Translations under genes and position numbers: made by a program
In this document: one piece after another, positions 1 through 42,026 of the stretch
Position numbering within the stretch: position 1 is the stretch's first letter
Layout of the letters: every line of letters begins with the position of its first letter
UHGV virus genome: UHGV-0211193
Reading direction: 5' to 3' (one strand)
Length of the DNA: 42,026 bases
DNA from: a virus
The notes under the pieces: model-generated
Seen by the model: only the letters and a program-made list of their open reading frames with translations
Database searches by the model: none
What the model was told of the DNA's origin: nothing

Positions 1-28
1 ATTCACTATTGCAAATATTATAATTTAG

Positions 29-45
29 TTTACTATAGAGAATAT
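29..45 (+). promoter_or_regulatory. Copy of the conserved 17-mer promoter-associated motif (TTTACTATAGaGAATAT, one mismatch), about 20 nt upstream of the RBS of gene 64-888. A TTGCAA -35-like hexamer lies 16 nt upstream of the TACTAT.
   Basis: Matches the repeated motif at 1172, 21455, 34344 and 37652. Its position is fixed relative to the RBS (TAGGAG) and the ATG. Confidence 0.5.
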
Positions 46-63
46 CTTAATAGGAGAAATAAG

Positions 64-888
64 ATGAAAGATTTAAACATTGTTGTTGATTGTCAGAATA
101 AAGAGCAGGCACTTGATGTAATTAATACTTTTAAAAATATGGGTTATGAACAGCATGTAAGTATTGATGGCGATTTAATTGTCCGAGTAATGAAAGGTTC
201 CGTTTTTGATATACATTGGGAGCCAAAAAATTATGATGAAAGAATGAATTATGAATCATTTGAGTATAAATTTAAACCAAACAAAATGATCGAGTTAATC
301 AACAAAGCAAAATTAGATCTTAAAATGAATGATAGCGAGCTTTCGTTAGCTATTGGAAAGTCGCGTCAGTACATTGGTAAAATGTTGCGATTGCCGCAAA
401 GCAAGAAAGTTCAGGATCGGGTTATTAAGGAGATTAATGAGTTTATGGATAAAGCAAAAAATCCAGTTGCACAAAATGCAGTTATTGGAAATGTTGAATT
501 GGCTGGGGCAATGTTAAATCAAGCTGCAATGTTATCCAATAAGGATAAAGAAATATCAGACCTCAAAAAAGCAAATGAGCAGCAAAAGCTTGTCATTGAT
601 AAATTGGATGATCAGTTATTAAAGGCTGAGAAAATTCATAATGAAGATGTGAAGTCGATTGAATCCAAAGATAAAGAAATAAGCAAATTTATCGAACTTA
701 GAAAAGAAGATTTGGCAAAGAATGCAGAATTGTGGAAAGTGACTGATTACTTTGTCAATCAATTTAAACGTGTTGAAGATGAACTCAAAGAACTCAAATC
801 ATCACACACCACATCAAAAGCATTGAACTGGTTCTTTGTAGTGGCGATTATTTTAGCTGCAATCGTTTGGAAAGCTTACAATGGTTGA
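64..888 (+). CDS. Hypothetical protein with an HTH-like segment (LSLAIGKSRQYIGKMLR), a central coiled coil and a C-terminal transmembrane anchor. First gene of the rightward early operon.
   Basis: Long ORF with RBS TAGGAG. Heptad-rich KE-rich middle and a hydrophobic C-terminus (FFVVAIILAAIVW). Divergent from the Cro-like gene at the window end. Confidence 0.5.
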   Translation: MKDLNIVVDCQNKEQALDVINTFKNMGYEQHVSIDGDLIVRVMKGSVFDIHWEPKNYDERMNYESFEYKFKPNKMIELINKAKLDLKMNDSELSLAIGKSRQYIGKMLRLPQSKKVQDRVIKEINEFMDKAKNPVAQNAVIGNVELAGAMLNQAAMLSNKDKEISDLKKANEQQKLVIDKLDDQLLKAEKIHNEDVKSIESKDKEISKFIELRKEDLAKNAELWKVTDYFVNQFKRVEDELKELKSSHTTSKALNWFFVVAIILAAIVWKAYNG

Positions 889-954
889 GTTTTGCAAGGT
901 TTGTTGTGGGTATAAAGTTTTTATTAATAATTACTGTATAGGGTGTGGGTTGAG

Positions 955-1110
955 ATGAGTATCTATTTTATTTTGTATACATTTTTAGCTTTTGTTGTTA
1001 TGCATGCATTTTATGGTGTAATGATACAAAATCATAGACAGCGCCTAGCTAAATTTTTAATAATTTTTTTATGTTATTTTTTAGGTCAAATATCTGTTTA
1101 TTTTAAATAA
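955..1110 (+). CDS. Unannotated small hydrophobic peptide of about 51 aa with two predicted transmembrane segments (MSIYFILYTFLAFVVMHAFYGVMIQNHRQRLAKFLIIFLCYFLGQISVYFK).
   Basis: ATG at 955 and TAA at 1108-1110. A rho-independent terminator follows immediately at 1117-1139. It is below the ORF-track length cutoff. Confidence 0.4.
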   Translation: MSIYFILYTFLAFVVMHAFYGVMIQNHRQRLAKFLIIFLCYFLGQISVYFK

Positions 1111-1116
1111 AAATAA

Positions 1117-1139
1117 ATCCCCTTAATTGGGGATTTTTT
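1117..1139 (+). terminator. Rho-independent terminator (ATCCCC-ttaatt-GGGGAT followed by TTTTT).
   Basis: Perfect 6-bp GC-rich stem and a T5 run, seen directly. Confidence 0.7.
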
Positions 1140-1150
1140 ACATCCAACAG

Positions 1151-1188
1151 TTGACAATACTATCAAATTAATTTACTATAGCGAATAT
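1151..1188 (+). promoter_or_regulatory. Sigma70-type promoter: TTGACA, a 17-nt spacer, then TACTAT. The TACTAT sits inside the conserved 17-mer TTTACTATAGCGAATAT (1172-1188).
   Basis: Consensus -35 with 17-bp spacing to TACTAT. The 17-mer ends about 10 nt before the RBS (AAGGGGA) of gene 1206. Confidence 0.55.
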
Positions 1189-1205
1189 AGACAAGGGGAA
1201 TAGAT

Positions 1206-1541
1206 ATGAAAAATACATTGATTTTAATTGGAACTTTAGCAATGACAGCATGTGCAAATCACACACCAGTTATTCAAGGGCCTTATGAAATTGAATCGGT
1301 AGACTTACAAAATGATGTGGCAGCTATTAAGTCGGGTGACTTGGTTTTAGAAGTTGAATTTGATGCACGTCATTTTAAAAATGGTAACGGTTTTCAATCT
1401 TGGAATGATTTTGAAATTAACCAAGTTAAAGAAGTGAAAGTATTCAATGAAGATGGTGAAACAGATAAATATGTTTTACCAAGTGAAGAAGTGTCAAATA
1501 TTGTTAATTTAATCGAAAAAGAAGTTGCGGAGAATATGTAA
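1206..1541 (+). CDS. Putative lipoprotein with a signal peptide and a lipobox-like LAMTAC.
   Basis: N-terminal MKNTLILIGTLAMTAC. RBS AAGGGGA. Confidence 0.5.
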   Translation: MKNTLILIGTLAMTACANHTPVIQGPYEIESVDLQNDVAAIKSGDLVLEVEFDARHFKNGNGFQSWNDFEINQVKEVKVFNEDGETDKYVLPSEEVSNIVNLIEKEVAENM

Positions 1542-1759
1542 TGAGTGTTGATTTAATAAAATCAAAAATTAGAAAAATGGAAATTAAGCTTGCCATGTTT
1601 CTTTCGGTTTATTGGATTTATTGTTTTTCTTGGTTTTTGGTAAATTTGGTAAAGATTGTTAATGGTGGTGGCCTGTATTATTCAATTAACGGAGCAATTC
1701 AAGTCTCATGTTTATTTTTAGCAGCAATGATGATTGAGGATTTATTAAATGAGCATTGA
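1541..1759 (+). CDS. Small membrane protein of 72 aa with 2 transmembrane segments.
   Basis: Hydrophobic segments. Start overlaps the stop of the previous gene (ATGTAATG). Confidence 0.45.
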   Translation: MSVDLIKSKIRKMEIKLAMFLSVYWIYCFSWFLVNLVKIVNGGGLYYSINGAIQVSCLFLAAMMIEDLLNEH

Positions 1760-1991
1760 AACATTAAAGCAAGACATTGAAACACTGGTTGCTGAACTAA
1801 TTGGTTTATCAAATTCAAAAACTATTATTGAGCGTAACTTTAGTTGGTTGAAATTTAATTATGTTGGGCGTGGTTCGGAGTCAATGCAACTTTATTTGCC
1901 AGTTCAATATTCTGAACAATTTAGAGCTATGCACATGCAAGAAACAATTGAACGTTTAACAAAGATTAAAGAAGATTTATTGGAAGGATAA
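1749..1991 (+). CDS. Hypothetical protein, 80 aa.
   Basis: ORF in an operon context with an 11-nt overlap with the upstream gene. Confidence 0.4.
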   Translation: MSIETLKQDIETLVAELIGLSNSKTIIERNFSWLKFNYVGRGSESMQLYLPVQYSEQFRAMHMQETIERLTKIKEDLLEG

Positions 1992-1994
1992 GAT

Positions 1995-2849
1995 ATGAAC
2001 CAAGTAGCAAACACACAACCGCGCTCATTAAAGCAATATGTTTCGGATGATAAAATCCGTCAAAAGTTTGCTGAGATTTTAGGTGAGAAATCAAAAGGGT
2101 TTCTGGCATCGGTAATGCAAGTTGCTAATAGTCCAGCGCTAAAAAATGCAGATCCAGCAACAGTTATTAACGCCGCTATGATGGCAGCGACTTTAGACTT
2201 GCCAATTAATAACAATCTTGGATTTGCTTATATTGTGCCATTTAAGACTGAAGCCCAGTTCCAGATGGGGTATAAGGGATTTATCCAGTTAGCACAGCGT
2301 AGTGGTCAGTTTAGCCGCATTGCAGCTACTCCAGTATATCAAGGGCAGTTAGTATCAGCCGACCCATTACTAGGATATGAGTTTGACTGGACCGTTGAAC
2401 CAGAAGGTGAACCAATTGGATATGTAGCTTTCTTTAAATTGCTAAATGGATTTACAGCAGATCTATACATGAGCAAAAAGAAAGTTGAGGACCATGCGAA
2501 ACGATACAGCCAAACATACAAGCGCGGATTTGGTGTGTGGAAAGACAACTTTGAAGCTATGGCATTAAAAACTGTTTTAAAGCTTCTGCTATCGAAACAA
2601 GCGCCCTTATCAATTGAGATGCAAAAAGCAATTGAACTTGATCAAGGTGTGATTAATGAAGAGGGTAATGCTTCATATATCGACAACGGTGAGCAAGTAG
2701 AAAAGACAGCAGCACGTTTAGTTAGCGAGGAGGATTTCCCAAATTTTGTTAATGCTATTGAATCTGGAAATCTAACTAAAGAACATGCGCTAAATGGCTC
2801 AGTTTACGCGCTAAGCGAAGAACAGCGTAAAAAGGTAGCTTCTCTATGA
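1995..2849 (+). CDS. recT: RecT-family single-strand annealing recombinase.
   Basis: Blocks LGFAYIVPFK...GYKGFIQLAQRSGQFSRIAATPVYQGQ and VWKDNFEAMALKTVLKLLLSKQAPLSIEMQKAIELDQ are collinear with E. coli Rac RecT (LGHAYLLPFG...GYRGMIDLARRSGQIASLSARVV and HWEEMAKKTAIRRLFKYLPVSIEIQRAVSMDE). Confidence 0.85.
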   Translation: MNQVANTQPRSLKQYVSDDKIRQKFAEILGEKSKGFLASVMQVANSPALKNADPATVINAAMMAATLDLPINNNLGFAYIVPFKTEAQFQMGYKGFIQLAQRSGQFSRIAATPVYQGQLVSADPLLGYEFDWTVEPEGEPIGYVAFFKLLNGFTADLYMSKKKVEDHAKRYSQTYKRGFGVWKDNFEAMALKTVLKLLLSKQAPLSIEMQKAIELDQGVINEEGNASYIDNGEQVEKTAARLVSEEDFPNFVNAIESGNLTKEHALNGSVYALSEEQRKKVASL

Positions 2850-3598
2850 ATTTAATCTTTCGTTGCTCTGAGCTTCATAGATTAATGGGAAATGCAAAGT
2901 CTATTGACTCTGCATTTCTAACACCAGAAGTTCAAGAGATTAAGGCAAAAAAGAAACGCACGGATGAAGAGCAAGCGATATTAGATCATTTATTGAATTG
3001 CACTTTATCCGCCACCGCTAAAACTTTGGTAAAGGAAAAAGTTAGACAAATTAAACATGGTGCGCCAAATAAATTTACTGGAAGTCGCGAAACAGAAAAA
3101 GGCAATATGGTTGAAGAAGATGCCATAATGTTTTTAATGCAACAAGAGTTTATTAGCGCCGAGAAAAACACAACGCGCTATACAAATTCTTGGATTACTG
3201 GCGAACCTGATATTATCGGTAAAAAGATTCAAGATACAAAATGCCCGTGGTCTTACTGGACGATGGAATATTTTGCAGATGATATTGAGAGTAAGTCGCT
3301 AGATGCTGGGTATGATTGGCAGCAATTAGGATATATGAACCTATTGCGTGAAAATGATCAATTTGAGCCTGTTTATATAGATGAGGCAGAGCTTAAATTT
3401 ATCTTAATGCCTACTCCACTAAAGCTATTGCGTCAGCATGATGATATTTATCTTCATACTGATTTTGTGTTGGAATTGCCACCTAGCGAACGCATTTCAA
3501 CATATAGAGTTGCATACGATCAAAAGAAAGTTGATTTAATAAAGTTAAAGGTTGAAATGGCGCGTAAATATGCTGCAACTTTAAAATTTGGAGGATAA
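2846..3598 (+). CDS. YqaJ-like (lambda Exo-type PD-(D/E)xK) recombination exonuclease, the partner of RecT.
   Basis: TGEPDIIGKKIQDTKCPW matches the YqaJ motif SPDGLV...LLEIKCP. It is translationally coupled directly after recT (ATGA overlap). Confidence 0.6.
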   Translation: MNLIFRCSELHRLMGNAKSIDSAFLTPEVQEIKAKKKRTDEEQAILDHLLNCTLSATAKTLVKEKVRQIKHGAPNKFTGSRETEKGNMVEEDAIMFLMQQEFISAEKNTTRYTNSWITGEPDIIGKKIQDTKCPWSYWTMEYFADDIESKSLDAGYDWQQLGYMNLLRENDQFEPVYIDEAELKFILMPTPLKLLRQHDDIYLHTDFVLELPPSERISTYRVAYDQKKVDLIKLKVEMARKYAATLKFGG

Positions 3599-3893
3599 CA
3601 TGCAAATCAAAGAAAGCTTAATGTTTCCTTTTGTTACGTGGATGATTAACGGGAATCATTCACTAGGTGGGAAAGGGCGAAGCCTAGTGATGAGACGTAA
3701 CGGTAAAATTGCAAAGATCATGTTATCGAATAACGATTATTTAGATATGAATGATTATTGCTGTGAGCGTTATGCACTATTTTTAAAGCAGTGGTTTAAC
3801 AATGGTGTTTCTTTTATTGAAGATTTAACCAAGCAAGGTGAAATGGAAATAAAGAAATTACGACAAAATTCTTATCGGGAGTTAATGAAATGA
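3588..3893 (+). CDS. Hypothetical protein. The likely true start is ATG 3600, after GGAGG.
   Basis: RBS GGAGGATAAC before ATG 3600. Operon context. Confidence 0.4.
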   Translation: MEDNMQIKESLMFPFVTWMINGNHSLGGKGRSLVMRRNGKIAKIMLSNNDYLDMNDYCCERYALFLKQWFNNGVSFIEDLTKQGEMEIKKLRQNSYRELMK

Positions 3894-4093
3894 AAACTAA
3901 ATATGATTGGTCAGATGTTCCAGTTCATTTAATATGGATAGCAACTGATTTAAATGGTTTTAAACATGGATATTCTGAGGAGCCAATTTGCAAAGATGAT
4001 TTAGATTTTTGGGATGGAGATGATTGTACTCAGTTAGGATTTTCAGAATTTAAAGGAGATTGGAAAGACTCTTTAGAGGAACGACCAAAATGA
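3890..4093 (+). CDS. Hypothetical protein of 67 aa. Its C-terminal motif FKGDWKDSLEERPK is paralogous to the C-terminus of the 35257-35682 product.
   Basis: ATGA overlap with the upstream gene. Shared C-terminal motif GYKGDWKQSLRKRPE versus EFKGDWKDSLEERPK. Confidence 0.4.
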   Translation: MKTKYDWSDVPVHLIWIATDLNGFKHGYSEEPICKDDLDFWDGDDCTQLGFSEFKGDWKDSLEERPK

Positions 4094-4248
4094 ATATAAT
4101 GCATATTCTTTTAGTGTTTGGATTGGCTTTTGGGTTAATTGCAGTTTTATATATTTATGAAGCAGTTAAACGAAAGCAATACCAACAACGCAAAACAGAC
4201 GATCAACGTAAATTTAATCCTATTCGTGAAAAACAATGGTGGAAGTAA
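4060..4248 (+). CDS. Small membrane protein with one transmembrane segment and a basic C-terminus.
   Basis: Hydrophobic ILLVFGLAFGLIAVLYIY. Operon context. Confidence 0.35.
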   Translation: MERLFRGTTKMNIMHILLVFGLAFGLIAVLYIYEAVKRKQYQQRKTDDQRKFNPIREKQWWK

Positions 4249-4787
4249 AAATGAACTTAAATGAATTAATCTCTAAAATTGAACAATGGGCAGAAGACCG
4301 AAATATCATCAAAGGATCAAAACCAATTGATCAAGCCATGAAGTTGTTTAGCGAGTTTGGTGAGCTTGCTGATAATGTTGGTAAAGGTCGTGATTGTCGA
4401 GACGATATTGGCGACTGTGCAGTAGTTATTATTATTATTTCAAAACAATTGGGCATTAATGTATTGGATTACAAGGTGGATTTGGGCAAGCCCAAAAATA
4501 TTAAGGATGAAATAGCTTGGTTGGGTTATGGAATTACAAGTGAGTTATGTACAGACTCGGATACAGGAAAATTTGATCCAGACTTAAGATGTGAATTCAA
4601 AAGACTTGGATTGATTGCAGAATATTTTGGATACACGCTAGAGGAATGCTTGCAAATAGCATATAACGACATTAAAGATCGCAAAGGTATTTTATGGAAT
4701 GGCGTGTTTGTAAAAAGTACAGATGAAAGTTATCAAGAAGTTCTAAAAATGTATCAAGAATCAATGGAAGGGAATTACCGTGCTTGA
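4236..4787 (+). CDS. mazG: MazG-like nucleoside triphosphate pyrophosphohydrolase.
   Basis: EQWAEDRNI...KLFSEFGELADNVGKGRD...DIGDCAVVIIIISKQLGINV resembles the EExxE/D...GDxL helices of the MazG/NTP-PPase fold. Confidence 0.55.
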   Translation: MVEVKMNLNELISKIEQWAEDRNIIKGSKPIDQAMKLFSEFGELADNVGKGRDCRDDIGDCAVVIIIISKQLGINVLDYKVDLGKPKNIKDEIAWLGYGITSELCTDSDTGKFDPDLRCEFKRLGLIAEYFGYTLEECLQIAYNDIKDRKGILWNGVFVKSTDESYQEVLKMYQESMEGNYRA

Positions 4788-4986
4788 GAATTTTATAAAA
4801 TCTCTAGGTTTTCTTGGCGTAGATGCTTCAAATGTAAATCATCAACCAGATGAAAAGTTAATGTTTAAATTTGAAGATGAAAATATAGATAAGCATTGGC
4901 GTTGTTTTTATGCGTTTTATAAAACGGGATGGAATGATGGTTTAAATGCAGTTGGAGCATTTGCTATTAGCAAGATCACTAAGTAA
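4780..4986 (+). CDS. Hypothetical protein of 68 aa, the last gene of the rightward operon.
   Basis: ORF overlapping the upstream stop. A terminator follows. Confidence 0.35.
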   Translation: MLENFIKSLGFLGVDASNVNHQPDEKLMFKFEDENIDKHWRCFYAFYKTGWNDGLNAVGAFAISKITK

Positions 4987-5014
4987 AAAAAAGCCTCATT
5001 GCGAGGCTATTTTT
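4985..5014. terminator. Bidirectional rho-independent terminator between convergent operons (A-run, GCCTC-attgc-GAGGC, T-run).
   Basis: Perfect 5-bp stem flanked by A8 upstream and T6 downstream. It sits between + gene end 4986 and - gene end 5081. Confidence 0.7.
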
Positions 5015-5080
5015 TAATTCACACATTGAACGCAGACAACAACACGGATGTTGTTTTTAATTGAGTGGGCAGTGCAACCA

Positions 5081-5689
5081 CTACAAACTACGCAAAGCAC
5101 GCTCAAAAATAGTAGCGATTTCAGCAATCTTTTGCGCTTTGTCTGTGCCATTAATAATTCTCCGTGCGCCTACATAATCTTTTTTGGATTGATAAATGTA
5201 ATCAGAAAGTTTGCGACCTGTAAACCAGCCTTCTTTCATGCCTGTTAAAAGAATCTGAATTGCATATTCTTTCTTCATAACATCATCAGGATTACTTAAG
5301 AAATCGTGGTTTAATTTTTTTGATGCTTTGTCGAAGTTCTCAAACCAAGTGAGCTGAACATATCCGCGACCATAGTATAAATGAGGGTAGTATTCTTGCA
5401 GATAAGCCGTAGTCCTTGACCCATCCTTGAAGGTGTACAGTTGATCTTTACTGTTCTTATACCAAGTCCCATATGGTCGGCCTTTGCCTTTTCCATATTC
5501 TGCAATTGGCAACATTGTATGCGCTGTTTCCCACCATGTAGTTGCAAGAATATATGCTCCTTGTGGATAAGAAATTGATTTATCTTTATCCATAGAATTA
5601 ACTATAAAATTAATTTCATCTACTTGACTTTGGGTTAATCTACCTAAACCAGATCGCAGAATATCAAAACCACCTTTAGTCATTTTCAT
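5081..5689 (-). CDS. Endolysin, glycoside hydrolase family 19 (chitinase-like lysozyme).
   Basis: YYGRGYVQLTWFENF matches the GH19 signature (GRG-x-x-QLT-W-x-x-N-[YF]). About 200 aa, as is typical of Acinetobacter-phage endolysins. Adjacent to holin-like genes. Confidence 0.7.
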   Translation of the reverse strand: MKMTKGGFDILRSGLGRLTQSQVDEINFIVNSMDKDKSISYPQGAYILATTWWETAHTMLPIAEYGKGKGRPYGTWYKNSKDQLYTFKDGSRTTAYLQEYYPHLYYGRGYVQLTWFENFDKASKKLNHDFLSNPDDVMKKEYAIQILLTGMKEGWFTGRKLSDYIYQSKKDYVGARRIINGTDKAQKIAEIATIFERALRSL

Positions 5690-5954
5690 TGGACTTTACC
5701 CTCAAGTAACCATAAACGAGCCTAACAATTAAACAGGCAGCGCCAAAGCGTGTTAATACTTCAGCATTTTGAATATGACCGCGCATATCCCAGCCAAGCA
5801 CAGTATTAATAAATACAGCAGCGGAACCGATGGCAACCACCAGCATGATAACATCAACATGCAACGGAAATTTAATGCGAGGATGCACAACAGCAACCAT
5901 TAACGATAAAAATATCATTAATAGACTAGCGCAATTAAGAAACATCATCATCAA
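5676..5954 (-). CDS. Holin or antiholin candidate of 92 aa with 3 transmembrane segments.
   Basis: Three hydrophobic helices. Immediately upstream of the endolysin and overlapping its start. Confidence 0.45.
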   Translation of the reverse strand: MMMMFLNCASLLMIFLSLMVAVVHPRIKFPLHVDVIMLVVAIGSAAVFINTVLGWDMRGHIQNAEVLTRFGAACLIVRLVYGYLRVKSNEND

Positions 5955-6270
5955 GCTTTACTCCAGTTTTAGACTCTATTTCTACCTTACTACGCTTTTC
6001 TATTGCTTTGAGTAACATTTTTGCAAGTGTTATGCCACCCATACCATAAATAAACCCAAAAACTTCTACATAATCGCCAGAAGTTAGGAATTGTGCTGTT
6101 GGTCTTGATAGTGCTGAACATAAAATAATACCAACAATCCAACCTATAATTCTATCAATTATCGGCTTACCAGACGGTGTTAGTGCGGTCACTGTAGCGC
6201 CCGCAATTCCCATGAACACCACCCCGATGTTACTGTTTAACCAGTCCATCACCTTGTCTAAAAAATCCAC
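5935..6270 (-). CDS. Holin candidate of 111 aa with 2 transmembrane segments and a charged C-terminus.
   Basis: Transmembrane helices GVVFMGIAGATVTAL and IIGWIVGIILCSAL with a KR/DE-rich tail. Lysis-cassette position. Confidence 0.5.
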   Translation of the reverse strand: MDFLDKVMDWLNSNIGVVFMGIAGATVTALTPSGKPIIDRIIGWIVGIILCSALSRPTAQFLTSGDYVEVFGFIYGMGGITLAKMLLKAIEKRSKVEIESKTGVKLDDDVS

Positions 6271-6304
6271 TGAACAAACACCTATATAAGTTTTACTTAT
6301 GATA

Positions 6305-6327
6305 ACAAAAAAAAGCCCCGAAGGGCT
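6305..6327 (-). terminator. Rho-independent terminator downstream of the tail-fibre gene (minus strand: AGCCC-uucg-GGGCU followed by U8).
   Basis: Stem at 6314-6327 and an A8 run on the plus strand (6305-6312), which is a U-run on the minus strand. Confidence 0.65.
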
Positions 6328-8561
6328 TAGTTTTCTGAAACTACTGTATAATTTGGTTTATATGGCAAGCAATTACTACTGATATAAATATCCTCAATAA
6401 TGAAGGTAGCAGCTTCTGTAGTTGCTACTGAGTTACCGAGAGCAATAACAAATCCGTCTACTCCGATATTTGTATTATTAAATACAAATGTGAACTCATT
6501 GGTGGTGTTTAGCGCACTTAATTTTTTCTTGAATGACTGGTCAAACATGCCAAATTCAATAAAATTATCGGCAATTGAGCCAGTTGTTTGTTTTACTTTA
6601 ACAACAACAAAGTAGACTTTTTTCCCAAGCCTTTTACTGTTGTAGTAAAAATTTAACTGCCTAGTTGAAGCGCTAGAAGCTAGAACTACTCTCAATGCTT
6701 TTGAGTTAGAATCTTGCAAGAATGATAAACCTGAGTATCCAGTTCCTGTACTTGCGTGGATCGGGGCTGTTCCCTCCGAGTTTAGATTACTATAGTAATC
6801 GAGTGGTCGCTCTTTAATAGCATTCGATCTCACTTGTTGTCCGTTAAATGATGTATTTAGACCATTATCAATAATGGTTGTAGTAAACAGATTATCTGCT
6901 ATACCCCAAGCGTTATTAAACGCTCTATTCTCCAACAAACGAATATTACTATCATTAAAAGTGGTGAATTTTGCGTTTTGAGTTATATTTAGCAACTCAT
7001 TTTGAACGTTATTGTATGAAGCGTTTAGTGGTAAATTTGAGAATGTATTTGCATAGCTTTTATCTAAACGCAAGCCTTTTTGCTTTGAATTTAAATCTCC
7101 CAAACTCATATTGCCATTAATGTTGCTAAATAAATTCCACTGCCCCGCATCTTTGAAATCCAACTGATAAGTAAAACCAGTGACATCAGACATGGTTTGA
7201 CCATTATAAATGATGTTGTGCGTCTCGCCCGAAAAGTTCGAGAATGTATTTCCATTTAAGTTTGGAGCATCAATTTCAACATGTGTTTGCAATCTTGTCC
7301 CGATAAAGAATCTATCAAAAGCCACATTGAAAATGGTGTTAGTAGGTGCTTTGATCTTAAACCCGATTGGCCCACGCGTATTGACACGATCACCGTCAGC
7401 TGTAGCTATATCAATGTTTTTCACACTACCATCAGTCCAATTTCCAGCTAAAACGCTTGAGCTTTCATCTGTTAAGTTAATCTCAAAAGCAGGGTGATAC
7501 GATACAGAGCCACAGTCTAAGAAGAATAAATTATCAATATTTAGGTTTACCAAGTCGGTAACGCCCACAGATGTTGATGCGTGACGTGGGGCAATAAAAA
7601 GACCGCCGTAAAAACAATTGATAAAGCGGATGGATTTTATTTCAGCAAACCACATCCCAGATGACACCCACAAGCCGCCGATGTACTTACTATCAATATT
7701 TGAGTTCTCACCCTGAAAATTCAAACCAATTAAATTCTGCTGTGATGTTGTAAGCTTGCCTATTTTCCAAAGCCAATTAAACTCAGTAAAATCTGAAGTA
7801 GGGATGATAAATGATCGCGCAAAATCACCTCTCACATTTACAGTAAGTGGTTGTTCAATTGTAGATGAAACTGGGTAAAATCCACTTGGGAAATAAACGC
7901 TAAATTTTTTACTTTCCGCATAAGATAAACAATCATCAATATATTGTTTTAAATCACCCTGAATTTTAGCATTGCTATAGTCTGCCAATTTTGCATGTAG
8001 GCTATATGGGATAAAGTCAAGGACATTAACTTCACCGCCGTTTGTTGTTGTTTTGTCTTTTACCCAACCATCGTCATCAATAAAGTGAAAGTTCCCAAGA
8101 TTATTGACATAAACTCGCATTCCATTTTTTGGGTTTTCAATTGCAAGCATTTCAGCAAAAGATTCAACAGTTATAATGTTTCCACTTTTGACCCAACCCA
8201 TCATATTTACATTCGGGTCATTCGTATTATTCGCAATTGTGCTAACAACTTTAGTTAATCCATCACTTAATACTAACTCCGAGCCAATAGGATACCCGCC
8301 AATTCTATTTGCAAATGCTTGATCAAACTCATAAGGCAAGCCTTTATTCAGGTGAACAATGTGCTGACCATATAAATTTAAAATTCCGTTAAAATCATTT
8401 CGCTCAGGTGGAATACCACCCTCAGAAATCTTTTGCTGAGTAATTGGTGGAAAGCCAGCTTGCATGGTGGCATTTTGTGGCTCAGCCCCAACAGATTCAG
8501 GAATTACGTTTTTGTCGCCATTTTCAGCGAACGGGGTTGTAATTAGTGTTGGATTTGTCAT
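6327..8561 (-). CDS. Tail fibre or tailspike receptor-binding protein of 744 aa. It has a conserved N-terminal anchor domain and a large C-terminal domain that may be a depolymerase or receptor-binding domain.
   Basis: The N-terminal roughly 110 aa (PFAENGDKNVIPE...GGIPPERNDFNGILNL...GGYPIGSELVLSDG) are homologous to the N-terminus of 8571-9416. It is the last gene of the tail module. Its beta-rich, N/S/T/G-rich composition is typical of fibres. Confidence 0.65.
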   Translation of the reverse strand: MTNPTLITTPFAENGDKNVIPESVGAEPQNATMQAGFPPITQQKISEGGIPPERNDFNGILNLYGQHIVHLNKGLPYEFDQAFANRIGGYPIGSELVLSDGLTKVVSTIANNTNDPNVNMMGWVKSGNIITVESFAEMLAIENPKNGMRVYVNNLGNFHFIDDDGWVKDKTTTNGGEVNVLDFIPYSLHAKLADYSNAKIQGDLKQYIDDCLSYAESKKFSVYFPSGFYPVSSTIEQPLTVNVRGDFARSFIIPTSDFTEFNWLWKIGKLTTSQQNLIGLNFQGENSNIDSKYIGGLWVSSGMWFAEIKSIRFINCFYGGLFIAPRHASTSVGVTDLVNLNIDNLFFLDCGSVSYHPAFEINLTDESSSVLAGNWTDGSVKNIDIATADGDRVNTRGPIGFKIKAPTNTIFNVAFDRFFIGTRLQTHVEIDAPNLNGNTFSNFSGETHNIIYNGQTMSDVTGFTYQLDFKDAGQWNLFSNINGNMSLGDLNSKQKGLRLDKSYANTFSNLPLNASYNNVQNELLNITQNAKFTTFNDSNIRLLENRAFNNAWGIADNLFTTTIIDNGLNTSFNGQQVRSNAIKERPLDYYSNLNSEGTAPIHASTGTGYSGLSFLQDSNSKALRVVLASSASTRQLNFYYNSKRLGKKVYFVVVKVKQTTGSIADNFIEFGMFDQSFKKKLSALNTTNEFTFVFNNTNIGVDGFVIALGNSVATTEAATFIIEDIYISSNCLPYKPNYTVVSEN

Positions 8562-8570
8562 TTTAGCTCC

Positions 8571-9416
8571 TTAGCTCAATTCAGCCCAAATTGTAGGATT
8601 AATAGGGGTATTTTGAACATCAATGCGATATGTATTAAATGGCGGAACAATAAAAGAAATTAAAACTGCACCAAAATTAGAACCACTATCGTAATTCAAA
8701 TTAATTATTTCAACACCAGAAACATTAACAATAACTCGTGGAATTCCATTATTTGTATCTGGAAAAGATGCGTTAATCATAATTGGCTTACTAGAACTAT
8801 TTATATAAGTTGAGCCTATTGATCTTGATCCAGTAACGTTTTTCCAAGTTTGATAAACGCCTAATGCTTGATTTACATTTAATTTTTTTAAATCTAATTC
8901 TCTACCTTGTGCAGCAGCCAAAGCGGATCCAACATCGGTACTATTCAAAGAATTAATTACTTTTGTTACGCCCGCAGTTGTGCTAGTGGCAGGTGGAACA
9001 CTTCCAGCGCCAGCATATACAAGCCAATTGCCGCCAAGTCCATTATTTGGATTCACGGTATTGGAATCAACAAGGCTTATAAATTCTCTTGTCCCATCAT
9101 CAGACTGAACAATAGCGTCTTTGGCATAACCACCATAGTTGTCGATTACGTCTTGTGAAAACTTATAACGATTGCCATTTTGAACATGAACAGCATTGTC
9201 GCTTAATGCGTAAAAAATACCGTTAAAATCTTGACCTTTAGGTGGCTTACCCCCTGCCTCAATTGTCGTAAAAGTAATACCTTCCCAACCCGTAAGCCAA
9301 GTTGCATCTTGTGGATCCTGCCCTGTCTGCCTTGCTTTCTCAATAGCATTCTTAATACCATTAATTGCAAATGGAGCGGGAATAAAAATAGGGTTAGCCA
9401 CTATAGAAAACTCCAT
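8571..9416 (-). CDS. Second, short tail fibre protein of 281 aa that shares the N-terminal anchor domain with the 744-aa fibre.
   Basis: [12 protein letters not shown]...[17 protein letters not shown]...[14 protein letters not shown] aligns with the N-terminus of 6327-8561. Confidence 0.6.
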
Positions 9417-10020
9417 TGTTAAAGTTGCTTAATTCTGCGCCATTAAATCCAAATGTTCTATCCACATCCACCTCACGATAAGAGATACCAATCCCACAAG
9501 GATGCGGAAGCATATCAAGACCATACACCACTAGCTTATCAAAATCTGTTAATGAAAACTCAAAAACATATTCAGCAGACATATGTCCAATGATGTTGTA
9601 ATATGCTCTACGACCATCAAAAACCATTAGCAAAAACTTATTAATATTTAAGGCGGTTGCATACAGAATGTTTTTAGCTGCCTTAATTATAATTAGCTTT
9701 CTAAAGTCTTCGTCTGGAAGTTGATAGGATGAAAAAGCCCCACCATCAGAAAAGGGGAATGTGTTGAATGGCTGAAATGCTGGATCAAAACCAAAGTACT
9801 TAGCATTTGGATCCACCATTGGAACATTACGAGATACACCAACTTTCTCTGCCCAAATATCCAATCCAAAGCCTTTTGCGGTGGATAAACTGTAAACATA
9901 CTTGTAGAAGTCCTCAATAAAATATTGAGGATCTATTACATCATTCAATCCTTCAATTAGTGCCAATATCGTAGGACTATTGGCATATTGAGTCATAATA
10001 GTGTCTTTAATATTCTGCAT
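9394..10020 (-). CDS. Baseplate or tail protein in the Mu gp48 / P2 gpI position.
   Basis: Lies between the baseplate-J gene and the fibres, coupled to its neighbours. Family assignment is by gene order only. Confidence 0.4.
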
Positions 10021-11204
10021 TAGCTTTCCTCAATAGAAATTCTAAACGCATTCAAAGAAGGGAATTGATCTAATCCGATAGGCAATTCATCTAGCCATGT
10101 TGTGCCATCAAAACTTGCAACAACCCCCTTTAAACCCATCGAAGGCAGACCGCAAATAAAGGACGCTGGAATAACGTTTTTATTAATTCTAAAGCGATTT
10201 TCACCTGAAGCAGAGCTTTGCAAAATATGATCCTTTGCTTCTGATTCTGTGGCAAAAGAAATTGCCGACTTATCCTGAACGATAATTTTAATGTAAATGT
10301 CTTTGAAGTCAGGACGTAAAATTTTAATTGGGTAGGTCGGAGGTGTATGGTCATAACCATCTGCAATGACAGTTACGTCTGTGTTGCCATTCCAAGAACA
10401 ACCAGTTCCAGCTTTAATGAATGCCGCTTTTGCCACATCATAATCATTGCCACCAACTACTGAAACAACAATAGAATTACGAATAGCTGGATAGTTGGTA
10501 ACGCCAAAATTTACAGTTGCATCTGTAGGATTTGAAATGACATAAGCATCTACAACATCACGAACAGTTAACACAGCGCCTTTTGTTGCCTCATCTGTCA
10601 TTTTTGCATTAATTGCTACTGACTCTTTACGGCGAATATTAAAATCCACACGACTTTCTTCATCGTATCCCATCACTGCACTATCTTCATTGTAGACACG
10701 ATCAAGGCCGTTTAATGCAGTCGGGATAATAGTGATTGAATTTGGTAATGCTTCAATAGCTCCAGCAACTTGACAGATACATTCGATTGTTACCTTGCCA
10801 TTCACTCCAATATTATAAGAGCCAACCGTTGCCCAATCCCTACCAGCAACATCACGCACAATAAAACCTTCTGGAATTGTTGCGCCAGACAATCCCTCAA
10901 ATACAACAGGGCATACTGATTTTGTAGCAAGTTTTCGCGTTAAGAAGTAAAGCTCAGCAATCGCATCTTGCCAAATTCCATAAGCATAGCGAGGATCAAA
11001 TTGATTACCCAATGCAATTAAATTGTCATAAAAGTCCTTGATCATGGCTGTCCATGATGTAGCAAACTGATACTGAACCGTACCTTGTACTCTCGACACG
11101 TTGCCACCAAAAGCAGCATCAACCATTTGCCACACGCCATCATTAATTTCTTGTGTAGTCGGGGCTACATATCCAATATCTGTTATCTCAATCTTTGGGA
11201 TCAT
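10020..11204 (-). CDS. Baseplate J-like protein (Mu gp47 / T4 gp6 family).
   Basis: About 390 aa, placed after the gpW-like gene and before the fibre genes. ATGA/TAATG coupling to neighbours. Confidence 0.5.
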   Translation of the reverse strand: MIPKIEITDIGYVAPTTQEINDGVWQMVDAAFGGNVSRVQGTVQYQFATSWTAMIKDFYDNLIALGNQFDPRYAYGIWQDAIAELYFLTRKLATKSVCPVVFEGLSGATIPEGFIVRDVAGRDWATVGSYNIGVNGKVTIECICQVAGAIEALPNSITIIPTALNGLDRVYNEDSAVMGYDEESRVDFNIRRKESVAINAKMTDEATKGAVLTVRDVVDAYVISNPTDATVNFGVTNYPAIRNSIVVSVVGGNDYDVAKAAFIKAGTGCSWNGNTDVTVIADGYDHTPPTYPIKILRPDFKDIYIKIIVQDKSAISFATESEAKDHILQSSASGENRFRINKNVIPASFICGLPSMGLKGVVASFDGTTWLDELPIGLDQFPSLNAFRISIEES

Positions 11205-11560
11205 AAGCCCACCGTTCCACTAAGGTTTTGTTCATTCGTAAATTCAATAGCACCACGTAAAAGACGACTTTCGCGCTCTAATGGATATAGTTTAACATCA
11301 ACCGATACAACACCCTCAACCAACATCGAACGATCATATAAGTGACGCTGATATAGAGATATAGGATAACCAGATTTTCCTAATATAGACTCTAAGTATG
11401 GGATACCATCCGTTTTATTGAAGTAGTCATCACCATAGAAAACACGACATGATGAAGCAATATCTTGCGCTTGTTGGTACGTGTCTGTAGCAATAGCAAT
11501 ATTACCTTGCGTATCTAAAGTCAGATCCCATGTGTCGGGTCGTAAAAAAAGTGTTTTCAT
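11201..11560 (-). CDS. Baseplate wedge protein, gpW/gp25-like.
   Basis: About 119 aa, lying between the gpV-like spike and the J-like protein as in Mu/P2 baseplate modules. Confidence 0.45.
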   Translation of the reverse strand: MKTLFLRPDTWDLTLDTQGNIAIATDTYQQAQDIASSCRVFYGDDYFNKTDGIPYLESILGKSGYPISLYQRHLYDRSMLVEGVVSVDVKLYPLERESRLLRGAIEFTNEQNLSGTVGL

Positions 11561-11700
11561 TGAACAACCCCTAGCAGCCTTCCAAAGAATATCAATGTAA
11601 AGAATATAGCTGTAGCGATAACCATATTTCTAGCAATTGCCTGAACAGCAAAAGCCGTAACAAAACCACAGAATATTAAGAAAACTTCGTATAAAGTCAT
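11557..11700 (-). CDS. Unannotated small membrane protein of 47 aa (MTLYEVFLIFCGFVTAFAVQAIARNMVIATAIFFTLIFFGRLLGVVQ) nested in the baseplate module.
   Basis: ATGA overlaps at both ends: stop of 11697-12335 against its start, and its stop against the start of 11201-11560. Strongly hydrophobic with two transmembrane segments. Confidence 0.5.
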   Translation of the reverse strand: MTLYEVFLIFCGFVTAFAVQAIARNMVIATAIFFTLIFFGRLLGVVQ

Positions 11701-12335
11701 TTTGGTTCGTCCGTATCACTAGAGCCACGCTGAACTCCACCATGTTTATGCGTAAATAGGTTGATAGTTTTCGCAATAACATCGGTTAAAGATTTGATAA
11801 TTCCTGAAGCAGTAAAGTTACCAGTTGCTTCAACTTCTGGAGCATCAAGGATAATTTTTGCTTTAGCCTTTATCTTAACATTATCGCCATCAAACCATAT
11901 ATATTGATCAGGTGTTTCTTTGGACCAGCCACCAAAAAAGAAAGCATCTGATTCTTGAGCTATCCTAAACACGTTCATTGAAGCTTTAGCACGATTTCTT
12001 TTTACAAGTGATATGTCTCTACTAGCAAAAGAACAAAAGCCTATATCGCCTTTCTGTGGGTCTGTAATGACTGCATTCTTGCCACCTTGCAATCTAAAGT
12101 ATGGCACATTGTGAATAGTTGCTTGTTCAATATTTTCATTGTCTGCTGTGATACGCATAAGCAATGGTTTTACAGAGACAAAACCTACAGGACCAACACC
12201 ACCACTCTCAACTTCGACAACTTCGACAATTTCACCAAAGTTTAGGCGTGACAAAATAGAGATAACATTTTGCTGAAACTCAGCGCCGCCACCAAGTTGA
12301 TTAATATTGTATAGACTAGCGTTGGACTGCTGCAT
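11697..12335 (-). CDS. Baseplate assembly protein V (gpV / Mu gp45-like central spike).
   Basis: OB-fold-like region (VGFVSVKPLLMRITADNENIEQATIHNVPYFRLQGGKNAVITDPQKGDIGF). Position after the hub gene. Confidence 0.5.
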   Translation of the reverse strand: MQQSNASLYNINQLGGGAEFQQNVISILSRLNFGEIVEVVEVESGGVGPVGFVSVKPLLMRITADNENIEQATIHNVPYFRLQGGKNAVITDPQKGDIGFCSFASRDISLVKRNRAKASMNVFRIAQESDAFFFGGWSKETPDQYIWFDGDNVKIKAKAKIILDAPEVEATGNFTASGIIKSLTDVIAKTINLFTHKHGGVQRGSSDTDEPK

Positions 12336-13206
12336 CTTTAGAGTCTCTCCATGTCGCGTTTACAGAACAGTGCCATTTACCTTGTGGAATATTAGCCTCT
12401 AGTGTAGAAACAAGGCCGTATATGCGCCAGTCTGCATTAGCAATTTCAATCAAACTGTCTTTAATAGTAATGATGCCACCAAATTTAATCATTGGGTCAT
12501 ATAGACAATTAAAAGATATGCCCCTTTGATCTGGCTCAGGATAACCATTAAGCGTTCTGTTTTTTGGTGTAACTATTGGTATCTTAACAGGTCTAGCCGT
12601 GCCCTTCTTACAAATTACAATTAAACCTTGTTCAACATATAAATCGAAATCACACATACTAGCTAATTTTTCGATTTTCTCTAAGTTTGAGCCATTTAAT
12701 GATGTGTCTGTAATAATATGACTTGCGCCATTGTTTTCAAATTGATAGCCCATGTCCTTAGCTAAGAAGCTAATAATTTCGGCAGCATCGACCTCTTCAC
12801 CTTTTGGAATAGTAAATGGCGGAGTGGCTTTCATTTTCTCTACTACTGCCATTTGACTTGTGATGACAAGACCAACATTAGGCGCGGCATTCATACTAAT
12901 GGTAGCAAAGGTTATATTTCCCTCATAAGCTTTGGTTAATTCACCGCCCTGCTCTCCTACTTCAATCTTGACCGTGTTTAAGATTGCACTCATTGTATTC
13001 CATTGAACACGAAACAATGGAGCCATAGACGACATTGGCAAGCCATAGATAGTGATTTGTGCAGTAGGGGAGATAGCACCGTTGCCGTATGTAATATTTG
13101 TTGAAATGGCTAATCCAGTAGATTGAAGGCGATTGTCGCCTTGAGCGGTAAATGTTTTTGTACCATCCGCTAAGTTTAATGTAACCCGTATAATCTTTTT
13201 ACGCAT
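12316..13206 (-). CDS. Baseplate hub protein (Mu gp44 / gp27-like).
   Basis: Size and position between the tape measure-proximal genes and the gpV spike. Confidence 0.4.
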   Translation of the reverse strand: MRKKIIRVTLNLADGTKTFTAQGDNRLQSTGLAISTNITYGNGAISPTAQITIYGLPMSSMAPLFRVQWNTMSAILNTVKIEVGEQGGELTKAYEGNITFATISMNAAPNVGLVITSQMAVVEKMKATPPFTIPKGEEVDAAEIISFLAKDMGYQFENNGASHIITDTSLNGSNLEKIEKLASMCDFDLYVEQGLIVICKKGTARPVKIPIVTPKNRTLNGYPEPDQRGISFNCLYDPMIKFGGIITIKDSLIEIANADWRIYGLVSTLEANIPQGKWHCSVNATWRDSKDAAVQR

Positions 13207-13247
13207 GAAAAAGCCCTCAATATGAGAGCTATTTTAACATAATAGAC

Positions 13248-13526
13248 TTAAACTTCATCCGTCCAAATCAATAAGTATCTTGTGCCTAACAAATCATAAG
13301 TAGGGTCACTATTTCCCTCAATATCTACAAATACAAATCCATAGCCAAGATAAGTACGATCAAGGCAAATACGATTAGCCAATACAAGACCATCAGTTCT
13401 ATTAGATAAACTGATATAAAGCTTGCCAAGTCGATCATTTATAGTGATTTCCCATGTTTCGCCATTTAATGATGTTGTGAAAAATTGATTTGGTAGCGCT
13501 GCTACTGGTAATTCATATTGAGCCAT
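13248..13526 (-). CDS. Small tail or baseplate protein of 92 aa.
   Basis: Located in the tail module downstream of the tape measure gene. Confidence 0.35.
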   Translation of the reverse strand: MAQYELPVAALPNQFFTTSLNGETWEITINDRLGKLYISLSNRTDGLVLANRICLDRTYLGYGFVFVDIEGNSDPTYDLLGTRYLLIWTDEV

Positions 13527-13529
13527 ATA

Positions 13530-14120
13530 TCACCCGAAAATATCACTTAAAACACTTGTGCGCTGCTTTGACTCTTTAGCCCCACCATCAACAGTATTGG
13601 CATCACTAGGATTTTTAACTTCCTCAATAGAATAGTCCACTTTAGCCTCTAGCACTTCTTCAAGATCAAGATTAACAGTAATCATTGTTGCGCCATCTTG
13701 AGCAGTACGAGCATGATTAATGCCAACGATTTGATAGTTTAAGTAAACATATTCAGGCGTAATGATGTGAAAACTTAAAGTTGATTTTAATAAGCCTTCT
13801 AATTGCGCTAAGAATATACCGCGCTCAAGAACACCACCACTACCTTTCGCCATTTGTACGGTTGCCATAGATGGAGCATTTACTTTGTTAAATGAAGCAA
13901 ATGATCCTTGCTCTACTGGATACTTGGAGATACTAGAACCAGCGTCATAATTCATGCCTAATACAGTGTCAGCTAAAACAATAGGGATGCCAAATTCATT
14001 GACGATTCCCCACACCTTGCCAAACACGCCATTAATTAAAGCAGCCCCACCTAAAGATAGGCCGACATTAGTTAAAACCTCTGGAGCTATGAAATTTGGA
14101 ATATTCGGCATACCAATCAT
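13530..14120 (-). CDS. Tail protein of 196 aa, directly downstream of the tape measure gene (distal-tail / Mu gp43-like position).
   Basis: Gene order. Gly-rich N-terminus. Confidence 0.35.
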   Translation of the reverse strand: MIGMPNIPNFIAPEVLTNVGLSLGGAALINGVFGKVWGIVNEFGIPIVLADTVLGMNYDAGSSISKYPVEQGSFASFNKVNAPSMATVQMAKGSGGVLERGIFLAQLEGLLKSTLSFHIITPEYVYLNYQIVGINHARTAQDGATMITVNLDLEEVLEAKVDYSIEEVKNPSDANTVDGGAKESKQRTSVLSDIFG

Positions 14121-14130
14121 GTTTTACCCC

Positions 14131-16152
14131 TTAATTTGTCGCATTTCTGAATTGATAGAATTGATCTTGTACGCCTTTAGCCAAATCTTGACCCGTGCCA
14201 GTCATTGTGTTTGAAGATGTTTGAATAGTTACATTGCCGATAGTTACATCTGTCTTATTTGCAGCGGCAGCTACAGGCGCATTCTGTCTAGCTCGGCTTA
14301 AATCAATATAGTCGTTTTGACGCATAGATTGCTGAGCAGCGGCAGCACTTTCAAAGTAATTTCTTTGATGCGCTCTAAATTTAGGATTCTGAACCATTTC
14401 ACCTTTTTCAATGATTCCGTTTTTATTTGAATCCCATACTTTATTTAGTCTATATGCTTCCGTACCCTCTTTGTAACCCCATCCAGTTACAGCACCGTAG
14501 ACATCACCAGTGGTATTATTGGCTTCATTGCCTGCCCTAAAGTTTTTGCTACGCTCTTTATAGTAACGCTCGACATATTTCATCTGTTCGTCAAAAGATA
14601 ACGCACCAAATTGATCACGACTCATTCCGTAGTATTGACCTTTTGTGCCACCTGAACCCGCCATAAACTGAATCAAGCCAGTAGCCGAAGAACCCTTGTT
14701 TCGAGCATTGGGATCAAAAGTGCCGCCTGTCTCAAAAGAAATAACTGCTGCCAAATCGTTTGGATTTACGCCGATATTTTTAGCTACACGCGCAATAGTC
14801 GCAGCTTTTTCAGGGGTAAATGCTTTGCTTTGATAACCAATCGCAGAGGGTATTGTACCGCCTTGACTTGGGTTAATCAGATTTCCAACCGCATTCTCAA
14901 GTGTGCCTTTTTCTTGTCCGACAAGATCATCAACAAATCCTGCAACATTAGAACCAAACTGCTTAACCATTCCCCAAGCTTGCGATCCTGCGCCTTTAAA
15001 ATCACCAGCCATTAACTTTTGGATGATTTCAGCATAGCCCTGTAGAGTTGGAATAGTGTTTTTCACCATATCTTGCCATAGATTTTTAAACGCATTTTTC
15101 AGGTTATCAACTGATAATGTAGAATCATCAATATACTTCCTGAATGCGCCCCAATCGAATAAAGACTTGCCACCTTCAGCCCATGTTTTATAGTCATCAT
15201 AAAGTAATCCAAATGCAGCGCCTAAAGCGCCTACAACTAAAATAAATGGGGCGAATGGCGCAATAAATGCCAATGCAGCAATAGTGGCTTTGGTTAAAAT
15301 AGGGATTAGAATTGCGCCAACTACAAAAGCGATGCCTTTAAACACAGCTTGCACAGCTTTTTGATGTTTTTGTAGGTATTCAAATATACCTAGCGCAACT
15401 TCACTAAGTTTCACGAACAACGGAATGATAGCATTAGCCATCATTGTTTTAAGTGATTCCCAATGCTGCCCAAGCAAAGCACGGTTTTTTGCTAGTTCAC
15501 GGCTTGCCTTTAGTTCTTCCTCCGATGACTTGTACATCTTGCTTTGATATTCAAGCATCTTCTCCATTTCTTTGCGGCCTTGAACAAGGGTGTTAAATGT
15601 ACCCTCATCAATTCCCATTTTAGAAGCGATAGAAAACGCTTGCTCACGATCCATTTTAGAAAATGAATCTGCAAGATCTAACATTACATCATCGGTTTTT
15701 CTGGCTTTACCTTGAGCGTCTACCATAGAAACGCCAAGCGCATTCATAAATGGTAGAAGGGTAGTATCACCCATGACGATAAAATCATTAATCCCCATGT
15801 TTAAGGATTTAATTGATTCTGTCATTCCTTGAGCAGAGCCACCCATTGCCCCAGCAGCGCCTTGCCAATTTTTAATAGTGCCAGCAGACATGCCAAGATT
15901 GCGTTCAAGATGATAAAGCTCGTCGTTTAAACGCTGAACTTCGTCAATCATCTTAGCAACGCCAGTGGCAACAGCCATTACACCAAACCACCTAGCTAGT
16001 GTTTTAGTGACGTTGCCGACAACCTTGTCTGTTTCACTGACAGATTTGTTTAAGTCGTCATTGCTCTTTTTGGCTTTTTCGGCTTCACGGTTATATTGTG
16101 AGCCGTCTAGCCCAAGCTTAACTATGATCGACTCAACAATATTTTCAGCCAT
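14131..16152 (-). CDS. Tail tape measure protein with a C-terminal lytic transglycosylase/lysozyme-like domain.
   Basis: 673 aa, alpha-helical and Ala/Gly-rich with internal hydrophobic segments. C-terminal AVISFETGGTFDPNARNKGSSATGLIQFM resembles a transglycosylase motif. Lies directly after the frameshifted chaperone pair. Confidence 0.65.
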   Translation of the reverse strand: MAENIVESIIVKLGLDGSQYNREAEKAKKSNDDLNKSVSETDKVVGNVTKTLARWFGVMAVATGVAKMIDEVQRLNDELYHLERNLGMSAGTIKNWQGAAGAMGGSAQGMTESIKSLNMGINDFIVMGDTTLLPFMNALGVSMVDAQGKARKTDDVMLDLADSFSKMDREQAFSIASKMGIDEGTFNTLVQGRKEMEKMLEYQSKMYKSSEEELKASRELAKNRALLGQHWESLKTMMANAIIPLFVKLSEVALGIFEYLQKHQKAVQAVFKGIAFVVGAILIPILTKATIAALAFIAPFAPFILVVGALGAAFGLLYDDYKTWAEGGKSLFDWGAFRKYIDDSTLSVDNLKNAFKNLWQDMVKNTIPTLQGYAEIIQKLMAGDFKGAGSQAWGMVKQFGSNVAGFVDDLVGQEKGTLENAVGNLINPSQGGTIPSAIGYQSKAFTPEKAATIARVAKNIGVNPNDLAAVISFETGGTFDPNARNKGSSATGLIQFMAGSGGTKGQYYGMSRDQFGALSFDEQMKYVERYYKERSKNFRAGNEANNTTGDVYGAVTGWGYKEGTEAYRLNKVWDSNKNGIIEKGEMVQNPKFRAHQRNYFESAAAAQQSMRQNDYIDLSRARQNAPVAAAANKTDVTIGNVTIQTSSNTMTGTGQDLAKGVQDQFYQFRNATN

Positions 16153-16154
16153 TT

Positions 16155-16352
16155 TTACCTCTTATCTTGACTAGCAAGAAATTTAATCTTTTGTTCATTG
16201 TACGTGGCTACTTGCTCGATTTCTATGATCCTCATTGCACCCTCAAGGCCTATGCACGTATTCAATTCATGATAAGTGCATAGTTTGGTTTGCAAAGCGC
16301 GGTAAACGGTTTCTGATACATTTAACGGCTTTGCGAGAACTCCATCTTTCAA
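16155..16352 (-). CDS. Frameshift extension (-1 frame) of the tail assembly chaperone. Together with 16385-16822 it forms a gpG/gpGT-like pair.
   Basis: This reading frame stays open upstream to the slippery heptamer T TTT TTA at 16409-16415, which lies within the last codons of 16385-16822. It sits immediately upstream of the tape measure gene. Confidence 0.6.
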   Translation of the reverse strand: MKDGVLAKPLNVSETVYRALQTKLCTYHELNTCIGLEGAMRIIEIEQVATYNEQKIKFLASQDKR

Positions 16353-16384
16353 CGTCTGGTTAGATAGAGGATCAAAAGAATAGT

Positions 16385-16822
16385 CTAGTTCGAGGTTTCG
16401 CCTTGTTTTAAAAAATCAAGATGCAAGCCAATAACTTGAGCAGCCAAGAAAGTGAAATTCTGCATATCTTGAATTTCTTGATCCCAAATACACATCCGCT
16501 CTTGACCGCCTTTAGGTACGATCTGAACACATTTATCAAGCAATTCAAACTTTAATCGGCGTGATTCTTCTGGTTTGATGCGACCTAGGATTGAGCCAAT
16601 AGCAGCGCCAATTTCGATCATGCCTGCCATGCTCTTTGTATCAAGGTTCATGACATTGACATTTTTCAAATCCATTCCCGCAGTTGCAGCATGATAAAAC
16701 AATTCATGCGCCCATTCATCAGCCTGAATTGCGGGCATTTCAGTAATTAAAAATGTTTTCCCTTTGTCACGACCTTTTTCAATCGTTACTGTTTTTTTCT
16801 TTAAGCCATTACTCATTTTCAC
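16385..16822 (-). CDS. Tail assembly chaperone (gpG-like; in-frame product).
   Basis: 145 aa, lying between the tail tube and tape measure genes. Contains the frameshift site near its 3' end. Confidence 0.55.
   Translation of the reverse strand: MKMSNGLKKKTVTIEKGRDKGKTFLITEMPAIQADEWAHELFYHAATAGMDLKNVNVMNLDTKSMAGMIEIGAAIGSILGRIKPEESRRLKFELLDKCVQIVPKGGQERMCIWDQEIQDMQNFTFLAAQVIGLHLDFLKQGETSN
16409..16415 (-). promoter_or_regulatory. Programmed -1 ribosomal frameshift slippery site U UUU UUA (plus strand: TAAAAAA).
   Basis: Minus-strand codons GAT TTT TTA AAA. Slipping back by 1 nt gives TTT TTT AAA ACA AGG..., which continues without a stop into ORF 16155-16352. Confidence 0.6.
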
Positions 16823-16830
16823 ACCCTAAA

Positions 16831-16853
16831 AGTAAGAAAGGGGATTTCTCCCC
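16831..16853 (-). terminator. Rho-independent terminator after the tail tube gene (GGGGA-uuuc-UCCCC followed by a U-rich tract on the minus strand).
   Basis: 5-bp GC stem at 16840-16853. The following plus-strand tract AGTAAGAAAG gives CUUUCUUACU on the minus strand. Confidence 0.5.
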
Positions 16854-16860
16854 TTATTGG

Positions 16861-17310
16861 TTAGTTAATTTCTTCGATACCATCTGAAATGAAGTTAAAT
16901 ACGTATGTATGACCAGTTAAAAGCTGAGCAATACCAGTACCGCCTGATTTAGTAATCATTGGGCCTGAGAATGTCTGCTTGCGCTTAACCGATGGGTACA
17001 GAACTTGGATTTCACATAAGCGAGATTCCATGTTCTTAATACTATCATTATAAACGTTTTCCATAACCATGATGGAAGGGCTGTTTGCTTCTAATGATAC
17101 AGTTGTAGGTGTTTCATGTGGAATAAAACCAAATGACTGCTTACCATCCACGCCCATACGGCTTTGAGCTAATGTAACGTCAGCCAAACTTAAAAACGCA
17201 TCAGACTGAGCGCCAGTTAATTGAATCCAGTTATCATACACGCCAGCGCAACGAAAGAGAATTACACTATTCGCGGCTGTAATCGTATTTGGATTATGAC
17301 CCATTGGCAT
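16861..17310 (-). CDS. Tail tube protein.
   Basis: 149 aa, directly downstream of the sheath gene and followed by a terminator hairpin. Confidence 0.55.
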   Translation of the reverse strand: MPMGHNPNTITAANSVILFRCAGVYDNWIQLTGAQSDAFLSLADVTLAQSRMGVDGKQSFGFIPHETPTTVSLEANSPSIMVMENVYNDSIKNMESRLCEIQVLYPSVKRKQTFSGPMITKSGGTGIAQLLTGHTYVFNFISDGIEEIN

Positions 17311-17321
17311 AGCTAATCCCC

Positions 17322-18782
17322 TTATTGAACGTTAGTAACAGTTGTTTCAAGGCGCTGTACGCTTGAACCATCTGTGTAGAAGATTTTACGAATAGGCGTG
17401 CCGCGCTCGATACGAACCTGTGTTGAAGGTTGTTGAATCGAGATTGCCCAGCCTTTTGTGAATAATTGGCTCGCAGCATCAAAACCAGCTTCTTGATTGA
17501 TCTGGAACTTTTGAGCTTCAGACAACTCTACACCAGCTTGGATGCCACCAAAGTTTACACCTTGATTGATTGGATCTTGCAAATATGCGCGCTGGATAGC
17601 CTCACCAATTTGGTTGTATGGCACAGTGCCCTGAGAACGCAACATATTAATATCAGCAAGCTGAATTTGAGATGCCAAGAAGATCCAAAAGTCTTGGTTA
17701 TCAATCCATTTGAATTTGCCAGTTACAGCGCCAATCCCCGCCATTTGGAAGCGATCGTTTGCAGTAGCCCAAGCGCCATAGAACGAGCAACCTTTAGATT
17801 TAAGCAGATTCGCTTCATCTTCATCAGTTACTTCAGCAACTAGACCAGCTTGGCTACGGAACATTGTAGTGGTTCGCCCATTGGTTTCTTCATAGTTTAC
17901 AGATGCAGAAACACCACAGAAGAACATTGCTTTTTCAAATGCGCCATATAAAGGGACAATACCTTCAGTATTTTCACCAGCCCACACAGGGAAATCCAAG
18001 CCACTTTGACCCAGCCATAAAGGATCCATTGACCACACATAGAACTTGTAGCGTGAATTTTGCTGAGTCACCCAAGATGAAAAGGCTCGATATGCTGCTT
18101 CATCCATTGTATCAGGCGAGAATGTGAAGTTCACAAAGTTCTTGCTAAACTTTAATGCACGTTTTGCAGCAGTTTCAGCACTATCAGCAAGCACATCATT
18201 ATCAAGTGTAGCACCAGTCTCTTGTGTAAGCTTTAATGCAGCAGCAGTCGCGCCACTAGCAAAACTCAATGTTGAAGTTGCCCCAGTAGTACCCGATGTG
18301 ATGACAAAACCTTTTACAGTTGATAAGTACACACATGTAACACTTAAAGCAGTGGCAATGACAGCAGCAGCATCACTTAAACTATTAGCCGTAGACAGGT
18401 CGATAGTTCCAGATTTTTCAACACCATCTACAACCACAGATAAAGTACCAGTAATTGCTTTGATTTGTGCAGTAGTTAAGCCAGAAACATCGCCGCCAAT
18501 CAAAGAAGCAGAATCATCTTCTTTATTGTACTTGCTAATAAATAACGAATTTGGTCGAGTAGTAGCGCCATCAAAGCCATTAAAATAAATTACTGCGCCT
18601 TTGTAAATTTCGCTAGTCAAGCCGTAGTGCTGACCAACAAGTGAAGCAGTTGTGTATTCGAAATTAGGGTAAACCGCATCACTAACAAATAGCGTAGTGT
18701 TTAGCCCCAATGGATTTCCACCGCCACCAATTACGGCAGGGTAGACAGCAGCAATATTGCTAGCTGGAATTGAATCAAACAT
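17322..18782 (-). CDS. Tail sheath protein (contractile tail).
   Basis: 486 aa. RBS GGAG 8 nt before ATG 18782. Position before the tube gene. Confidence 0.65.
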   Translation of the reverse strand: MFDSIPASNIAAVYPAVIGGGGNPLGLNTTLFVSDAVYPNFEYTTASLVGQHYGLTSEIYKGAVIYFNGFDGATTRPNSLFISKYNKEDDSASLIGGDVSGLTTAQIKAITGTLSVVVDGVEKSGTIDLSTANSLSDAAAVIATALSVTCVYLSTVKGFVITSGTTGATSTLSFASGATAAALKLTQETGATLDNDVLADSAETAAKRALKFSKNFVNFTFSPDTMDEAAYRAFSSWVTQQNSRYKFYVWSMDPLWLGQSGLDFPVWAGENTEGIVPLYGAFEKAMFFCGVSASVNYEETNGRTTTMFRSQAGLVAEVTDEDEANLLKSKGCSFYGAWATANDRFQMAGIGAVTGKFKWIDNQDFWIFLASQIQLADINMLRSQGTVPYNQIGEAIQRAYLQDPINQGVNFGGIQAGVELSEAQKFQINQEAGFDAASQLFTKGWAISIQQPSTQVRIERGTPIRKIFYTDGSSVQRLETTVTNVQ

Positions 18783-19266
18783 TGTTTAACTCCGTTGTAA
18801 TGTCAGATGCATCTGCCACTATATTAACTGTTTTTTGATACTTTGTATTGTATTGCAATTCAAGGTCTAGCATAAAGCGCAATTCATACAAACCCGCCTC
18901 ATTCACAAAGCTTAAATCTCTAACCATTGGAGTTGAAAGCGGCACACAGTTTTGCAGAATATCCGTAGTATATATTGTATTCCATAGTGTTGACACTTGT
19001 TGCGCCCGATCAAATGCAGATTCACCGTAAAAATCTAGCTGCATGATTCCTTGCATGGAGTTAAAGATAATTTGTTGGTCGCCTTCATAAGCTACAGAAT
19101 GCTGGTCCAAGTGGCGACCATTCCTATAAGTCATGATAATGGCGTTTTTAGGGATGGGGTTTAAATTGTTGTAACCTTTGATAACAGTGGTATCTGTAGT
19201 CGGTAATTCAAATGTAGTTAGCAAGTAGCTACGCATATCAGCATAGAGCGTATTTAATATGTTCAT
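18775..19266 (-). CDS. Hypothetical virion protein (tail completion or neck).
   Basis: ORF overlapping the sheath start by 8 nt. Located between the connector and tail modules. Confidence 0.4.
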   Translation of the reverse strand: MNILNTLYADMRSYLLTTFELPTTDTTVIKGYNNLNPIPKNAIIMTYRNGRHLDQHSVAYEGDQQIIFNSMQGIMQLDFYGESAFDRAQQVSTLWNTIYTTDILQNCVPLSTPMVRDLSFVNEAGLYELRFMLDLELQYNTKYQKTVNIVADASDITTELNNV

Positions 19267-19766
19267 GGCGCAAATACCCCTTGTGTAAATGGCTTAGCTT
19301 CTGAGCCATTAAAGCCGAAATAACGCGCATCATGTGGCGATTCTTTACCAGTATTTTGAACTAGCACTTTTACCCAGCCACGATAGTTATTTTCACCCTC
19401 TACAGCAATTTCCTCCGACCATGACTCAATAACAGCTTTAACTTGCCATTCAGTCGGAAATTCTTCACCGTATGGATTCATAACAATGATTGACGTGCCT
19501 TTGTTCATGGCGCGTCTAATCGCTGGGATCATGCCATCTGCATAGATAGATAGAAATTGACCTTGTTGCCCAGCAAACCCCATATGCTTTAAATCTTCAA
19601 CACTCATCGATTGAGCCTGAATAATTTTAGGCTGTACTAAGTATTGCGGTATTTGATCACCAGATTCATTAACAGTGTATCCAGTGCTGACCTTTAACAA
19701 TGCCTCAATGTTGTTATTGACTGCACTTGTTAGCCCGTTTGCTATCTTTCTTAATGCCAAGCCCAT
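19263..19766 (-). CDS. Hypothetical virion protein of 167 aa.
   Basis: ATGA overlap with the downstream gene. There is no SD sequence before ATG 19766. Confidence 0.4.
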   Translation of the reverse strand: MGLALRKIANGLTSAVNNNIEALLKVSTGYTVNESGDQIPQYLVQPKIIQAQSMSVEDLKHMGFAGQQGQFLSIYADGMIPAIRRAMNKGTSIIVMNPYGEEFPTEWQVKAVIESWSEEIAVEGENNYRGWVKVLVQNTGKESPHDARYFGFNGSEAKPFTQGVFAP

Positions 19767-19767
19767 A

Positions 19768-19800
19768 ATAAAAAAGCCCCATGTGGTATGAGGCTATTTT
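19768..19800 (-). terminator. Terminator-like hairpin (AGCCUCAU-accac-AUGGGGCU, one C-A mismatch, followed by U6 on the minus strand) that abuts the start codon at 19766.
   Basis: 8-bp stem plus a plus-strand A-run at 19768-19774. This would end a transcript coming from the ORF-free region upstream. Confidence 0.45.
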
Positions 19801-19959
19801 ATCATTATTCATTGCTACTAGCTAAGCATGAATAAAATTCATCTTTTGCCAGAATAAGTGAATGATTTTAACTTTGTATTGAAAAATACTGAATAAATCA
19901 AAACAAACATGAAAAATTTTCATATTTAATAAAATTCAGATTTGATAATATTTAATAGT

Positions 19960-20200
19960 GCTTATAAGCAGTGTCGAACTAAGCAATCGGTTATGTGGTC
20001 GGGAATCGTAACGGCAGCGCATGGCTTAAATAATCCTGTACTGTGAGGGTCAAGCAAACAGGAATCTGTAGGAATAGTCAGTAATGGCGTGGTGAGCAGA
20101 GCTTGGAGTGAGTTAAATCACTGTATTCACCAACTCAAACAAGTTAAATAAGGTTTGAGACTTTTGATCGACAATCGGCTCCAGTAGCATAAGTTGATAA
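19960..20200 (-). ncRNA. Candidate structured non-coding RNA within a 590-bp ORF-free gap. Its strand is inferred from the flanking promoter-like motif and terminator.
   Basis: No ORF longer than 30 aa with an RBS on either strand. GC content is normal between AT-rich flanks. Several local hairpins are visible (for example CUCAAAC-12 nt-GUUUGAG). A degenerate promoter motif (20266-20283) lies upstream and a terminator (19768-19800) downstream. Confidence 0.3.
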
Positions 20201-20321
20201 AGTTAATATTCAAGATTGTTTTTTTATAAACAGTCTAAGGATGAATATTAACTTTTTTCTCTCCAATCTCACCTATAGCATTTATTTATATATATTATTA
20301 ATCTAATAGTGTTTAAAAATT

Positions 20322-20344
20322 AAAAACCCCATCTTTCGATAGGG
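20322..20344 (-). terminator. Rho-independent terminator after the coiled-coil gene (CCCUAU-cgaaag-AUGGGG followed by U5).
   Basis: Stem with one G-U wobble and a loop CGAAAG, followed by a T-run on the minus strand. Confidence 0.55.
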
Positions 20345-20354
20345 CTATTTAAGA

Positions 20355-21419
20355 TTAATACTTTACAGAAACGCAGGGAACTTGATTATTGGCAATCGCA
20401 GTAATGACAGCTTTTGCTTGACCCTCATCCAATCCAATTTCACAAAGCTTATTTAGAATTTCTCGATTTATAGAACGCATGTGTTCTTTATTTGCTAAGC
20501 GTGCTGCTTCCGCTTCCTGATCAGCTTTAATCCTTGCAGCTTGTTCAGCTTCAATACGTAAACGCTCAGCTTTAATAGCTTGTTGTTTTTGAATTTCAGC
20601 TTGTTTTGCTTGTTCAATTGCTTGCTGTTTCAACTGCTCTTCACGCAAGATTGCGGCTTCATGTTCTGCTTTAAGTCGAGCTTCACGCTCAGCAGATTCA
20701 CGAGCTAATTTTTCAGCCTGTTCACGCTCTGCTTGAGCTTTCTTTTCAGCTTCGATTCGTGCATTTTCAGCAGCTTGACGAGCAATAGCCTCATCACGTT
20801 CTTTTTGCTGGCGCTCAATTTCAGCTTGACGCAAACGCTCTAATTTAGCCTGTTCGGCTTCATATTTTTCACGTGCAGCCAGGGCAGTGCGTAGCTTTTC
20901 AAGCGTTTCAAATTTTGCAAGTTTTGCTTCTTGTTCGAATTCTTCAAAAGAGGAATCAACTTCTAATTTTTCAAGATCAAAGATATAACCCTTAATCTCG
21001 TGAGATTCTTTATTCAAGATGTTTTCACCATGCAAGCTATGAATGGCTCTAATTACCGCTTGATGCTTTGCAACACGATCATTTTCCGCTTGCTCCCATT
21101 CATCTAAAGGTTTGCGAATTTCATCACGCAATGCATCACACTGATCACGCCATGCTTTACGATCACGATCAATTACAGCAGCTTGTGCCTTAATACCAGC
21201 AACTAAGTCTTTACCATGATTATCTACAGCAGTTTTAGATTTACTTACTTTGTATGCTTGTGAAGCAATAGCATCACGGCCTTTTTTGGTTGAGACATCA
21301 GGAACAATTGATCGCGCTTGCTCAGCCATGCGATCAAATAAATCTTGAATGCCATTTTCTTTTTGAAAAGCAACGACAATTGCGCTTTGTTCAATAACTT
21401 GTAATTCTAAATCATTCAT
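20355..21419 (-). CDS. Highly charged alanine/glutamate/glutamine/lysine-rich coiled-coil protein of unknown function. ATG 21419 is preferred over the upstream TTG at 21446.
   Basis: Long EAEQAK/ERQA repeat region of about 150 aa. RBS AAGGGAG before ATG 21419. It has its own upstream promoter motif and a downstream terminator. Confidence 0.55.
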   Translation of the reverse strand: MNDLELQVIEQSAIVVAFQKENGIQDLFDRMAEQARSIVPDVSTKKGRDAIASQAYKVSKSKTAVDNHGKDLVAGIKAQAAVIDRDRKAWRDQCDALRDEIRKPLDEWEQAENDRVAKHQAVIRAIHSLHGENILNKESHEIKGYIFDLEKLEVDSSFEEFEQEAKLAKFETLEKLRTALAAREKYEAEQAKLERLRQAEIERQQKERDEAIARQAAENARIEAEKKAQAEREQAEKLARESAEREARLKAEHEAAILREEQLKQQAIEQAKQAEIQKQQAIKAERLRIEAEQAARIKADQEAEAARLANKEHMRSINREILNKLCEIGLDEGQAKAVITAIANNQVPCVSVKY

Positions 21420-21454
21420 TTCAAAAACTCCCTTAAAGTAAATCAATAATAATA

Positions 21455-21470
21455 CTTCGCTATAGTAAAT
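21455..21470 (-). promoter_or_regulatory. Copy of the conserved promoter-associated motif (ATTTACTATAGCGAAG, minus orientation) upstream of the coiled-coil gene.
   Basis: 15 of 16 positions match the TTTACTATAGCGAATAT family. About 36 nt upstream of ATG 21419. Confidence 0.5.
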
Positions 21471-21489
21471 GCAATAGTTGTTTAAATAA

Positions 21490-21672
21490 TTATTTCAATG
21501 TCGTTTTCCACATTGTTTGATTGTAGATAAGTAATGCCTTCATATAATCGTCAATGCACTTCTTTAAATCCACGCTACCTAAGTGTTTTGCTTCCATATC
21601 CTTAAAATTATCAACAGCTTTCTCAGTTAAGTTGAATAACTTTTGTGAGTCTAAAATCATGATCATTCTCAT
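21490..21672 (-). CDS. Hypothetical small protein of 60 aa.
   Basis: ORF in the head-tail connector region with an ATGA overlap with the upstream gene. Confidence 0.35.
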   Translation of the reverse strand: MRMIMILDSQKLFNLTEKAVDNFKDMEAKHLGSVDLKKCIDDYMKALLIYNQTMWKTTLK

Positions 21673-22106
21673 AGTTTGCCCTCTACAATCTCATAAGTAA
21701 AAGAGTCATGCATTAGCATAGTATCACGCAACGGCGCCGAGAAGCCCTTCTTGGCAATAGTCGCAGGAGCATTTGGTGGCAATTCCCATGTCATAATCGA
21801 ATACTGAATATCACCTTGCATTTGCGTTCCAACCAAGCCCAATATCTTCTCAATCGAATAACCAGCTTTAGCGCCTTGTTGCGCTAGTTTAGCCCAGTTT
21901 TCCTTCTGCTCTTTTACAGTGGTTCTAATGAATGCACGGCTAGGGGTGTTCTTCCAGCTGTACTCATTCTTATACGCCACAGTAGCAACGTTTGTGCCAT
22001 CTGGATATTTAGACCCAGCCATAACACCAGCTTTAACGTATTGATCGTTTCTAGTTAAAAGCCTGTTTAGAGCTTGGTCTAGTGAGCCTTTTTTTTTGAT
22101 TGACAT
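21669..22106 (-). CDS. Hypothetical protein, possibly head-tail joining or tail terminator (145 aa).
   Basis: Position between the head completion and tail genes. Confidence 0.35.
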   Translation of the reverse strand: MSIKKKGSLDQALNRLLTRNDQYVKAGVMAGSKYPDGTNVATVAYKNEYSWKNTPSRAFIRTTVKEQKENWAKLAQQGAKAGYSIEKILGLVGTQMQGDIQYSIMTWELPPNAPATIAKKGFSAPLRDTMLMHDSFTYEIVEGKL

Positions 22107-22107
22107 A

Positions 22108-22410
22108 TTAAAATTCCCTCATGTTCTTAGCTATCAACCAGCAATCCCAAGCTAAATTTAAAGACATCAACCCATCCCAGTCTTTTGAGTTATATTCTCT
22201 TTCATCCTTAAACATAAAATCCCATTTATGATGCCCAGACTCAGAATTAAAAATAAATTCAGATAAGTAATGATTGTTAAATCCATTTAGACTCCTTCCA
22301 ATACCAAGATCAAGAAATAATTTTAATTCATCCTTAAACTCATCTTCACCAATTAACTCTAATTTCGGAGATGTTGGATCATTCATATTTAAATTTATAA
22401 GTATGCTCAT
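22108..22410 (-). CDS. Hypothetical protein of 100 aa.
   Basis: ORF lying 2 nt after the upstream stop. Confidence 0.35.
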   Translation of the reverse strand: MSILINLNMNDPTSPKLELIGEDEFKDELKLFLDLGIGRSLNGFNNHYLSEFIFNSESGHHKWDFMFKDEREYNSKDWDGLMSLNLAWDCWLIAKNMREF

Positions 22411-22421
22411 AATTCACTCCC

Positions 22422-22447
22422 AAAATAAAACCCATCAGGCCGATGGG
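22422..22447 (-). terminator. Rho-independent terminator (CCCAUC-ggccu-GAUGGG followed by a U-rich tract on the minus strand).
   Basis: 6-bp GC-rich stem. Plus-strand A-run at 22422-22430. Confidence 0.5.
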
Positions 22448-22463
22448 CTATGTCAAATCAATT

Positions 22464-22688
22464 TTATTTAGACTCTATTTTTACCATAGACTCAATAGTT
22501 GTATTAGAGGCTTTTAATACCTCGGTTAGATTCGCCAAAGCTTTTGCATTCTCAATTAGTCCAGTTGCTATTAAGTTAATTGCCTCAACAGCTTTCGCAT
22601 CGTATTGAACACCAACAAAACTGCTGTTTTGAATAACGTTTGATTCTTTATTTTCAATAGCTTCTAAAATTTTATCTAGTTTTGACAT
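22464..22688 (-). CDS. Hypothetical protein of 74 aa.
   Basis: ORF flanked by hairpin terminators. Confidence 0.35.
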   Translation of the reverse strand: MSKLDKILEAIENKESNVIQNSSFVGVQYDAKAVEAINLIATGLIENAKALANLTEVLKASNTTIESMVKIESK

Positions 22689-22700
22689 TTCACTTCTCCT

Positions 22701-22730
22701 ATAAAAGTAAACCCATCATAACAGATGGGT
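22701..22730 (-). terminator. Hairpin ACCCAUC-6 nt-GAUGGGU with a U-rich tail on the minus strand.
   Basis: 7-bp stem. It shares the CCCATC...GATGGG core with the 22431 hairpin. Confidence 0.4.
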
Positions 22731-22749
22731 TCGCTTTAGTAAATATTAA

Positions 22750-22935
22750 TTAGCTTATTCCATAACCGTCAATTTGAGTCTTTATGTCCTTAGCCTTATT
22801 TAATGCATCCCTTAAACTCTTTCTTCGCTCTTCTGGTGTCGACCCTAGAATTCGAGTTCCCCCAAAATTATTGCCAATTTTAATAAGCTCAATCATTGCT
22901 GGATTTATTTTTCGACCTTCCATAATTAACCCCAA
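22750..22935 (-). CDS. Hypothetical protein of 61 aa.
   Basis: ORF with coding context. Confidence 0.3.
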   Translation of the reverse strand: MGLIMEGRKINPAMIELIKIGNNFGGTRILGSTPEERRKSLRDALNKAKDIKTQIDGYGIS

Positions 22936-23375
22936 AAATTAAAAGGTGATCTAAAACGACTTCTACGTACTGGCATAGGCGATTGAGCAGACACCCATAG
23001 GGCAGAGCGGTATTTAGAAGTCCATGCGTAGAACTTAGCCCCGTATGGCGTCTGATTGAGCCACTGAGCTAAGGCAGTTGGGCTACTTAGGTAATCAGTG
23101 CTAATTGAAACACTGCCTTCAGTAGCCGAACTGATACGACCAACTAAACCAGTATTTCCCTCATTGATCCTATCTTGCAATGCAGCTTGGTGAGCCACCA
23201 AAAGATAAAAGAATTTCTTTCGATCTTTTAAGCCAATGCAAGAACTTTCAGTATTATCTAAAACAGTATTTTCAACCTCTTCGAAAAACTGTGTTAGCTG
23301 TTCATCCGTGAACTTTGAAAACTGCGGGAATGCAGCCTTGAAAGCAGCAGGATCAAAGACGAAAACATTAGACAT
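22926..23375 (-). CDS. Hypothetical head-tail connector protein of 149 aa.
   Basis: Lies downstream of the capsid gene and is coupled to 23375-23716 (ATGA). Confidence 0.35.
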   Translation of the reverse strand: MSNVFVFDPAAFKAAFPQFSKFTDEQLTQFFEEVENTVLDNTESSCIGLKDRKKFFYLLVAHQAALQDRINEGNTGLVGRISSATEGSVSISTDYLSSPTALAQWLNQTPYGAKFYAWTSKYRSALWVSAQSPMPVRRSRFRSPFNFWG

Positions 23376-23716
23376 TATTTGGTCTCTTTAGTTACACCAT
23401 CAACTTCTTTGTTTGGATCTAAAGCTTCCATACCAGATTTAACACCAGTACGTTCTTTAGTTGCAGCCTTAGCAGTGTTTTCAGTCGATTCAGCAAACAC
23501 ATTGCCATTAGCAACAAGTGGATGATCCTTGTAAATTGAAAGCCATTTTTTCCAAAACTCAGCGTCAACATCACTTGTTAAGGCAGCTTGTGTGCCATCA
23601 AGTAAGCGGACTACTAGGGACTCTTTTGAGTTCCAGCCATTGATAGTATGAGTAACTCCATCAACTTCCATGATAAAGCCATTAGGTGTTTTGCAAGATA
23701 CAACTACAGTTGCCAT
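23375..23716 (-). CDS. Hypothetical protein of 113 aa (head completion position).
   Basis: Gene order. Confidence 0.35.
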   Translation of the reverse strand: MATVVVSCKTPNGFIMEVDGVTHTINGWNSKESLVVRLLDGTQAALTSDVDAEFWKKWLSIYKDHPLVANGNVFAESTENTAKAATKERTGVKSGMEALDPNKEVDGVTKETK

Positions 23717-23752
23717 TGATTGAACCTCTTATAAGATGTCTTTATATTAATA

Positions 23753-23787
23753 CAAAAAAAACACCACCGCTAGGGTAGTGCCTTTTT
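23753..23787. terminator. Strong bidirectional terminator after the major capsid gene (A8, CACCACC-gcuag-GGUAGUG, T5).
   Basis: 7-bp stem with one G-U wobble. An A-run lies upstream and a T-run downstream. Confidence 0.6.
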
Positions 23788-23802
23788 ATATGTTTTGTGT
23801 GC

Positions 23803-24819
23803 TTATGCAGTCGTGTTAGATGCAAGCATTCCAGCAACAAACATTGGATAGTAAATGATTGCGCCTAATGTTGATTGAGAGCGTTTTTGTAACCAACCAG
23901 TAGTTTTCTGCTCAACAGCACCAGCCATCATTTTAGTGGTGAAAGAAAGTTCGATTGTTTTGCGATTCAAGTAAGAATCTAAAACTAATTGAAGCTTTTC
24001 ACCAGCAGCAGTCGAATACTCAGGCACAGATTCAATCTTCAAGTTAGGGAAGTTTTTCATTAACAAATCATATACGTTTAAGCCGTATTGGTTTGTTTTG
24101 TGTAAGTGAGCTTCCATAGCTGGAGATAAAGTAAACGTCATTGCGTCACGTGCTTTAACATTACCTTTTGCTTGTGTAACAAGTTGGTTGTAGAGCTTTT
24201 GGAACTCAGCATAAACTTGCTCAGCAGTTGCAGTATTCCAGTTAATACCTACGATGTCAGGAAGCAAACTAGGGTCATTTAATGTACCGTAGTTTTGAAG
24301 ACCATCAACACCATAGATATAAGTCTGGTTTTGGTATTTATTTAACACCAACATTGCAGCTTCTTGCTCGGCGCTTACTAGATCATATTTAGCAGCAGCA
24401 GCACGTTCAATCTCAATAGTACCGATCTTAACGTGTGTTTGATAGTGGAATGGTTGACGTGACACCCAGTTCACGTTTGAGCCAGCCATACCATTATCAT
24501 TAAAGTCGCCATAAGCAGATGTAAAACCGTTTAACTCGCGAACTGGAATAGCTACACTAGTATCAGTGATATTGCCCTTTTGAGCTTCGGTGTAAATCTC
24601 TGCCATTCGCATTGGAGCAATGACAGCTTGAACAAACGAAGGATCAACCCAAGTTGTTAAGGCAGCAATTACACCAGCGTTGGCAGCAGTTTGCGCTGTA
24701 CCGTATGTATAGTCAGCATCCATTGCAAGTGGATCACCATCACGACCAATGATTTTTGCATTCAAAGGAAAGTTTGTTCCTAACTTTCGGTTGATTGCTT
24801 GAATATCGCTACGATTCAT
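23803..24819 (-). CDS. Major capsid protein, likely lambda gpE-like.
   Basis: 338 aa. Located after the protease/scaffold gene and the decoration-like gene. Followed by a strong terminator. Confidence 0.55.
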   Translation of the reverse strand: MNRSDIQAINRKLGTNFPLNAKIIGRDGDPLAMDADYTYGTAQTAANAGVIAALTTWVDPSFVQAVIAPMRMAEIYTEAQKGNITDTSVAIPVRELNGFTSAYGDFNDNGMAGSNVNWVSRQPFHYQTHVKIGTIEIERAAAAKYDLVSAEQEAAMLVLNKYQNQTYIYGVDGLQNYGTLNDPSLLPDIVGINWNTATAEQVYAEFQKLYNQLVTQAKGNVKARDAMTFTLSPAMEAHLHKTNQYGLNVYDLLMKNFPNLKIESVPEYSTAAGEKLQLVLDSYLNRKTIELSFTTKMMAGAVEQKTTGWLQKRSQSTLGAIIYYPMFVAGMLASNTTA

Positions 24820-24829
24820 TTAATGCTCC

Positions 24830-25327
24830 TTAAAATGCAGAGATTTTAATAAGTGATCCTACCGCACCGATAGAAGCAACTTTGAATAATGGTACTTCGG
24901 TAAAGCCTGCAATAGTAGCACCAGCAGCGCCAGTTGCAATCTCACCAGTTGTATCAGATGCAAACACAGATTGACCAACAGTTGCAGCAGTAGTGGTTTT
25001 TACGAAGAAGTCACCACGATCAAACAATGTTACACCATAACCCTTAGGAATAACCATTGACGATTCAGCAAGCCAGTTGTAAATAACCGAAAAGTTACTA
25101 CCACGACCAACAAAACCGATTGCACAGTTTGTTAAGTCAGAAGGCTTAGCATTGGCTACTTGATGGGTTTCATAGTCAGCCCATGCAAAACGACCAATAG
25201 TTACGCCAGCAGTCCCAGCGACAAACTCAGCAGTGCTAGCAAGCACGTTATGCGTATTACTTACAGAAGCAAACGCACCTTCAACCCCAATAGGAGGATT
25301 TAAATTAACTTCACGTGGAAAACCCAT
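24830..25327 (-). CDS. Putative head decoration or accessory capsid protein of 165 aa.
   Basis: Gly/Ala/Thr-rich and beta-rich. Sits between the protease/scaffold and capsid genes, as lambda gpD does. Confidence 0.35.
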   Translation of the reverse strand: MGFPREVNLNPPIGVEGAFASVSNTHNVLASTAEFVAGTAGVTIGRFAWADYETHQVANAKPSDLTNCAIGFVGRGSNFSVIYNWLAESSMVIPKGYGVTLFDRGDFFVKTTTAATVGQSVFASDTTGEIATGAAGATIAGFTEVPLFKVASIGAVGSLIKISAF

Positions 25328-25338
25328 TTCTTAACTCC

Positions 25339-26691
25339 TTAGCCGAAACGCTTTAAAAGGTCGCTTGTTTCTTTCGATGCAGGTCCAGCTTTAGGAGCCG
25401 AATCCATTGCAATGCCACCAGTTTTTTGAGCCTTAACCAAAGCAGCAAGACCAGCAGTGTTAATGCCTTTTGTCTCAATGCCTTTTTGTTGAAGCGCATA
25501 CTCATATACAGCATGATCAGATGAGAATCCATCCAAAGCGATTTGACCCACTAAAGGCTCGACTTCACGACCAGCTTTGAAGATGCTCATAATGCCATTG
25601 CGGATTTCTGCTGCATCCATAGCCATATCTTGAGCTTGTTCTTTGTCACGCTCACGATCTTTTTCTTCACGCTTTTCACGAGCTTTTAAACGCATAGCTT
25701 CAGATTCATTGTCTTTGTCGGCTTGAGTTTGTTTATCTTCCTCATCCTCTACAATTTCAATATCTTCTTCGTCTTCTGCCTTTTTGTCATCGTCTTCATC
25801 TTCGGCATCAGATTTTTTGTCATCCTCATCAAGGGCCAAAGCCTCATGAACTGCCATAATGGTTTTTTTGATGTCTTCGGCAGAATCCATACCTAATTGC
25901 TCGCGCAACTTGGCAAGGCCACCTTTCTTCATTACAATTTTTTTAGCCATTAATTGACCCTCTATTGAATCCGCAATAATCGCGTCACTTCCGATTCTAC
26001 CACGTTCGACAATAGCAACGTGATTACCGTGTATGTTACGCATAATACCATCATAAGGCACACCATTAAAAGTGCCTGCTGTCATATCCGCATCATAGGC
26101 GTAACCAGCAGATAATTCACGCATCTTTTCACTTTCAATATAGTCAATGCCTTCTTGGTCAAATACTCGCAAAGATGACCAAACTCGACCATCCTCATCC
26201 ATATCAACGTCAGTCCCAATTGAGCCAATAGTTGACTCTTTTTCTGAGTTTTCAGCATCAACAGGAATGTGACGAATTAATAATTGAAGGCCCTTAAAAG
26301 TATCCAAAGACTTGCGTAGTTCTTCTGGATCGCGCAATAGGTTGTATGTCTTATTTGGATCTAAGCCCAACTCTTTCCAGCGCGGAATAGTTGAACCCAT
26401 ATAAGGATTAACAGCAGCCTTAGTAATAATGGTTCGGTCAACAATCAAGTGGCCATTCTTATCTTTATGGCGTGCCGAATCCATTGCATGTTCTGGCTCC
26501 TTCTTTTCTTCTTCAAGCCATTGATCAAACAATTCTTCCAACTTATCAAAGTCAGTATCATTCGCCATTCCAGCTTCTTTATAAGCTATGGCAATCGCTT
26601 GATCTTTCGGTTTTCCTGAATCAATTAACTCACGAATGTTTTTATGAATAACATCCTGTGAGCTACCTTTAATTAGAGGCATTTTACTCAC
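25339..26691 (-). CDS. Putative prohead protease / scaffolding protein (Mu gpI-like fusion).
   Basis: 450 aa, with a highly acidic DE/K-rich segment (DEDDKKSDAEDEDDDKKAEDEEDIEIVEDEED) typical of scaffolds. Position before the capsid gene. Confidence 0.45.
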   Translation of the reverse strand: MSKMPLIKGSSQDVIHKNIRELIDSGKPKDQAIAIAYKEAGMANDTDFDKLEELFDQWLEEEKKEPEHAMDSARHKDKNGHLIVDRTIITKAAVNPYMGSTIPRWKELGLDPNKTYNLLRDPEELRKSLDTFKGLQLLIRHIPVDAENSEKESTIGSIGTDVDMDEDGRVWSSLRVFDQEGIDYIESEKMRELSAGYAYDADMTAGTFNGVPYDGIMRNIHGNHVAIVERGRIGSDAIIADSIEGQLMAKKIVMKKGGLAKLREQLGMDSAEDIKKTIMAVHEALALDEDDKKSDAEDEDDDKKAEDEEDIEIVEDEEDKQTQADKDNESEAMRLKAREKREEKDRERDKEQAQDMAMDAAEIRNGIMSIFKAGREVEPLVGQIALDGFSSDHAVYEYALQQKGIETKGINTAGLAALVKAQKTGGIAMDSAPKAGPASKETSDLLKRFG

Positions 26692-26763
26692 CTATATCAC
26701 TTTTCTTGATTATAGCAAGTAATGGTTATAAAAAAAGCCCCATTAAAGAGACTCTAATTTATG

Positions 26764-26961
26764 TTAACTATTAAAACCGTAATCAACCTGACCAATAGGC
26801 GTGGTATCTTTTGGCTCTTCCTTGTGTGTAAGCACCCAACAATTAAGCCTGTATATGTAGATATTTTTATTTGTAATCTTAAAATATCTTTCTATTTGTC
26901 TTGAGTAGTGTGTCGCCCCTTCAGGCGCATTCCTCTTAATCTCGTCAATGTTCATTCTCAA
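26764..26961 (-). CDS. Small protein of 65 aa. Its N-terminus is paralogous to the 32862-33047 product (IDEIKRNAPEGATHY versus IEEIRKGAPEGSTHY).
   Basis: Shared 15-aa N-terminal motif. Last gene of the inserted cassette. Confidence 0.4.
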   Translation of the reverse strand: MRMNIDEIKRNAPEGATHYSRQIERYFKITNKNIYIYRLNCWVLTHKEEPKDTTPIGQVDYGFNS

Positions 26962-27045
26962 CCCTCATCTTGTCGCAATGTATGCATAAGTATGCTTTAT
27001 AAATCCAGCAATATTGGTAGATATGGTTGCATTCTTTGAATGTGG

Positions 27046-27249
27046 TCATTTGACATACTCCGTAATTAAGCGGATAACCAAAACCATAGTTAAAGTCGCT
27101 GCTATTACCCCCCAAGCAAAAAAGAAACCTCTGCCAAACCACTCCATAATTGCAGGAGTTGAAAGCTCTCCGTTATACCAACGCCATGCGTACTTGATAG
27201 ATACAAATAAAGCTGCACCGTAGATGATTGCTATCGCAAAGTCTTTCAT
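27046..27249 (-). CDS. Small two-transmembrane membrane protein of 67 aa.
   Basis: Hydrophobic helices AIAIIYGAALFVSI and FFFAWGVIAATLTMVLVI. Confidence 0.45.
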   Translation of the reverse strand: MKDFAIAIIYGAALFVSIKYAWRWYNGELSTPAIMEWFGRGFFFAWGVIAATLTMVLVIRLITEYVK

Positions 27250-27515
27250 CCTTCCCCCTTGAGCGCTTGCCCTATCTTCTTGTTCTCAGCCTTAAGTTCT
27301 TTGTTTTCCTCAAGAAGCTTTGCGATATAGTTGTGGAGTTTTGAAATAGCAATATCTTCTTCATTTGAGATTCTTTGCATTTCATCCACCCGCTTTTGCA
27401 GTTCATCCACTTTCGCTTGCTGGTGCTGCCATGCTGCATCAAATCCCGCTCTTGCTGTAATGTCTCTTGTTTGGTGATACCAATCTGAAAATACTTTTTC
27501 TTTCATCTCAATCAC
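27246..27515 (-). CDS. Coiled-coil protein of 89 aa.
   Basis: ORF overlapping its neighbours by 4 nt. Heptad-rich. Confidence 0.4.
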   Translation of the reverse strand: MIEMKEKVFSDWYHQTRDITARAGFDAAWQHQQAKVDELQKRVDEMQRISNEEDIAISKLHNYIAKLLEENKELKAENKKIGQALKGEG

Positions 27516-27706
27516 TCACTTTATCAATGCGGTAGCCTAATGCGATTTCTTCTTGGGTGGCGTGTCTAAAGTTGGACTCATGCGAAAATGAATATTCGTT
27601 TTTACTCCAATAAGCCCGAATAAACTCATCGTTGTATGCTTGAATCTTCATAACCCTGTTTTGACTGCTGTTCTTTAAAACTACTGATTCCCCGACCTTA
27701 AACATG
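27508..27706 (-). CDS. DUF2158 (YodC)-like small protein. The true start is ATG 27706 (MFKVGESVVLKNSS...).
   Basis: GGAGG RBS and ATG overlapping the upstream stop (ATGTTTAA). Pattern FKVGE.V.LK...VMKI...F..W. Confidence 0.45.
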
Positions 27707-28096
27707 CTCACCTCCATAAATGGATTCGTAGTCTGCGATTGATTTTTCATAACTCTCTGCAATGCCCTCAAAACCATTGTAAAAAAGACAGTTGGCTTCT
27801 TTTTTTAGCTTTCTTAATCCACCCTTAGACTCAACAATCTCAACAGACTCAACCACCTGTTTGAGTTTTTCTAAAGAAATTGTATGTTTGGATCTGCCTA
27901 AATCTTCAATCGGCCAAGTTGAAACTACCCAACCCCCTTTTGACTCATCATCCGAGCCATACATCACATCATCACATTTGATTTTGTAATAAAAGCCTGT
28001 AAGTTGATTCAAATAAAGTGAGTCTTTAGGCGCACCCTCTAAAACCGCCTTAGCTCTCTCAACCCCAAACTCTGCTACAAATTTATGCGCGTTCAT
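27698..28096 (-). CDS. Hypothetical protein of 132 aa.
   Basis: ORF within the cassette. Confidence 0.4.
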   Translation of the reverse strand: MNAHKFVAEFGVERAKAVLEGAPKDSLYLNQLTGFYYKIKCDDVMYGSDDESKGGWVVSTWPIEDLGRSKHTISLEKLKQVVESVEIVESKGGLRKLKKEANCLFYNGFEGIAESYEKSIADYESIYGGEHV

Positions 28097-28230
28097 TAAT
28101 CCAATCCTCTAGAACTTCAATTAGTTGTTTTGCGCCTGTTTTGTCACAAGTAATATAAACACCATCTTGCTGCAACTCTAGCGTATAATCATTAAACTCA
28201 CGCACTTCTATTTCAGTATCTTCTTTCTGA

Positions 28231-28434
28231 TTAATTACTATCATCGCTATTCCCCAAACAGTAGGCTATGGCTTGTTCAAAACTAGCAAGTCTTTTGCAT
28301 AGTTCACCATTCTTATATACATCAACGCATTCAAAAGAGAAACACAGTGCGTATTCACCGTAATTTATTACATCACCATCAAAAACCACTTCTGCTTTAA
28401 TCATAACTCCATCACCTTTTCTAAAATAACCCAA
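28231..28434 (-). CDS. Hypothetical Cys-containing small protein. An alternative start is ATG 28404, coupled to the upstream peptide.
   Basis: ATGA overlap at 28401-28404 with the 30-aa peptide ORF. Confidence 0.4.
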   Translation of the reverse strand: MGYFRKGDGVMIKAEVVFDGDVINYGEYALCFSFECVDVYKNGELCKRLASFEQAIAYCLGNSDDSN

Positions 28435-28493
28435 TAAATCTTTGCCAATGGCAGCAATGCTGTAGCTAGTATCGCTGATATTAGAATGATCAT
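28401..28493 (-). CDS. Unannotated 30-aa hydrophobic peptide (MIILISAILATALLPLAKIYWVILEKVMEL), the first gene of the cassette.
   Basis: RBS ATAGGAGATTGAA-ATG. ATGA coupling to the next gene. About 35 nt downstream of a promoter motif. Confidence 0.4.
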   Translation of the reverse strand: MIILISAILATALLPLAKIYWVILEKVMEL

Positions 28494-28528
28494 TTCAATC
28501 TCCTATCTGATAAGCACACTATAACATA

Positions 28529-28548
28529 TAATTCGCAATAGTAAATAT
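28529..28548 (-). promoter_or_regulatory. Variant copy of the promoter motif (ATATTTACTATTGCGAATTA, minus orientation) that drives the inserted small-gene cassette.
   Basis: Resembles TTTACTATAGCGAATAT. Lies between the terminator of the morphogenesis gene and the first cassette ORF. Confidence 0.4.
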
Positions 28549-28550
28549 TG

Positions 28551-28579
28551 TAATTAAAAAGAAAGCCCGATTAAGGGCT
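28551..28579 (-). terminator. Rho-independent terminator at the end of the head morphogenesis gene (AGCCC-uuaauc-GGGCU followed by UUCUUUUU).
   Basis: 5-bp stem at 28564-28579 with a T-rich tract on the minus strand at 28551-28563. Confidence 0.5.
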
Positions 28580-29338
28580 ATCAGGTATTTCAATAATAAG
28601 CTTGGCTCTACATCTGCAATTAATCTTTTCAGCGGGTTGAATCCACTCTCCCGATATATATGCTCCTTTGGCAATCTCGTATCGCATACCATTAGCTTTT
28701 ACATGATCATGGCGATAAGTTTTCCCAGCCGATGAATGAATCCAGATAGCTTCAGTTATGCCCAATTCTTCAGCACGAGCCTTCTCAAAAGCTTGGTTTA
28801 ACTTAGCCGTTTGATCCTTTGCGATATTCTTAGCCCTACGATCTGTCACGCCGTCAATTTCGCGTAGTTGCTTAATTAGACCCTCAACATCATAGCCGTT
28901 CTTTACACTACGCCATACAGCAGAACGAACCTTATCTAAATACTCGTTGCCAATTGACTTGATTAGAGCAACATTCTCACCTAAAGCAATTTGCGCTTGA
29001 TCTTGCACATACTCAGTATTTCTAAAATTAACAGTAAATCCACGCTTTTTAAGCATATTAAGTAAGCGCCGATCATAGTGCGTCTTAGACTTGCTAACTA
29101 ATTCCCTAGCTACGTCTTGAGATAAGGTATCAAGCATTCCTTGCCATTTCTTGACAATCCCATCAATGACGTGACCCATCCAGTCCAGAATACCATCCAT
29201 AGCAATTTCTGAGTTATACGGCTTAACAACATCATTAATAATGTCTTTTCGCATCTCATCCATCATAGATTGCATTTGCTCCCTGTACCATTTGGTCAGG
29301 GATGCATTAGGCGCGATTGACTCAAGGGTTACTTGCAT
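28571..29338 (-). CDS. Head morphogenesis protein (SPP1 gp7 / Mu F-like minor head protein).
   Basis: 255 aa, directly downstream of the portal gene. Confidence 0.5.
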   Translation of the reverse strand: MQVTLESIAPNASLTKWYREQMQSMMDEMRKDIINDVVKPYNSEIAMDGILDWMGHVIDGIVKKWQGMLDTLSQDVARELVSKSKTHYDRRLLNMLKKRGFTVNFRNTEYVQDQAQIALGENVALIKSIGNEYLDKVRSAVWRSVKNGYDVEGLIKQLREIDGVTDRRAKNIAKDQTAKLNQAFEKARAEELGITEAIWIHSSAGKTYRHDHVKANGMRYEIAKGAYISGEWIQPAEKINCRCRAKLIIEIPDSP

Positions 29339-29460
29339 TTTTTGATCTCTTTGCCCAATTTCTTCTTTGCTCTCTACTCAATCCAGAAGGCATTAGTTTC
29401 CCTTTTGTTTTACACAAGCTGATTAGATGGGCAATTGAAATTCCTAAGTATTGATCCTTA

Positions 29461-30885
29461 TCATTGTGCATCTGGTTCACCGTATGGGTCTATTTCAGGA
29501 GCATCACCCTCTAAACTATATCCGCTATCTTCATCATTGTTAAGCTTCTCACGAACTTCATCATTACTCATTACACCCTCTTGCATGTAAATCTGATCAG
29601 TCTGCGCTTTTTTCAAGTTTACGTCAGCACGCTCATTATCATCTAATTGATACAGAGGATTAAACTTGAACTCAATTGACGGATCAATCTTTCCAAACAA
29701 GTTTAACTGAATACATTTTAAAACGGTCTTCATTTGCGGCAATAGATGCGCTTCTTGCAATGCAGAAACACTGTCATAGAATGCACGGAACTCGCCGTCT
29801 GAGGTGTTGCCAAGCCCAGCAGTAGGCGTGCCAAACAATTTGATTACTGGAATCTTAGAAGGATAGGCAACCATTTGCGTAAATGCATCTACCAAATCCT
29901 TCAACCCGTTCAAAGGTGTATTGATCTGGAAGATTTCTTCACCCTCTTTGTCTACCAGTAAAACACCAGTATTGTCACGTAACAACCCAAGTTCTCGCGC
30001 ACGAGCAACAGGAATATTAATTCCATTCTCGCTAGCTGAAATTAACGAGCCTAGATCGGTTTTAAGGCCAGTTAAGCTAAACATGGTAATAACTTTGGCT
30101 ACCGCATCAATAACAGATTGTAGGCGCTGTACATACGGCATCATAAGCTGAATCATTGATATGCCATAGAAGTTGTATGCTGGCTTTAACATGTCTGGAA
30201 CTGGACGCATAACTAAAGTTTGAAGACGTGAACAATGAACATTCTTACCCAACATCCACCATTGTTTAGGCACAAAGAAATCTGATTTAAGCGGGTCATT
30301 TGCATTGTATAAGCTTGGAGTAGACCAAATAGGCTCACGCACTACAAAGCCATTTAATGAGCCTTTTTTAATTCCTTTGTCATCAATCATCAAAGGCAAA
30401 TCGGTTTTACCTTCTGCGCCTTCAATGTCGATATACATTTGAGATCCACCAAAGATAAAATCATTCTCCACATGCTTGCGAAACAAGTCACGCACATTCA
30501 GGCGCTTTAACTCATCTTCGATTAAGGTAACTTTTTCTGGATCATCACCTTTCACGCAACCCCATTCACGCGTAATCTCTTGAGCAAACGTTTCAAAGAC
30601 TAATCGGTATTCAGCAGACTGTGACAATTCAACAAGCGCAGGATAACCCAAATAAGAGCTATAGAACTGAGCATCCAGTGTGGCGTATTGTGATGCAGTA
30701 CAAAACCCATCCATTGCCATAATATCTACGCCTTCAGGCACAACACCCTGAGGCAATACTGGGCAAGGATAAGTAATAACAGGCTTAACAGTCGCCGCTT
30801 CTATAGCGTACTGCATGCTCTTATACACAAAGCCTTTCTTTTGCTCAGGCTCTTTTTTAGACTTGAAGAAATTCATAATCAGCAC
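29461..30885 (-). CDS. Portal protein.
   Basis: 474 aa, directly downstream of the large terminase. The acidic C-terminus is typical of portals. Confidence 0.6.
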   Translation of the reverse strand: MLIMNFFKSKKEPEQKKGFVYKSMQYAIEAATVKPVITYPCPVLPQGVVPEGVDIMAMDGFCTASQYATLDAQFYSSYLGYPALVELSQSAEYRLVFETFAQEITREWGCVKGDDPEKVTLIEDELKRLNVRDLFRKHVENDFIFGGSQMYIDIEGAEGKTDLPLMIDDKGIKKGSLNGFVVREPIWSTPSLYNANDPLKSDFFVPKQWWMLGKNVHCSRLQTLVMRPVPDMLKPAYNFYGISMIQLMMPYVQRLQSVIDAVAKVITMFSLTGLKTDLGSLISASENGINIPVARARELGLLRDNTGVLLVDKEGEEIFQINTPLNGLKDLVDAFTQMVAYPSKIPVIKLFGTPTAGLGNTSDGEFRAFYDSVSALQEAHLLPQMKTVLKCIQLNLFGKIDPSIEFKFNPLYQLDDNERADVNLKKAQTDQIYMQEGVMSNDEVREKLNNDEDSGYSLEGDAPEIDPYGEPDAQ

Positions 30886-30912
30886 TCGATAATTTAATTA
30901 AATTGTATATGA

Positions 30913-32247
30913 TCACAAGCCCATAATGAAACCACCCATGCCACGCTTCATCACTTTCTCTAAAGCATAACGCAAAGCATCGATATAATGGTTATGTTTA
31001 TCCACGATTATCGGCAACACCTCATCCGTTAATCTATCCTTTTTATAAGAATAATCACGGAACTCATTAATAGTTTCTGTGCAGCGCTTGTGAATATAAA
31101 CCTTTTTAAATGATTTGATAAACTCAATACCATCTTCGACAGAACCTTTGCCTTTTTCGACTGGCTTAATTCTAGCTAATCCTTTTTTCTTGAGATGGCT
31201 AATAGATTCAGGACGAGCGCTATCCGCATAAACAGCATATTTCTTAATGTCTGGTATTTTCTTCTCTAAGAACTCAACAGTATCGTCTAGCTCCAAGCCA
31301 ACCTTTCCAGCTTCATGTTCGATCCAAATGCAATCATCATGAATCCAAGCTTTAACGCATGCAGTTGGGTCTTGAGAGAAGCCAAAGTCGAGTCCGATGT
31401 ATGGCCCATTCCATTTTTGAGGATCAGCAACAAAGTCTTTAATCTCATATTTACCTTTAAAGATTTGAGCTTCAGACATCTCAAGATATGCGCCTTCCCA
31501 AATCCATCGGTAAGTCACATCATCTAAATTAGCTTGGTCGCGCCGTCTTTCCAAATCAAGAACATGAGGGAACCACGGATTATCCATGTAGTTCAGTACT
31601 ACACACCGACCAATGACATTCCCATCATCATCAAGCATTTCAGGATGACCAAAGCGAGTATTTGTAGCACTATTTCTTTTTTCGGGGTTGTAGGTAATGT
31701 AAACCTGCGAACCTTCTTCACGCACAGTTGGGAGTAATTTTCTCCAAGCCATTTCCGAGACTGTTTCAGCCTCATCCACCCAGCAAAGCAAGATGCGCGC
31801 TTTCGACTTAATGCTATCTAAATTATGTCTAAGCCCTGCAAACACGTACTCAACACGCCTATTCTTTGTTCTTATGTAGTTCTCACCCATTTCATAGTAA
31901 TCATTTAAAAAAGGAACAGACCTAATTGCCTGCTTGATTTCCTCCATAGATGAATCTGAAAGTGAGTTTAAGTGTTCACGAGCGGAAAGAATAACGCCCG
32001 ATTGGCCCATCTCAGCACACATATAACCCCTAACAGCCGTCATTAAGGCAAACGTGCGCGTTTTCCCCGACCCACGACCACCTTTAGACACAAGGTAGCG
32101 CAAATCAGGATCAGAAAATAAAGGGATTAATTTTGGTGGAATCTCAATTGATACCGTAGTCAATCTTTGTTCCACCATGATTTTCATGAAACTTAAAATG
32201 AACCTTTGAATACAAAGCATCACCATGCAGTGAATTACACCCCGCAA
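30913..32247 (-). CDS. terL: Terminase large subunit. The start is uncertain: TTG 32247, or ATG 32226, 32187 or 32178.
   Basis: Walker A GGRGSGKT near the N-terminus. Size about 430 aa. Located after the terS gene. Confidence 0.75.
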   Translation of the reverse strand: MRGVIHCMVMLCIQRFILSFMKIMVEQRLTTVSIEIPPKLIPLFSDPDLRYLVSKGGRGSGKTRTFALMTAVRGYMCAEMGQSGVILSAREHLNSLSDSSMEEIKQAIRSVPFLNDYYEMGENYIRTKNRRVEYVFAGLRHNLDSIKSKARILLCWVDEAETVSEMAWRKLLPTVREEGSQVYITYNPEKRNSATNTRFGHPEMLDDDGNVIGRCVVLNYMDNPWFPHVLDLERRRDQANLDDVTYRWIWEGAYLEMSEAQIFKGKYEIKDFVADPQKWNGPYIGLDFGFSQDPTACVKAWIHDDCIWIEHEAGKVGLELDDTVEFLEKKIPDIKKYAVYADSARPESISHLKKKGLARIKPVEKGKGSVEDGIEFIKSFKKVYIHKRCTETINEFRDYSYKKDRLTDEVLPIIVDKHNHYIDALRYALEKVMKRGMGGFIMGL

Positions 32248-32380
32248 CCTTACCTACCTTTTGAGCATTAAACGTATTAAATCCTCGTTCCGTCTTAAAG
32301 TGGCTGCGCGGCCTTTCTTTCCAAAATAAAACACCGTCAACCAAAGAAAAACACTCATTTAAATATTCTTTATCCATCAC
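32144..32380 (-). pseudogene. Degenerate HNH_3-type homing endonuclease remnant between terS and terL, with its catalytic C-terminus lost.
   Basis: The N-terminal pattern LFWKERPRSHF...GKVAGCNSLHGDALYSK resembles the HNH_3 family (G.L.W...F...aG...GY). The ORF ends at HENHGGTKIDYGIN, where intact members have HG...IDHING...DNR. It overlaps the terL start region. Confidence 0.35.
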
Positions 32381-32382
32381 GC

Positions 32383-32802
32383 TTACTCCGAACTTGGGGC
32401 AACCAACTGAATCACACTTGGCTTGTTAATACTCTCACCATTAGAGGTTACATCAATCAATTGCTTATCAAGACCAAGTAGTTTAGCTTTACCCATAGTC
32501 GCAGCAACAGCAGCAGCAGACTGGACTCGCTCACCATCAAGCGCAGCACGTCTAGCCTCTTCCAATTCAAGCAAAAGCGTATCAACTGTAATATTGTGCC
32601 GCTTCTTATGCTCTTTGCGAATCTGCTCGAGCCTTGTTGTAATCTTGTTGTTATCAAGCAAAGCGCTAGCATTCCTATGAACTGTATTCTCATTCATGGA
32701 ATCCGCATCATAAGATTGACGATAAGCTTCACTAGCATTCCCAAGCTCGATATATAATTGACAGAAATTTTCTTGCTTAGGAGTCAAATTTAAATCAGCC
32801 AC
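32383..32802 (-). CDS. terS: Terminase small subunit (Terminase_2 / P27 family); GTG start.
   Basis: LTPKQENFCQLYIELGNASEAYRQSY matches the LTxKQxxFxxxYxxxGNAtqAa signature. RBS GGGAG. Confidence 0.7.
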   Translation of the reverse strand: MADLNLTPKQENFCQLYIELGNASEAYRQSYDADSMNENTVHRNASALLDNNKITTRLEQIRKEHKKRHNITVDTLLLELEEARRAALDGERVQSAAAVAATMGKAKLLGLDKQLIDVTSNGESINKPSVIQLVAPSSE

Positions 32803-32845
32803 TTAACACTCCCAAAATTAACAAAAGTTTTCTATAGCATACCAC

Positions 32846-32872
32846 AAAAAGAAAAACCGCACTAAAGCGGTT
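32846..32872 (-). terminator. Rho-independent terminator upstream of terS (AACCGC-uuuagu-GCGGUU followed by a U-rich tract).
   Basis: 6-bp stem. A CTATAG-containing promoter-like sequence (32828-32845) lies between it and terS. Confidence 0.5.
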
Positions 32873-33047
32873 TAAAACTATAAAATGAAGCACATGAGAA
32901 AGGGATTGGATTAAATCTTGTTTTTATCCACTGATGCATATGAACACCGATTTTTTTGAAAAAATACAAACATCCATCATAAATCAAGTAATGTGTACTT
33001 CCTTCTGGCGCGCCCTTCCTAATTTCTTCAATGGTCATTTTACTCAT
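32862..33047 (-). CDS. Small protein of 61 aa, the N-terminal paralogue of 26764-26961.
   Basis: Motif IEEIRKGAPEGSTHY. Confidence 0.4.
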   Translation of the reverse strand: MSKMTIEEIRKGAPEGSTHYLIYDGCLYFFKKIGVHMHQWIKTRFNPIPFSCASFYSFKPL

Positions 33048-33427
33048 CCCTCATCTCCCGATTCGCTTGCTTTCAAAATCCCTTCATAAATTGACTTTGC
33101 CACTGATGTTTTCATGATGTGTGCACAATCCGATTCCCTCCAAGTAAGTTTCATTGAGGCAATGATTTCATCATTGGGTTCCTTTGGTACAATTACGTGC
33201 GTATCTGGCACCGCATGAGCTTTGGCTTTTTCTAGCTCTGCTCTAAGTCTGTCTATTTCACATGCCGCATGGTTACAAATAACACGTAACTCATCTTCTT
33301 TATATTCATCTGCATGCATCATCATTAAATGGCTGATTTCGGTACCGAATTGGCTATCACCATCAAAAACCCAAACCACACCATCATCTTGCTCGAAGCG
33401 CAAATTAACTTTTTCATTCAATGTCAT
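33044..33427 (-). CDS. Hypothetical protein of 127 aa.
   Basis: ATGA coupling with both neighbours. Confidence 0.4.
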   Translation of the reverse strand: MTLNEKVNLRFEQDDGVVWVFDGDSQFGTEISHLMMMHADEYKEDELRVICNHAACEIDRLRAELEKAKAHAVPDTHVIVPKEPNDEIIASMKLTWRESDCAHIMKTSVAKSIYEGILKASESGDEG

Positions 33428-33549
33428 TGCTCAATCTCCTTTTCCTTCCCGCATTTACGGCAAACCTTATAAGGCTCACCCAACCAATCACTTTCCTCAT
33501 GTTCCCATTCATGCCAGCAGAATAGGCGTTTTATAAATTTAAATATCAT
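33424..33549 (-). CDS. Unannotated 41-aa Cys/His-rich small protein (MIFKFIKRLFCWHEWEHEESDWLGEPYKVCRKCGKEKEIEQ).
   Basis: RBS AGGAAG 6 nt before ATG 33549. Its stop overlaps the start of 33044-33427 (ATGA). CWH...CRKCG is zinc-ribbon-like. Confidence 0.45.
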   Translation of the reverse strand: MIFKFIKRLFCWHEWEHEESDWLGEPYKVCRKCGKEKEIEQ

Positions 33550-33558
33550 AATATCTTC

Positions 33559-33762
33559 CTAATTCTTTGGTAATCTCGGGAAAGGCATCCAATGAGTAAC
33601 AAACTCACCAGAACAGCAATCGTTAATGAAGTGGTTTTCTCCCTCTATTTGAAGGGTACCGTAATATTTCTGACCTAAGTTGTCTACCAATAGAACCATT
33701 TCATATTCATATGGTTTCTCGTCTTCAATCTTGATCCACTCCATCACCCGCCTCTCAACCAT
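33559..33762 (-). CDS. DUF551-domain protein.
   Basis: C-terminal VTHWMPFPRLP matches the DUF551 hallmark (THWMPLPEPP). Confidence 0.5.
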   Translation of the reverse strand: MVERRVMEWIKIEDEKPYEYEMVLLVDNLGQKYYGTLQIEGENHFINDCCSGEFVTHWMPFPRLPKN

Positions 33763-33871
33763 TCATACACAACCAACAAAGCATAGTAAATTATCAACAC
33801 TACACTTCTACCCAAATCCATTAACGCATAGCCCAAAACCCTGCAATTAATCCGTAGTTTTTGCTTGCTTG

Positions 33872-34081
33872 TCACTCTAATATCTCCATTATTTTTCTTT
33901 TAAATTGAATTAATTCGCCATTACTTCCTAATTCATAATCCTTAAAAAGACCTATTACTTTTTGAATTTTCTCTGCCTGATAATCCCAAGCCTCCTCAGC
34001 AATCTCTTGTTGATTTAAGCAAACTCCGTTTTGATTTTCAAAAAGATCAAAATACCAATCATTAAAATTATTAATACTCAT
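33872..34081 (-). CDS. Hypothetical protein of 69 aa.
   Basis: ORF coupled to the upstream gene. Confidence 0.35.
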   Translation of the reverse strand: MSINNFNDWYFDLFENQNGVCLNQQEIAEEAWDYQAEKIQKVIGLFKDYELGSNGELIQFKRKIMEILE

Positions 34082-34326
34082 ACTCTCACCATCCCAAATT
34101 TTTTAACCAACTTTTTAGATTTAACTTTCTTTGGTTTTAGATTCTTATACTTGCGATAAACAATAAAAGGAAATAAAACCACGCTTAAGATAAGAGAAGC
34201 GATACCCATCAAACCCATAAACACATGAGCCAATGCTACCAACAACTCAGCAACCAATTTATGTGAGAGCTTAAACATATTAAAAACATCTACCAATGCA
34301 AGCCAAATTGATTTGATTAAAAGCAT
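34078..34326 (-). CDS. Small membrane protein of 82 aa, the first gene after the late-region promoter.
   Basis: Two hydrophobic helices. RBS AGGGAGAAATGAA. Promoter motif lies 18 nt upstream. Confidence 0.45.
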   Translation of the reverse strand: MLLIKSIWLALVDVFNMFKLSHKLVAELLVALAHVFMGLMGIASLILSVVLFPFIVYRKYKNLKPKKVKSKKLVKKFGMVRV

Positions 34327-34343
34327 TTCATTTCTCCCTATCT

Positions 34344-34360
34344 ATATTCGCTATAGTAAA
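34344..34360 (-). promoter_or_regulatory. Perfect copy of the 17-mer TTTACTATAGCGAATAT (minus orientation) at the start of the late-gene block.
   Basis: Identical to the copies at 1172 and 37652. Immediately preceded by a terminator on the same strand. Confidence 0.55.
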
Positions 34361-34392
34361 TCATATTTATAAGTAATGCAATATTTAAAGCA

Positions 34393-34417
34393 AAAAAAAG
34401 ACTGCTTGGAGGCAGTC
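34393..34417 (-). terminator. Rho-independent terminator ending the leftward early transcript (GACUGC-cuccaa-GCAGUC followed by U8).
   Basis: Perfect 6-bp stem and a T8 run on the minus strand. Confidence 0.7.
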
Positions 34418-34435
34418 GAAGGGAAGTAACTAAAT

Positions 34436-34501
34436 TTAGATGAAGTGAACCGCATGATGAACCCATGCCCTGTACAGATAATTCACTTCTCTAAATTGCC
34501 T
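34436..34501. repeat. Structured repeat unit A: TTAGATGAAGTG, 36-nt loop, CACTTCTCTAA, followed by ATTGCCT.
   Basis: Imperfect 11-bp inverted repeat with a 1-nt bulge. A second copy lies 225 bp away. Confidence 0.5.
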
Positions 34502-34660
34502 GTCTATTTCCAAGCTGTCAGACTACACTGATACACTTTGCATTTTGTCTATGCGCTAATACCACACTGTATCTAGGGGCTAAGGGTTGCCATTTCATTG
34601 TTCCCTTTCGCATCACGTAATCTCCCTTTCGGGTTTTGGCGTTCGTGAATATTTATTAAC

Positions 34661-34727
34661 TTAGATGAAGTAATTTAGCCTTTAACTGCGTATATCCACA
34701 GGGTTTAATTACTTCTCTAAATTGCCT
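34661..34727. repeat. Structured repeat unit B: TTAGATGAAGTA, 37-nt loop, TACTTCTCTAA, followed by ATTGCCT.
   Basis: Same arms as unit A, with a compensatory G-C to A-T change at the stem base. The loop sequence is unrelated. Confidence 0.5.
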
Positions 34728-34978
34728 ACTTTCAGGCGGTCAGGCACTGCGTATGCCAAGTTTAATTAACATCAATCGGGATTGCATGCCCCAAGCTATA
34801 TACAATTAATTAAACCACACCAAACTTTCTTGGCAGTCATTTGTTTACACGCTGATGGCAACGTGCGAATAGTTGCAGCTCCTGCTATTGACTCCTCATA
34901 GTCAAATTAATAACTATGTATCTATGCCAACCATTTGCAATGGATTCACTCAGCAAAACAATATTATCAAAACCACAA

Positions 34979-35260
34979 TTATTTGCAAGTAACAATTTCA
35001 ATAGCAGCTTCAACCGAATTAGCCACGCTTACTTGACCATTCCAATTGGCGTGCCACTCAACTTGATCAGTCGTTAGCTTTTGGCCTGAAGGCGGTTTAT
35101 TACCGTCCTTGATTTCGATTAAAAAGTTTTTACCCTGAAAACCCACCAAAATATCAGGGCAACCCTTGCCAACACTAGAAAGAATTTGGACAGTACACCC
35201 AATCTTTCTAAGTTCTGCTACTATTTCATTTTGGTTTGCGTCAATTTTAGCTGCTCTCAT
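34979..35260 (-). CDS. VRR-NUC-like PD-(D/E)xK nuclease of 93 aa.
   Basis: GCPDILVGFQGKNFLIEIKDG gives a PD...E.K motif. The size is typical of VRR-NUC phage proteins. Confidence 0.4.
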   Translation of the reverse strand: MRAAKIDANQNEIVAELRKIGCTVQILSSVGKGCPDILVGFQGKNFLIEIKDGNKPPSGQKLTTDQVEWHANWNGQVSVANSVEAAIEIVTCK

Positions 35261-35682
35261 TCTGGACGCTTCCGCAATGATTGTTTCCAGTCGCCCTTGT
35301 ATCCAAAATCAGGAGCTAAGCAAATATTACAATTTTGGTAAAACTCAGTATTGTCTCGGCGCGGCTCTCGCTCATACCAAAAACATCGACCATCTTTATC
35401 CATTACCCAATAATTGTATCGTTCAGATGCACCATCCCAATCAATCACAAAATTCTCAGGCGCATATCTGGGCTGTTCCACACCATTAATAAATGTTTGC
35501 TGAATTGCCATTGGCAAACCCTTATCCTTGCGCTTTTCATCTTCTGCAAGCATTAAGTCTGCATATTTCCAAGACTGTGCCACCAATAAATCAAGACTAT
35601 AATTACTACTTAATACTTCCATATCAATTCCACGCAAAGCAAAAGCATGCGCTAATTCTAATTTATTCATTTTCACCACCAA
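35257..35682 (-). CDS. Hypothetical protein of 141 aa, paralogous at its C-terminus to the 3890-4093 product.
   Basis: ATGA coupling to the downstream gene. Shared GDWK.SL..RP motif. Confidence 0.4.
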   Translation of the reverse strand: MVVKMNKLELAHAFALRGIDMEVLSSNYSLDLLVAQSWKYADLMLAEDEKRKDKGLPMAIQQTFINGVEQPRYAPENFVIDWDGASERYNYWVMDKDGRCFWYEREPRRDNTEFYQNCNICLAPDFGYKGDWKQSLRKRPE

Positions 35683-35694
35683 TTAAATTTTCAA

Positions 35695-35967
35695 TTAATT
35701 TGCTATATCCGCCAATGTCATGCCATGAATCGTACCATCGTCCGCCTGAGCTACGGTTTTAATTGATACTGTCCAGATTTGCTTACGTTCAACTCGACCA
35801 GAAACAAGCAATTGAACAAAGTTCCCTTTATAGATTTTAACCAAGTCATCATCATTAACTTCTCGTGTTAATGAATCCACATACTCAGCAGTAGAGATAA
35901 TTTCCCATTCTGCAACCAACTTTTGTTTAACTTTCTTCATTTTGCTTAACCTTTCTTTTGCGGCCAC
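35695..35967 (-). CDS. Hypothetical protein of 90 aa.
   Basis: ORF overlapping the upstream gene. Confidence 0.35.
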   Translation of the reverse strand: MAAKERLSKMKKVKQKLVAEWEIISTAEYVDSLTREVNDDDLVKIYKGNFVQLLVSGRVERKQIWTVSIKTVAQADDGTIHGMTLADIAN

Positions 35968-36784
35968 GTTTTACATCAATTTCATATTCACACTGACAAC
36001 AACGATAACGAGTAATTCCCTTAACGCCATTTTCTGCATTCTTTGTCATTCTAAGATCAGTGTAGTCATGATGCTTACAATAACCCTTAAAAAATCTTTC
36101 ACCTGATGCAATAGCCTTGTTAAAGTTTTCTTTATTAACAGCTAGTCTGCGGTGTCGCTCTGGATCAACCATTTTTAGGCTTTTTTCTTTATCCCTCTCC
36201 TTGCAGCAATCAAAACAAAAAAAGCTTAATTTTTTACCATAAAACCTAAACTCTGCATTTTCGCCATGATGAATACAATCAAACCGAAATGATTTTTTGC
36301 CAGTTCTCTTATGAATCAATCTAAGTTCTGCAATCTTCATTTTTCTCAAAGTAGACGGCTTAAACTCCTTAGCTTTAGGTTTAGGCTTAGGCTTAGGCTT
36401 AGGCTTAGGTTTTGCTATCTTTTTAGGCTTTGGCGGTTTAACTTTTTTAGGTTTTTCCACCTTGACCTTAACTACTTTCTTGCCAACATCTTTACCCTTG
36501 CGAATAGTCCTGTTTCTTTCTTCAATCAATTCGCTTGACGTTTCTTTAATACTTGGGTCAAATACTCGATCCTCTTTCTTTGGTCTCCCTGAACCTTTGG
36601 TTGGGATTTTCCCATCTTTAAATTCGGTATACCCGCATGGAAGTTCGTTTACCTTTCCACCATTAGCTAGAAAAATCTCCAAATCGCTTTCTAGCTTGTT
36701 TCGTAATTTTTGCTTATCCTGCACATCCGAAAAAACATAACCGCCTAAAAATTCTTTTCGGTTAATCAATTCTTCTTTAAGCAT
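35927..36784 (-). CDS. Novel-looking protein of 285 aa with an N-terminal domain, a (KP)6 proline-lysine linker, and a duplicated Cys/His zinc-binding module.
   Basis: AKPKPKPKPKPKPKAK is encoded by a CTTAGG hexamer array. It carries CIHHG...CFDCC and YCKHHD...RYRCCQCEY modules. Confidence 0.5.
   Translation of the reverse strand: MLKEELINRKEFLGGYVFSDVQDKQKLRNKLESDLEIFLANGGKVNELPCGYTEFKDGKIPTKGSGRPKKEDRVFDPSIKETSSELIEERNRTIRKGKDVGKKVVKVKVEKPKKVKPPKPKKIAKPKPKPKPKPKPKAKEFKPSTLRKMKIAELRLIHKRTGKKSFRFDCIHHGENAEFRFYGKKLSFFCFDCCKERDKEKSLKMVDPERHRRLAVNKENFNKAIASGERFFKGYCKHHDYTDLRMTKNAENGVKGITRYRCCQCEYEIDVKRGRKRKVKQNEES
36373..36410. repeat. Tandem hexanucleotide repeat (CTTAGG, about 4 perfect and 2 imperfect copies) encoding the PK repeat.
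   Basis: Seen directly: ctttaggtttaggcttaggcttaggcttaggcttaggtttt. Confidence 0.7.
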
Positions 36785-37412
36785 TTTTTAATCCTTTTTT
36801 TAATTGCTCAACGACGATTTTTATTTCAGCCTCTTTTTCCCACCAATACGCTGGCAAATCATCTGATTCATCGAGCACAACGGAACAGTATTCTCTTGGA
36901 TCAAGACTGTTTAAAATCCAGATTAATTGACCAACTTTGTAGTTCTTTCCACAAGCTGGCACTTCGATTTCAAGTTTTACGGTGCGGGGTTTTAGACGGA
37001 ACTCGTAATATTCATCTGCATCAAAAGCACTAATCATTAAGGTTGGAAATACATCAATCCAGTTATCACGATTACTGTCTTTTTTGTCTCTAAGCTGAAT
37101 ATACTCACCTTTAGCCCACGCAAGTTTTGCTTCTTCACCGCTGATTAAGCCTTGTTCTTTTGACTTACTTTGAGCAACAAGATCACGGAGTTTTTCTATG
37201 CTAATTGTCCTACCGTATTGTGAATCAAAAAAACCCGTCCACTCAACAAACTTATCACCATCATTACTACCAACAATAAGGTATTTTGCTTTTTGTGAAA
37301 TCCATGTTGATAGAATATCAATGTAAAATTCACAACCCATACTCAACAATAAAGCATGAGCCTCGCGAATCAACTTCTCATCACCCTTAACTTCTACTTG
37401 AAATTTTTCCAT
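36777..37412 (-). CDS. Hypothetical protein of 211 aa.
   Basis: ORF overlapping its neighbours by 8 nt. Confidence 0.4.
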   Translation of the reverse strand: MEKFQVEVKGDEKLIREAHALLLSMGCEFYIDILSTWISQKAKYLIVGSNDGDKFVEWTGFFDSQYGRTISIEKLRDLVAQSKSKEQGLISGEEAKLAWAKGEYIQLRDKKDSNRDNWIDVFPTLMISAFDADEYYEFRLKPRTVKLEIEVPACGKNYKVGQLIWILNSLDPREYCSVVLDESDDLPAYWWEKEAEIKIVVEQLKKGLKNA

Positions 37413-37415
37413 TTC

Positions 37416-37628
37416 TCACTTCCCATTATTAACTTGATTATTTACGATTACTGTTTGATTTCCGCCCTTATTGGTTAATGACCAAATAAATGCAACAAAC
37501 CAAAATACTACCGTCCAACCAAGCAATAAATTAACTGCAAAGATTGCCCATTTACTACCATGACCACGCGCAAACGCAATAATTGTCGGTATAAAATGTA
37601 AGATTGTTGCTACGATTAAGATTTCCAT
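37416..37628 (-). CDS. Small membrane protein of 70 aa with 2 transmembrane segments.
   Basis: Helices ILIVATILHFIPTIIAFA and LLLGWTVVFWFVAFIW. A promoter motif lies 24 nt upstream of its RBS. Confidence 0.45.
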   Translation of the reverse strand: MEILIVATILHFIPTIIAFARGHGSKWAIFAVNLLLGWTVVFWFVAFIWSLTNKGGNQTVIVNNQVNNGK

Positions 37629-37651
37629 TTTACTTCCCGTTTAACTAACTT

Positions 37652-37668
37652 ATATTCGCTATAGTAAA
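37652..37668 (-). promoter_or_regulatory. Perfect copy of the 17-mer TTTACTATAGCGAATAT (minus orientation), with TTGCAA 16 nt upstream of the TACTAT.
   Basis: Identical to the 1172 and 34344 copies. Confidence 0.55.
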
Positions 37669-37693
37669 CTATTTAGATTTAATTGCAAGCATA

Positions 37694-37876
37694 ATTTTTA
37701 AATTATTTGCAGGTTTTTATGGGCTTTAAGGTGGAAACAAGAGTATCGGCGCTATCACCTGTTAAAACATCCAACAAACAGCAACTTTCAACACTAGAAC
37801 CAATATTATTCCAAATTAAAAATATCTCCCATTTTCTGCCATTCCAATAAACCCGATCACCAACTTTGTATTTCAT
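37694..37876 (-). CDS. Unannotated small protein of about 60 aa (MKYKVGDRVYWNGRKWEIFLIW...).
   Basis: Its ATG overlaps the stop of 37873-38574 (ATGA). It ends just before the promoter motif. The KVGD.V...G..W.I pattern resembles the DUF2158-like product at 27508. Confidence 0.4.
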
Positions 37877-38574
37877 TTTTTAACACCCTTCAAACTATCC
37901 AATAAGATTACTTTCATTGCTTCAGGTTGACTTAATCCTGAATCAACCAGTTCTTTAAATCTATTTTTTGTCTCCTCCATTGCTTGCTTTTGCTCATCAG
38001 TCAAATTTGATGAGTAATCAACAAACTCCGAATCAATAGTTTTCTTCTCAATTTTTGGTGGCTCAACCCAAATAGATTGTAATTCACCCTTCTTAATTAA
38101 TTCCTTTACTACTTCCGTATAAGTCTCTTTGAACGACTCAAAAGCATAATACTTTGCCTTCTCATAGTTACTTGCCCACTGTAGTTGATTAAACATGTCG
38201 TAAACGCGATTGTAAGCCTCTCTCTCGGCGTTTGTGATAGAAACCGATGAATCACCAAGCCAAGCGTTAATATTGGCTAGAGCAGCCGTTTTAGGCTTAT
38301 ATGACTGCTTAACGTAATCTTCACACCATTCACGAAATTCTGTAAACACTGGGCAGAATTTTGCAGTACGCATGGTTTGCAATCCAAACTTAATATGGTC
38401 AGGTGTCATTCCTTGCATAATCTCGCAACAAGTCGAAATCAAACCTTCCATGTATTGCTCGTCAGTCATGCCATTTCTTTTTGGATACGTGTTATCAAAA
38501 CGTGCCCCAAAATAACCTTGCATCTTTTCGATTAAACCCATAGCCCATTTTCTAGGAAATTCTTGCTCAATCAT
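37873..38574 (-). CDS. Putative replication accessory protein (lambda P-like helicase-loader position). No Walker motif is seen.
   Basis: Coupled downstream of the initiator-like gene (ATGA). 233 aa. Confidence 0.3.
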   Translation of the reverse strand: MIEQEFPRKWAMGLIEKMQGYFGARFDNTYPKRNGMTDEQYMEGLISTCCEIMQGMTPDHIKFGLQTMRTAKFCPVFTEFREWCEDYVKQSYKPKTAALANINAWLGDSSVSITNAEREAYNRVYDMFNQLQWASNYEKAKYYAFESFKETYTEVVKELIKKGELQSIWVEPPKIEKKTIDSEFVDYSSNLTDEQKQAMEETKNRFKELVDSGLSQPEAMKVILLDSLKGVKK

Positions 38575-39458
38575 TCTTTATGCTCCAAAAAGTTGTATTG
38601 GTAATCAGGTGTAACATCTCTCATCATCTCTTGTTGCATGTAATCAGCCATAGATGGCGTTTGTCTGCTCTGTGGTGTTGAGTAGCTAGGTTGTTTATTT
38701 TGAATCCAAGATGGATCAAATCCTTTCCAGTCTCTTTGAATACATATTTCTAAAATCTGATTCAATCCCATATTCGATTTATTCACGTTATTCATGAACA
38801 GATCAAATGCTTTTTCAGTGTTAGTCGCCTTCTTGTTTTTTCTAACTGCCATGAATGCAATTGCTAAATCCTCAGTAGCTCCTTTCTCAATTAACGATTT
38901 CTTAAAGTCAAAACGTTTCGGCTTGTCCGAACTCGAAACGAAAGTTTCGTGATTTTCGGTATCAGTGTTTAAGGAATCAGGAATCAAGGTAGAGGGAATC
39001 AGGTTAAGGGAATCAGCACGATCAGTTCCGTTTTGATCATGATTAGTTCCGTTTAAATCAAGATTATTCTCGATATTTTCTAAACCATTAACTTTATTAG
39101 TGTTTTTATTAACACTATTGTCATTAAGGTCAATGTCTGGAATATCGCTACCTTTCTCTCGCTCATTCTTGTGTGGATTTTGATGTTTCATAAAATTTAA
39201 GATTTTTATGTATCGTTGTCCTTGTACGGAATAAATCGAGATAAATCCAGATAAATCCAGATTATTCGTGAGTTGTTCAATATTGCAATCGTCATAAGGC
39301 AATAGCTGAACCTTTAGACGCTTTGGTCGATACTCAAAGCAACCCTTAAAATCAGCAATAGTCCACATCCCAATAAACAAAAGTCTGGTTAATGGGCATA
39401 ATTCTCCAAGCTCTTCATTCTCAAAAAATGAAGGTTTAATATTTCTAGCTCTAGCCAT
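38571..39458 (-). CDS. Putative replication initiator (lambda O-like organiser) with internal origin iterons and a low-complexity linker.
   Basis: N-terminal globular region, an N/D/S/T-rich linker, and direct DNA repeats plus an AT-rich tract inside the coding sequence. Confidence 0.4.
   Translation of the reverse strand: MARARNIKPSFFENEELGELCPLTRLLFIGMWTIADFKGCFEYRPKRLKVQLLPYDDCNIEQLTNNLDLSGFISIYSVQGQRYIKILNFMKHQNPHKNEREKGSDIPDIDLNDNSVNKNTNKVNGLENIENNLDLNGTNHDQNGTDRADSLNLIPSTLIPDSLNTDTENHETFVSSSDKPKRFDFKKSLIEKGATEDLAIAFMAVRKNKKATNTEKAFDLFMNNVNKSNMGLNQILEICIQRDWKGFDPSWIQNKQPSYSTPQSRQTPSMADYMQQEMMRDVTPDYQYNFLEHKE
38960..39270. repeat. Candidate origin of replication inside the initiator gene. 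It has GGAATCAG in 4 copies (38973-39016), an AT-rich tract (39040-39230) and ATAAATCCAG in 3 tandem copies (39231-39260).
   Basis: Direct repeats seen in the sequence. The architecture parallels the lambda ori within the O gene. Confidence 0.4.
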
Positions 39459-40194
39459 TTATTAGAATCTCCATAGACTCCCTAAACTGAGTCCAGTTTT
39501 TAACATCCAGAGCAACCTGTTTTAGCTCGTCAGTAGTTATGCCGCACTCTACAGCTTGCATCATCCAGTCTAAAGATTTTCTTTCATCCACATAAGAAAT
39601 TCTATTTTTTAAAATCCCTCGTATGTATCTAATCTCTTTTTCTGAGTCACTTTTTCTGTTGAAAAATGCAACTTTTGGAATTGCTAAAAACATTGCAGAA
39701 TGATCAAGTTCTCCATCAGTGGTATACACATCTCGCAAATCATCAATGGCTTGTAAAATTTCGACTAATTCAAATTTTGAAAGCCAATTTTTAATCGTGG
39801 ATATTCCGTAATCATTAACTTTTGCACAAATTCTTTCCTCAATTCTTGTTTTGATATTTTCAAGAATCTCATTATCAAAGTTCTTTAACTCATCTCTCCA
39901 ATCAAGCATCATTTGAAGTTGAGACCTTCTTTCGTCTAATTCTTCAAGCATTCGTCTTTGCTTTTCAATTACACTATTGTCATCAAGAAGCCTATGTTTT
40001 TTCCCTGAGTTGCATGGTTGGCATGAAGTTATCAAATTTAAGATGTCATTATCCCCACCATTGTTTACTGGATTAATGTGATCCACGTGCAATACAACAT
40101 CAGGCGCAGATGCTCCACAATATTGGCATTTAAATTGATCTCTTTTAAAAACCTCAAATCTAATTTTCTTTGAAAGCGGCTCTCTTTTTGACAT
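39451..40194 (-). CDS. HNH endonuclease of 247 aa with a C-terminal extension.
   Basis: CQYCG...LHVDHINPVNNGGDNDILNLITSCQPCNSGKKHR matches the canonical HNH motif (C..C...DHI.P...GG...N....C..CN..K). Confidence 0.7.
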   Translation of the reverse strand: MSKREPLSKKIRFEVFKRDQFKCQYCGASAPDVVLHVDHINPVNNGGDNDILNLITSCQPCNSGKKHRLLDDNSVIEKQRRMLEELDERRSQLQMMLDWRDELKNFDNEILENIKTRIEERICAKVNDYGISTIKNWLSKFELVEILQAIDDLRDVYTTDGELDHSAMFLAIPKVAFFNRKSDSEKEIRYIRGILKNRISYVDERKSLDWMMQAVECGITTDELKQVALDVKNWTQFRESMEILING

Positions 40195-40499
40195 TATTCA
40201 CACTCCAATTTAGTTAATTTATGCATATATTCAAGCTGTGATGACAGCCACTCGTTTTTAGTTCCACTTTTCTCAATAGCAAACATTATTTCAACAATTG
40301 CATCCTGTATTGACCACATAAATAAATCCATTTCTTTAAGCTCTTCTTCTTTTTTTATAAGCTCATTCATTTTTTCCTCTGTTACAGTATAAAATGCAGT
40401 TGAACTATTGCTCAAAATACGAGTTATTGGATTTTCTTTGGCAATTTTGGTTGGTGACTGCCTAAATGATGCCAGGTTTACATTTGGTATTAATTTCAT
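40194..40499 (-). CDS. Hypothetical early protein. The true start is likely ATG 40499 (MKLIPNVN...).
   Basis: RBS AAAGGAGAG 4 nt before ATG 40499. The annotated upstream extension overlaps the promoter. Confidence 0.4.
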   Translation of the reverse strand: MKLIPNVNLASFRQSPTKIAKENPITRILSNSSTAFYTVTEEKMNELIKKEEELKEMDLFMWSIQDAIVEIMFAIEKSGTKNEWLSSQLEYMHKLTKLECE

Positions 40500-40520
40500 A
40501 AAACTCTCCTTTTGATTCCT

Positions 40521-40549
40521 TATTATGTACATAGTCATGTACAATATCA
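40521..40549 (-). promoter_or_regulatory. Sigma70-like promoter (TTGATA, 17-nt spacer, CATAAT) with an embedded 7-4-7 inverted repeat, TGTACAT-gact-ATGTACA (40525-40542), that is a candidate operator.
   Basis: The hexamers and spacing are seen on the minus strand. The palindrome occupies the spacer. Confidence 0.5.
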
Positions 40550-40601
40550 AATAAATTATTTTTATAATTAATTGTGAAATTCATAACTTAAAATTTCAAA
40601 G

Positions 40602-40627
40602 ACAAATAAAAAGCCCACTAGGGGCTT
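40602..40627 (-). terminator. Rho-independent terminator (AAGCCC-5 nt-GGGCTT followed by UUUUUAUUU). The stop codon of 40618-40809 lies in its loop.
   Basis: 6-bp stem with a T-rich tract on the minus strand. Confidence 0.55.
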
Positions 40628-40809
40628 GTAATTATTTTTAGATCAGAAATTGGAACAGTGAATAATTCCATGTTCCTTAGTGATTGTATTTTTGCAGTTC
40701 CATTGCAATTGATTTCCCTAACAATAAATTTTGAATCATCCCTGTTTTTTGATATAAAAGCGACAATACTTCTAATTCCAATTATCTGGATTTCTTTATT
40801 TTTGATCAT
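40618..40809 (-). CDS. Hypothetical protein of 63 aa.
   Basis: ORF in an early operon context. Confidence 0.35.
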   Translation of the reverse strand: MIKNKEIQIIGIRSIVAFISKNRDDSKFIVREINCNGTAKIQSLRNMELFTVPISDLKIITSP

Positions 40810-41057
40810 TTACTTCTCTCCAACTTAAAATAATTAAAACACTCATTGTTATAAACACGTCTTTCGAATGAGCCACAGGCTTTGCATGCTTTTGTGTGCA
40901 TAAATGTTCTTTTACCCATCGACCTCGCATTTGTCCTTCTGATACGCCATAATGGCACTCCAGCTTTAGGCTCAATCTCGCCATTGATTTTAAAAGGTAT
41001 GGACGCATAGCCAAAACGGTCGGGGTTCATGAAGCCGTCATTAATTACTGTTTGCAT
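40806..41057 (-). CDS. Hypothetical basic protein of 83 aa with a CKACG motif.
   Basis: ORF coupled to its neighbours. Preferred over the overlapping frame 40796-41014. Confidence 0.35.
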   Translation of the reverse strand: MQTVINDGFMNPDRFGYASIPFKINGEIEPKAGVPLWRIRRTNARSMGKRTFMHTKACKACGSFERRVYNNECFNYFKLERSK

Positions 41058-41280
41058 TTTTCTTTTGTTCCTTAATAAATAATCTAACCAATGGAATTAA
41101 ACCTTGCTCAGTCGTAAAGTGGTCGCCAGTAAGTCGTGAATAGATCGGATACCAAACTCCGCGAACTTCTACTTGCAAAACTTGAAATTGACCTTTGCCA
41201 TTTCGGTATTGAAATTGTTCTTTAATTAAGAATGATTTAAATTCTTCCAATTTTGATTTATGCAGTAATGCTCGTTTCAT
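41041..41280 (-). CDS. Hypothetical protein of 79 aa.
   Basis: ORF. Confidence 0.35.
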   Translation of the reverse strand: MKRALLHKSKLEEFKSFLIKEQFQYRNGKGQFQVLQVEVRGVWYPIYSRLTGDHFTTEQGLIPLVRLFIKEQKKNANSN

Positions 41281-41468
41281 TTTGATTGCTCCTTAATTTT
41301 CTGTAATACACCAATCAACTCACCTAGTGATTTTTCATCTAGCCAAATATAATCATCATCTTGGTTTAAAAGAACATGACCAGCATTATCAACACAGACT
41401 ATTAACTCAGTGTAACCACTAGTGATATTCGCAATTACTTTTTGCTTTGAATTTAATAAATCAATCAT
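41277..41468 (-). CDS. Hypothetical protein of 63 aa.
   Basis: ATGA coupling. Confidence 0.35.
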   Translation of the reverse strand: MIDLLNSKQKVIANITSGYTELIVCVDNAGHVLLNQDDDYIWLDEKSLGELIGVLQKIKEQSK

Positions 41469-41701
41469 TTCTTCACCTCAAATATTTTTCCACACTCTAA
41501 GCACTTAAGTTTTACTGTGCTTGTTGGATTTAGCTGCATGTCATATGTTGCAGATTCACTAATCTTTTCCAAATCTTTGTGATGGCACTTAGCTTGCTTT
41601 CTGCCAATTCTTTTTGATTCCAAGAACAGAACAATAGAGCACACGACACAGGCGCAAATTATTCTCATCGTAAAATCAAGGTTTTCGGTAAAATCCACCA
41701 T
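41465..41701 (-). CDS. Small membrane protein with a C-terminal zinc ribbon (CHHKD...CLECGK).
   Basis: Transmembrane helix IICACVVCSIVLFL. RBS GGGAG. Confidence 0.4.
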   Translation of the reverse strand: MVDFTENLDFTMRIICACVVCSIVLFLESKRIGRKQAKCHHKDLEKISESATYDMQLNPTSTVKLKCLECGKIFEVKK

Positions 41702-41777
41702 TTTGCTTACTCCCTAAAAATTAAAACAATTGTTCCACATCTTAAATTAATTTGCAATAGCGAATTTATTAGATAAT

Positions 41778-41797
41778 TAAAAACCCGAATTAACGGG
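41778..41797 (-). terminator. Terminator hairpin after the Cro-like gene (CCCG-uuaauu-CGGG followed by U5).
   Basis: 4-bp GC stem with a U-run. Followed by the TTGCAA / ATAGCGAA promoter-like sequence at 41750-41767. Confidence 0.4.
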
Positions 41798-41989
41798 CTA
41801 TTTGAGAAGTTCTTTCTTATTGGGGTGAAGCTTAACTAAAGTCAAACCCATTTCAAAGGATGGTGATTTTCTTTTACCGTTTTTAAGCTCACATATATAA
41901 GATTTAGAAATCCCCGTCTTTTCCGATAGTGATGCTTGAGTAAATTTCTGATGCTCCAAAACATCAATAATAATTTGTTTCCAGTCCAT
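41798..41989 (-). CDS. Cro/CI-type HTH (XRE family) transcriptional regulator. The true start is likely ATG 41989 (MDWKQ...), after AGGAGGG.
   Basis: HTH FTQASLSEKTGISKSYICELKNGKR. Strong RBS. First gene of the leftward early operon and divergent from gene 64. Confidence 0.65.
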   Translation of the reverse strand: MDWKQIIIDVLEHQKFTQASLSEKTGISKSYICELKNGKRKSPSFEMGLTLVKLHPNKKELLK

Positions 41990-42026
41990 ACGACCCTCCT
42001 GTATTACCCACATAATAAAATATTAA

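Follow-up and report, generated by a model that had tools for sequence, protein, structure and literature searches.

A predicted plus-strand structured RNA antisense to the late genes of an Acinetobacter phage and its probable place in a broad family of phage RNAs

The CI and C4 immunity RNAs of P4 and of phage P1 lie in the leader of P4-like replication operons and are flanked by direct repeats complementary to one of their loops. GOLLD and ROOL are RNAs of roughly 580–800 nt. The latter two are large and ornate, associated with phages and prophages, often located near tRNA genes and have no known function (PMC5737381). The put RNA of HK022 is a promoter-proximal processive antiterminator that requires no dedicated protein and can act on any downstream genes (PMC9378689), and the template RNA of the DRT2 reverse transcriptase is an ncRNA with a pseudoknot and with short direct repeats on both sides of one segment (PMC12039810). 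Closest to the locus described here is the Betaproteobacteria-1 RNA motif (Rfam RF02932), an orphan ‘sRNA’ (Weinberg et al., 2017; PMC5737381), which our literature search found only in its discovery paper, the supplement of which lay outside the search. The same search found no Obolenskvirus ncRNA, and one genome paper reports that Infernal finds none in an Obolenskvirus-type phage (PMC12110203).

We analysed a 42,026-nt stretch of the virus genome UHGV-0211193 (hereafter, the window), in which an earlier note, made from the letters alone, had singled out a gap within the structural gene block. The gap (19767–20354) indeed contains no ORF longer than 34 aa on either strand, its neighbours encode a tail sheath, a tail-terminator-like protein, a head protein and Neck1, and its core has, as described, a normal GC content, and its flanks are AT-rich. 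Judging by conservation and folding, the plus strand at 19957–20281 encodes a structured non-coding RNA that runs antisense to the late structural genes around it, and we are highly confident that this RNA belongs to a broad phage and prophage family. The original suggestion of a separately transcribed structured ncRNA at 19960–20200 stands insofar as the region is conserved, non-coding and covarying, but its strand, its promoter and the meaning given to its repeats were wrong. The locus comprises the following features:

19775–19795, minus strand: second terminator-like hairpin with a T-run, abutting the ATG at 19766 (terminator scan).
19943–19951, plus strand: predicted extended −10 promoter TG-A-TAATAT, with TG at 19943–19944 and TAATAT at 19946–19951 (sequence and alignment of relatives).
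19957–20281, plus strand: conserved RNA body, comprising the inferred start, the core, hairpin H and the 3′ motif with X′ (alignment and folding).
19989–20026, plus strand: hairpin P1, with outer stem 19989–19997/20018–20026, inner stem 19998–20001/20012–20015 and an AG bulge.
20035–20062, plus strand: hairpin P2, 20035–20039 with 20058–20062, its loop holding ACUGUGAGG and the 5′ strand of the pseudoknot.
20050–20106, plus strand: pseudoknot, P2-loop UCAAGC (20050–20055) with GCUUGG (20101–20106).
20065–20100, plus strand: helix UCUGU/GCAGA, 20065–20069 with 20096–20100, always paired and invariant.
20091–20131, plus strand: second crossing helix, GGUGA (20091–20095) with UCACC (20127–20131).
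20107–20122, plus strand: hairpin P4, AGUGA, GUUAAA loop and UCACU.
20134–20159, plus strand: hairpin P5, CUCAAAC with GUUUGAG.
20177–20190, plus strand: family-wide 3′ motif, GGCUCC (20177–20182) followed by repeat copy X, AGUAGCAU (20183–20190).
20202–20258, plus strand: long AU-rich hairpin H (20202–20218/20231–20252) followed by U6 (20253–20258) (pairing and scans).
20268–20281, plus strand: second family motif, CUCACC (20268–20273) followed by repeat copy X′, UAUAGCAU (20274–20281).
20325–20346, minus strand: intrinsic terminator of the converging 363-aa gene, with a 9-bp stem, four G-C pairs and a T-run (terminator scan).

A comparison with related phages, as the earlier note had proposed, showed that the region is present in 45 records of Obolenskvirus-like Acinetobacter phages, none of which (0/45) carries an RNA annotation there; annotators left the region empty or placed spurious small ORFs in it. 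Alignment of the 15 distinct sequences yielded a mean column identity of 96%. A conserved protein-coding gene, the outcome foreseen as speaking against an RNA, was not found in these homologues: their longest ORFs span 22–51 aa at unconserved positions, the substitutions display no three-base periodicity (35/24/31 variable columns by position modulo 3), and the indels, which include those of 1 and 2 nt, are not multiples of three. A hidden protein gene was rejected given the absence of both a conserved ORF and periodicity.

The core is predicted to adopt a fold in which at least two of several helices are crossing (pseudoknotted), and a long hairpin lies 3′ of it. Across the 15 sequences, 98.6% of the cells of the 63 proposed pairs are paired, with compensatory double changes at 14 pairs against 0–2 in slid controls. 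These changes affect two pairs of P2 (UA to CG and GC to AU), four of the five pairs of P4 (AGUGA/UCACU in the window, GGCAA/UUGUC in AP22 and CUGA/UCAG in Cato) and, with all cells paired, four of the seven pairs of P5 (CCGAAAU/AUUUCGG, CUAAAGC/GCUUUAG) and three of the five pairs of the second crossing helix (GGUGA/UCACC versus GCUAG/CUAGC). The pseudoknot and hairpin H are both 100% paired in the relatives, the former with one C-G to U-G change and the latter with one double change and one G-U to A-U change. The helix at 20065–20100 is invariant, and covariation therefore speaks neither for nor against it. A closing helix between the 5′ end of the RNA and the region preceding GGCUCC, predicted in the window fold (UGUCGA/UCGACA) and plausible in several long-form members, was rejected, being not kept in the Acinetobacter phage relatives.

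Compensatory changes and strand-specific G-U pairs indicate an RNA, and we give hardly any credence to a DNA-level element, such as a recombination site, a packaging site or a genome end, or to a non-functional scar. Three database records do begin inside the region, and direct repeats around an inverted repeat resemble some DNA sites; however, these record starts lie at the AT-rich hairpin, where they occupy two different positions, two of the records are from the similarly named Bphi-R2919 and Bphi-R1888, and other records are annotated as circularly permuted. The ‘scar of a lost insertion’ entertained earlier was dismissed because the region is conserved, across very different phages, and covarying.

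The strand on which the RNA resides had been assigned differently. The earlier note envisaged a minus-strand transcript of 300–500 nt, an sRNA or tail-gene leader, running from a leftward promoter motif, TGCTATAGG, to the hairpin ahead of the ATG at 19766. Both terminator-like hairpins on which this model relied are real, that after the 363-aa gene running from 20346 to 20325 and the other from 19795 to 19775, with its T-run ending 2 nt ahead of the ATG, and late read-through transcripts probably cross the region on the minus strand. However, TGCTATAGG is not enriched (seven matches at up to one mismatch versus 8.5 expected), it lacks the final T of a −10 element, and the sequence most like it, at 26691, is a ribosome-binding site; the promoter scan detected no minus-strand promoter in the gap. 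The motif is the reverse complement of the conserved plus-strand 3′ motif CUCACC-UAUAGCAU. Covariation, G-U pairs and folding energy all favour the plus strand: many invariant G-U pairs would become A-C mismatches on the minus strand (204 G-U versus 34 A-C in the family-wide pairs, among the matches listed), and the plus strand folds at −84.8 kcal/mol (z −2.77) versus −63.2 kcal/mol (z −0.98) for the minus strand, which is no better than shuffles. A minus-strand RNA was rejected on the grounds of the G-U/A-C asymmetry and folding energy, and the model built on it is extremely improbable. A leader controlling the tail genes is unsupported as well, since the RNA points away from them.

The two minus-strand terminators are not the bracket of the RNA, which would be a plus-strand transcript apparently equipped with a −10 promoter of its own. 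At the promoter position the relatives carry TGCTATAAT or TGATATAAT, TGnTATAAT being kept among Acinetobacter phages 7 nt 5′ of the RNA; in AB1, the promoter scan returned TTAATA-16-TATAAT with TG upstream (10/12 matches), ending 7 nt before the start of the RNA alignment. We infer a start at about 19957 and predict that the element at 19943–19951 is a host-type extended −10 promoter driving the RNA. In other family members, sigma-70-like promoters adjoin P1 (for instance, TTGACA-17-TATACT in L151, and those of L152, L153 and L081). The minus-strand terminators probably serve as a stop or insulation for converging late transcripts, and the one at 20325–20346 may also halt plus-strand read-through. 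The hairpin at 19775–19795, which has no counterpart in the aligned relatives, is context outside the RNA. Operator-like palindromes TGAA-N-TTCA are not enriched across the whole window.

The Rfam/Infernal check advocated earlier returned nothing at the gathering threshold in the whole window but did recover a sub-threshold match of the 5′ domain to RF02932 (23.4 bits, E 0.039 in a 901-nt search with all families; gathering threshold 49.4). None of the Rfam 15 families, among them ribozymes, riboswitches, introns, RNase P, 6S and Y RNA, matched at its gathering threshold, the remaining matches at E up to 10 were terminator-driven or due to chance, and ARAGORN detected no tRNA or tmRNA in the window. 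The match covers the first hairpin of the model (window 19989–20026, model positions 1–40, UGGUCGG...ACGGCAGCG) and the second (P2 at 20035–20062, loop ACUGUGAGGGUCAAGCAA), whose CUGUGGG...UGAAA loop pairs in the model with the loop of the third. By contrast, the partner of the P2 loop in the window is 20101–20106 rather than a P3 loop, and the GGUGGCGAAG linker, third hairpin and CGGGU tail of the model (positions 76–120) are not in the window. In place of 36 nt of the model there are 18 unaligned nucleotides, with only GCGU aligning at the end, and where RF02932 has its linker, P3 and tail, the window has a longer stretch containing additional helices (P3x, P4 and P5). The model also ends before the GGCUCC, hairpin and CUCACC-X′ part common to all members. 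Shared between the two are the P1 hairpin, the CUGUGRG P2 loop pairing downstream through its 3′ part and the phage or mobile-island context; unlike Betaproteobacteria-1, the RNA described here resides in a phage of a gammaproteobacterium (Acinetobacter).

Pattern scans extended the family by at least about 80 further members from phages, P4-like islands and prophages of Proteobacteria and Bacteroidota, and the same pattern fetched bona fide RF02932 members (80–104 bits) and intermediates (31–37 bits) from phage contigs. Retrieval was by exact-match patterns followed by a P1-pairing filter, and hence the invariance of the loops, such as the P1 loop and stem sequence UGGUCGG...ACGGCAGCG, and the paired percentage of P1 are partly by construction. 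P1 is 100% paired in the 15 Acinetobacter phage relatives; in 48 diverse non-Acinetobacter members among the matches listed, P1 contains 198 double-change cells versus 70 in shuffles. GGCUCC, the X/X′ repeat and the pseudoknot lie outside the retrieval pattern and are nevertheless common: an equivalent of the pseudoknot with at least 6 bp is found in 66 of 78 members, with 58 different sequence pairs, among the matches listed. The window possesses the family arrangement of P1, P2 and a pseudoknot 20–40 nt after P2 (37 nt here), followed in the family order by GGCUCC, X, H, CUCACC and X′. On sequence grounds, the window RNA belongs, as a divergent member, to a broad family spread over phages, prophages and P4-like islands, of which only the betaproteobacterial short form, RF02932, has been catalogued. 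The orphan Rfam motif is now recognisable as one part of a far larger family of longer RNAs, encompassing several phyla, with no protein partner and with a repeat-hairpin-repeat module.

In this module, hairpin H sits between the near-identical segments GGCUCC-R-X and YUCACC-A-X′. GGCUCC, absent from the search pattern, occurs 115–190 nt 3′ of P1 in 53 of 84 filtered members, a hairpin takes the place of H in other members (median z −4.0), and YUCACC-A-X′ is a copy of GGCUCC-R-X in 42 of 55 members compared with 0.8% when X is shuffled, all among the matches listed; the repeat of the window, with 10 of 13 positions identical, falls just under the 7-of-9 criterion of the family test. Of the 12–15-nt direct repeats reported earlier, only UCGG is common to the relatives. 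Hairpin H was not flagged by the terminator scan because it contains fewer than three G-C pairs; together with U6, it may represent a weak intrinsic terminator.

Within the RNA, the inter-repeat hairpin and the downstream sequence, no complement to X/X′ was better than for shuffled X′, the exception being a Paraburkholderia subgroup in which X′ is able to pair with the start-codon region. On this basis, with that subgroup excepted, the logic of P4 CI and phage P1 C4, a ribozyme guide and an attenuator were rejected. The RNA resembles CI and C4 in its direct repeats and in the placement of several members between alpA and primase genes but differs from them in that the window RNA contains no complement of X/X′ and has no Rfam C4 match. 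A Neo-like repeat-unit ORF was also rejected, as the X-to-X′ spacings are not multiples of three; the same spacing sets the RNA apart from the DRT2 RNA, which it resembles in being pseudoknotted and having a repeat-bounded segment. Furthermore, unlike DRT2 and retron RNAs, it lacks an adjacent reverse transcriptase (conserved-neighbour search and Pfam census of 133 neighbours, the single RVT_1 being a group II intron maturase), and it is carried by a phage and does not belong to a host defence system.

Two near-identical sites, CNCC|R-X, on either side of the hairpin, together with the pseudoknots and invariant unpaired nucleotides of the fold, might suggest a self-processing ribozyme that cleaves or ligates at both sites, excising or releasing hairpin H, and intergenic regions of phages commonly contain small ribozymes. 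However, no guide complementary to X was found in the RNA, no Rfam ribozyme or intron matched even at E <10, and there is no exon context, which makes this reading quite improbable. Slightly less so, albeit still improbable, is an origin-associated primer or R-loop RNA. X could pair with the template DNA at X′, as it has the sequence of the non-template strand there, and might nucleate a persistent RNA-DNA hybrid, of which ColE1 RNA II and the T4 origin transcripts are known cases. This would give meaning to a highly non-random repeat without a complementary partner in the RNA, and it agrees with the frequent replication and recombination neighbours (primase, helicase, SSB, exonuclease, RPA initiator and AlpA islands), the AT-rich tract 3′ of X′ in the window and the iteron-like arrays right after the RNA in L152 and L158. 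Nevertheless, tandem repeats are not enriched downstream (8/77 versus 9/85 upstream, among the matches listed), the Acinetobacter phage element is located in the structural module, far from replication genes, and simple priming does not need a large conserved tertiary core.

The genomic neighbourhoods bear on the main rival, a cis-acting leader situated at the 5′ end of transcription units and controlling entry into the downstream genes, which we consider possible but rather unlikely. Such a leader might, in the manner of HK022 put RNA, modify RNA polymerase so that it passes hairpin H and terminators further downstream, or it might control translation by means of its CUCC and CACC motifs, which resemble anti-Shine-Dalgarno sequences. 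Promoters lie directly 5′ of P1, and in most viral members among the matches listed a co-oriented ORF with a ribosome-binding site begins 10–70 nt 3′ of X′; in 14 of the 15 Acinetobacter phage sequence types this is a 74-aa ORF, which suits a cis-acting leader equally well. Some members occupy entry positions of early operons (L132 and L138, after a Cro-like gene) or of late and terminase operons (L065, L145 and L153, before terminase), the Paraburkholderia pairing of X′ with the start-codon region fits a leader, and hairpin H is followed by a U-run in Acinetobacter phages. By contrast, outside these phages H has no U-run, the downstream genes have no family in common, and the nearest downstream gene of at least 90 aa is convergent as often as co-oriented (among the matches listed). 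The Acinetobacter ‘operon’ would amount to one 74-aa ORF facing convergent late genes and, in the window, to nothing, such that a leader reading would have to assume the loss of the regulated ORF. The promoter-proximal position of several members follows a positional logic similar to that of put, whose antitermination this RNA might share; there is no homology, because put is about 70 nt long with two stem-loops and, unlike the RNA described here, is pseudoknot-free (PMC9378689).

No conserved protein partner emerged: all-against-all BLAST of the neighbours and a Pfam census of the 133 nearest ones revealed no shared family, and the orientation of the RNA relative to adjacent genes is mixed across members (among the matches listed). 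In the window, the 74-aa ORF of the relatives is missing, possibly through a recent loss, and every invariant element of the RNA is still kept. The unconserved neighbour families, the mixed orientation and the intact RNA beside a lost ORF are our reasons for favouring an autonomous role. That the RNA works in its own right, via its fold and in trans, is held tentatively and falls somewhat short of probable when taken alone; towards the joint statement of a plus-strand family RNA with a trans-acting mechanism we lean slightly. Host RNA polymerase would probably transcribe the RNA from the start of infection, terminating either at the AU-rich hairpin and U6 (about 300 nt) or at the bidirectional terminator at 20325–20346 (about 390 nt), and the minus-strand terminators would keep late transcription off the RNA gene. 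In the trans-acting model, the invariant loops UGGUCGG/ACGGCAGCG, ACUGUGRGG, GGCUCC and CUCACCA might together shape a tertiary binding site for a factor that is conserved in both Proteobacteria and Bacteroidota (for example, RNA polymerase, a ribonuclease or some other core machine), and no single adjacent gene would be the regulatory target. The model gives the X/X′ repeat no role.

A bolder and still less probable reading treats RF02932 as the visible tip of a cross-phylum family of RNAs of about 200–330 nt with double pseudoknots, in which the repeat-hairpin-repeat module marks an undescribed phage-RNA mechanism; candidates would be RNA-only reprogramming of RNA polymerase upon operon entry, invasion of the RNA’s own downstream DNA to prime replication or a two-site ribozyme. 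Obolenskvirus phages are under development as therapy against Acinetobacter baumannii, and their kin carry this strongly constrained RNA in 45 Acinetobacter phage records. A 300-nt gene in a virulent phage, its helices clear and mutable, offers a genetically tractable model for this class of RNA. With about 300 nt, the window RNA is much smaller than GOLLD and ROOL, to which it has no sequence or model similarity (no Rfam match); it is, like them, an ornate phage RNA, and in three family members (L051, L065 and L099) tRNA genes lie nearby.

The ORF-free gap that the earlier note had described inside the structural block is real, spanning 588 bp (19767–20354) with no ORF longer than 34 aa on either strand. 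PHROGs assigns the flanking genes, every one of them on the minus strand, to the structural block; a 60-aa gene also lies among them:

17322–18782, minus strand, tail sheath (PHROGs)
18775–19266, minus strand, tail-terminator-like protein (PHROGs)
19263–19766, minus strand, head protein (PHROGs)
20355–21446, minus strand, 363-aa coiled-coil protein, function unknown (phrog_1376; PHROGs)
21490–21672, 60-aa gene
21669–22106, minus strand, Neck1/tail completion protein, 145 aa (PHROGs)

Both minus-strand terminator-like hairpins proposed for the gap were recovered by the terminator scan (20346–20325 and 19795–19775), and the head-protein gene at 19766 indeed lacks a Shine-Dalgarno sequence. The second hairpin, whose T-run stops 2 nt short of this gene's ATG (19767–19795, minus strand), has no counterpart in the Acinetobacter phage relatives. 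No promoter was found between the hairpin and the ATG, so that transcripts would apparently have to pass two terminators for the tail-side genes to be expressed.

The same note had envisaged a minus-strand ncRNA with a leftward promoter motif, TGCTATAGG. This motif is not enriched (7 occurrences at ≤1 mismatch vs 8.5 expected), and no minus-strand promoter was detected in the gap by the promoter scan. The copy that matches it best, at 26691, proved to be a ribosome-binding site downstream of a separate promoter, TTGCTATAAT. The stretch 26680–26730 (minus strand), which seems to be where the motif came from, carries a clear succession of terminator, extended −10 promoter TTGCTATAAT, ribosome-binding site AGGTGAG and the ATG of a 450-aa gene. 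Within the gap, TGCTATAGG is the reverse complement of CUCACC-X' of the RNA detailed below.

A structured, conserved phage ncRNA in the gap was borne out by covariation, whereas its strand had to be reversed, G-U pairs and folding pointing to plus rather than minus. Very probably the gap encodes, on its plus strand, a pseudoknotted RNA of ~300–330 nt related to RF02932 (the Rfam Betaproteobacteria-1 orphan motif) as a divergent long form, with the following predicted features:

19943–19951, plus strand, extended −10 element, TG-A-TAATAT in the window
19989–20026, plus strand, helix P1
20035–20062, plus strand, helix P2
20050–20055/20101–20106, plus strand, pseudoknot
20107–20122, plus strand, helix P4
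20134–20159, plus strand, helix P5
20177–20182, plus strand, GGCUCC
20183–20190, plus strand, X, first copy of a direct repeat
20202–20252, plus strand, hairpin H between X and X', AU-rich and two-part, then U6; candidate 3' end
20268–20273, plus strand, CUCACC
20274–20281, plus strand, X', second copy of the repeat

Compensatory changes on the plus-strand reading were already visible in the first alignment of relatives. In the structure test, 15 distinct sequences were aligned and scored against a hand-built structure in which two of the nine helices cross; standard pairs fill 98.6% of 944 cells, and double-sided changes occur at 14 pairs (26 cells), a level reached by 0/500 shuffles. Sliding the partners by 1–3 columns as a control left 0–2 double-change pairs and 27–41% pairing. 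The double changes fall mostly in P2, the crossing helix 20091–95/20127–31, P4 and P5; variation in P1, the pseudoknot and hairpin H is chiefly G-U to A-U or G-C, and helix 20065–69/20096–100 is invariant in the 15 sequences, hence unproven. A minus-strand transcript is unlikely: numerous pairs stay G-U throughout the alignment and would read as A-C on the minus strand (204 G-U pairs vs 34 A-C in the wider family), and folding gives −84.8 kcal/mol (z −2.77) for the plus strand and −63.2 kcal/mol (z −0.98) for the minus strand. Set beside the compensatory changes, action of the region as a DNA site is unlikely as well.

The window belongs to an Obolenskvirus-like Acinetobacter myophage with ~80–85% identity to AP22, AB1, Cato and others. 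The non-coding region alone has matches in 45 phage records and is unannotated in nearly all of them, with 37-aa ORF calls in a few; those on the minus strand inside the RNA in Ab31 and A72 are annotation errors. The relatives share no conserved ORF here, the variable columns lack three-base periodicity and indels of 1–2 nt are present. The scar of a lost insertion is an unlikely description of a region conserved and covarying in this way. In an Obolenskvirus phage paper, no ncRNA was found by Infernal (PMC12110203).

All relatives carry TG-N-TATAAT ~7 nt upstream of the start of conservation, and the AB1 promoter scan returned TTAATA-16-TATAAT with an upstream TG (10/12 matches). The RNA would start at ~19957 and might end at the AU-rich hairpin and U6, not called a terminator by the scan because of too few G-C pairs, or at the converging gene's terminator ~65 nt beyond. 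Upstream of the promoter lie the palindromes TGAATAAAATTCA and TGAAAAATTTTCA (19829–19841 and 19910–19922), which may represent an operator; the first is kept in all relatives, which have further ATGAAT..TTCA copies, and the TGAA..TTCA-type motif shows no window-wide enrichment.

Relatives have a 145–168-aa Neck1-type gene on the left of the element and a 74-aa plus-strand ORF on its right; in AP22, AB1, Cato, phiAC-1 and IME-AB2, the 60-aa and 145-aa Neck1 genes are immediately left of the RNA. In the window, whose local gene order is unlike that of every relative compared, the 60-aa and Neck1 genes are found to the right of the element, and the 363-aa gene stands in place of the 74-aa ORF. 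Judging from this comparison, either the RNA module or the 60-aa/Neck1 gene pair has transposed; since its gene context varies, the element behaves as an independent module. The 74-aa ORF (phrog_17670; 2898–3122 in relative L004, with equivalents in L001, L003 and L007–L010) is conserved ~50 nt after X' and has no Pfam match; it is absent after window position 20306, similarity to relatives breaking off immediately ahead of its ribosome-binding site. In some records it goes under the name 'ribonuclease H'. Annotation errors have spread among the relatives (L003, L007–L010, L278, L280 and others): besides the 37-aa calls noted above, the Neck1/tail-completion gene (145–168 aa) is mislabelled 'putative RNA polymerase'. 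Three records, MN516421 (Bphi-R2919), MN516422 (Bphi-R1888) and PP355976 (YNAF), start or end inside the element at the equivalent of ~20200–20225, adjoining the AT-rich hairpin or inside it; these positions probably reflect a break made in assembly or linearisation and not a physical end. The BUCT628 record describes a circularly permuted genome.

The Rfam/Infernal search gave no hit in the window at gathering thresholds, and ARAGORN found nothing. A permissive search of 19600–20500 yielded a single meaningful match, RF02932 on the plus strand at 19988–20090 (23.4 bits, threshold 49.4; E 0.039), with agreement in the loops UGGUCGG, ACGGCAGCG and CUGUG. A pattern built from these loop sequences, scanned against IMG/VR, returned many chance matches in GC-rich DNA together with sequences having flanking complementary stems; four of the latter score 80–104 bits with RF02932 and three 31–37 bits, scores by which they form a link between the window and the curated family. 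The main text of the discovery paper (Weinberg et al., 2017; PMC5737381) contains no statement on the Betaproteobacteria-1 motif.

The sequences retrieved make the family both bigger and longer than Rfam models it. When one genome per species was scanned, at least ~80 distinct members remained after filtering among the matches listed, from Alpha-, Beta- and Gammaproteobacteria, Bacteroidota and predatory bacteria; as these were retrieved by exact patterns, loop invariance is partly by construction. Rfam recognised no family at member sites outside the betaproteobacterial group. Matches in Actinobacteria, Firmicutes and archaea lack the P1 stem and were dismissed as chance. The members share the pseudoknot, GGCUCC, X/X' repeat and hairpin, none of which had been part of the search pattern. 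The 3' part of the P2 loop pairs with a segment 20–40 nt after P2, over ≥6 bp in 66 of 78 members and with 58 different sequence pairs. GGCUCC follows P1 by 115–190 nt and is succeeded by a purine, an 8–10-nt X, a stable hairpin (median z −4.0) and YUCACC-A-X'. X varies between phages, yet X' repeats it in 42/55 members vs 0.8% with X shuffled. P1 shows 198 double-change cells vs 70 in shuffles among 48 diverse non-Acinetobacter members, pre-filtered for P1 pairing.

No shared neighbouring protein family was found across member loci, the Pfam census of 133 nearest neighbours containing only mobile-element proteins (AlpA, resolvase, Toprim, integrase, RPA) and flanking chromosomal genes. The RNA directly follows P4-alpha-like primase genes at L076, L085, L092, L137 and L150 and AlpA at five loci; it precedes a primase-helicase gene (L151) or terminase genes (L065, L145, L153) and lies within early operons beside SSB/recombination genes at L049, L132 and L138. 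With no gene partner, and with the window keeping the whole RNA despite loss of the downstream ORF, we tentatively favour an autonomous RNA whose conserved fold would act on some widely conserved factor. Nearly as good, if somewhat more doubtful, is a cis-acting operon-entry leader working via antitermination or translational control: in several members sigma-70-like promoters abut P1, and 10–70 nt after X' there is often the start of an ORF with a ribosome-binding site; the nearest larger downstream gene is convergent as often as co-oriented, by crude gene calls. A role as an origin or R-loop primer would account for the X/X' repeat; beyond that it has little in its favour and is improbable, and a ribozyme, given the lack of a guide sequence, is less probable still.

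The X–X' spacing is not a multiple of three, and neither the RNA, the inter-repeat hairpin nor the downstream sequence contains a complement to X/X', except in a short-form Paraburkholderia/Caballeronia subgroup (L201, L159, L161, L203, L213, L257). There, X is followed by its own complement and X' can pair with GGAUGCUC, covering the start codon of the next ORF, an arrangement resembling a four-segment attenuator. Tandem repeats are not enriched downstream of the RNA; two arrays directly downstream, TAGTTACC in L152 (7.4 copies, ~90–150 nt after RNA position +120) and an 18-mer in L158 (8.2 copies), look iteron-like; arrays of this kind are not a general feature of the family. Three viral contigs have tRNA genes within a few kb of the RNA (L051, 814–888; L065, 9138–9211; L099, 3858–3928), a proximity also reported for GOLLD and ROOL RNAs, and the end of L065 is a group II intron fragment.

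What the first reader, a model, noticed from the sequence alone, without database searches (positions are those of the whole stretch)
34418..34978. 560-bp non-coding stretch at the early/late junction containing two copies of a bulged hairpin element with a compensatory base change
A 560-bp region between the last leftward early gene and the early-operon terminator has no plausible ORF. It holds two copies, 225 bp apart, of an element built as arm TTAGATGAAGT(G/A), a 36-37-nt internal region, then arm (C/T)ACTTCTCTAA, followed by ATTGCCT.
- The arms form an 11-bp stem with a conserved 1-nt bulge.
- The only arm difference is a G-C to A-T compensatory pair at the stem base.
- The internal regions are unrelated in sequence.
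Conserved structure with free loop sequence is the signature of a selected RNA or single-stranded DNA structure. The layout loosely recalls attC-like folded recombination sites, paired sRNA hairpins, or pac or regulatory sites. Two CCCTTTCG(GG) GNRA-type mini-hairpins lie between the copies.
Basis: seen in the sequence. Interest (0 to 1): 0.65.

Follow-up and report, generated by a model that had tools for sequence, protein, structure and literature searches.

The report
Phage RNA clamp holding swappable cargo
The two bulged hairpins are real: each is a conserved RNA "clamp" stem that closes off an interchangeable small RNA (often a tRNA look-alike in related phages), and both sit in a previously undescribed, densely structured non-coding RNA locus shared by unrelated groups of Acinetobacter phages.

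Summary
The functional strand is the minus strand, which is the sense strand of all neighbouring genes.

Each copy is a 17-bp stem with one invariant bulged A: 5' AAY-UUAGA-GAAGUG-AAU / cargo / GUU-CACUUC-A-UCUAA-GUU 3'. I found 68 such cassettes in 60 Acinetobacter-phage loci:
- 15 arm versions are 99% paired, and 8 of 17 pairs show compensatory changes.
- There are 44 unrelated cargos of 29-168 nt. Several are anticodon-less tRNA mimics, and some carry their own covariation.
- 64 of 65 cassettes lie sense to the flanking genes.

The family occurs in Obolenskvirus-like, AM24/Herod/BS46-like and temperate TRS1-like phages. There it sits beside tRNAs, GOLLD RNA or Pseudomonadales-1 RNA.

Between the window's two copies lies a new ~120-nt five-helix domain, with 15 of 23 pairs compensatory. 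The whole stretch (about 34955-34391) looks like one ncRNA unit: its own promoter-like site, M0/M1/M2 hairpins, recurring punctuation hairpins and a terminator. It is 99.8% identical to its closest relative, where the flanking genes are 87-91%.

There is no Rfam 15 match and I found no literature. attC-like, pac or cos readings are not supported.

The best inferred mechanism is a closing stem that insulates and defines small RNAs within a processed polycistronic ncRNA, and perhaps serves as a binding handle. The biological function is unknown.

The parts
34961..34988 (-). Promoter-like site for the ncRNA unit: TTGCAA, 16 nt, TAATAT. It overlaps the stop codon of the upstream 93-aa gene.
   Evidence: Read. 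It matches 8 of 12 consensus positions, so the scan did not list it. At the homologous position relatives have consensus sites: TTGACA-N17-TAATAT in L071 and TTGACA-N18-TATTAT in L074, followed by the same ...TTGAAYCC leader. Inferred, not shown.
34931..34943 (-). M0, the 5' leader hairpin CCAUU-GCA-AAUGG.
   Evidence: It covaries with CCAUG-CGCGA-CAUGG (L066, L071, L074) and CUGUG-GGCGA-CACAG (AP22, L073).
34857..34877 (-). M1, a conserved hairpin block UGCAACUAUUCGCACGUUGCC.
   Evidence: It is conserved in AP22, IME-Ap7, BS46, KEN_01, YNAF and XC1 and in L066, L067, L069, L071, L073 and L074. It resembles the anticodon-3'/variable region of the AM24 tRNA-Tyr.
34818..34839 (-). Punctuation hairpin 1: UGAC-UGCCAA-GAAAG-UUUGGUG.
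   Evidence: It has the same motif as the hairpins that precede cassettes in L073 and L074 (UGACCGCCAAGAAAGUUUGGCAAU). Sequence read.
34760..34815 (-). M2, a hairpin with a 10-bp outer stem, invariant internal loops (UUGUAUAUAGC / UUGAUG) and an inner stem UUGGGG/UCCCGA.
   Evidence: The core is invariant in window, AP22, Herod, IME-Ap7, L004, L006 and L009. The outer stem covaries: GUUUAAUUAA/UUAAUUAAAC against UUUUAAUUAA/UUAAUUAAAA against AUAUAGGUAAA/UUUACUUAUAU. The MFE fold recovers it.
34743..34757 (-). Small hairpin GGCA-UACGCAG-UGCC.
   Evidence: It covaries with GAUAG-UACGCAG-CUAUC in AP22. The MFE fold recovers it.
34724..34742 (-). Punctuation hairpin 2: UGAC-CGCCU-GAAAGU-AGGC.
   Evidence: The motif UGAC-stem-GRAAAGW-stem-AAY precedes most cassettes. 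Its stems covary: GCUAG/CUAGC, GCCU/AGGC, GCUG/CAGC, GCCAA/UUGGC, ACUCG/CGGGU.
34658..34723 (-).
34530..34648 (-). Central domain: a new structured RNA of about 120 nt with helices Pa to Pe, a GAAA tetraloop hairpin and a conserved CAAUGAAA loop.
   Evidence: RNAalifold gives 12 of 24 pairs compensatory. Pair counts are 97% paired with 0 of 500 shuffles as good. The covariance model finds 16 matches, with 15 of 23 pairs compensatory. No Rfam hit.
34498..34520 (-). Punctuation hairpin 3: UGAC-AGCUU-GGAAAUAGAC-AGGC.
34433..34497 (-). The cargo is CUGUACAGG plus the hairpin GCAUG-GGUUCAU-CAUGC.
   Evidence: The same cargo type occurs in Acjo_20 and L112 inside a different, fully compensated stem version.
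34391..34417 (-). Intrinsic terminator GACUGCCUCCAAGCAGUC followed by U8, ending the ncRNA unit.
34360..34389 (-). Promoter-like site (TTTAAA, 18 nt, TATGAT) for the downstream gene block. It is context, not part of the RNA.

Best explanation
**What the computations show.** The 560-bp stretch is a dedicated non-coding RNA locus read on the minus strand. The two 'bulged hairpins' are two copies of a generic RNA clamp. The clamp is a 17-bp helix formed by the sequences immediately 5' and 3' of a small cargo RNA. It has an invariant bulged A and a nearly invariant cargo-proximal half (AGUGAAU / GUUCACU). The distal half is free to change as long as pairing is kept. The clamp is a module. Across Acinetobacter phages it encloses about 44 unrelated cargos, including anticodon-less tRNA mimics. 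It is usually preceded by a small UGAC-stem-GAAAG-stem-AAY 'punctuation' hairpin. It is always sense to transcription and sits in or next to phage tRNA/ncRNA islands. In this window the two clamps carry short non-tRNA hairpin cargos and flank a separate new five-helix domain.

**What I infer about the mechanism.** The locus is transcribed as one polycistronic ncRNA of about 520-560 nt, from its own promoter or by read-through, ending at the terminator at 34417-34391. Each clamp pairs the two ends of its cargo. I propose three effects:
1. It insulates the cargo's folding from its neighbours.
2. It defines where the precursor is cut. Candidates are a double-strand-specific nuclease such as RNase III, or RNase E in the AU-rich single-stranded joints AAU / GUUUAAAU.
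3. It leaves each released small RNA with paired, exonuclease-protected ends.

The sequence invariance of the proximal half and of the bulged A suggests the clamp is also a common recognition handle for a still unknown partner, either a protein or a tertiary RNA contact. At the DNA level, the identical arms probably also let phages swap modules by short-homology recombination; this phage encodes RecT.

The biological role of the cargos and of the central domain remains unknown.
For: **The clamp is real and selected as RNA.**
- There are 68 cassettes in 60 loci.
- The 15 distinct arm pairs are 99.2% paired, 8 of 17 pairs have compensatory changes, the bulged A is invariant, 0 of 500 shuffles do as well, and slid registers pair 48% or less.
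- Three stem versions keep the geometry of 5 bp, a bulged A, then 6 bp.
- The U-G and G-U pairs would be A-C mismatches on the other strand.
- Minus-strand MFE is -162.5 kcal/mol (z -3.9) against -141.5 (z -2.5) for the plus strand.

**Orientation and transcription.**
- 64 of 65 cassettes are sense to the flanking coding strand.
- There is a terminator at the 3' end and consensus promoters in relatives.

**The cargos are functional RNAs.**
- Rfam tRNA scores are 44.7 bits in Herod, 45.3 in IME-Ap7, 47.3 in Acjo_20 and 35.9 in L069.
- Two cargo types show internal covariation.

**Context is tRNA/ncRNA islands.** Neighbours include GOLLD at 225 bits plus tRNAs in Herod and Pseudomonadales-1 RNA plus tRNA-Arg in L019.

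**Modules shuffle.** L009 has M2 plus one cassette only. Herod lacks cassette A. Acjo_20 has two cassettes and no central domain.

**Strong constraint.** The block 34391-34877 is 99.8% identical to L007, where the flanking genes are 87.2% and 91.0%.

**Central domain.** 15 of 23 pairs are compensatory.

**Processing theme.** A sub-threshold hammerhead-like motif occupies a module slot after a punctuation hairpin in L064. RecT is encoded at 1995-2849.
Against: - There are no expression data. Transcription, transcript ends and cleavage are all inferred.
- A 17-bp bulged helix is short for a classical RNase III substrate, and nothing here identifies the nuclease.
- Insulation alone would not require the observed sequence invariance of AGUGAAU/GUUCACU.
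- Most arm diversity falls into three or four lineages, so the number of independent compensatory events is smaller than the cell counts suggest.
- Inverted-repeat covariation could also arise at the DNA level. Only the wobble pairs, the asymmetric bulge, the sense bias and the tRNA-like cargos argue for RNA.
- The near-identity to L007 could reflect recent exchange rather than selection.
- Neither cargo in this window is tRNA-like, so these copies might be reduced relics.
Confidence: 0.55

Rival explanations
1. The clamp is mainly a protein-binding handle, and the cargos are decoys. As in Y RNAs (a Ro60-binding stem plus a tRNA-like module), a host or phage RNA-binding protein would recognise AGUGAAU/GUUCACU and the bulged A. 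The clamp would then present tRNA mimics or other small RNAs, for example to titrate tRNA-targeting or RNA-sensing host defence or RNA-quality-control factors.
For: - The proximal half-stem and the bulged A are invariant in sequence while the distal half only keeps pairing.
- Bulged adenines in stems are classic protein-recognition features (own knowledge: MS2 and PP7 operators).
- Many cargos are tRNA elbow mimics whose anticodon loop is replaced by a tetraloop or carries A33.
- YrlA has the same stem plus tRNA-mimic logic and occurs in phages (PMC4201824).
Against: - The YrlA/Ro motif GNCGAAN0-1G is absent, and Rfam gives no Y RNA or YrlA hit.
- No TROVE or other RNA-binding domain was found in the 20 ORFs scanned.
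- I found no protein family shared by the three phage groups, though I did not compare them systematically.
- The window's own cargos are not tRNA-like.
Confidence: 0.22
2. The primary function is at the DNA level. The conserved inverted arms would be recombination sites, either attC-like folded single-strand sites or short-homology hotspots, whose purpose is exchange of ncRNA/tRNA modules between phages.
For: - Modules between and inside the arms are shuffled among phages.
- The arms are identical across unrelated phage groups.
- This phage encodes RecT.
- attC sites also have an extrahelical base and a variable centre, and they fold strand-specifically (own knowledge).
Against: - No integrase was found among the ORFs scanned, and there is no attC R/L-box consensus.
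- The arms never flank ORF cassettes.
- The orientation is strictly sense (64 of 65), which homologous recombination would not require.
- The interiors are structured RNAs with their own covariation.
- Alternative stem versions preserve pairing and the bulge rather than sequence.
- Recombination is more likely a by-product of the conserved arms.
Confidence: 0.1
3. In this particular phage the two copies are decaying relics of a tRNA island acquired from another phage. They would be empty clamps that have lost their tRNA-like cargos and have no present function.
For: - The window has no tRNA or tRNA-like hit.
- The window's cargos are among the shortest in the family.
- M1 resembles part of a tRNA-Tyr gene.
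- The related phage L009 manages with one cassette and no central domain.
Against: - The block is 99.8% identical to L007 against 87-91% for the flanking genes.
- Cargo B is a conserved cargo type with covariation in A. johnsonii phages.
- Short cargos recur in several lineages.
- Both clamps are perfectly paired.
- The unit keeps a promoter-like site and a terminator.
Confidence: 0.08
4. The element is a packaging (pac or cos) site, a replication origin, or a mimic of a type I-F CRISPR repeat (an RNA anti-CRISPR).
For: - The element lies between the replication module and the morphogenesis module.
- The 3' arm starts with GUUCACU and the 5' arm reads (C/U)UUAGAGAA. These resemble the two ends of type I-F repeats, GTTCACT...CTTAGAAA (repeat sequences confirmed in the literature).
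Against: - The small terminase gene is 1.6 kb away.
- The element also occurs inside tRNA clusters of 97-kb phages and after tRNA-Arg in temperate phages, which does not fit a pac, cos or ori role.
- The Cas6f hairpin of the repeat is missing, cargo lengths are 29-168 nt rather than 32, and the handle-like similarity is lost in the variant stems.
Confidence: 0.03

Closest known systems
Bacterial and phage Y RNAs of the YrlA type (Ro60/Rsr-associated; Chen et al. 2014, PMC4201824)
   Same: The 5' and 3' ends form a long stem, with a conserved asymmetric feature, that closes a module mimicking tRNA (D and T arms, no decoding). Some are phage-encoded. The design is modular.
   Different: - The Ro-binding motif GNCGAAN0-1G is absent, and there is no Ro60/TROVE gene nearby.
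- There is no Rfam hit.
- Here the clamp joins the tRNA mimic at its acceptor end, the mimic keeps an anticodon-arm stub, and most cargos are not tRNA-like at all.
- The clamp occurs in arrays within a larger ncRNA locus.
GOLLD and ROOL large ornate phage RNAs (Rfam RF02032, RF03087)
   Same: They are phage-encoded, of unknown function, located in or next to tRNA islands, and probably co-transcribed with tRNAs. GOLLD has a variable linker that can contain tRNAs (PMC12286853, PMC5737381). In Herod and AM24, GOLLD lies in the same tRNA cluster about 1 kb downstream of the clamp and central-domain modules.
   Different: - There is no sequence or structure match.
- The modules here are small (60-170 nt) and shuffle independently.
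- Obolenskvirus-like phages have the clamp locus without GOLLD.
Processing stems of polycistronic stable-RNA precursors (RNase III stems flanking 16S and 23S rRNA; T7 R1.1-type sites; RNase III and RNase E steps in T4 tRNA-cluster maturation). This comparison rests on my own knowledge.
   Same: The sequences flanking a functional RNA pair into a duplex with a bulge or internal loop. The setting is a multi-RNA transcript with tRNAs, with AU-rich single-stranded joints beside the stems.
   Different: - Cleavage has not been shown here.
- The helix is only 17 bp.
- The same stem sequence is reused for dozens of different cargos and across unrelated phages, which is not a feature of known processing stems.
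Integron attC recombination sites
   Same: Both are imperfect inverted repeats with a conserved extrahelical base and a centre of variable sequence and length (57-141 nt in attC). Folding is strand-specific, and both are associated with modular exchange.
   Different: - There is no integrase and no R''/R' (RYYYAAC/GTTRRRY) consensus.
- The element is not placed at the ends of ORF cassettes.
- The centres are structured RNAs, some tRNA-like.
- Sense orientation is strict, and the evidence favours an RNA-level constraint.
tRNA-like processing or stability modules such as mascRNA at the MALAT1 3' end, and ribozymes that mature phage tRNAs (theta and hammerhead ribozymes in tRNA islands). This comparison rests on my own knowledge.
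   Same: tRNA mimics or self-cleaving motifs are embedded in longer transcripts to define RNA ends. A hammerhead-like motif occupies a module slot in L064.
   Different: The tRNA mimics here sit inside a closed clamp rather than at a transcript end. RNase P or RNase Z cleavage has not been tested.

Membership tests
YrlA / bacterial Y RNA | Match to the Rfam covariance models for Y RNA or YrlA. | tested here: not met
   No such hit at E up to 10 over window 34200-35100, nor at E up to 5 in AP22, Herod and IME-Ap7.
YrlA / bacterial Y RNA | Conserved Ro60/Rsr-binding motif GNCGAAN0-1G in the 5' strand of the closing stem (PMC4201824). | tested here: not met
   The 5' strand is AAYUUAGAGAAGUGAAU, or UUUAGAGAGUGAAU in the variant. 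The motif is not present.
YrlA / bacterial Y RNA | Encoded next to a Ro60 (TROVE-domain) gene. | tested here: not met
   Ten neighbouring ORFs and ten further ORFs gave no TROVE hit. The remaining long ORFs lie in the block that BLAST assigns to terminase, portal and other structural genes. I did not scan all ORFs.
YrlA / bacterial Y RNA | A tRNA-like domain enclosed by the stem. | tested here: inconclusive
   Not met in the window. Met in relatives: Herod, IME-Ap7, Acjo_20 and L069 score 36-47 bits on the Rfam tRNA model.
GOLLD RNA (RF02032) | Match to the conserved 3' domain model. | tested here: not met
   No hit anywhere in the window. GOLLD is a separate element in Herod (L002 548-180, 225 bits) and AM24.
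tRNA gene | Cloverleaf with a 7-bp acceptor stem and a 7-nt anticodon loop with U33, detectable by ARAGORN or Rfam. | tested here: not met
   There are none in the window. The tRNA-like cargos in relatives have truncated acceptor stems, no CCA, and either A33 or a tetraloop in place of the anticodon loop.
Integron attC site | R''/R' core sites (RYYYAAC ... GTTRRRY) at the base of the folded site. | tested here: not met
   The flanks are ...GGCAAU|UUAGAG and UCUAA|GUUUAAA or GUUAAUA. Neither fits the consensus.
Integron attC site | An integron integrase (IntI) and an array of ORF cassettes each ending in an attC. | tested here: inconclusive
   No integrase was found among the 20 ORFs scanned, but not every ORF was scanned. 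The sequences between the sites are ncRNA modules, not ORFs.
MITE / IS terminal inverted repeats | Direct target-site duplications, dispersed copies in either orientation, and a conserved interior. | tested here: not met
   The flanks are complementary (AAU/GUU), not direct repeats. The window's copies occur only in this locus. 64 of 65 elements are sense-oriented. The interiors are unrelated.
RNase III processing stem | Cleavage by RNase III within the duplex in vivo or in vitro. | not testable with these tools
   Only the anatomy is available: a 17-bp duplex with one bulge that flanks stable-RNA-like cargos in a multi-RNA locus.
Type I-F CRISPR repeat mimic (RNA anti-CRISPR) | A repeat-like unit that includes the Cas6f-binding hairpin. 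| tested here: not met
   Only the repeat ends are resembled (GUUCACU, UUAGAGAA). The hairpin GCCGUAUAGGCAG has no counterpart. Cargo length is 29-168 nt.

The most novel reading that the evidence does not exclude
The bulged clamp is the universal 'socket' of an RNA-cassette system in Acinetobacter phages, an RNA-level counterpart of an integron. Unrelated phages would exchange small structured RNAs through the identical arms and display them on a common handle. The cargos include anticodon-less tRNA mimics, ribozyme-like modules and new domains. A shared, still unknown partner would read AGUGAAU/GUUCACU plus the bulged A. One possible role is as decoys or modulators of host tRNA-targeting or RNA-sensing defence or RNA-processing machinery. 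Alternatively, the whole RNA of about 520 nt could assemble into a larger ornate particle like GOLLD or ROOL.
Probability: 0.2. Interest if true: 0.85.

Novelty: new variant of a known kind. Interest (0 to 1): 0.68.

Why it matters
- Phage tRNA islands are known to harbour enigmatic structured RNAs (GOLLD, ROOL) whose functions are still unknown. This locus adds at least two undescribed conserved RNA elements: the clamp cassette and a five-helix domain. They occur in phages of a priority pathogen that are being developed for therapy, and they are more conserved than the neighbouring genes.
- The clamp is unusual because one stem, conserved in sequence and geometry, is reused for dozens of unrelated cargos in lytic and temperate phages of different families. 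That makes it a tractable handle. Pull-downs, end-mapping and compensatory mutagenesis on a 17-bp stem could reveal a partner, and so a function for phage tRNA mimics.
- There is a practical consequence for annotation. In several deposited genomes this region is annotated as tiny 'hypothetical proteins' or as tRNA-Lys, and both are probably wrong.

Tried and rejected
- **Rfam 15.** I ran the gathering threshold on the whole window and E-value mode on 34200-35100. Only noise came back (SNORA61, miRNAs).
- **ARAGORN.** No tRNA or tmRNA in the window.
- **Genome-collection scan for the 3' arm 18-mer.** It gave nine hits in unrelated taxa, none with a 5' arm. These are chance matches and serve as a negative control.
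- **Metagenome scan with a central-domain pattern.** It gave six chance hits in coding sequence and no homologue. The pattern may have been too strict.
- **Viral scan with a degenerate cargo-B pattern.** It gave 89 mostly chance hits; only L007 and L112 were real.
- **Literature searches.** Searches for Acinetobacter phage ncRNA, tRNA-like elements, GOLLD and transcriptomes found nothing describing this locus.
- **YrlA/Ro.** Rejected on the motif, on Rfam and on gene context.
- **attC, MITE, pac or cos.** Rejected on the anatomy.
- **I-F CRISPR-repeat resemblance.** Noted, but judged coincidental. I could not confirm my recalled A. baumannii repeat sequence in the library.
- **M1 as a tRNA-Tyr relic.** It may be one, but M1 is also a conserved module in loci without tRNA-Tyr, so this stays open.
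- **Hammerhead in L064.** It scores only 21.8 bits against a gathering score of 52, so I treat it as a lead.
Full report
**Setting.** The window is a divergent relative of the AP22/AB1 group (Obolenskvirus-like) of Acinetobacter myophages. All genes from about 5 kb to 41 kb lie on the minus strand. The region 34418-34978 lies between a 93-aa gene (34979-35260) and an intrinsic terminator on the minus strand (stem 34417-34400 plus U8). A promoter-like site and small genes follow, and then the small terminase gene (32383-32802). No ORF longer than 42 aa lies in the stretch.

Both copies, the 225-bp spacing, the identical 17-mer, the single bulged base and the G-C to A-T exchange are present. Read on the minus strand, each element is AAU-UUAGA-GAAGUG-AAU ... 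GUU-CACUUC-A-UCUAA-(G/A)UU. That is 17 base pairs with one bulged A, at 34666 and 34441.

**The arms are conserved in relatives and always close a variable interior.**
- A BLAST of the region hit only Acinetobacter phages. These were not just Obolenskvirus-like phages but also the unrelated 94-102-kb phages AM24, Herod, Bestia, Mithridates, BS46 and Ab15.
- Exact-pattern scans of IMG/VR with two 3'-arm versions returned 35 and 14 contigs.
- In total I found 68 cassettes in 60 loci, with 15 distinct arm pairs and 44 distinct interiors of 29-168 nt.
- As a control, nine chance matches to the 18-mer in 185,579 bacterial and archaeal genomes had no 5' arm.

**The pairing is under selection at the RNA level.**
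- Over the 15 arm versions, 99.2% of cells are paired and 8 of 17 pairs show changes on both sides.
- The bulged A is invariant. No shuffle of 500 reached the observed values, and shifted registers pair 48% or less.
- A second stem type (UUUAG-AGAGUG / CACUCU-A-CUAAA) keeps the exact geometry. It can carry the same cargo as the window's copy B. A third type (UUUGG-AGAGUG / CACUCG-A-CCAAA) keeps it apart from one A-G mismatch next to the bulge.
- Two positions are usually U-G, and single variants introduce G-U or U-G. These would be A-C mismatches on the other strand.
- The minus-strand RNA folds 21 kcal/mol better than the plus strand, with z-scores of -3.9 against -2.5.
- 64 of 65 cassettes lie sense to the surrounding coding strand, and none lies antisense.

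**What sits inside the clamps.**
- In Herod, IME-Ap7, Acjo_20, L066, L069, L073 and L040/L046 the cargo contains a tRNA-like fold, scoring 36-47 bits on the Rfam tRNA model.
- These are not normal tRNAs. The acceptor stem is short and has no CCA. The anticodon loop either carries A33 or is replaced by a tetraloop.
- Herod's deposited 'tRNA-Lys(ttt)' is one of these.
- Other cargos are unrelated hairpins or multi-helix RNAs.
- Two cargo types recur in distant phages with internal covariation. One of them is the window's copy B cargo (CUGUACAGG plus GCAUG-loop-CAUGC, against GCACG-loop-CGUGC in Acjo_20).
- The window's copy A cargo simply prolongs the helix to about 25 bp.

**Context in other phages.**
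- In Herod and AM24 the modules sit at the head of a tRNA cluster that also contains a GOLLD RNA (225 and 159 bits).
- In temperate TRS1-like phages a single cassette follows tRNA-Arg(TCT) by six bases. It lies just downstream of a Pseudomonadales-1 RNA and upstream of the HNH/terminase genes.
- Metagenomic relatives carry true tRNAs next to cassettes. In L064, a hammerhead-like core (CUGAUGAG...CGAAAC...GUC) occupies a module slot, though it scores only 21.8 bits.
- GOLLD and ROOL are described as phage RNAs of unknown function near tRNA islands, with tRNAs sometimes in the GOLLD linker (PMC12286853, PMC5737381).

**The rest of the 560 bp is also structured RNA.**
- Between the two copies lies a domain of about 120 nt (34648-34530) with five helices.
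- RNAalifold found 12 of 24 pairs compensatory.
- Counting on my structure gave 97% pairing, 0 of 500 shuffles as good, and 41% or less in slid registers.
- A covariance model found 16 matches, including new divergent ones (L069 and L064). In that alignment 15 of 23 pairs show changes on both sides. That alignment is fitted to the model, so it leans towards the structure.
- Upstream lie M2 (34815-34760), a hairpin with invariant internal loops and a covarying outer stem, then M1 (34877-34857) and a 5' leader hairpin that covaries.
- A short motif, UGAC-stem-GRAAAGW-stem-AAY, recurs before M2, before each cassette, and in relatives before other modules. Its stems covary freely.
- Relatives have consensus sigma-70 promoters just upstream of the leader. 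The window has TTGCAA-N16-TAATAT at the same place.
- So the unit appears to be: promoter, leader, M1, hairpin, M2, hairpin, cassette A, central domain, hairpin, cassette B, terminator.

**Modularity and constraint.**
- Modules come and go independently. L009, which shares the upstream gene, has only M2, one cassette with a 114-nt cargo, and a terminator.
- Herod lacks cassette A. Acjo_20 has two adjacent cassettes and no central domain. Other contigs have a different 'type 2' domain after the cassette.
- The block 34391-34877 is nevertheless 99.8% identical to contig L007, whose flanking genes are 87.2% and 91.0% identical.
- The phage encodes a RecT recombinase. The identical arms are therefore plausible crossover points, but I regard that as a by-product of their conservation.

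**What it is not.**
- There is no Rfam 15 family at gathering or permissive thresholds, and no tRNA or tmRNA.
- It is not YrlA/Y RNA: no GNCGAAN0-1G motif, no Ro60 gene and no model hit.
- It is not an attC site: no core consensus, no integrase among the ORFs scanned, and no ORF cassettes.
- It is not a MITE: there are no target duplications, the orientation is strictly sense, and the interiors are unrelated.
- Nothing supports a pac, cos or ori role.
- The arm ends resemble type I-F CRISPR repeat ends. The resemblance lacks the Cas6f hairpin and is lost in the variant stems, so I treat it as coincidence.
- Literature searches found no description of the locus.

**Mechanism.** Three things are shown: the element is a strand-specific RNA structure, it is a reusable clamp around diverse small RNAs, and it is embedded in a dedicated, highly constrained ncRNA locus akin to phage tRNA islands. 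What follows is inferred. The clamp pairs the two ends of each cargo within a polycistronic precursor. This would insulate folding, mark processing sites and protect the ends of the released RNAs. The invariant proximal half and the bulged A hint at a common binding partner. The function of the cargos and of the central domain is unknown. Expression, cleavage and binding partners need experiments.

**Verdict.** The feature is real and previously undescribed, as far as Rfam 15 and the searchable literature show. It is a new variant within the broad kind of structured RNAs and tRNA mimics associated with phage tRNA islands. I rate interest at about 0.68.

Noticed in passing
L002 (phage Herod) 180-548 minus; L010 (AM24) 1-322 minus: A GOLLD RNA (RF02032; 225 and 159 bits) lies in the tRNA cluster of the 97-kb Acinetobacter phages Herod and AM24. 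It is unannotated in both records, and no paper in the library links GOLLD to Acinetobacter phages.
   Followed up: partly
L019 3896-4063 plus: A Pseudomonadales-1 RNA (RF03046, 115 bits) lies just upstream of tRNA-Arg(TCT) and a clamp cassette in TRS1-like temperate Acinetobacter phages. This is another ncRNA in the same kind of island.
   Followed up: no
L064 499-546 plus: A hammerhead-like core (CUGAUGAG, stem II, CGAAAC, stem III, GUC) lies directly after a punctuation hairpin. Rfam HH9 scores only 21.8 bits against a gathering score of 52.
   Followed up: partly
L066, L071, L073, L074 (downstream of their cassettes; sequences): A second, different conserved domain ('type 2') follows cassettes where the window has its central domain: CCCGUGRUACAUCGGGAGCUUGUGAAA ... 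AACAAGCCAAAGUAURAAUGUAUC. It has apparent covariation in L073 and L074.
   Followed up: no
L002 1375-1441 (Herod 'tRNA-Lys(ttt)'); L012 1204-1693 (KEN_01 'hypothetical proteins' of 29-43 aa): These deposited annotations over this locus look wrong. The Herod 'tRNA-Lys' is a clamp cargo with a 4-bp acceptor stem, no CCA and A33. The tiny CDSs in KEN_01 and other records overlap covarying RNA helices.
   Followed up: partly
window 35927-36784 minus: A 285-aa protein has a lysine/proline-rich linker, a Cys-rich C-terminal half and a sub-threshold match to the SutA RNA-polymerase-binding domain (E 1.8e-5, 24.4 bits against a cut-off of 29.3). It could be a phage transcription factor, about 1 kb upstream of the ncRNA unit.
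   Followed up: no
window 1995-2849 plus; 39451-40194 minus: A RecT-family recombinase (E 1e-45) lies on the plus-strand arm, and an HNH endonuclease lies in the early region.
   Followed up: no
window 34878-34942 compared with L007: The leader segment between the promoter-like site and M1 is replaced by unrelated sequence in L007, which carries another M0 hairpin type. The next 485 nt are 99.8% identical, so there is a sharp mosaic boundary inside the ncRNA unit.
   Followed up: partly
clamp arms, e.g. window 34433-34450 and 34481-34497: The 3' arm starts GUUCACU and the 5' arm reads UUAGAGAA. These resemble the two ends of type I-F CRISPR repeats (GTTCACT...CTTAGAAA). The resemblance is probably coincidental, but I did not compare the arms with Acinetobacter repeats.
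   Followed up: partly
L002 about 1250-1350 minus; L010 about 1040-1130 minus: A further tRNA-like sequence lies directly after cassette B in Herod and AM24: GCGGAG...GGUUUGAUUCCAC...CUCCGCUCCA. ARAGORN does not call it.
   Followed up: no
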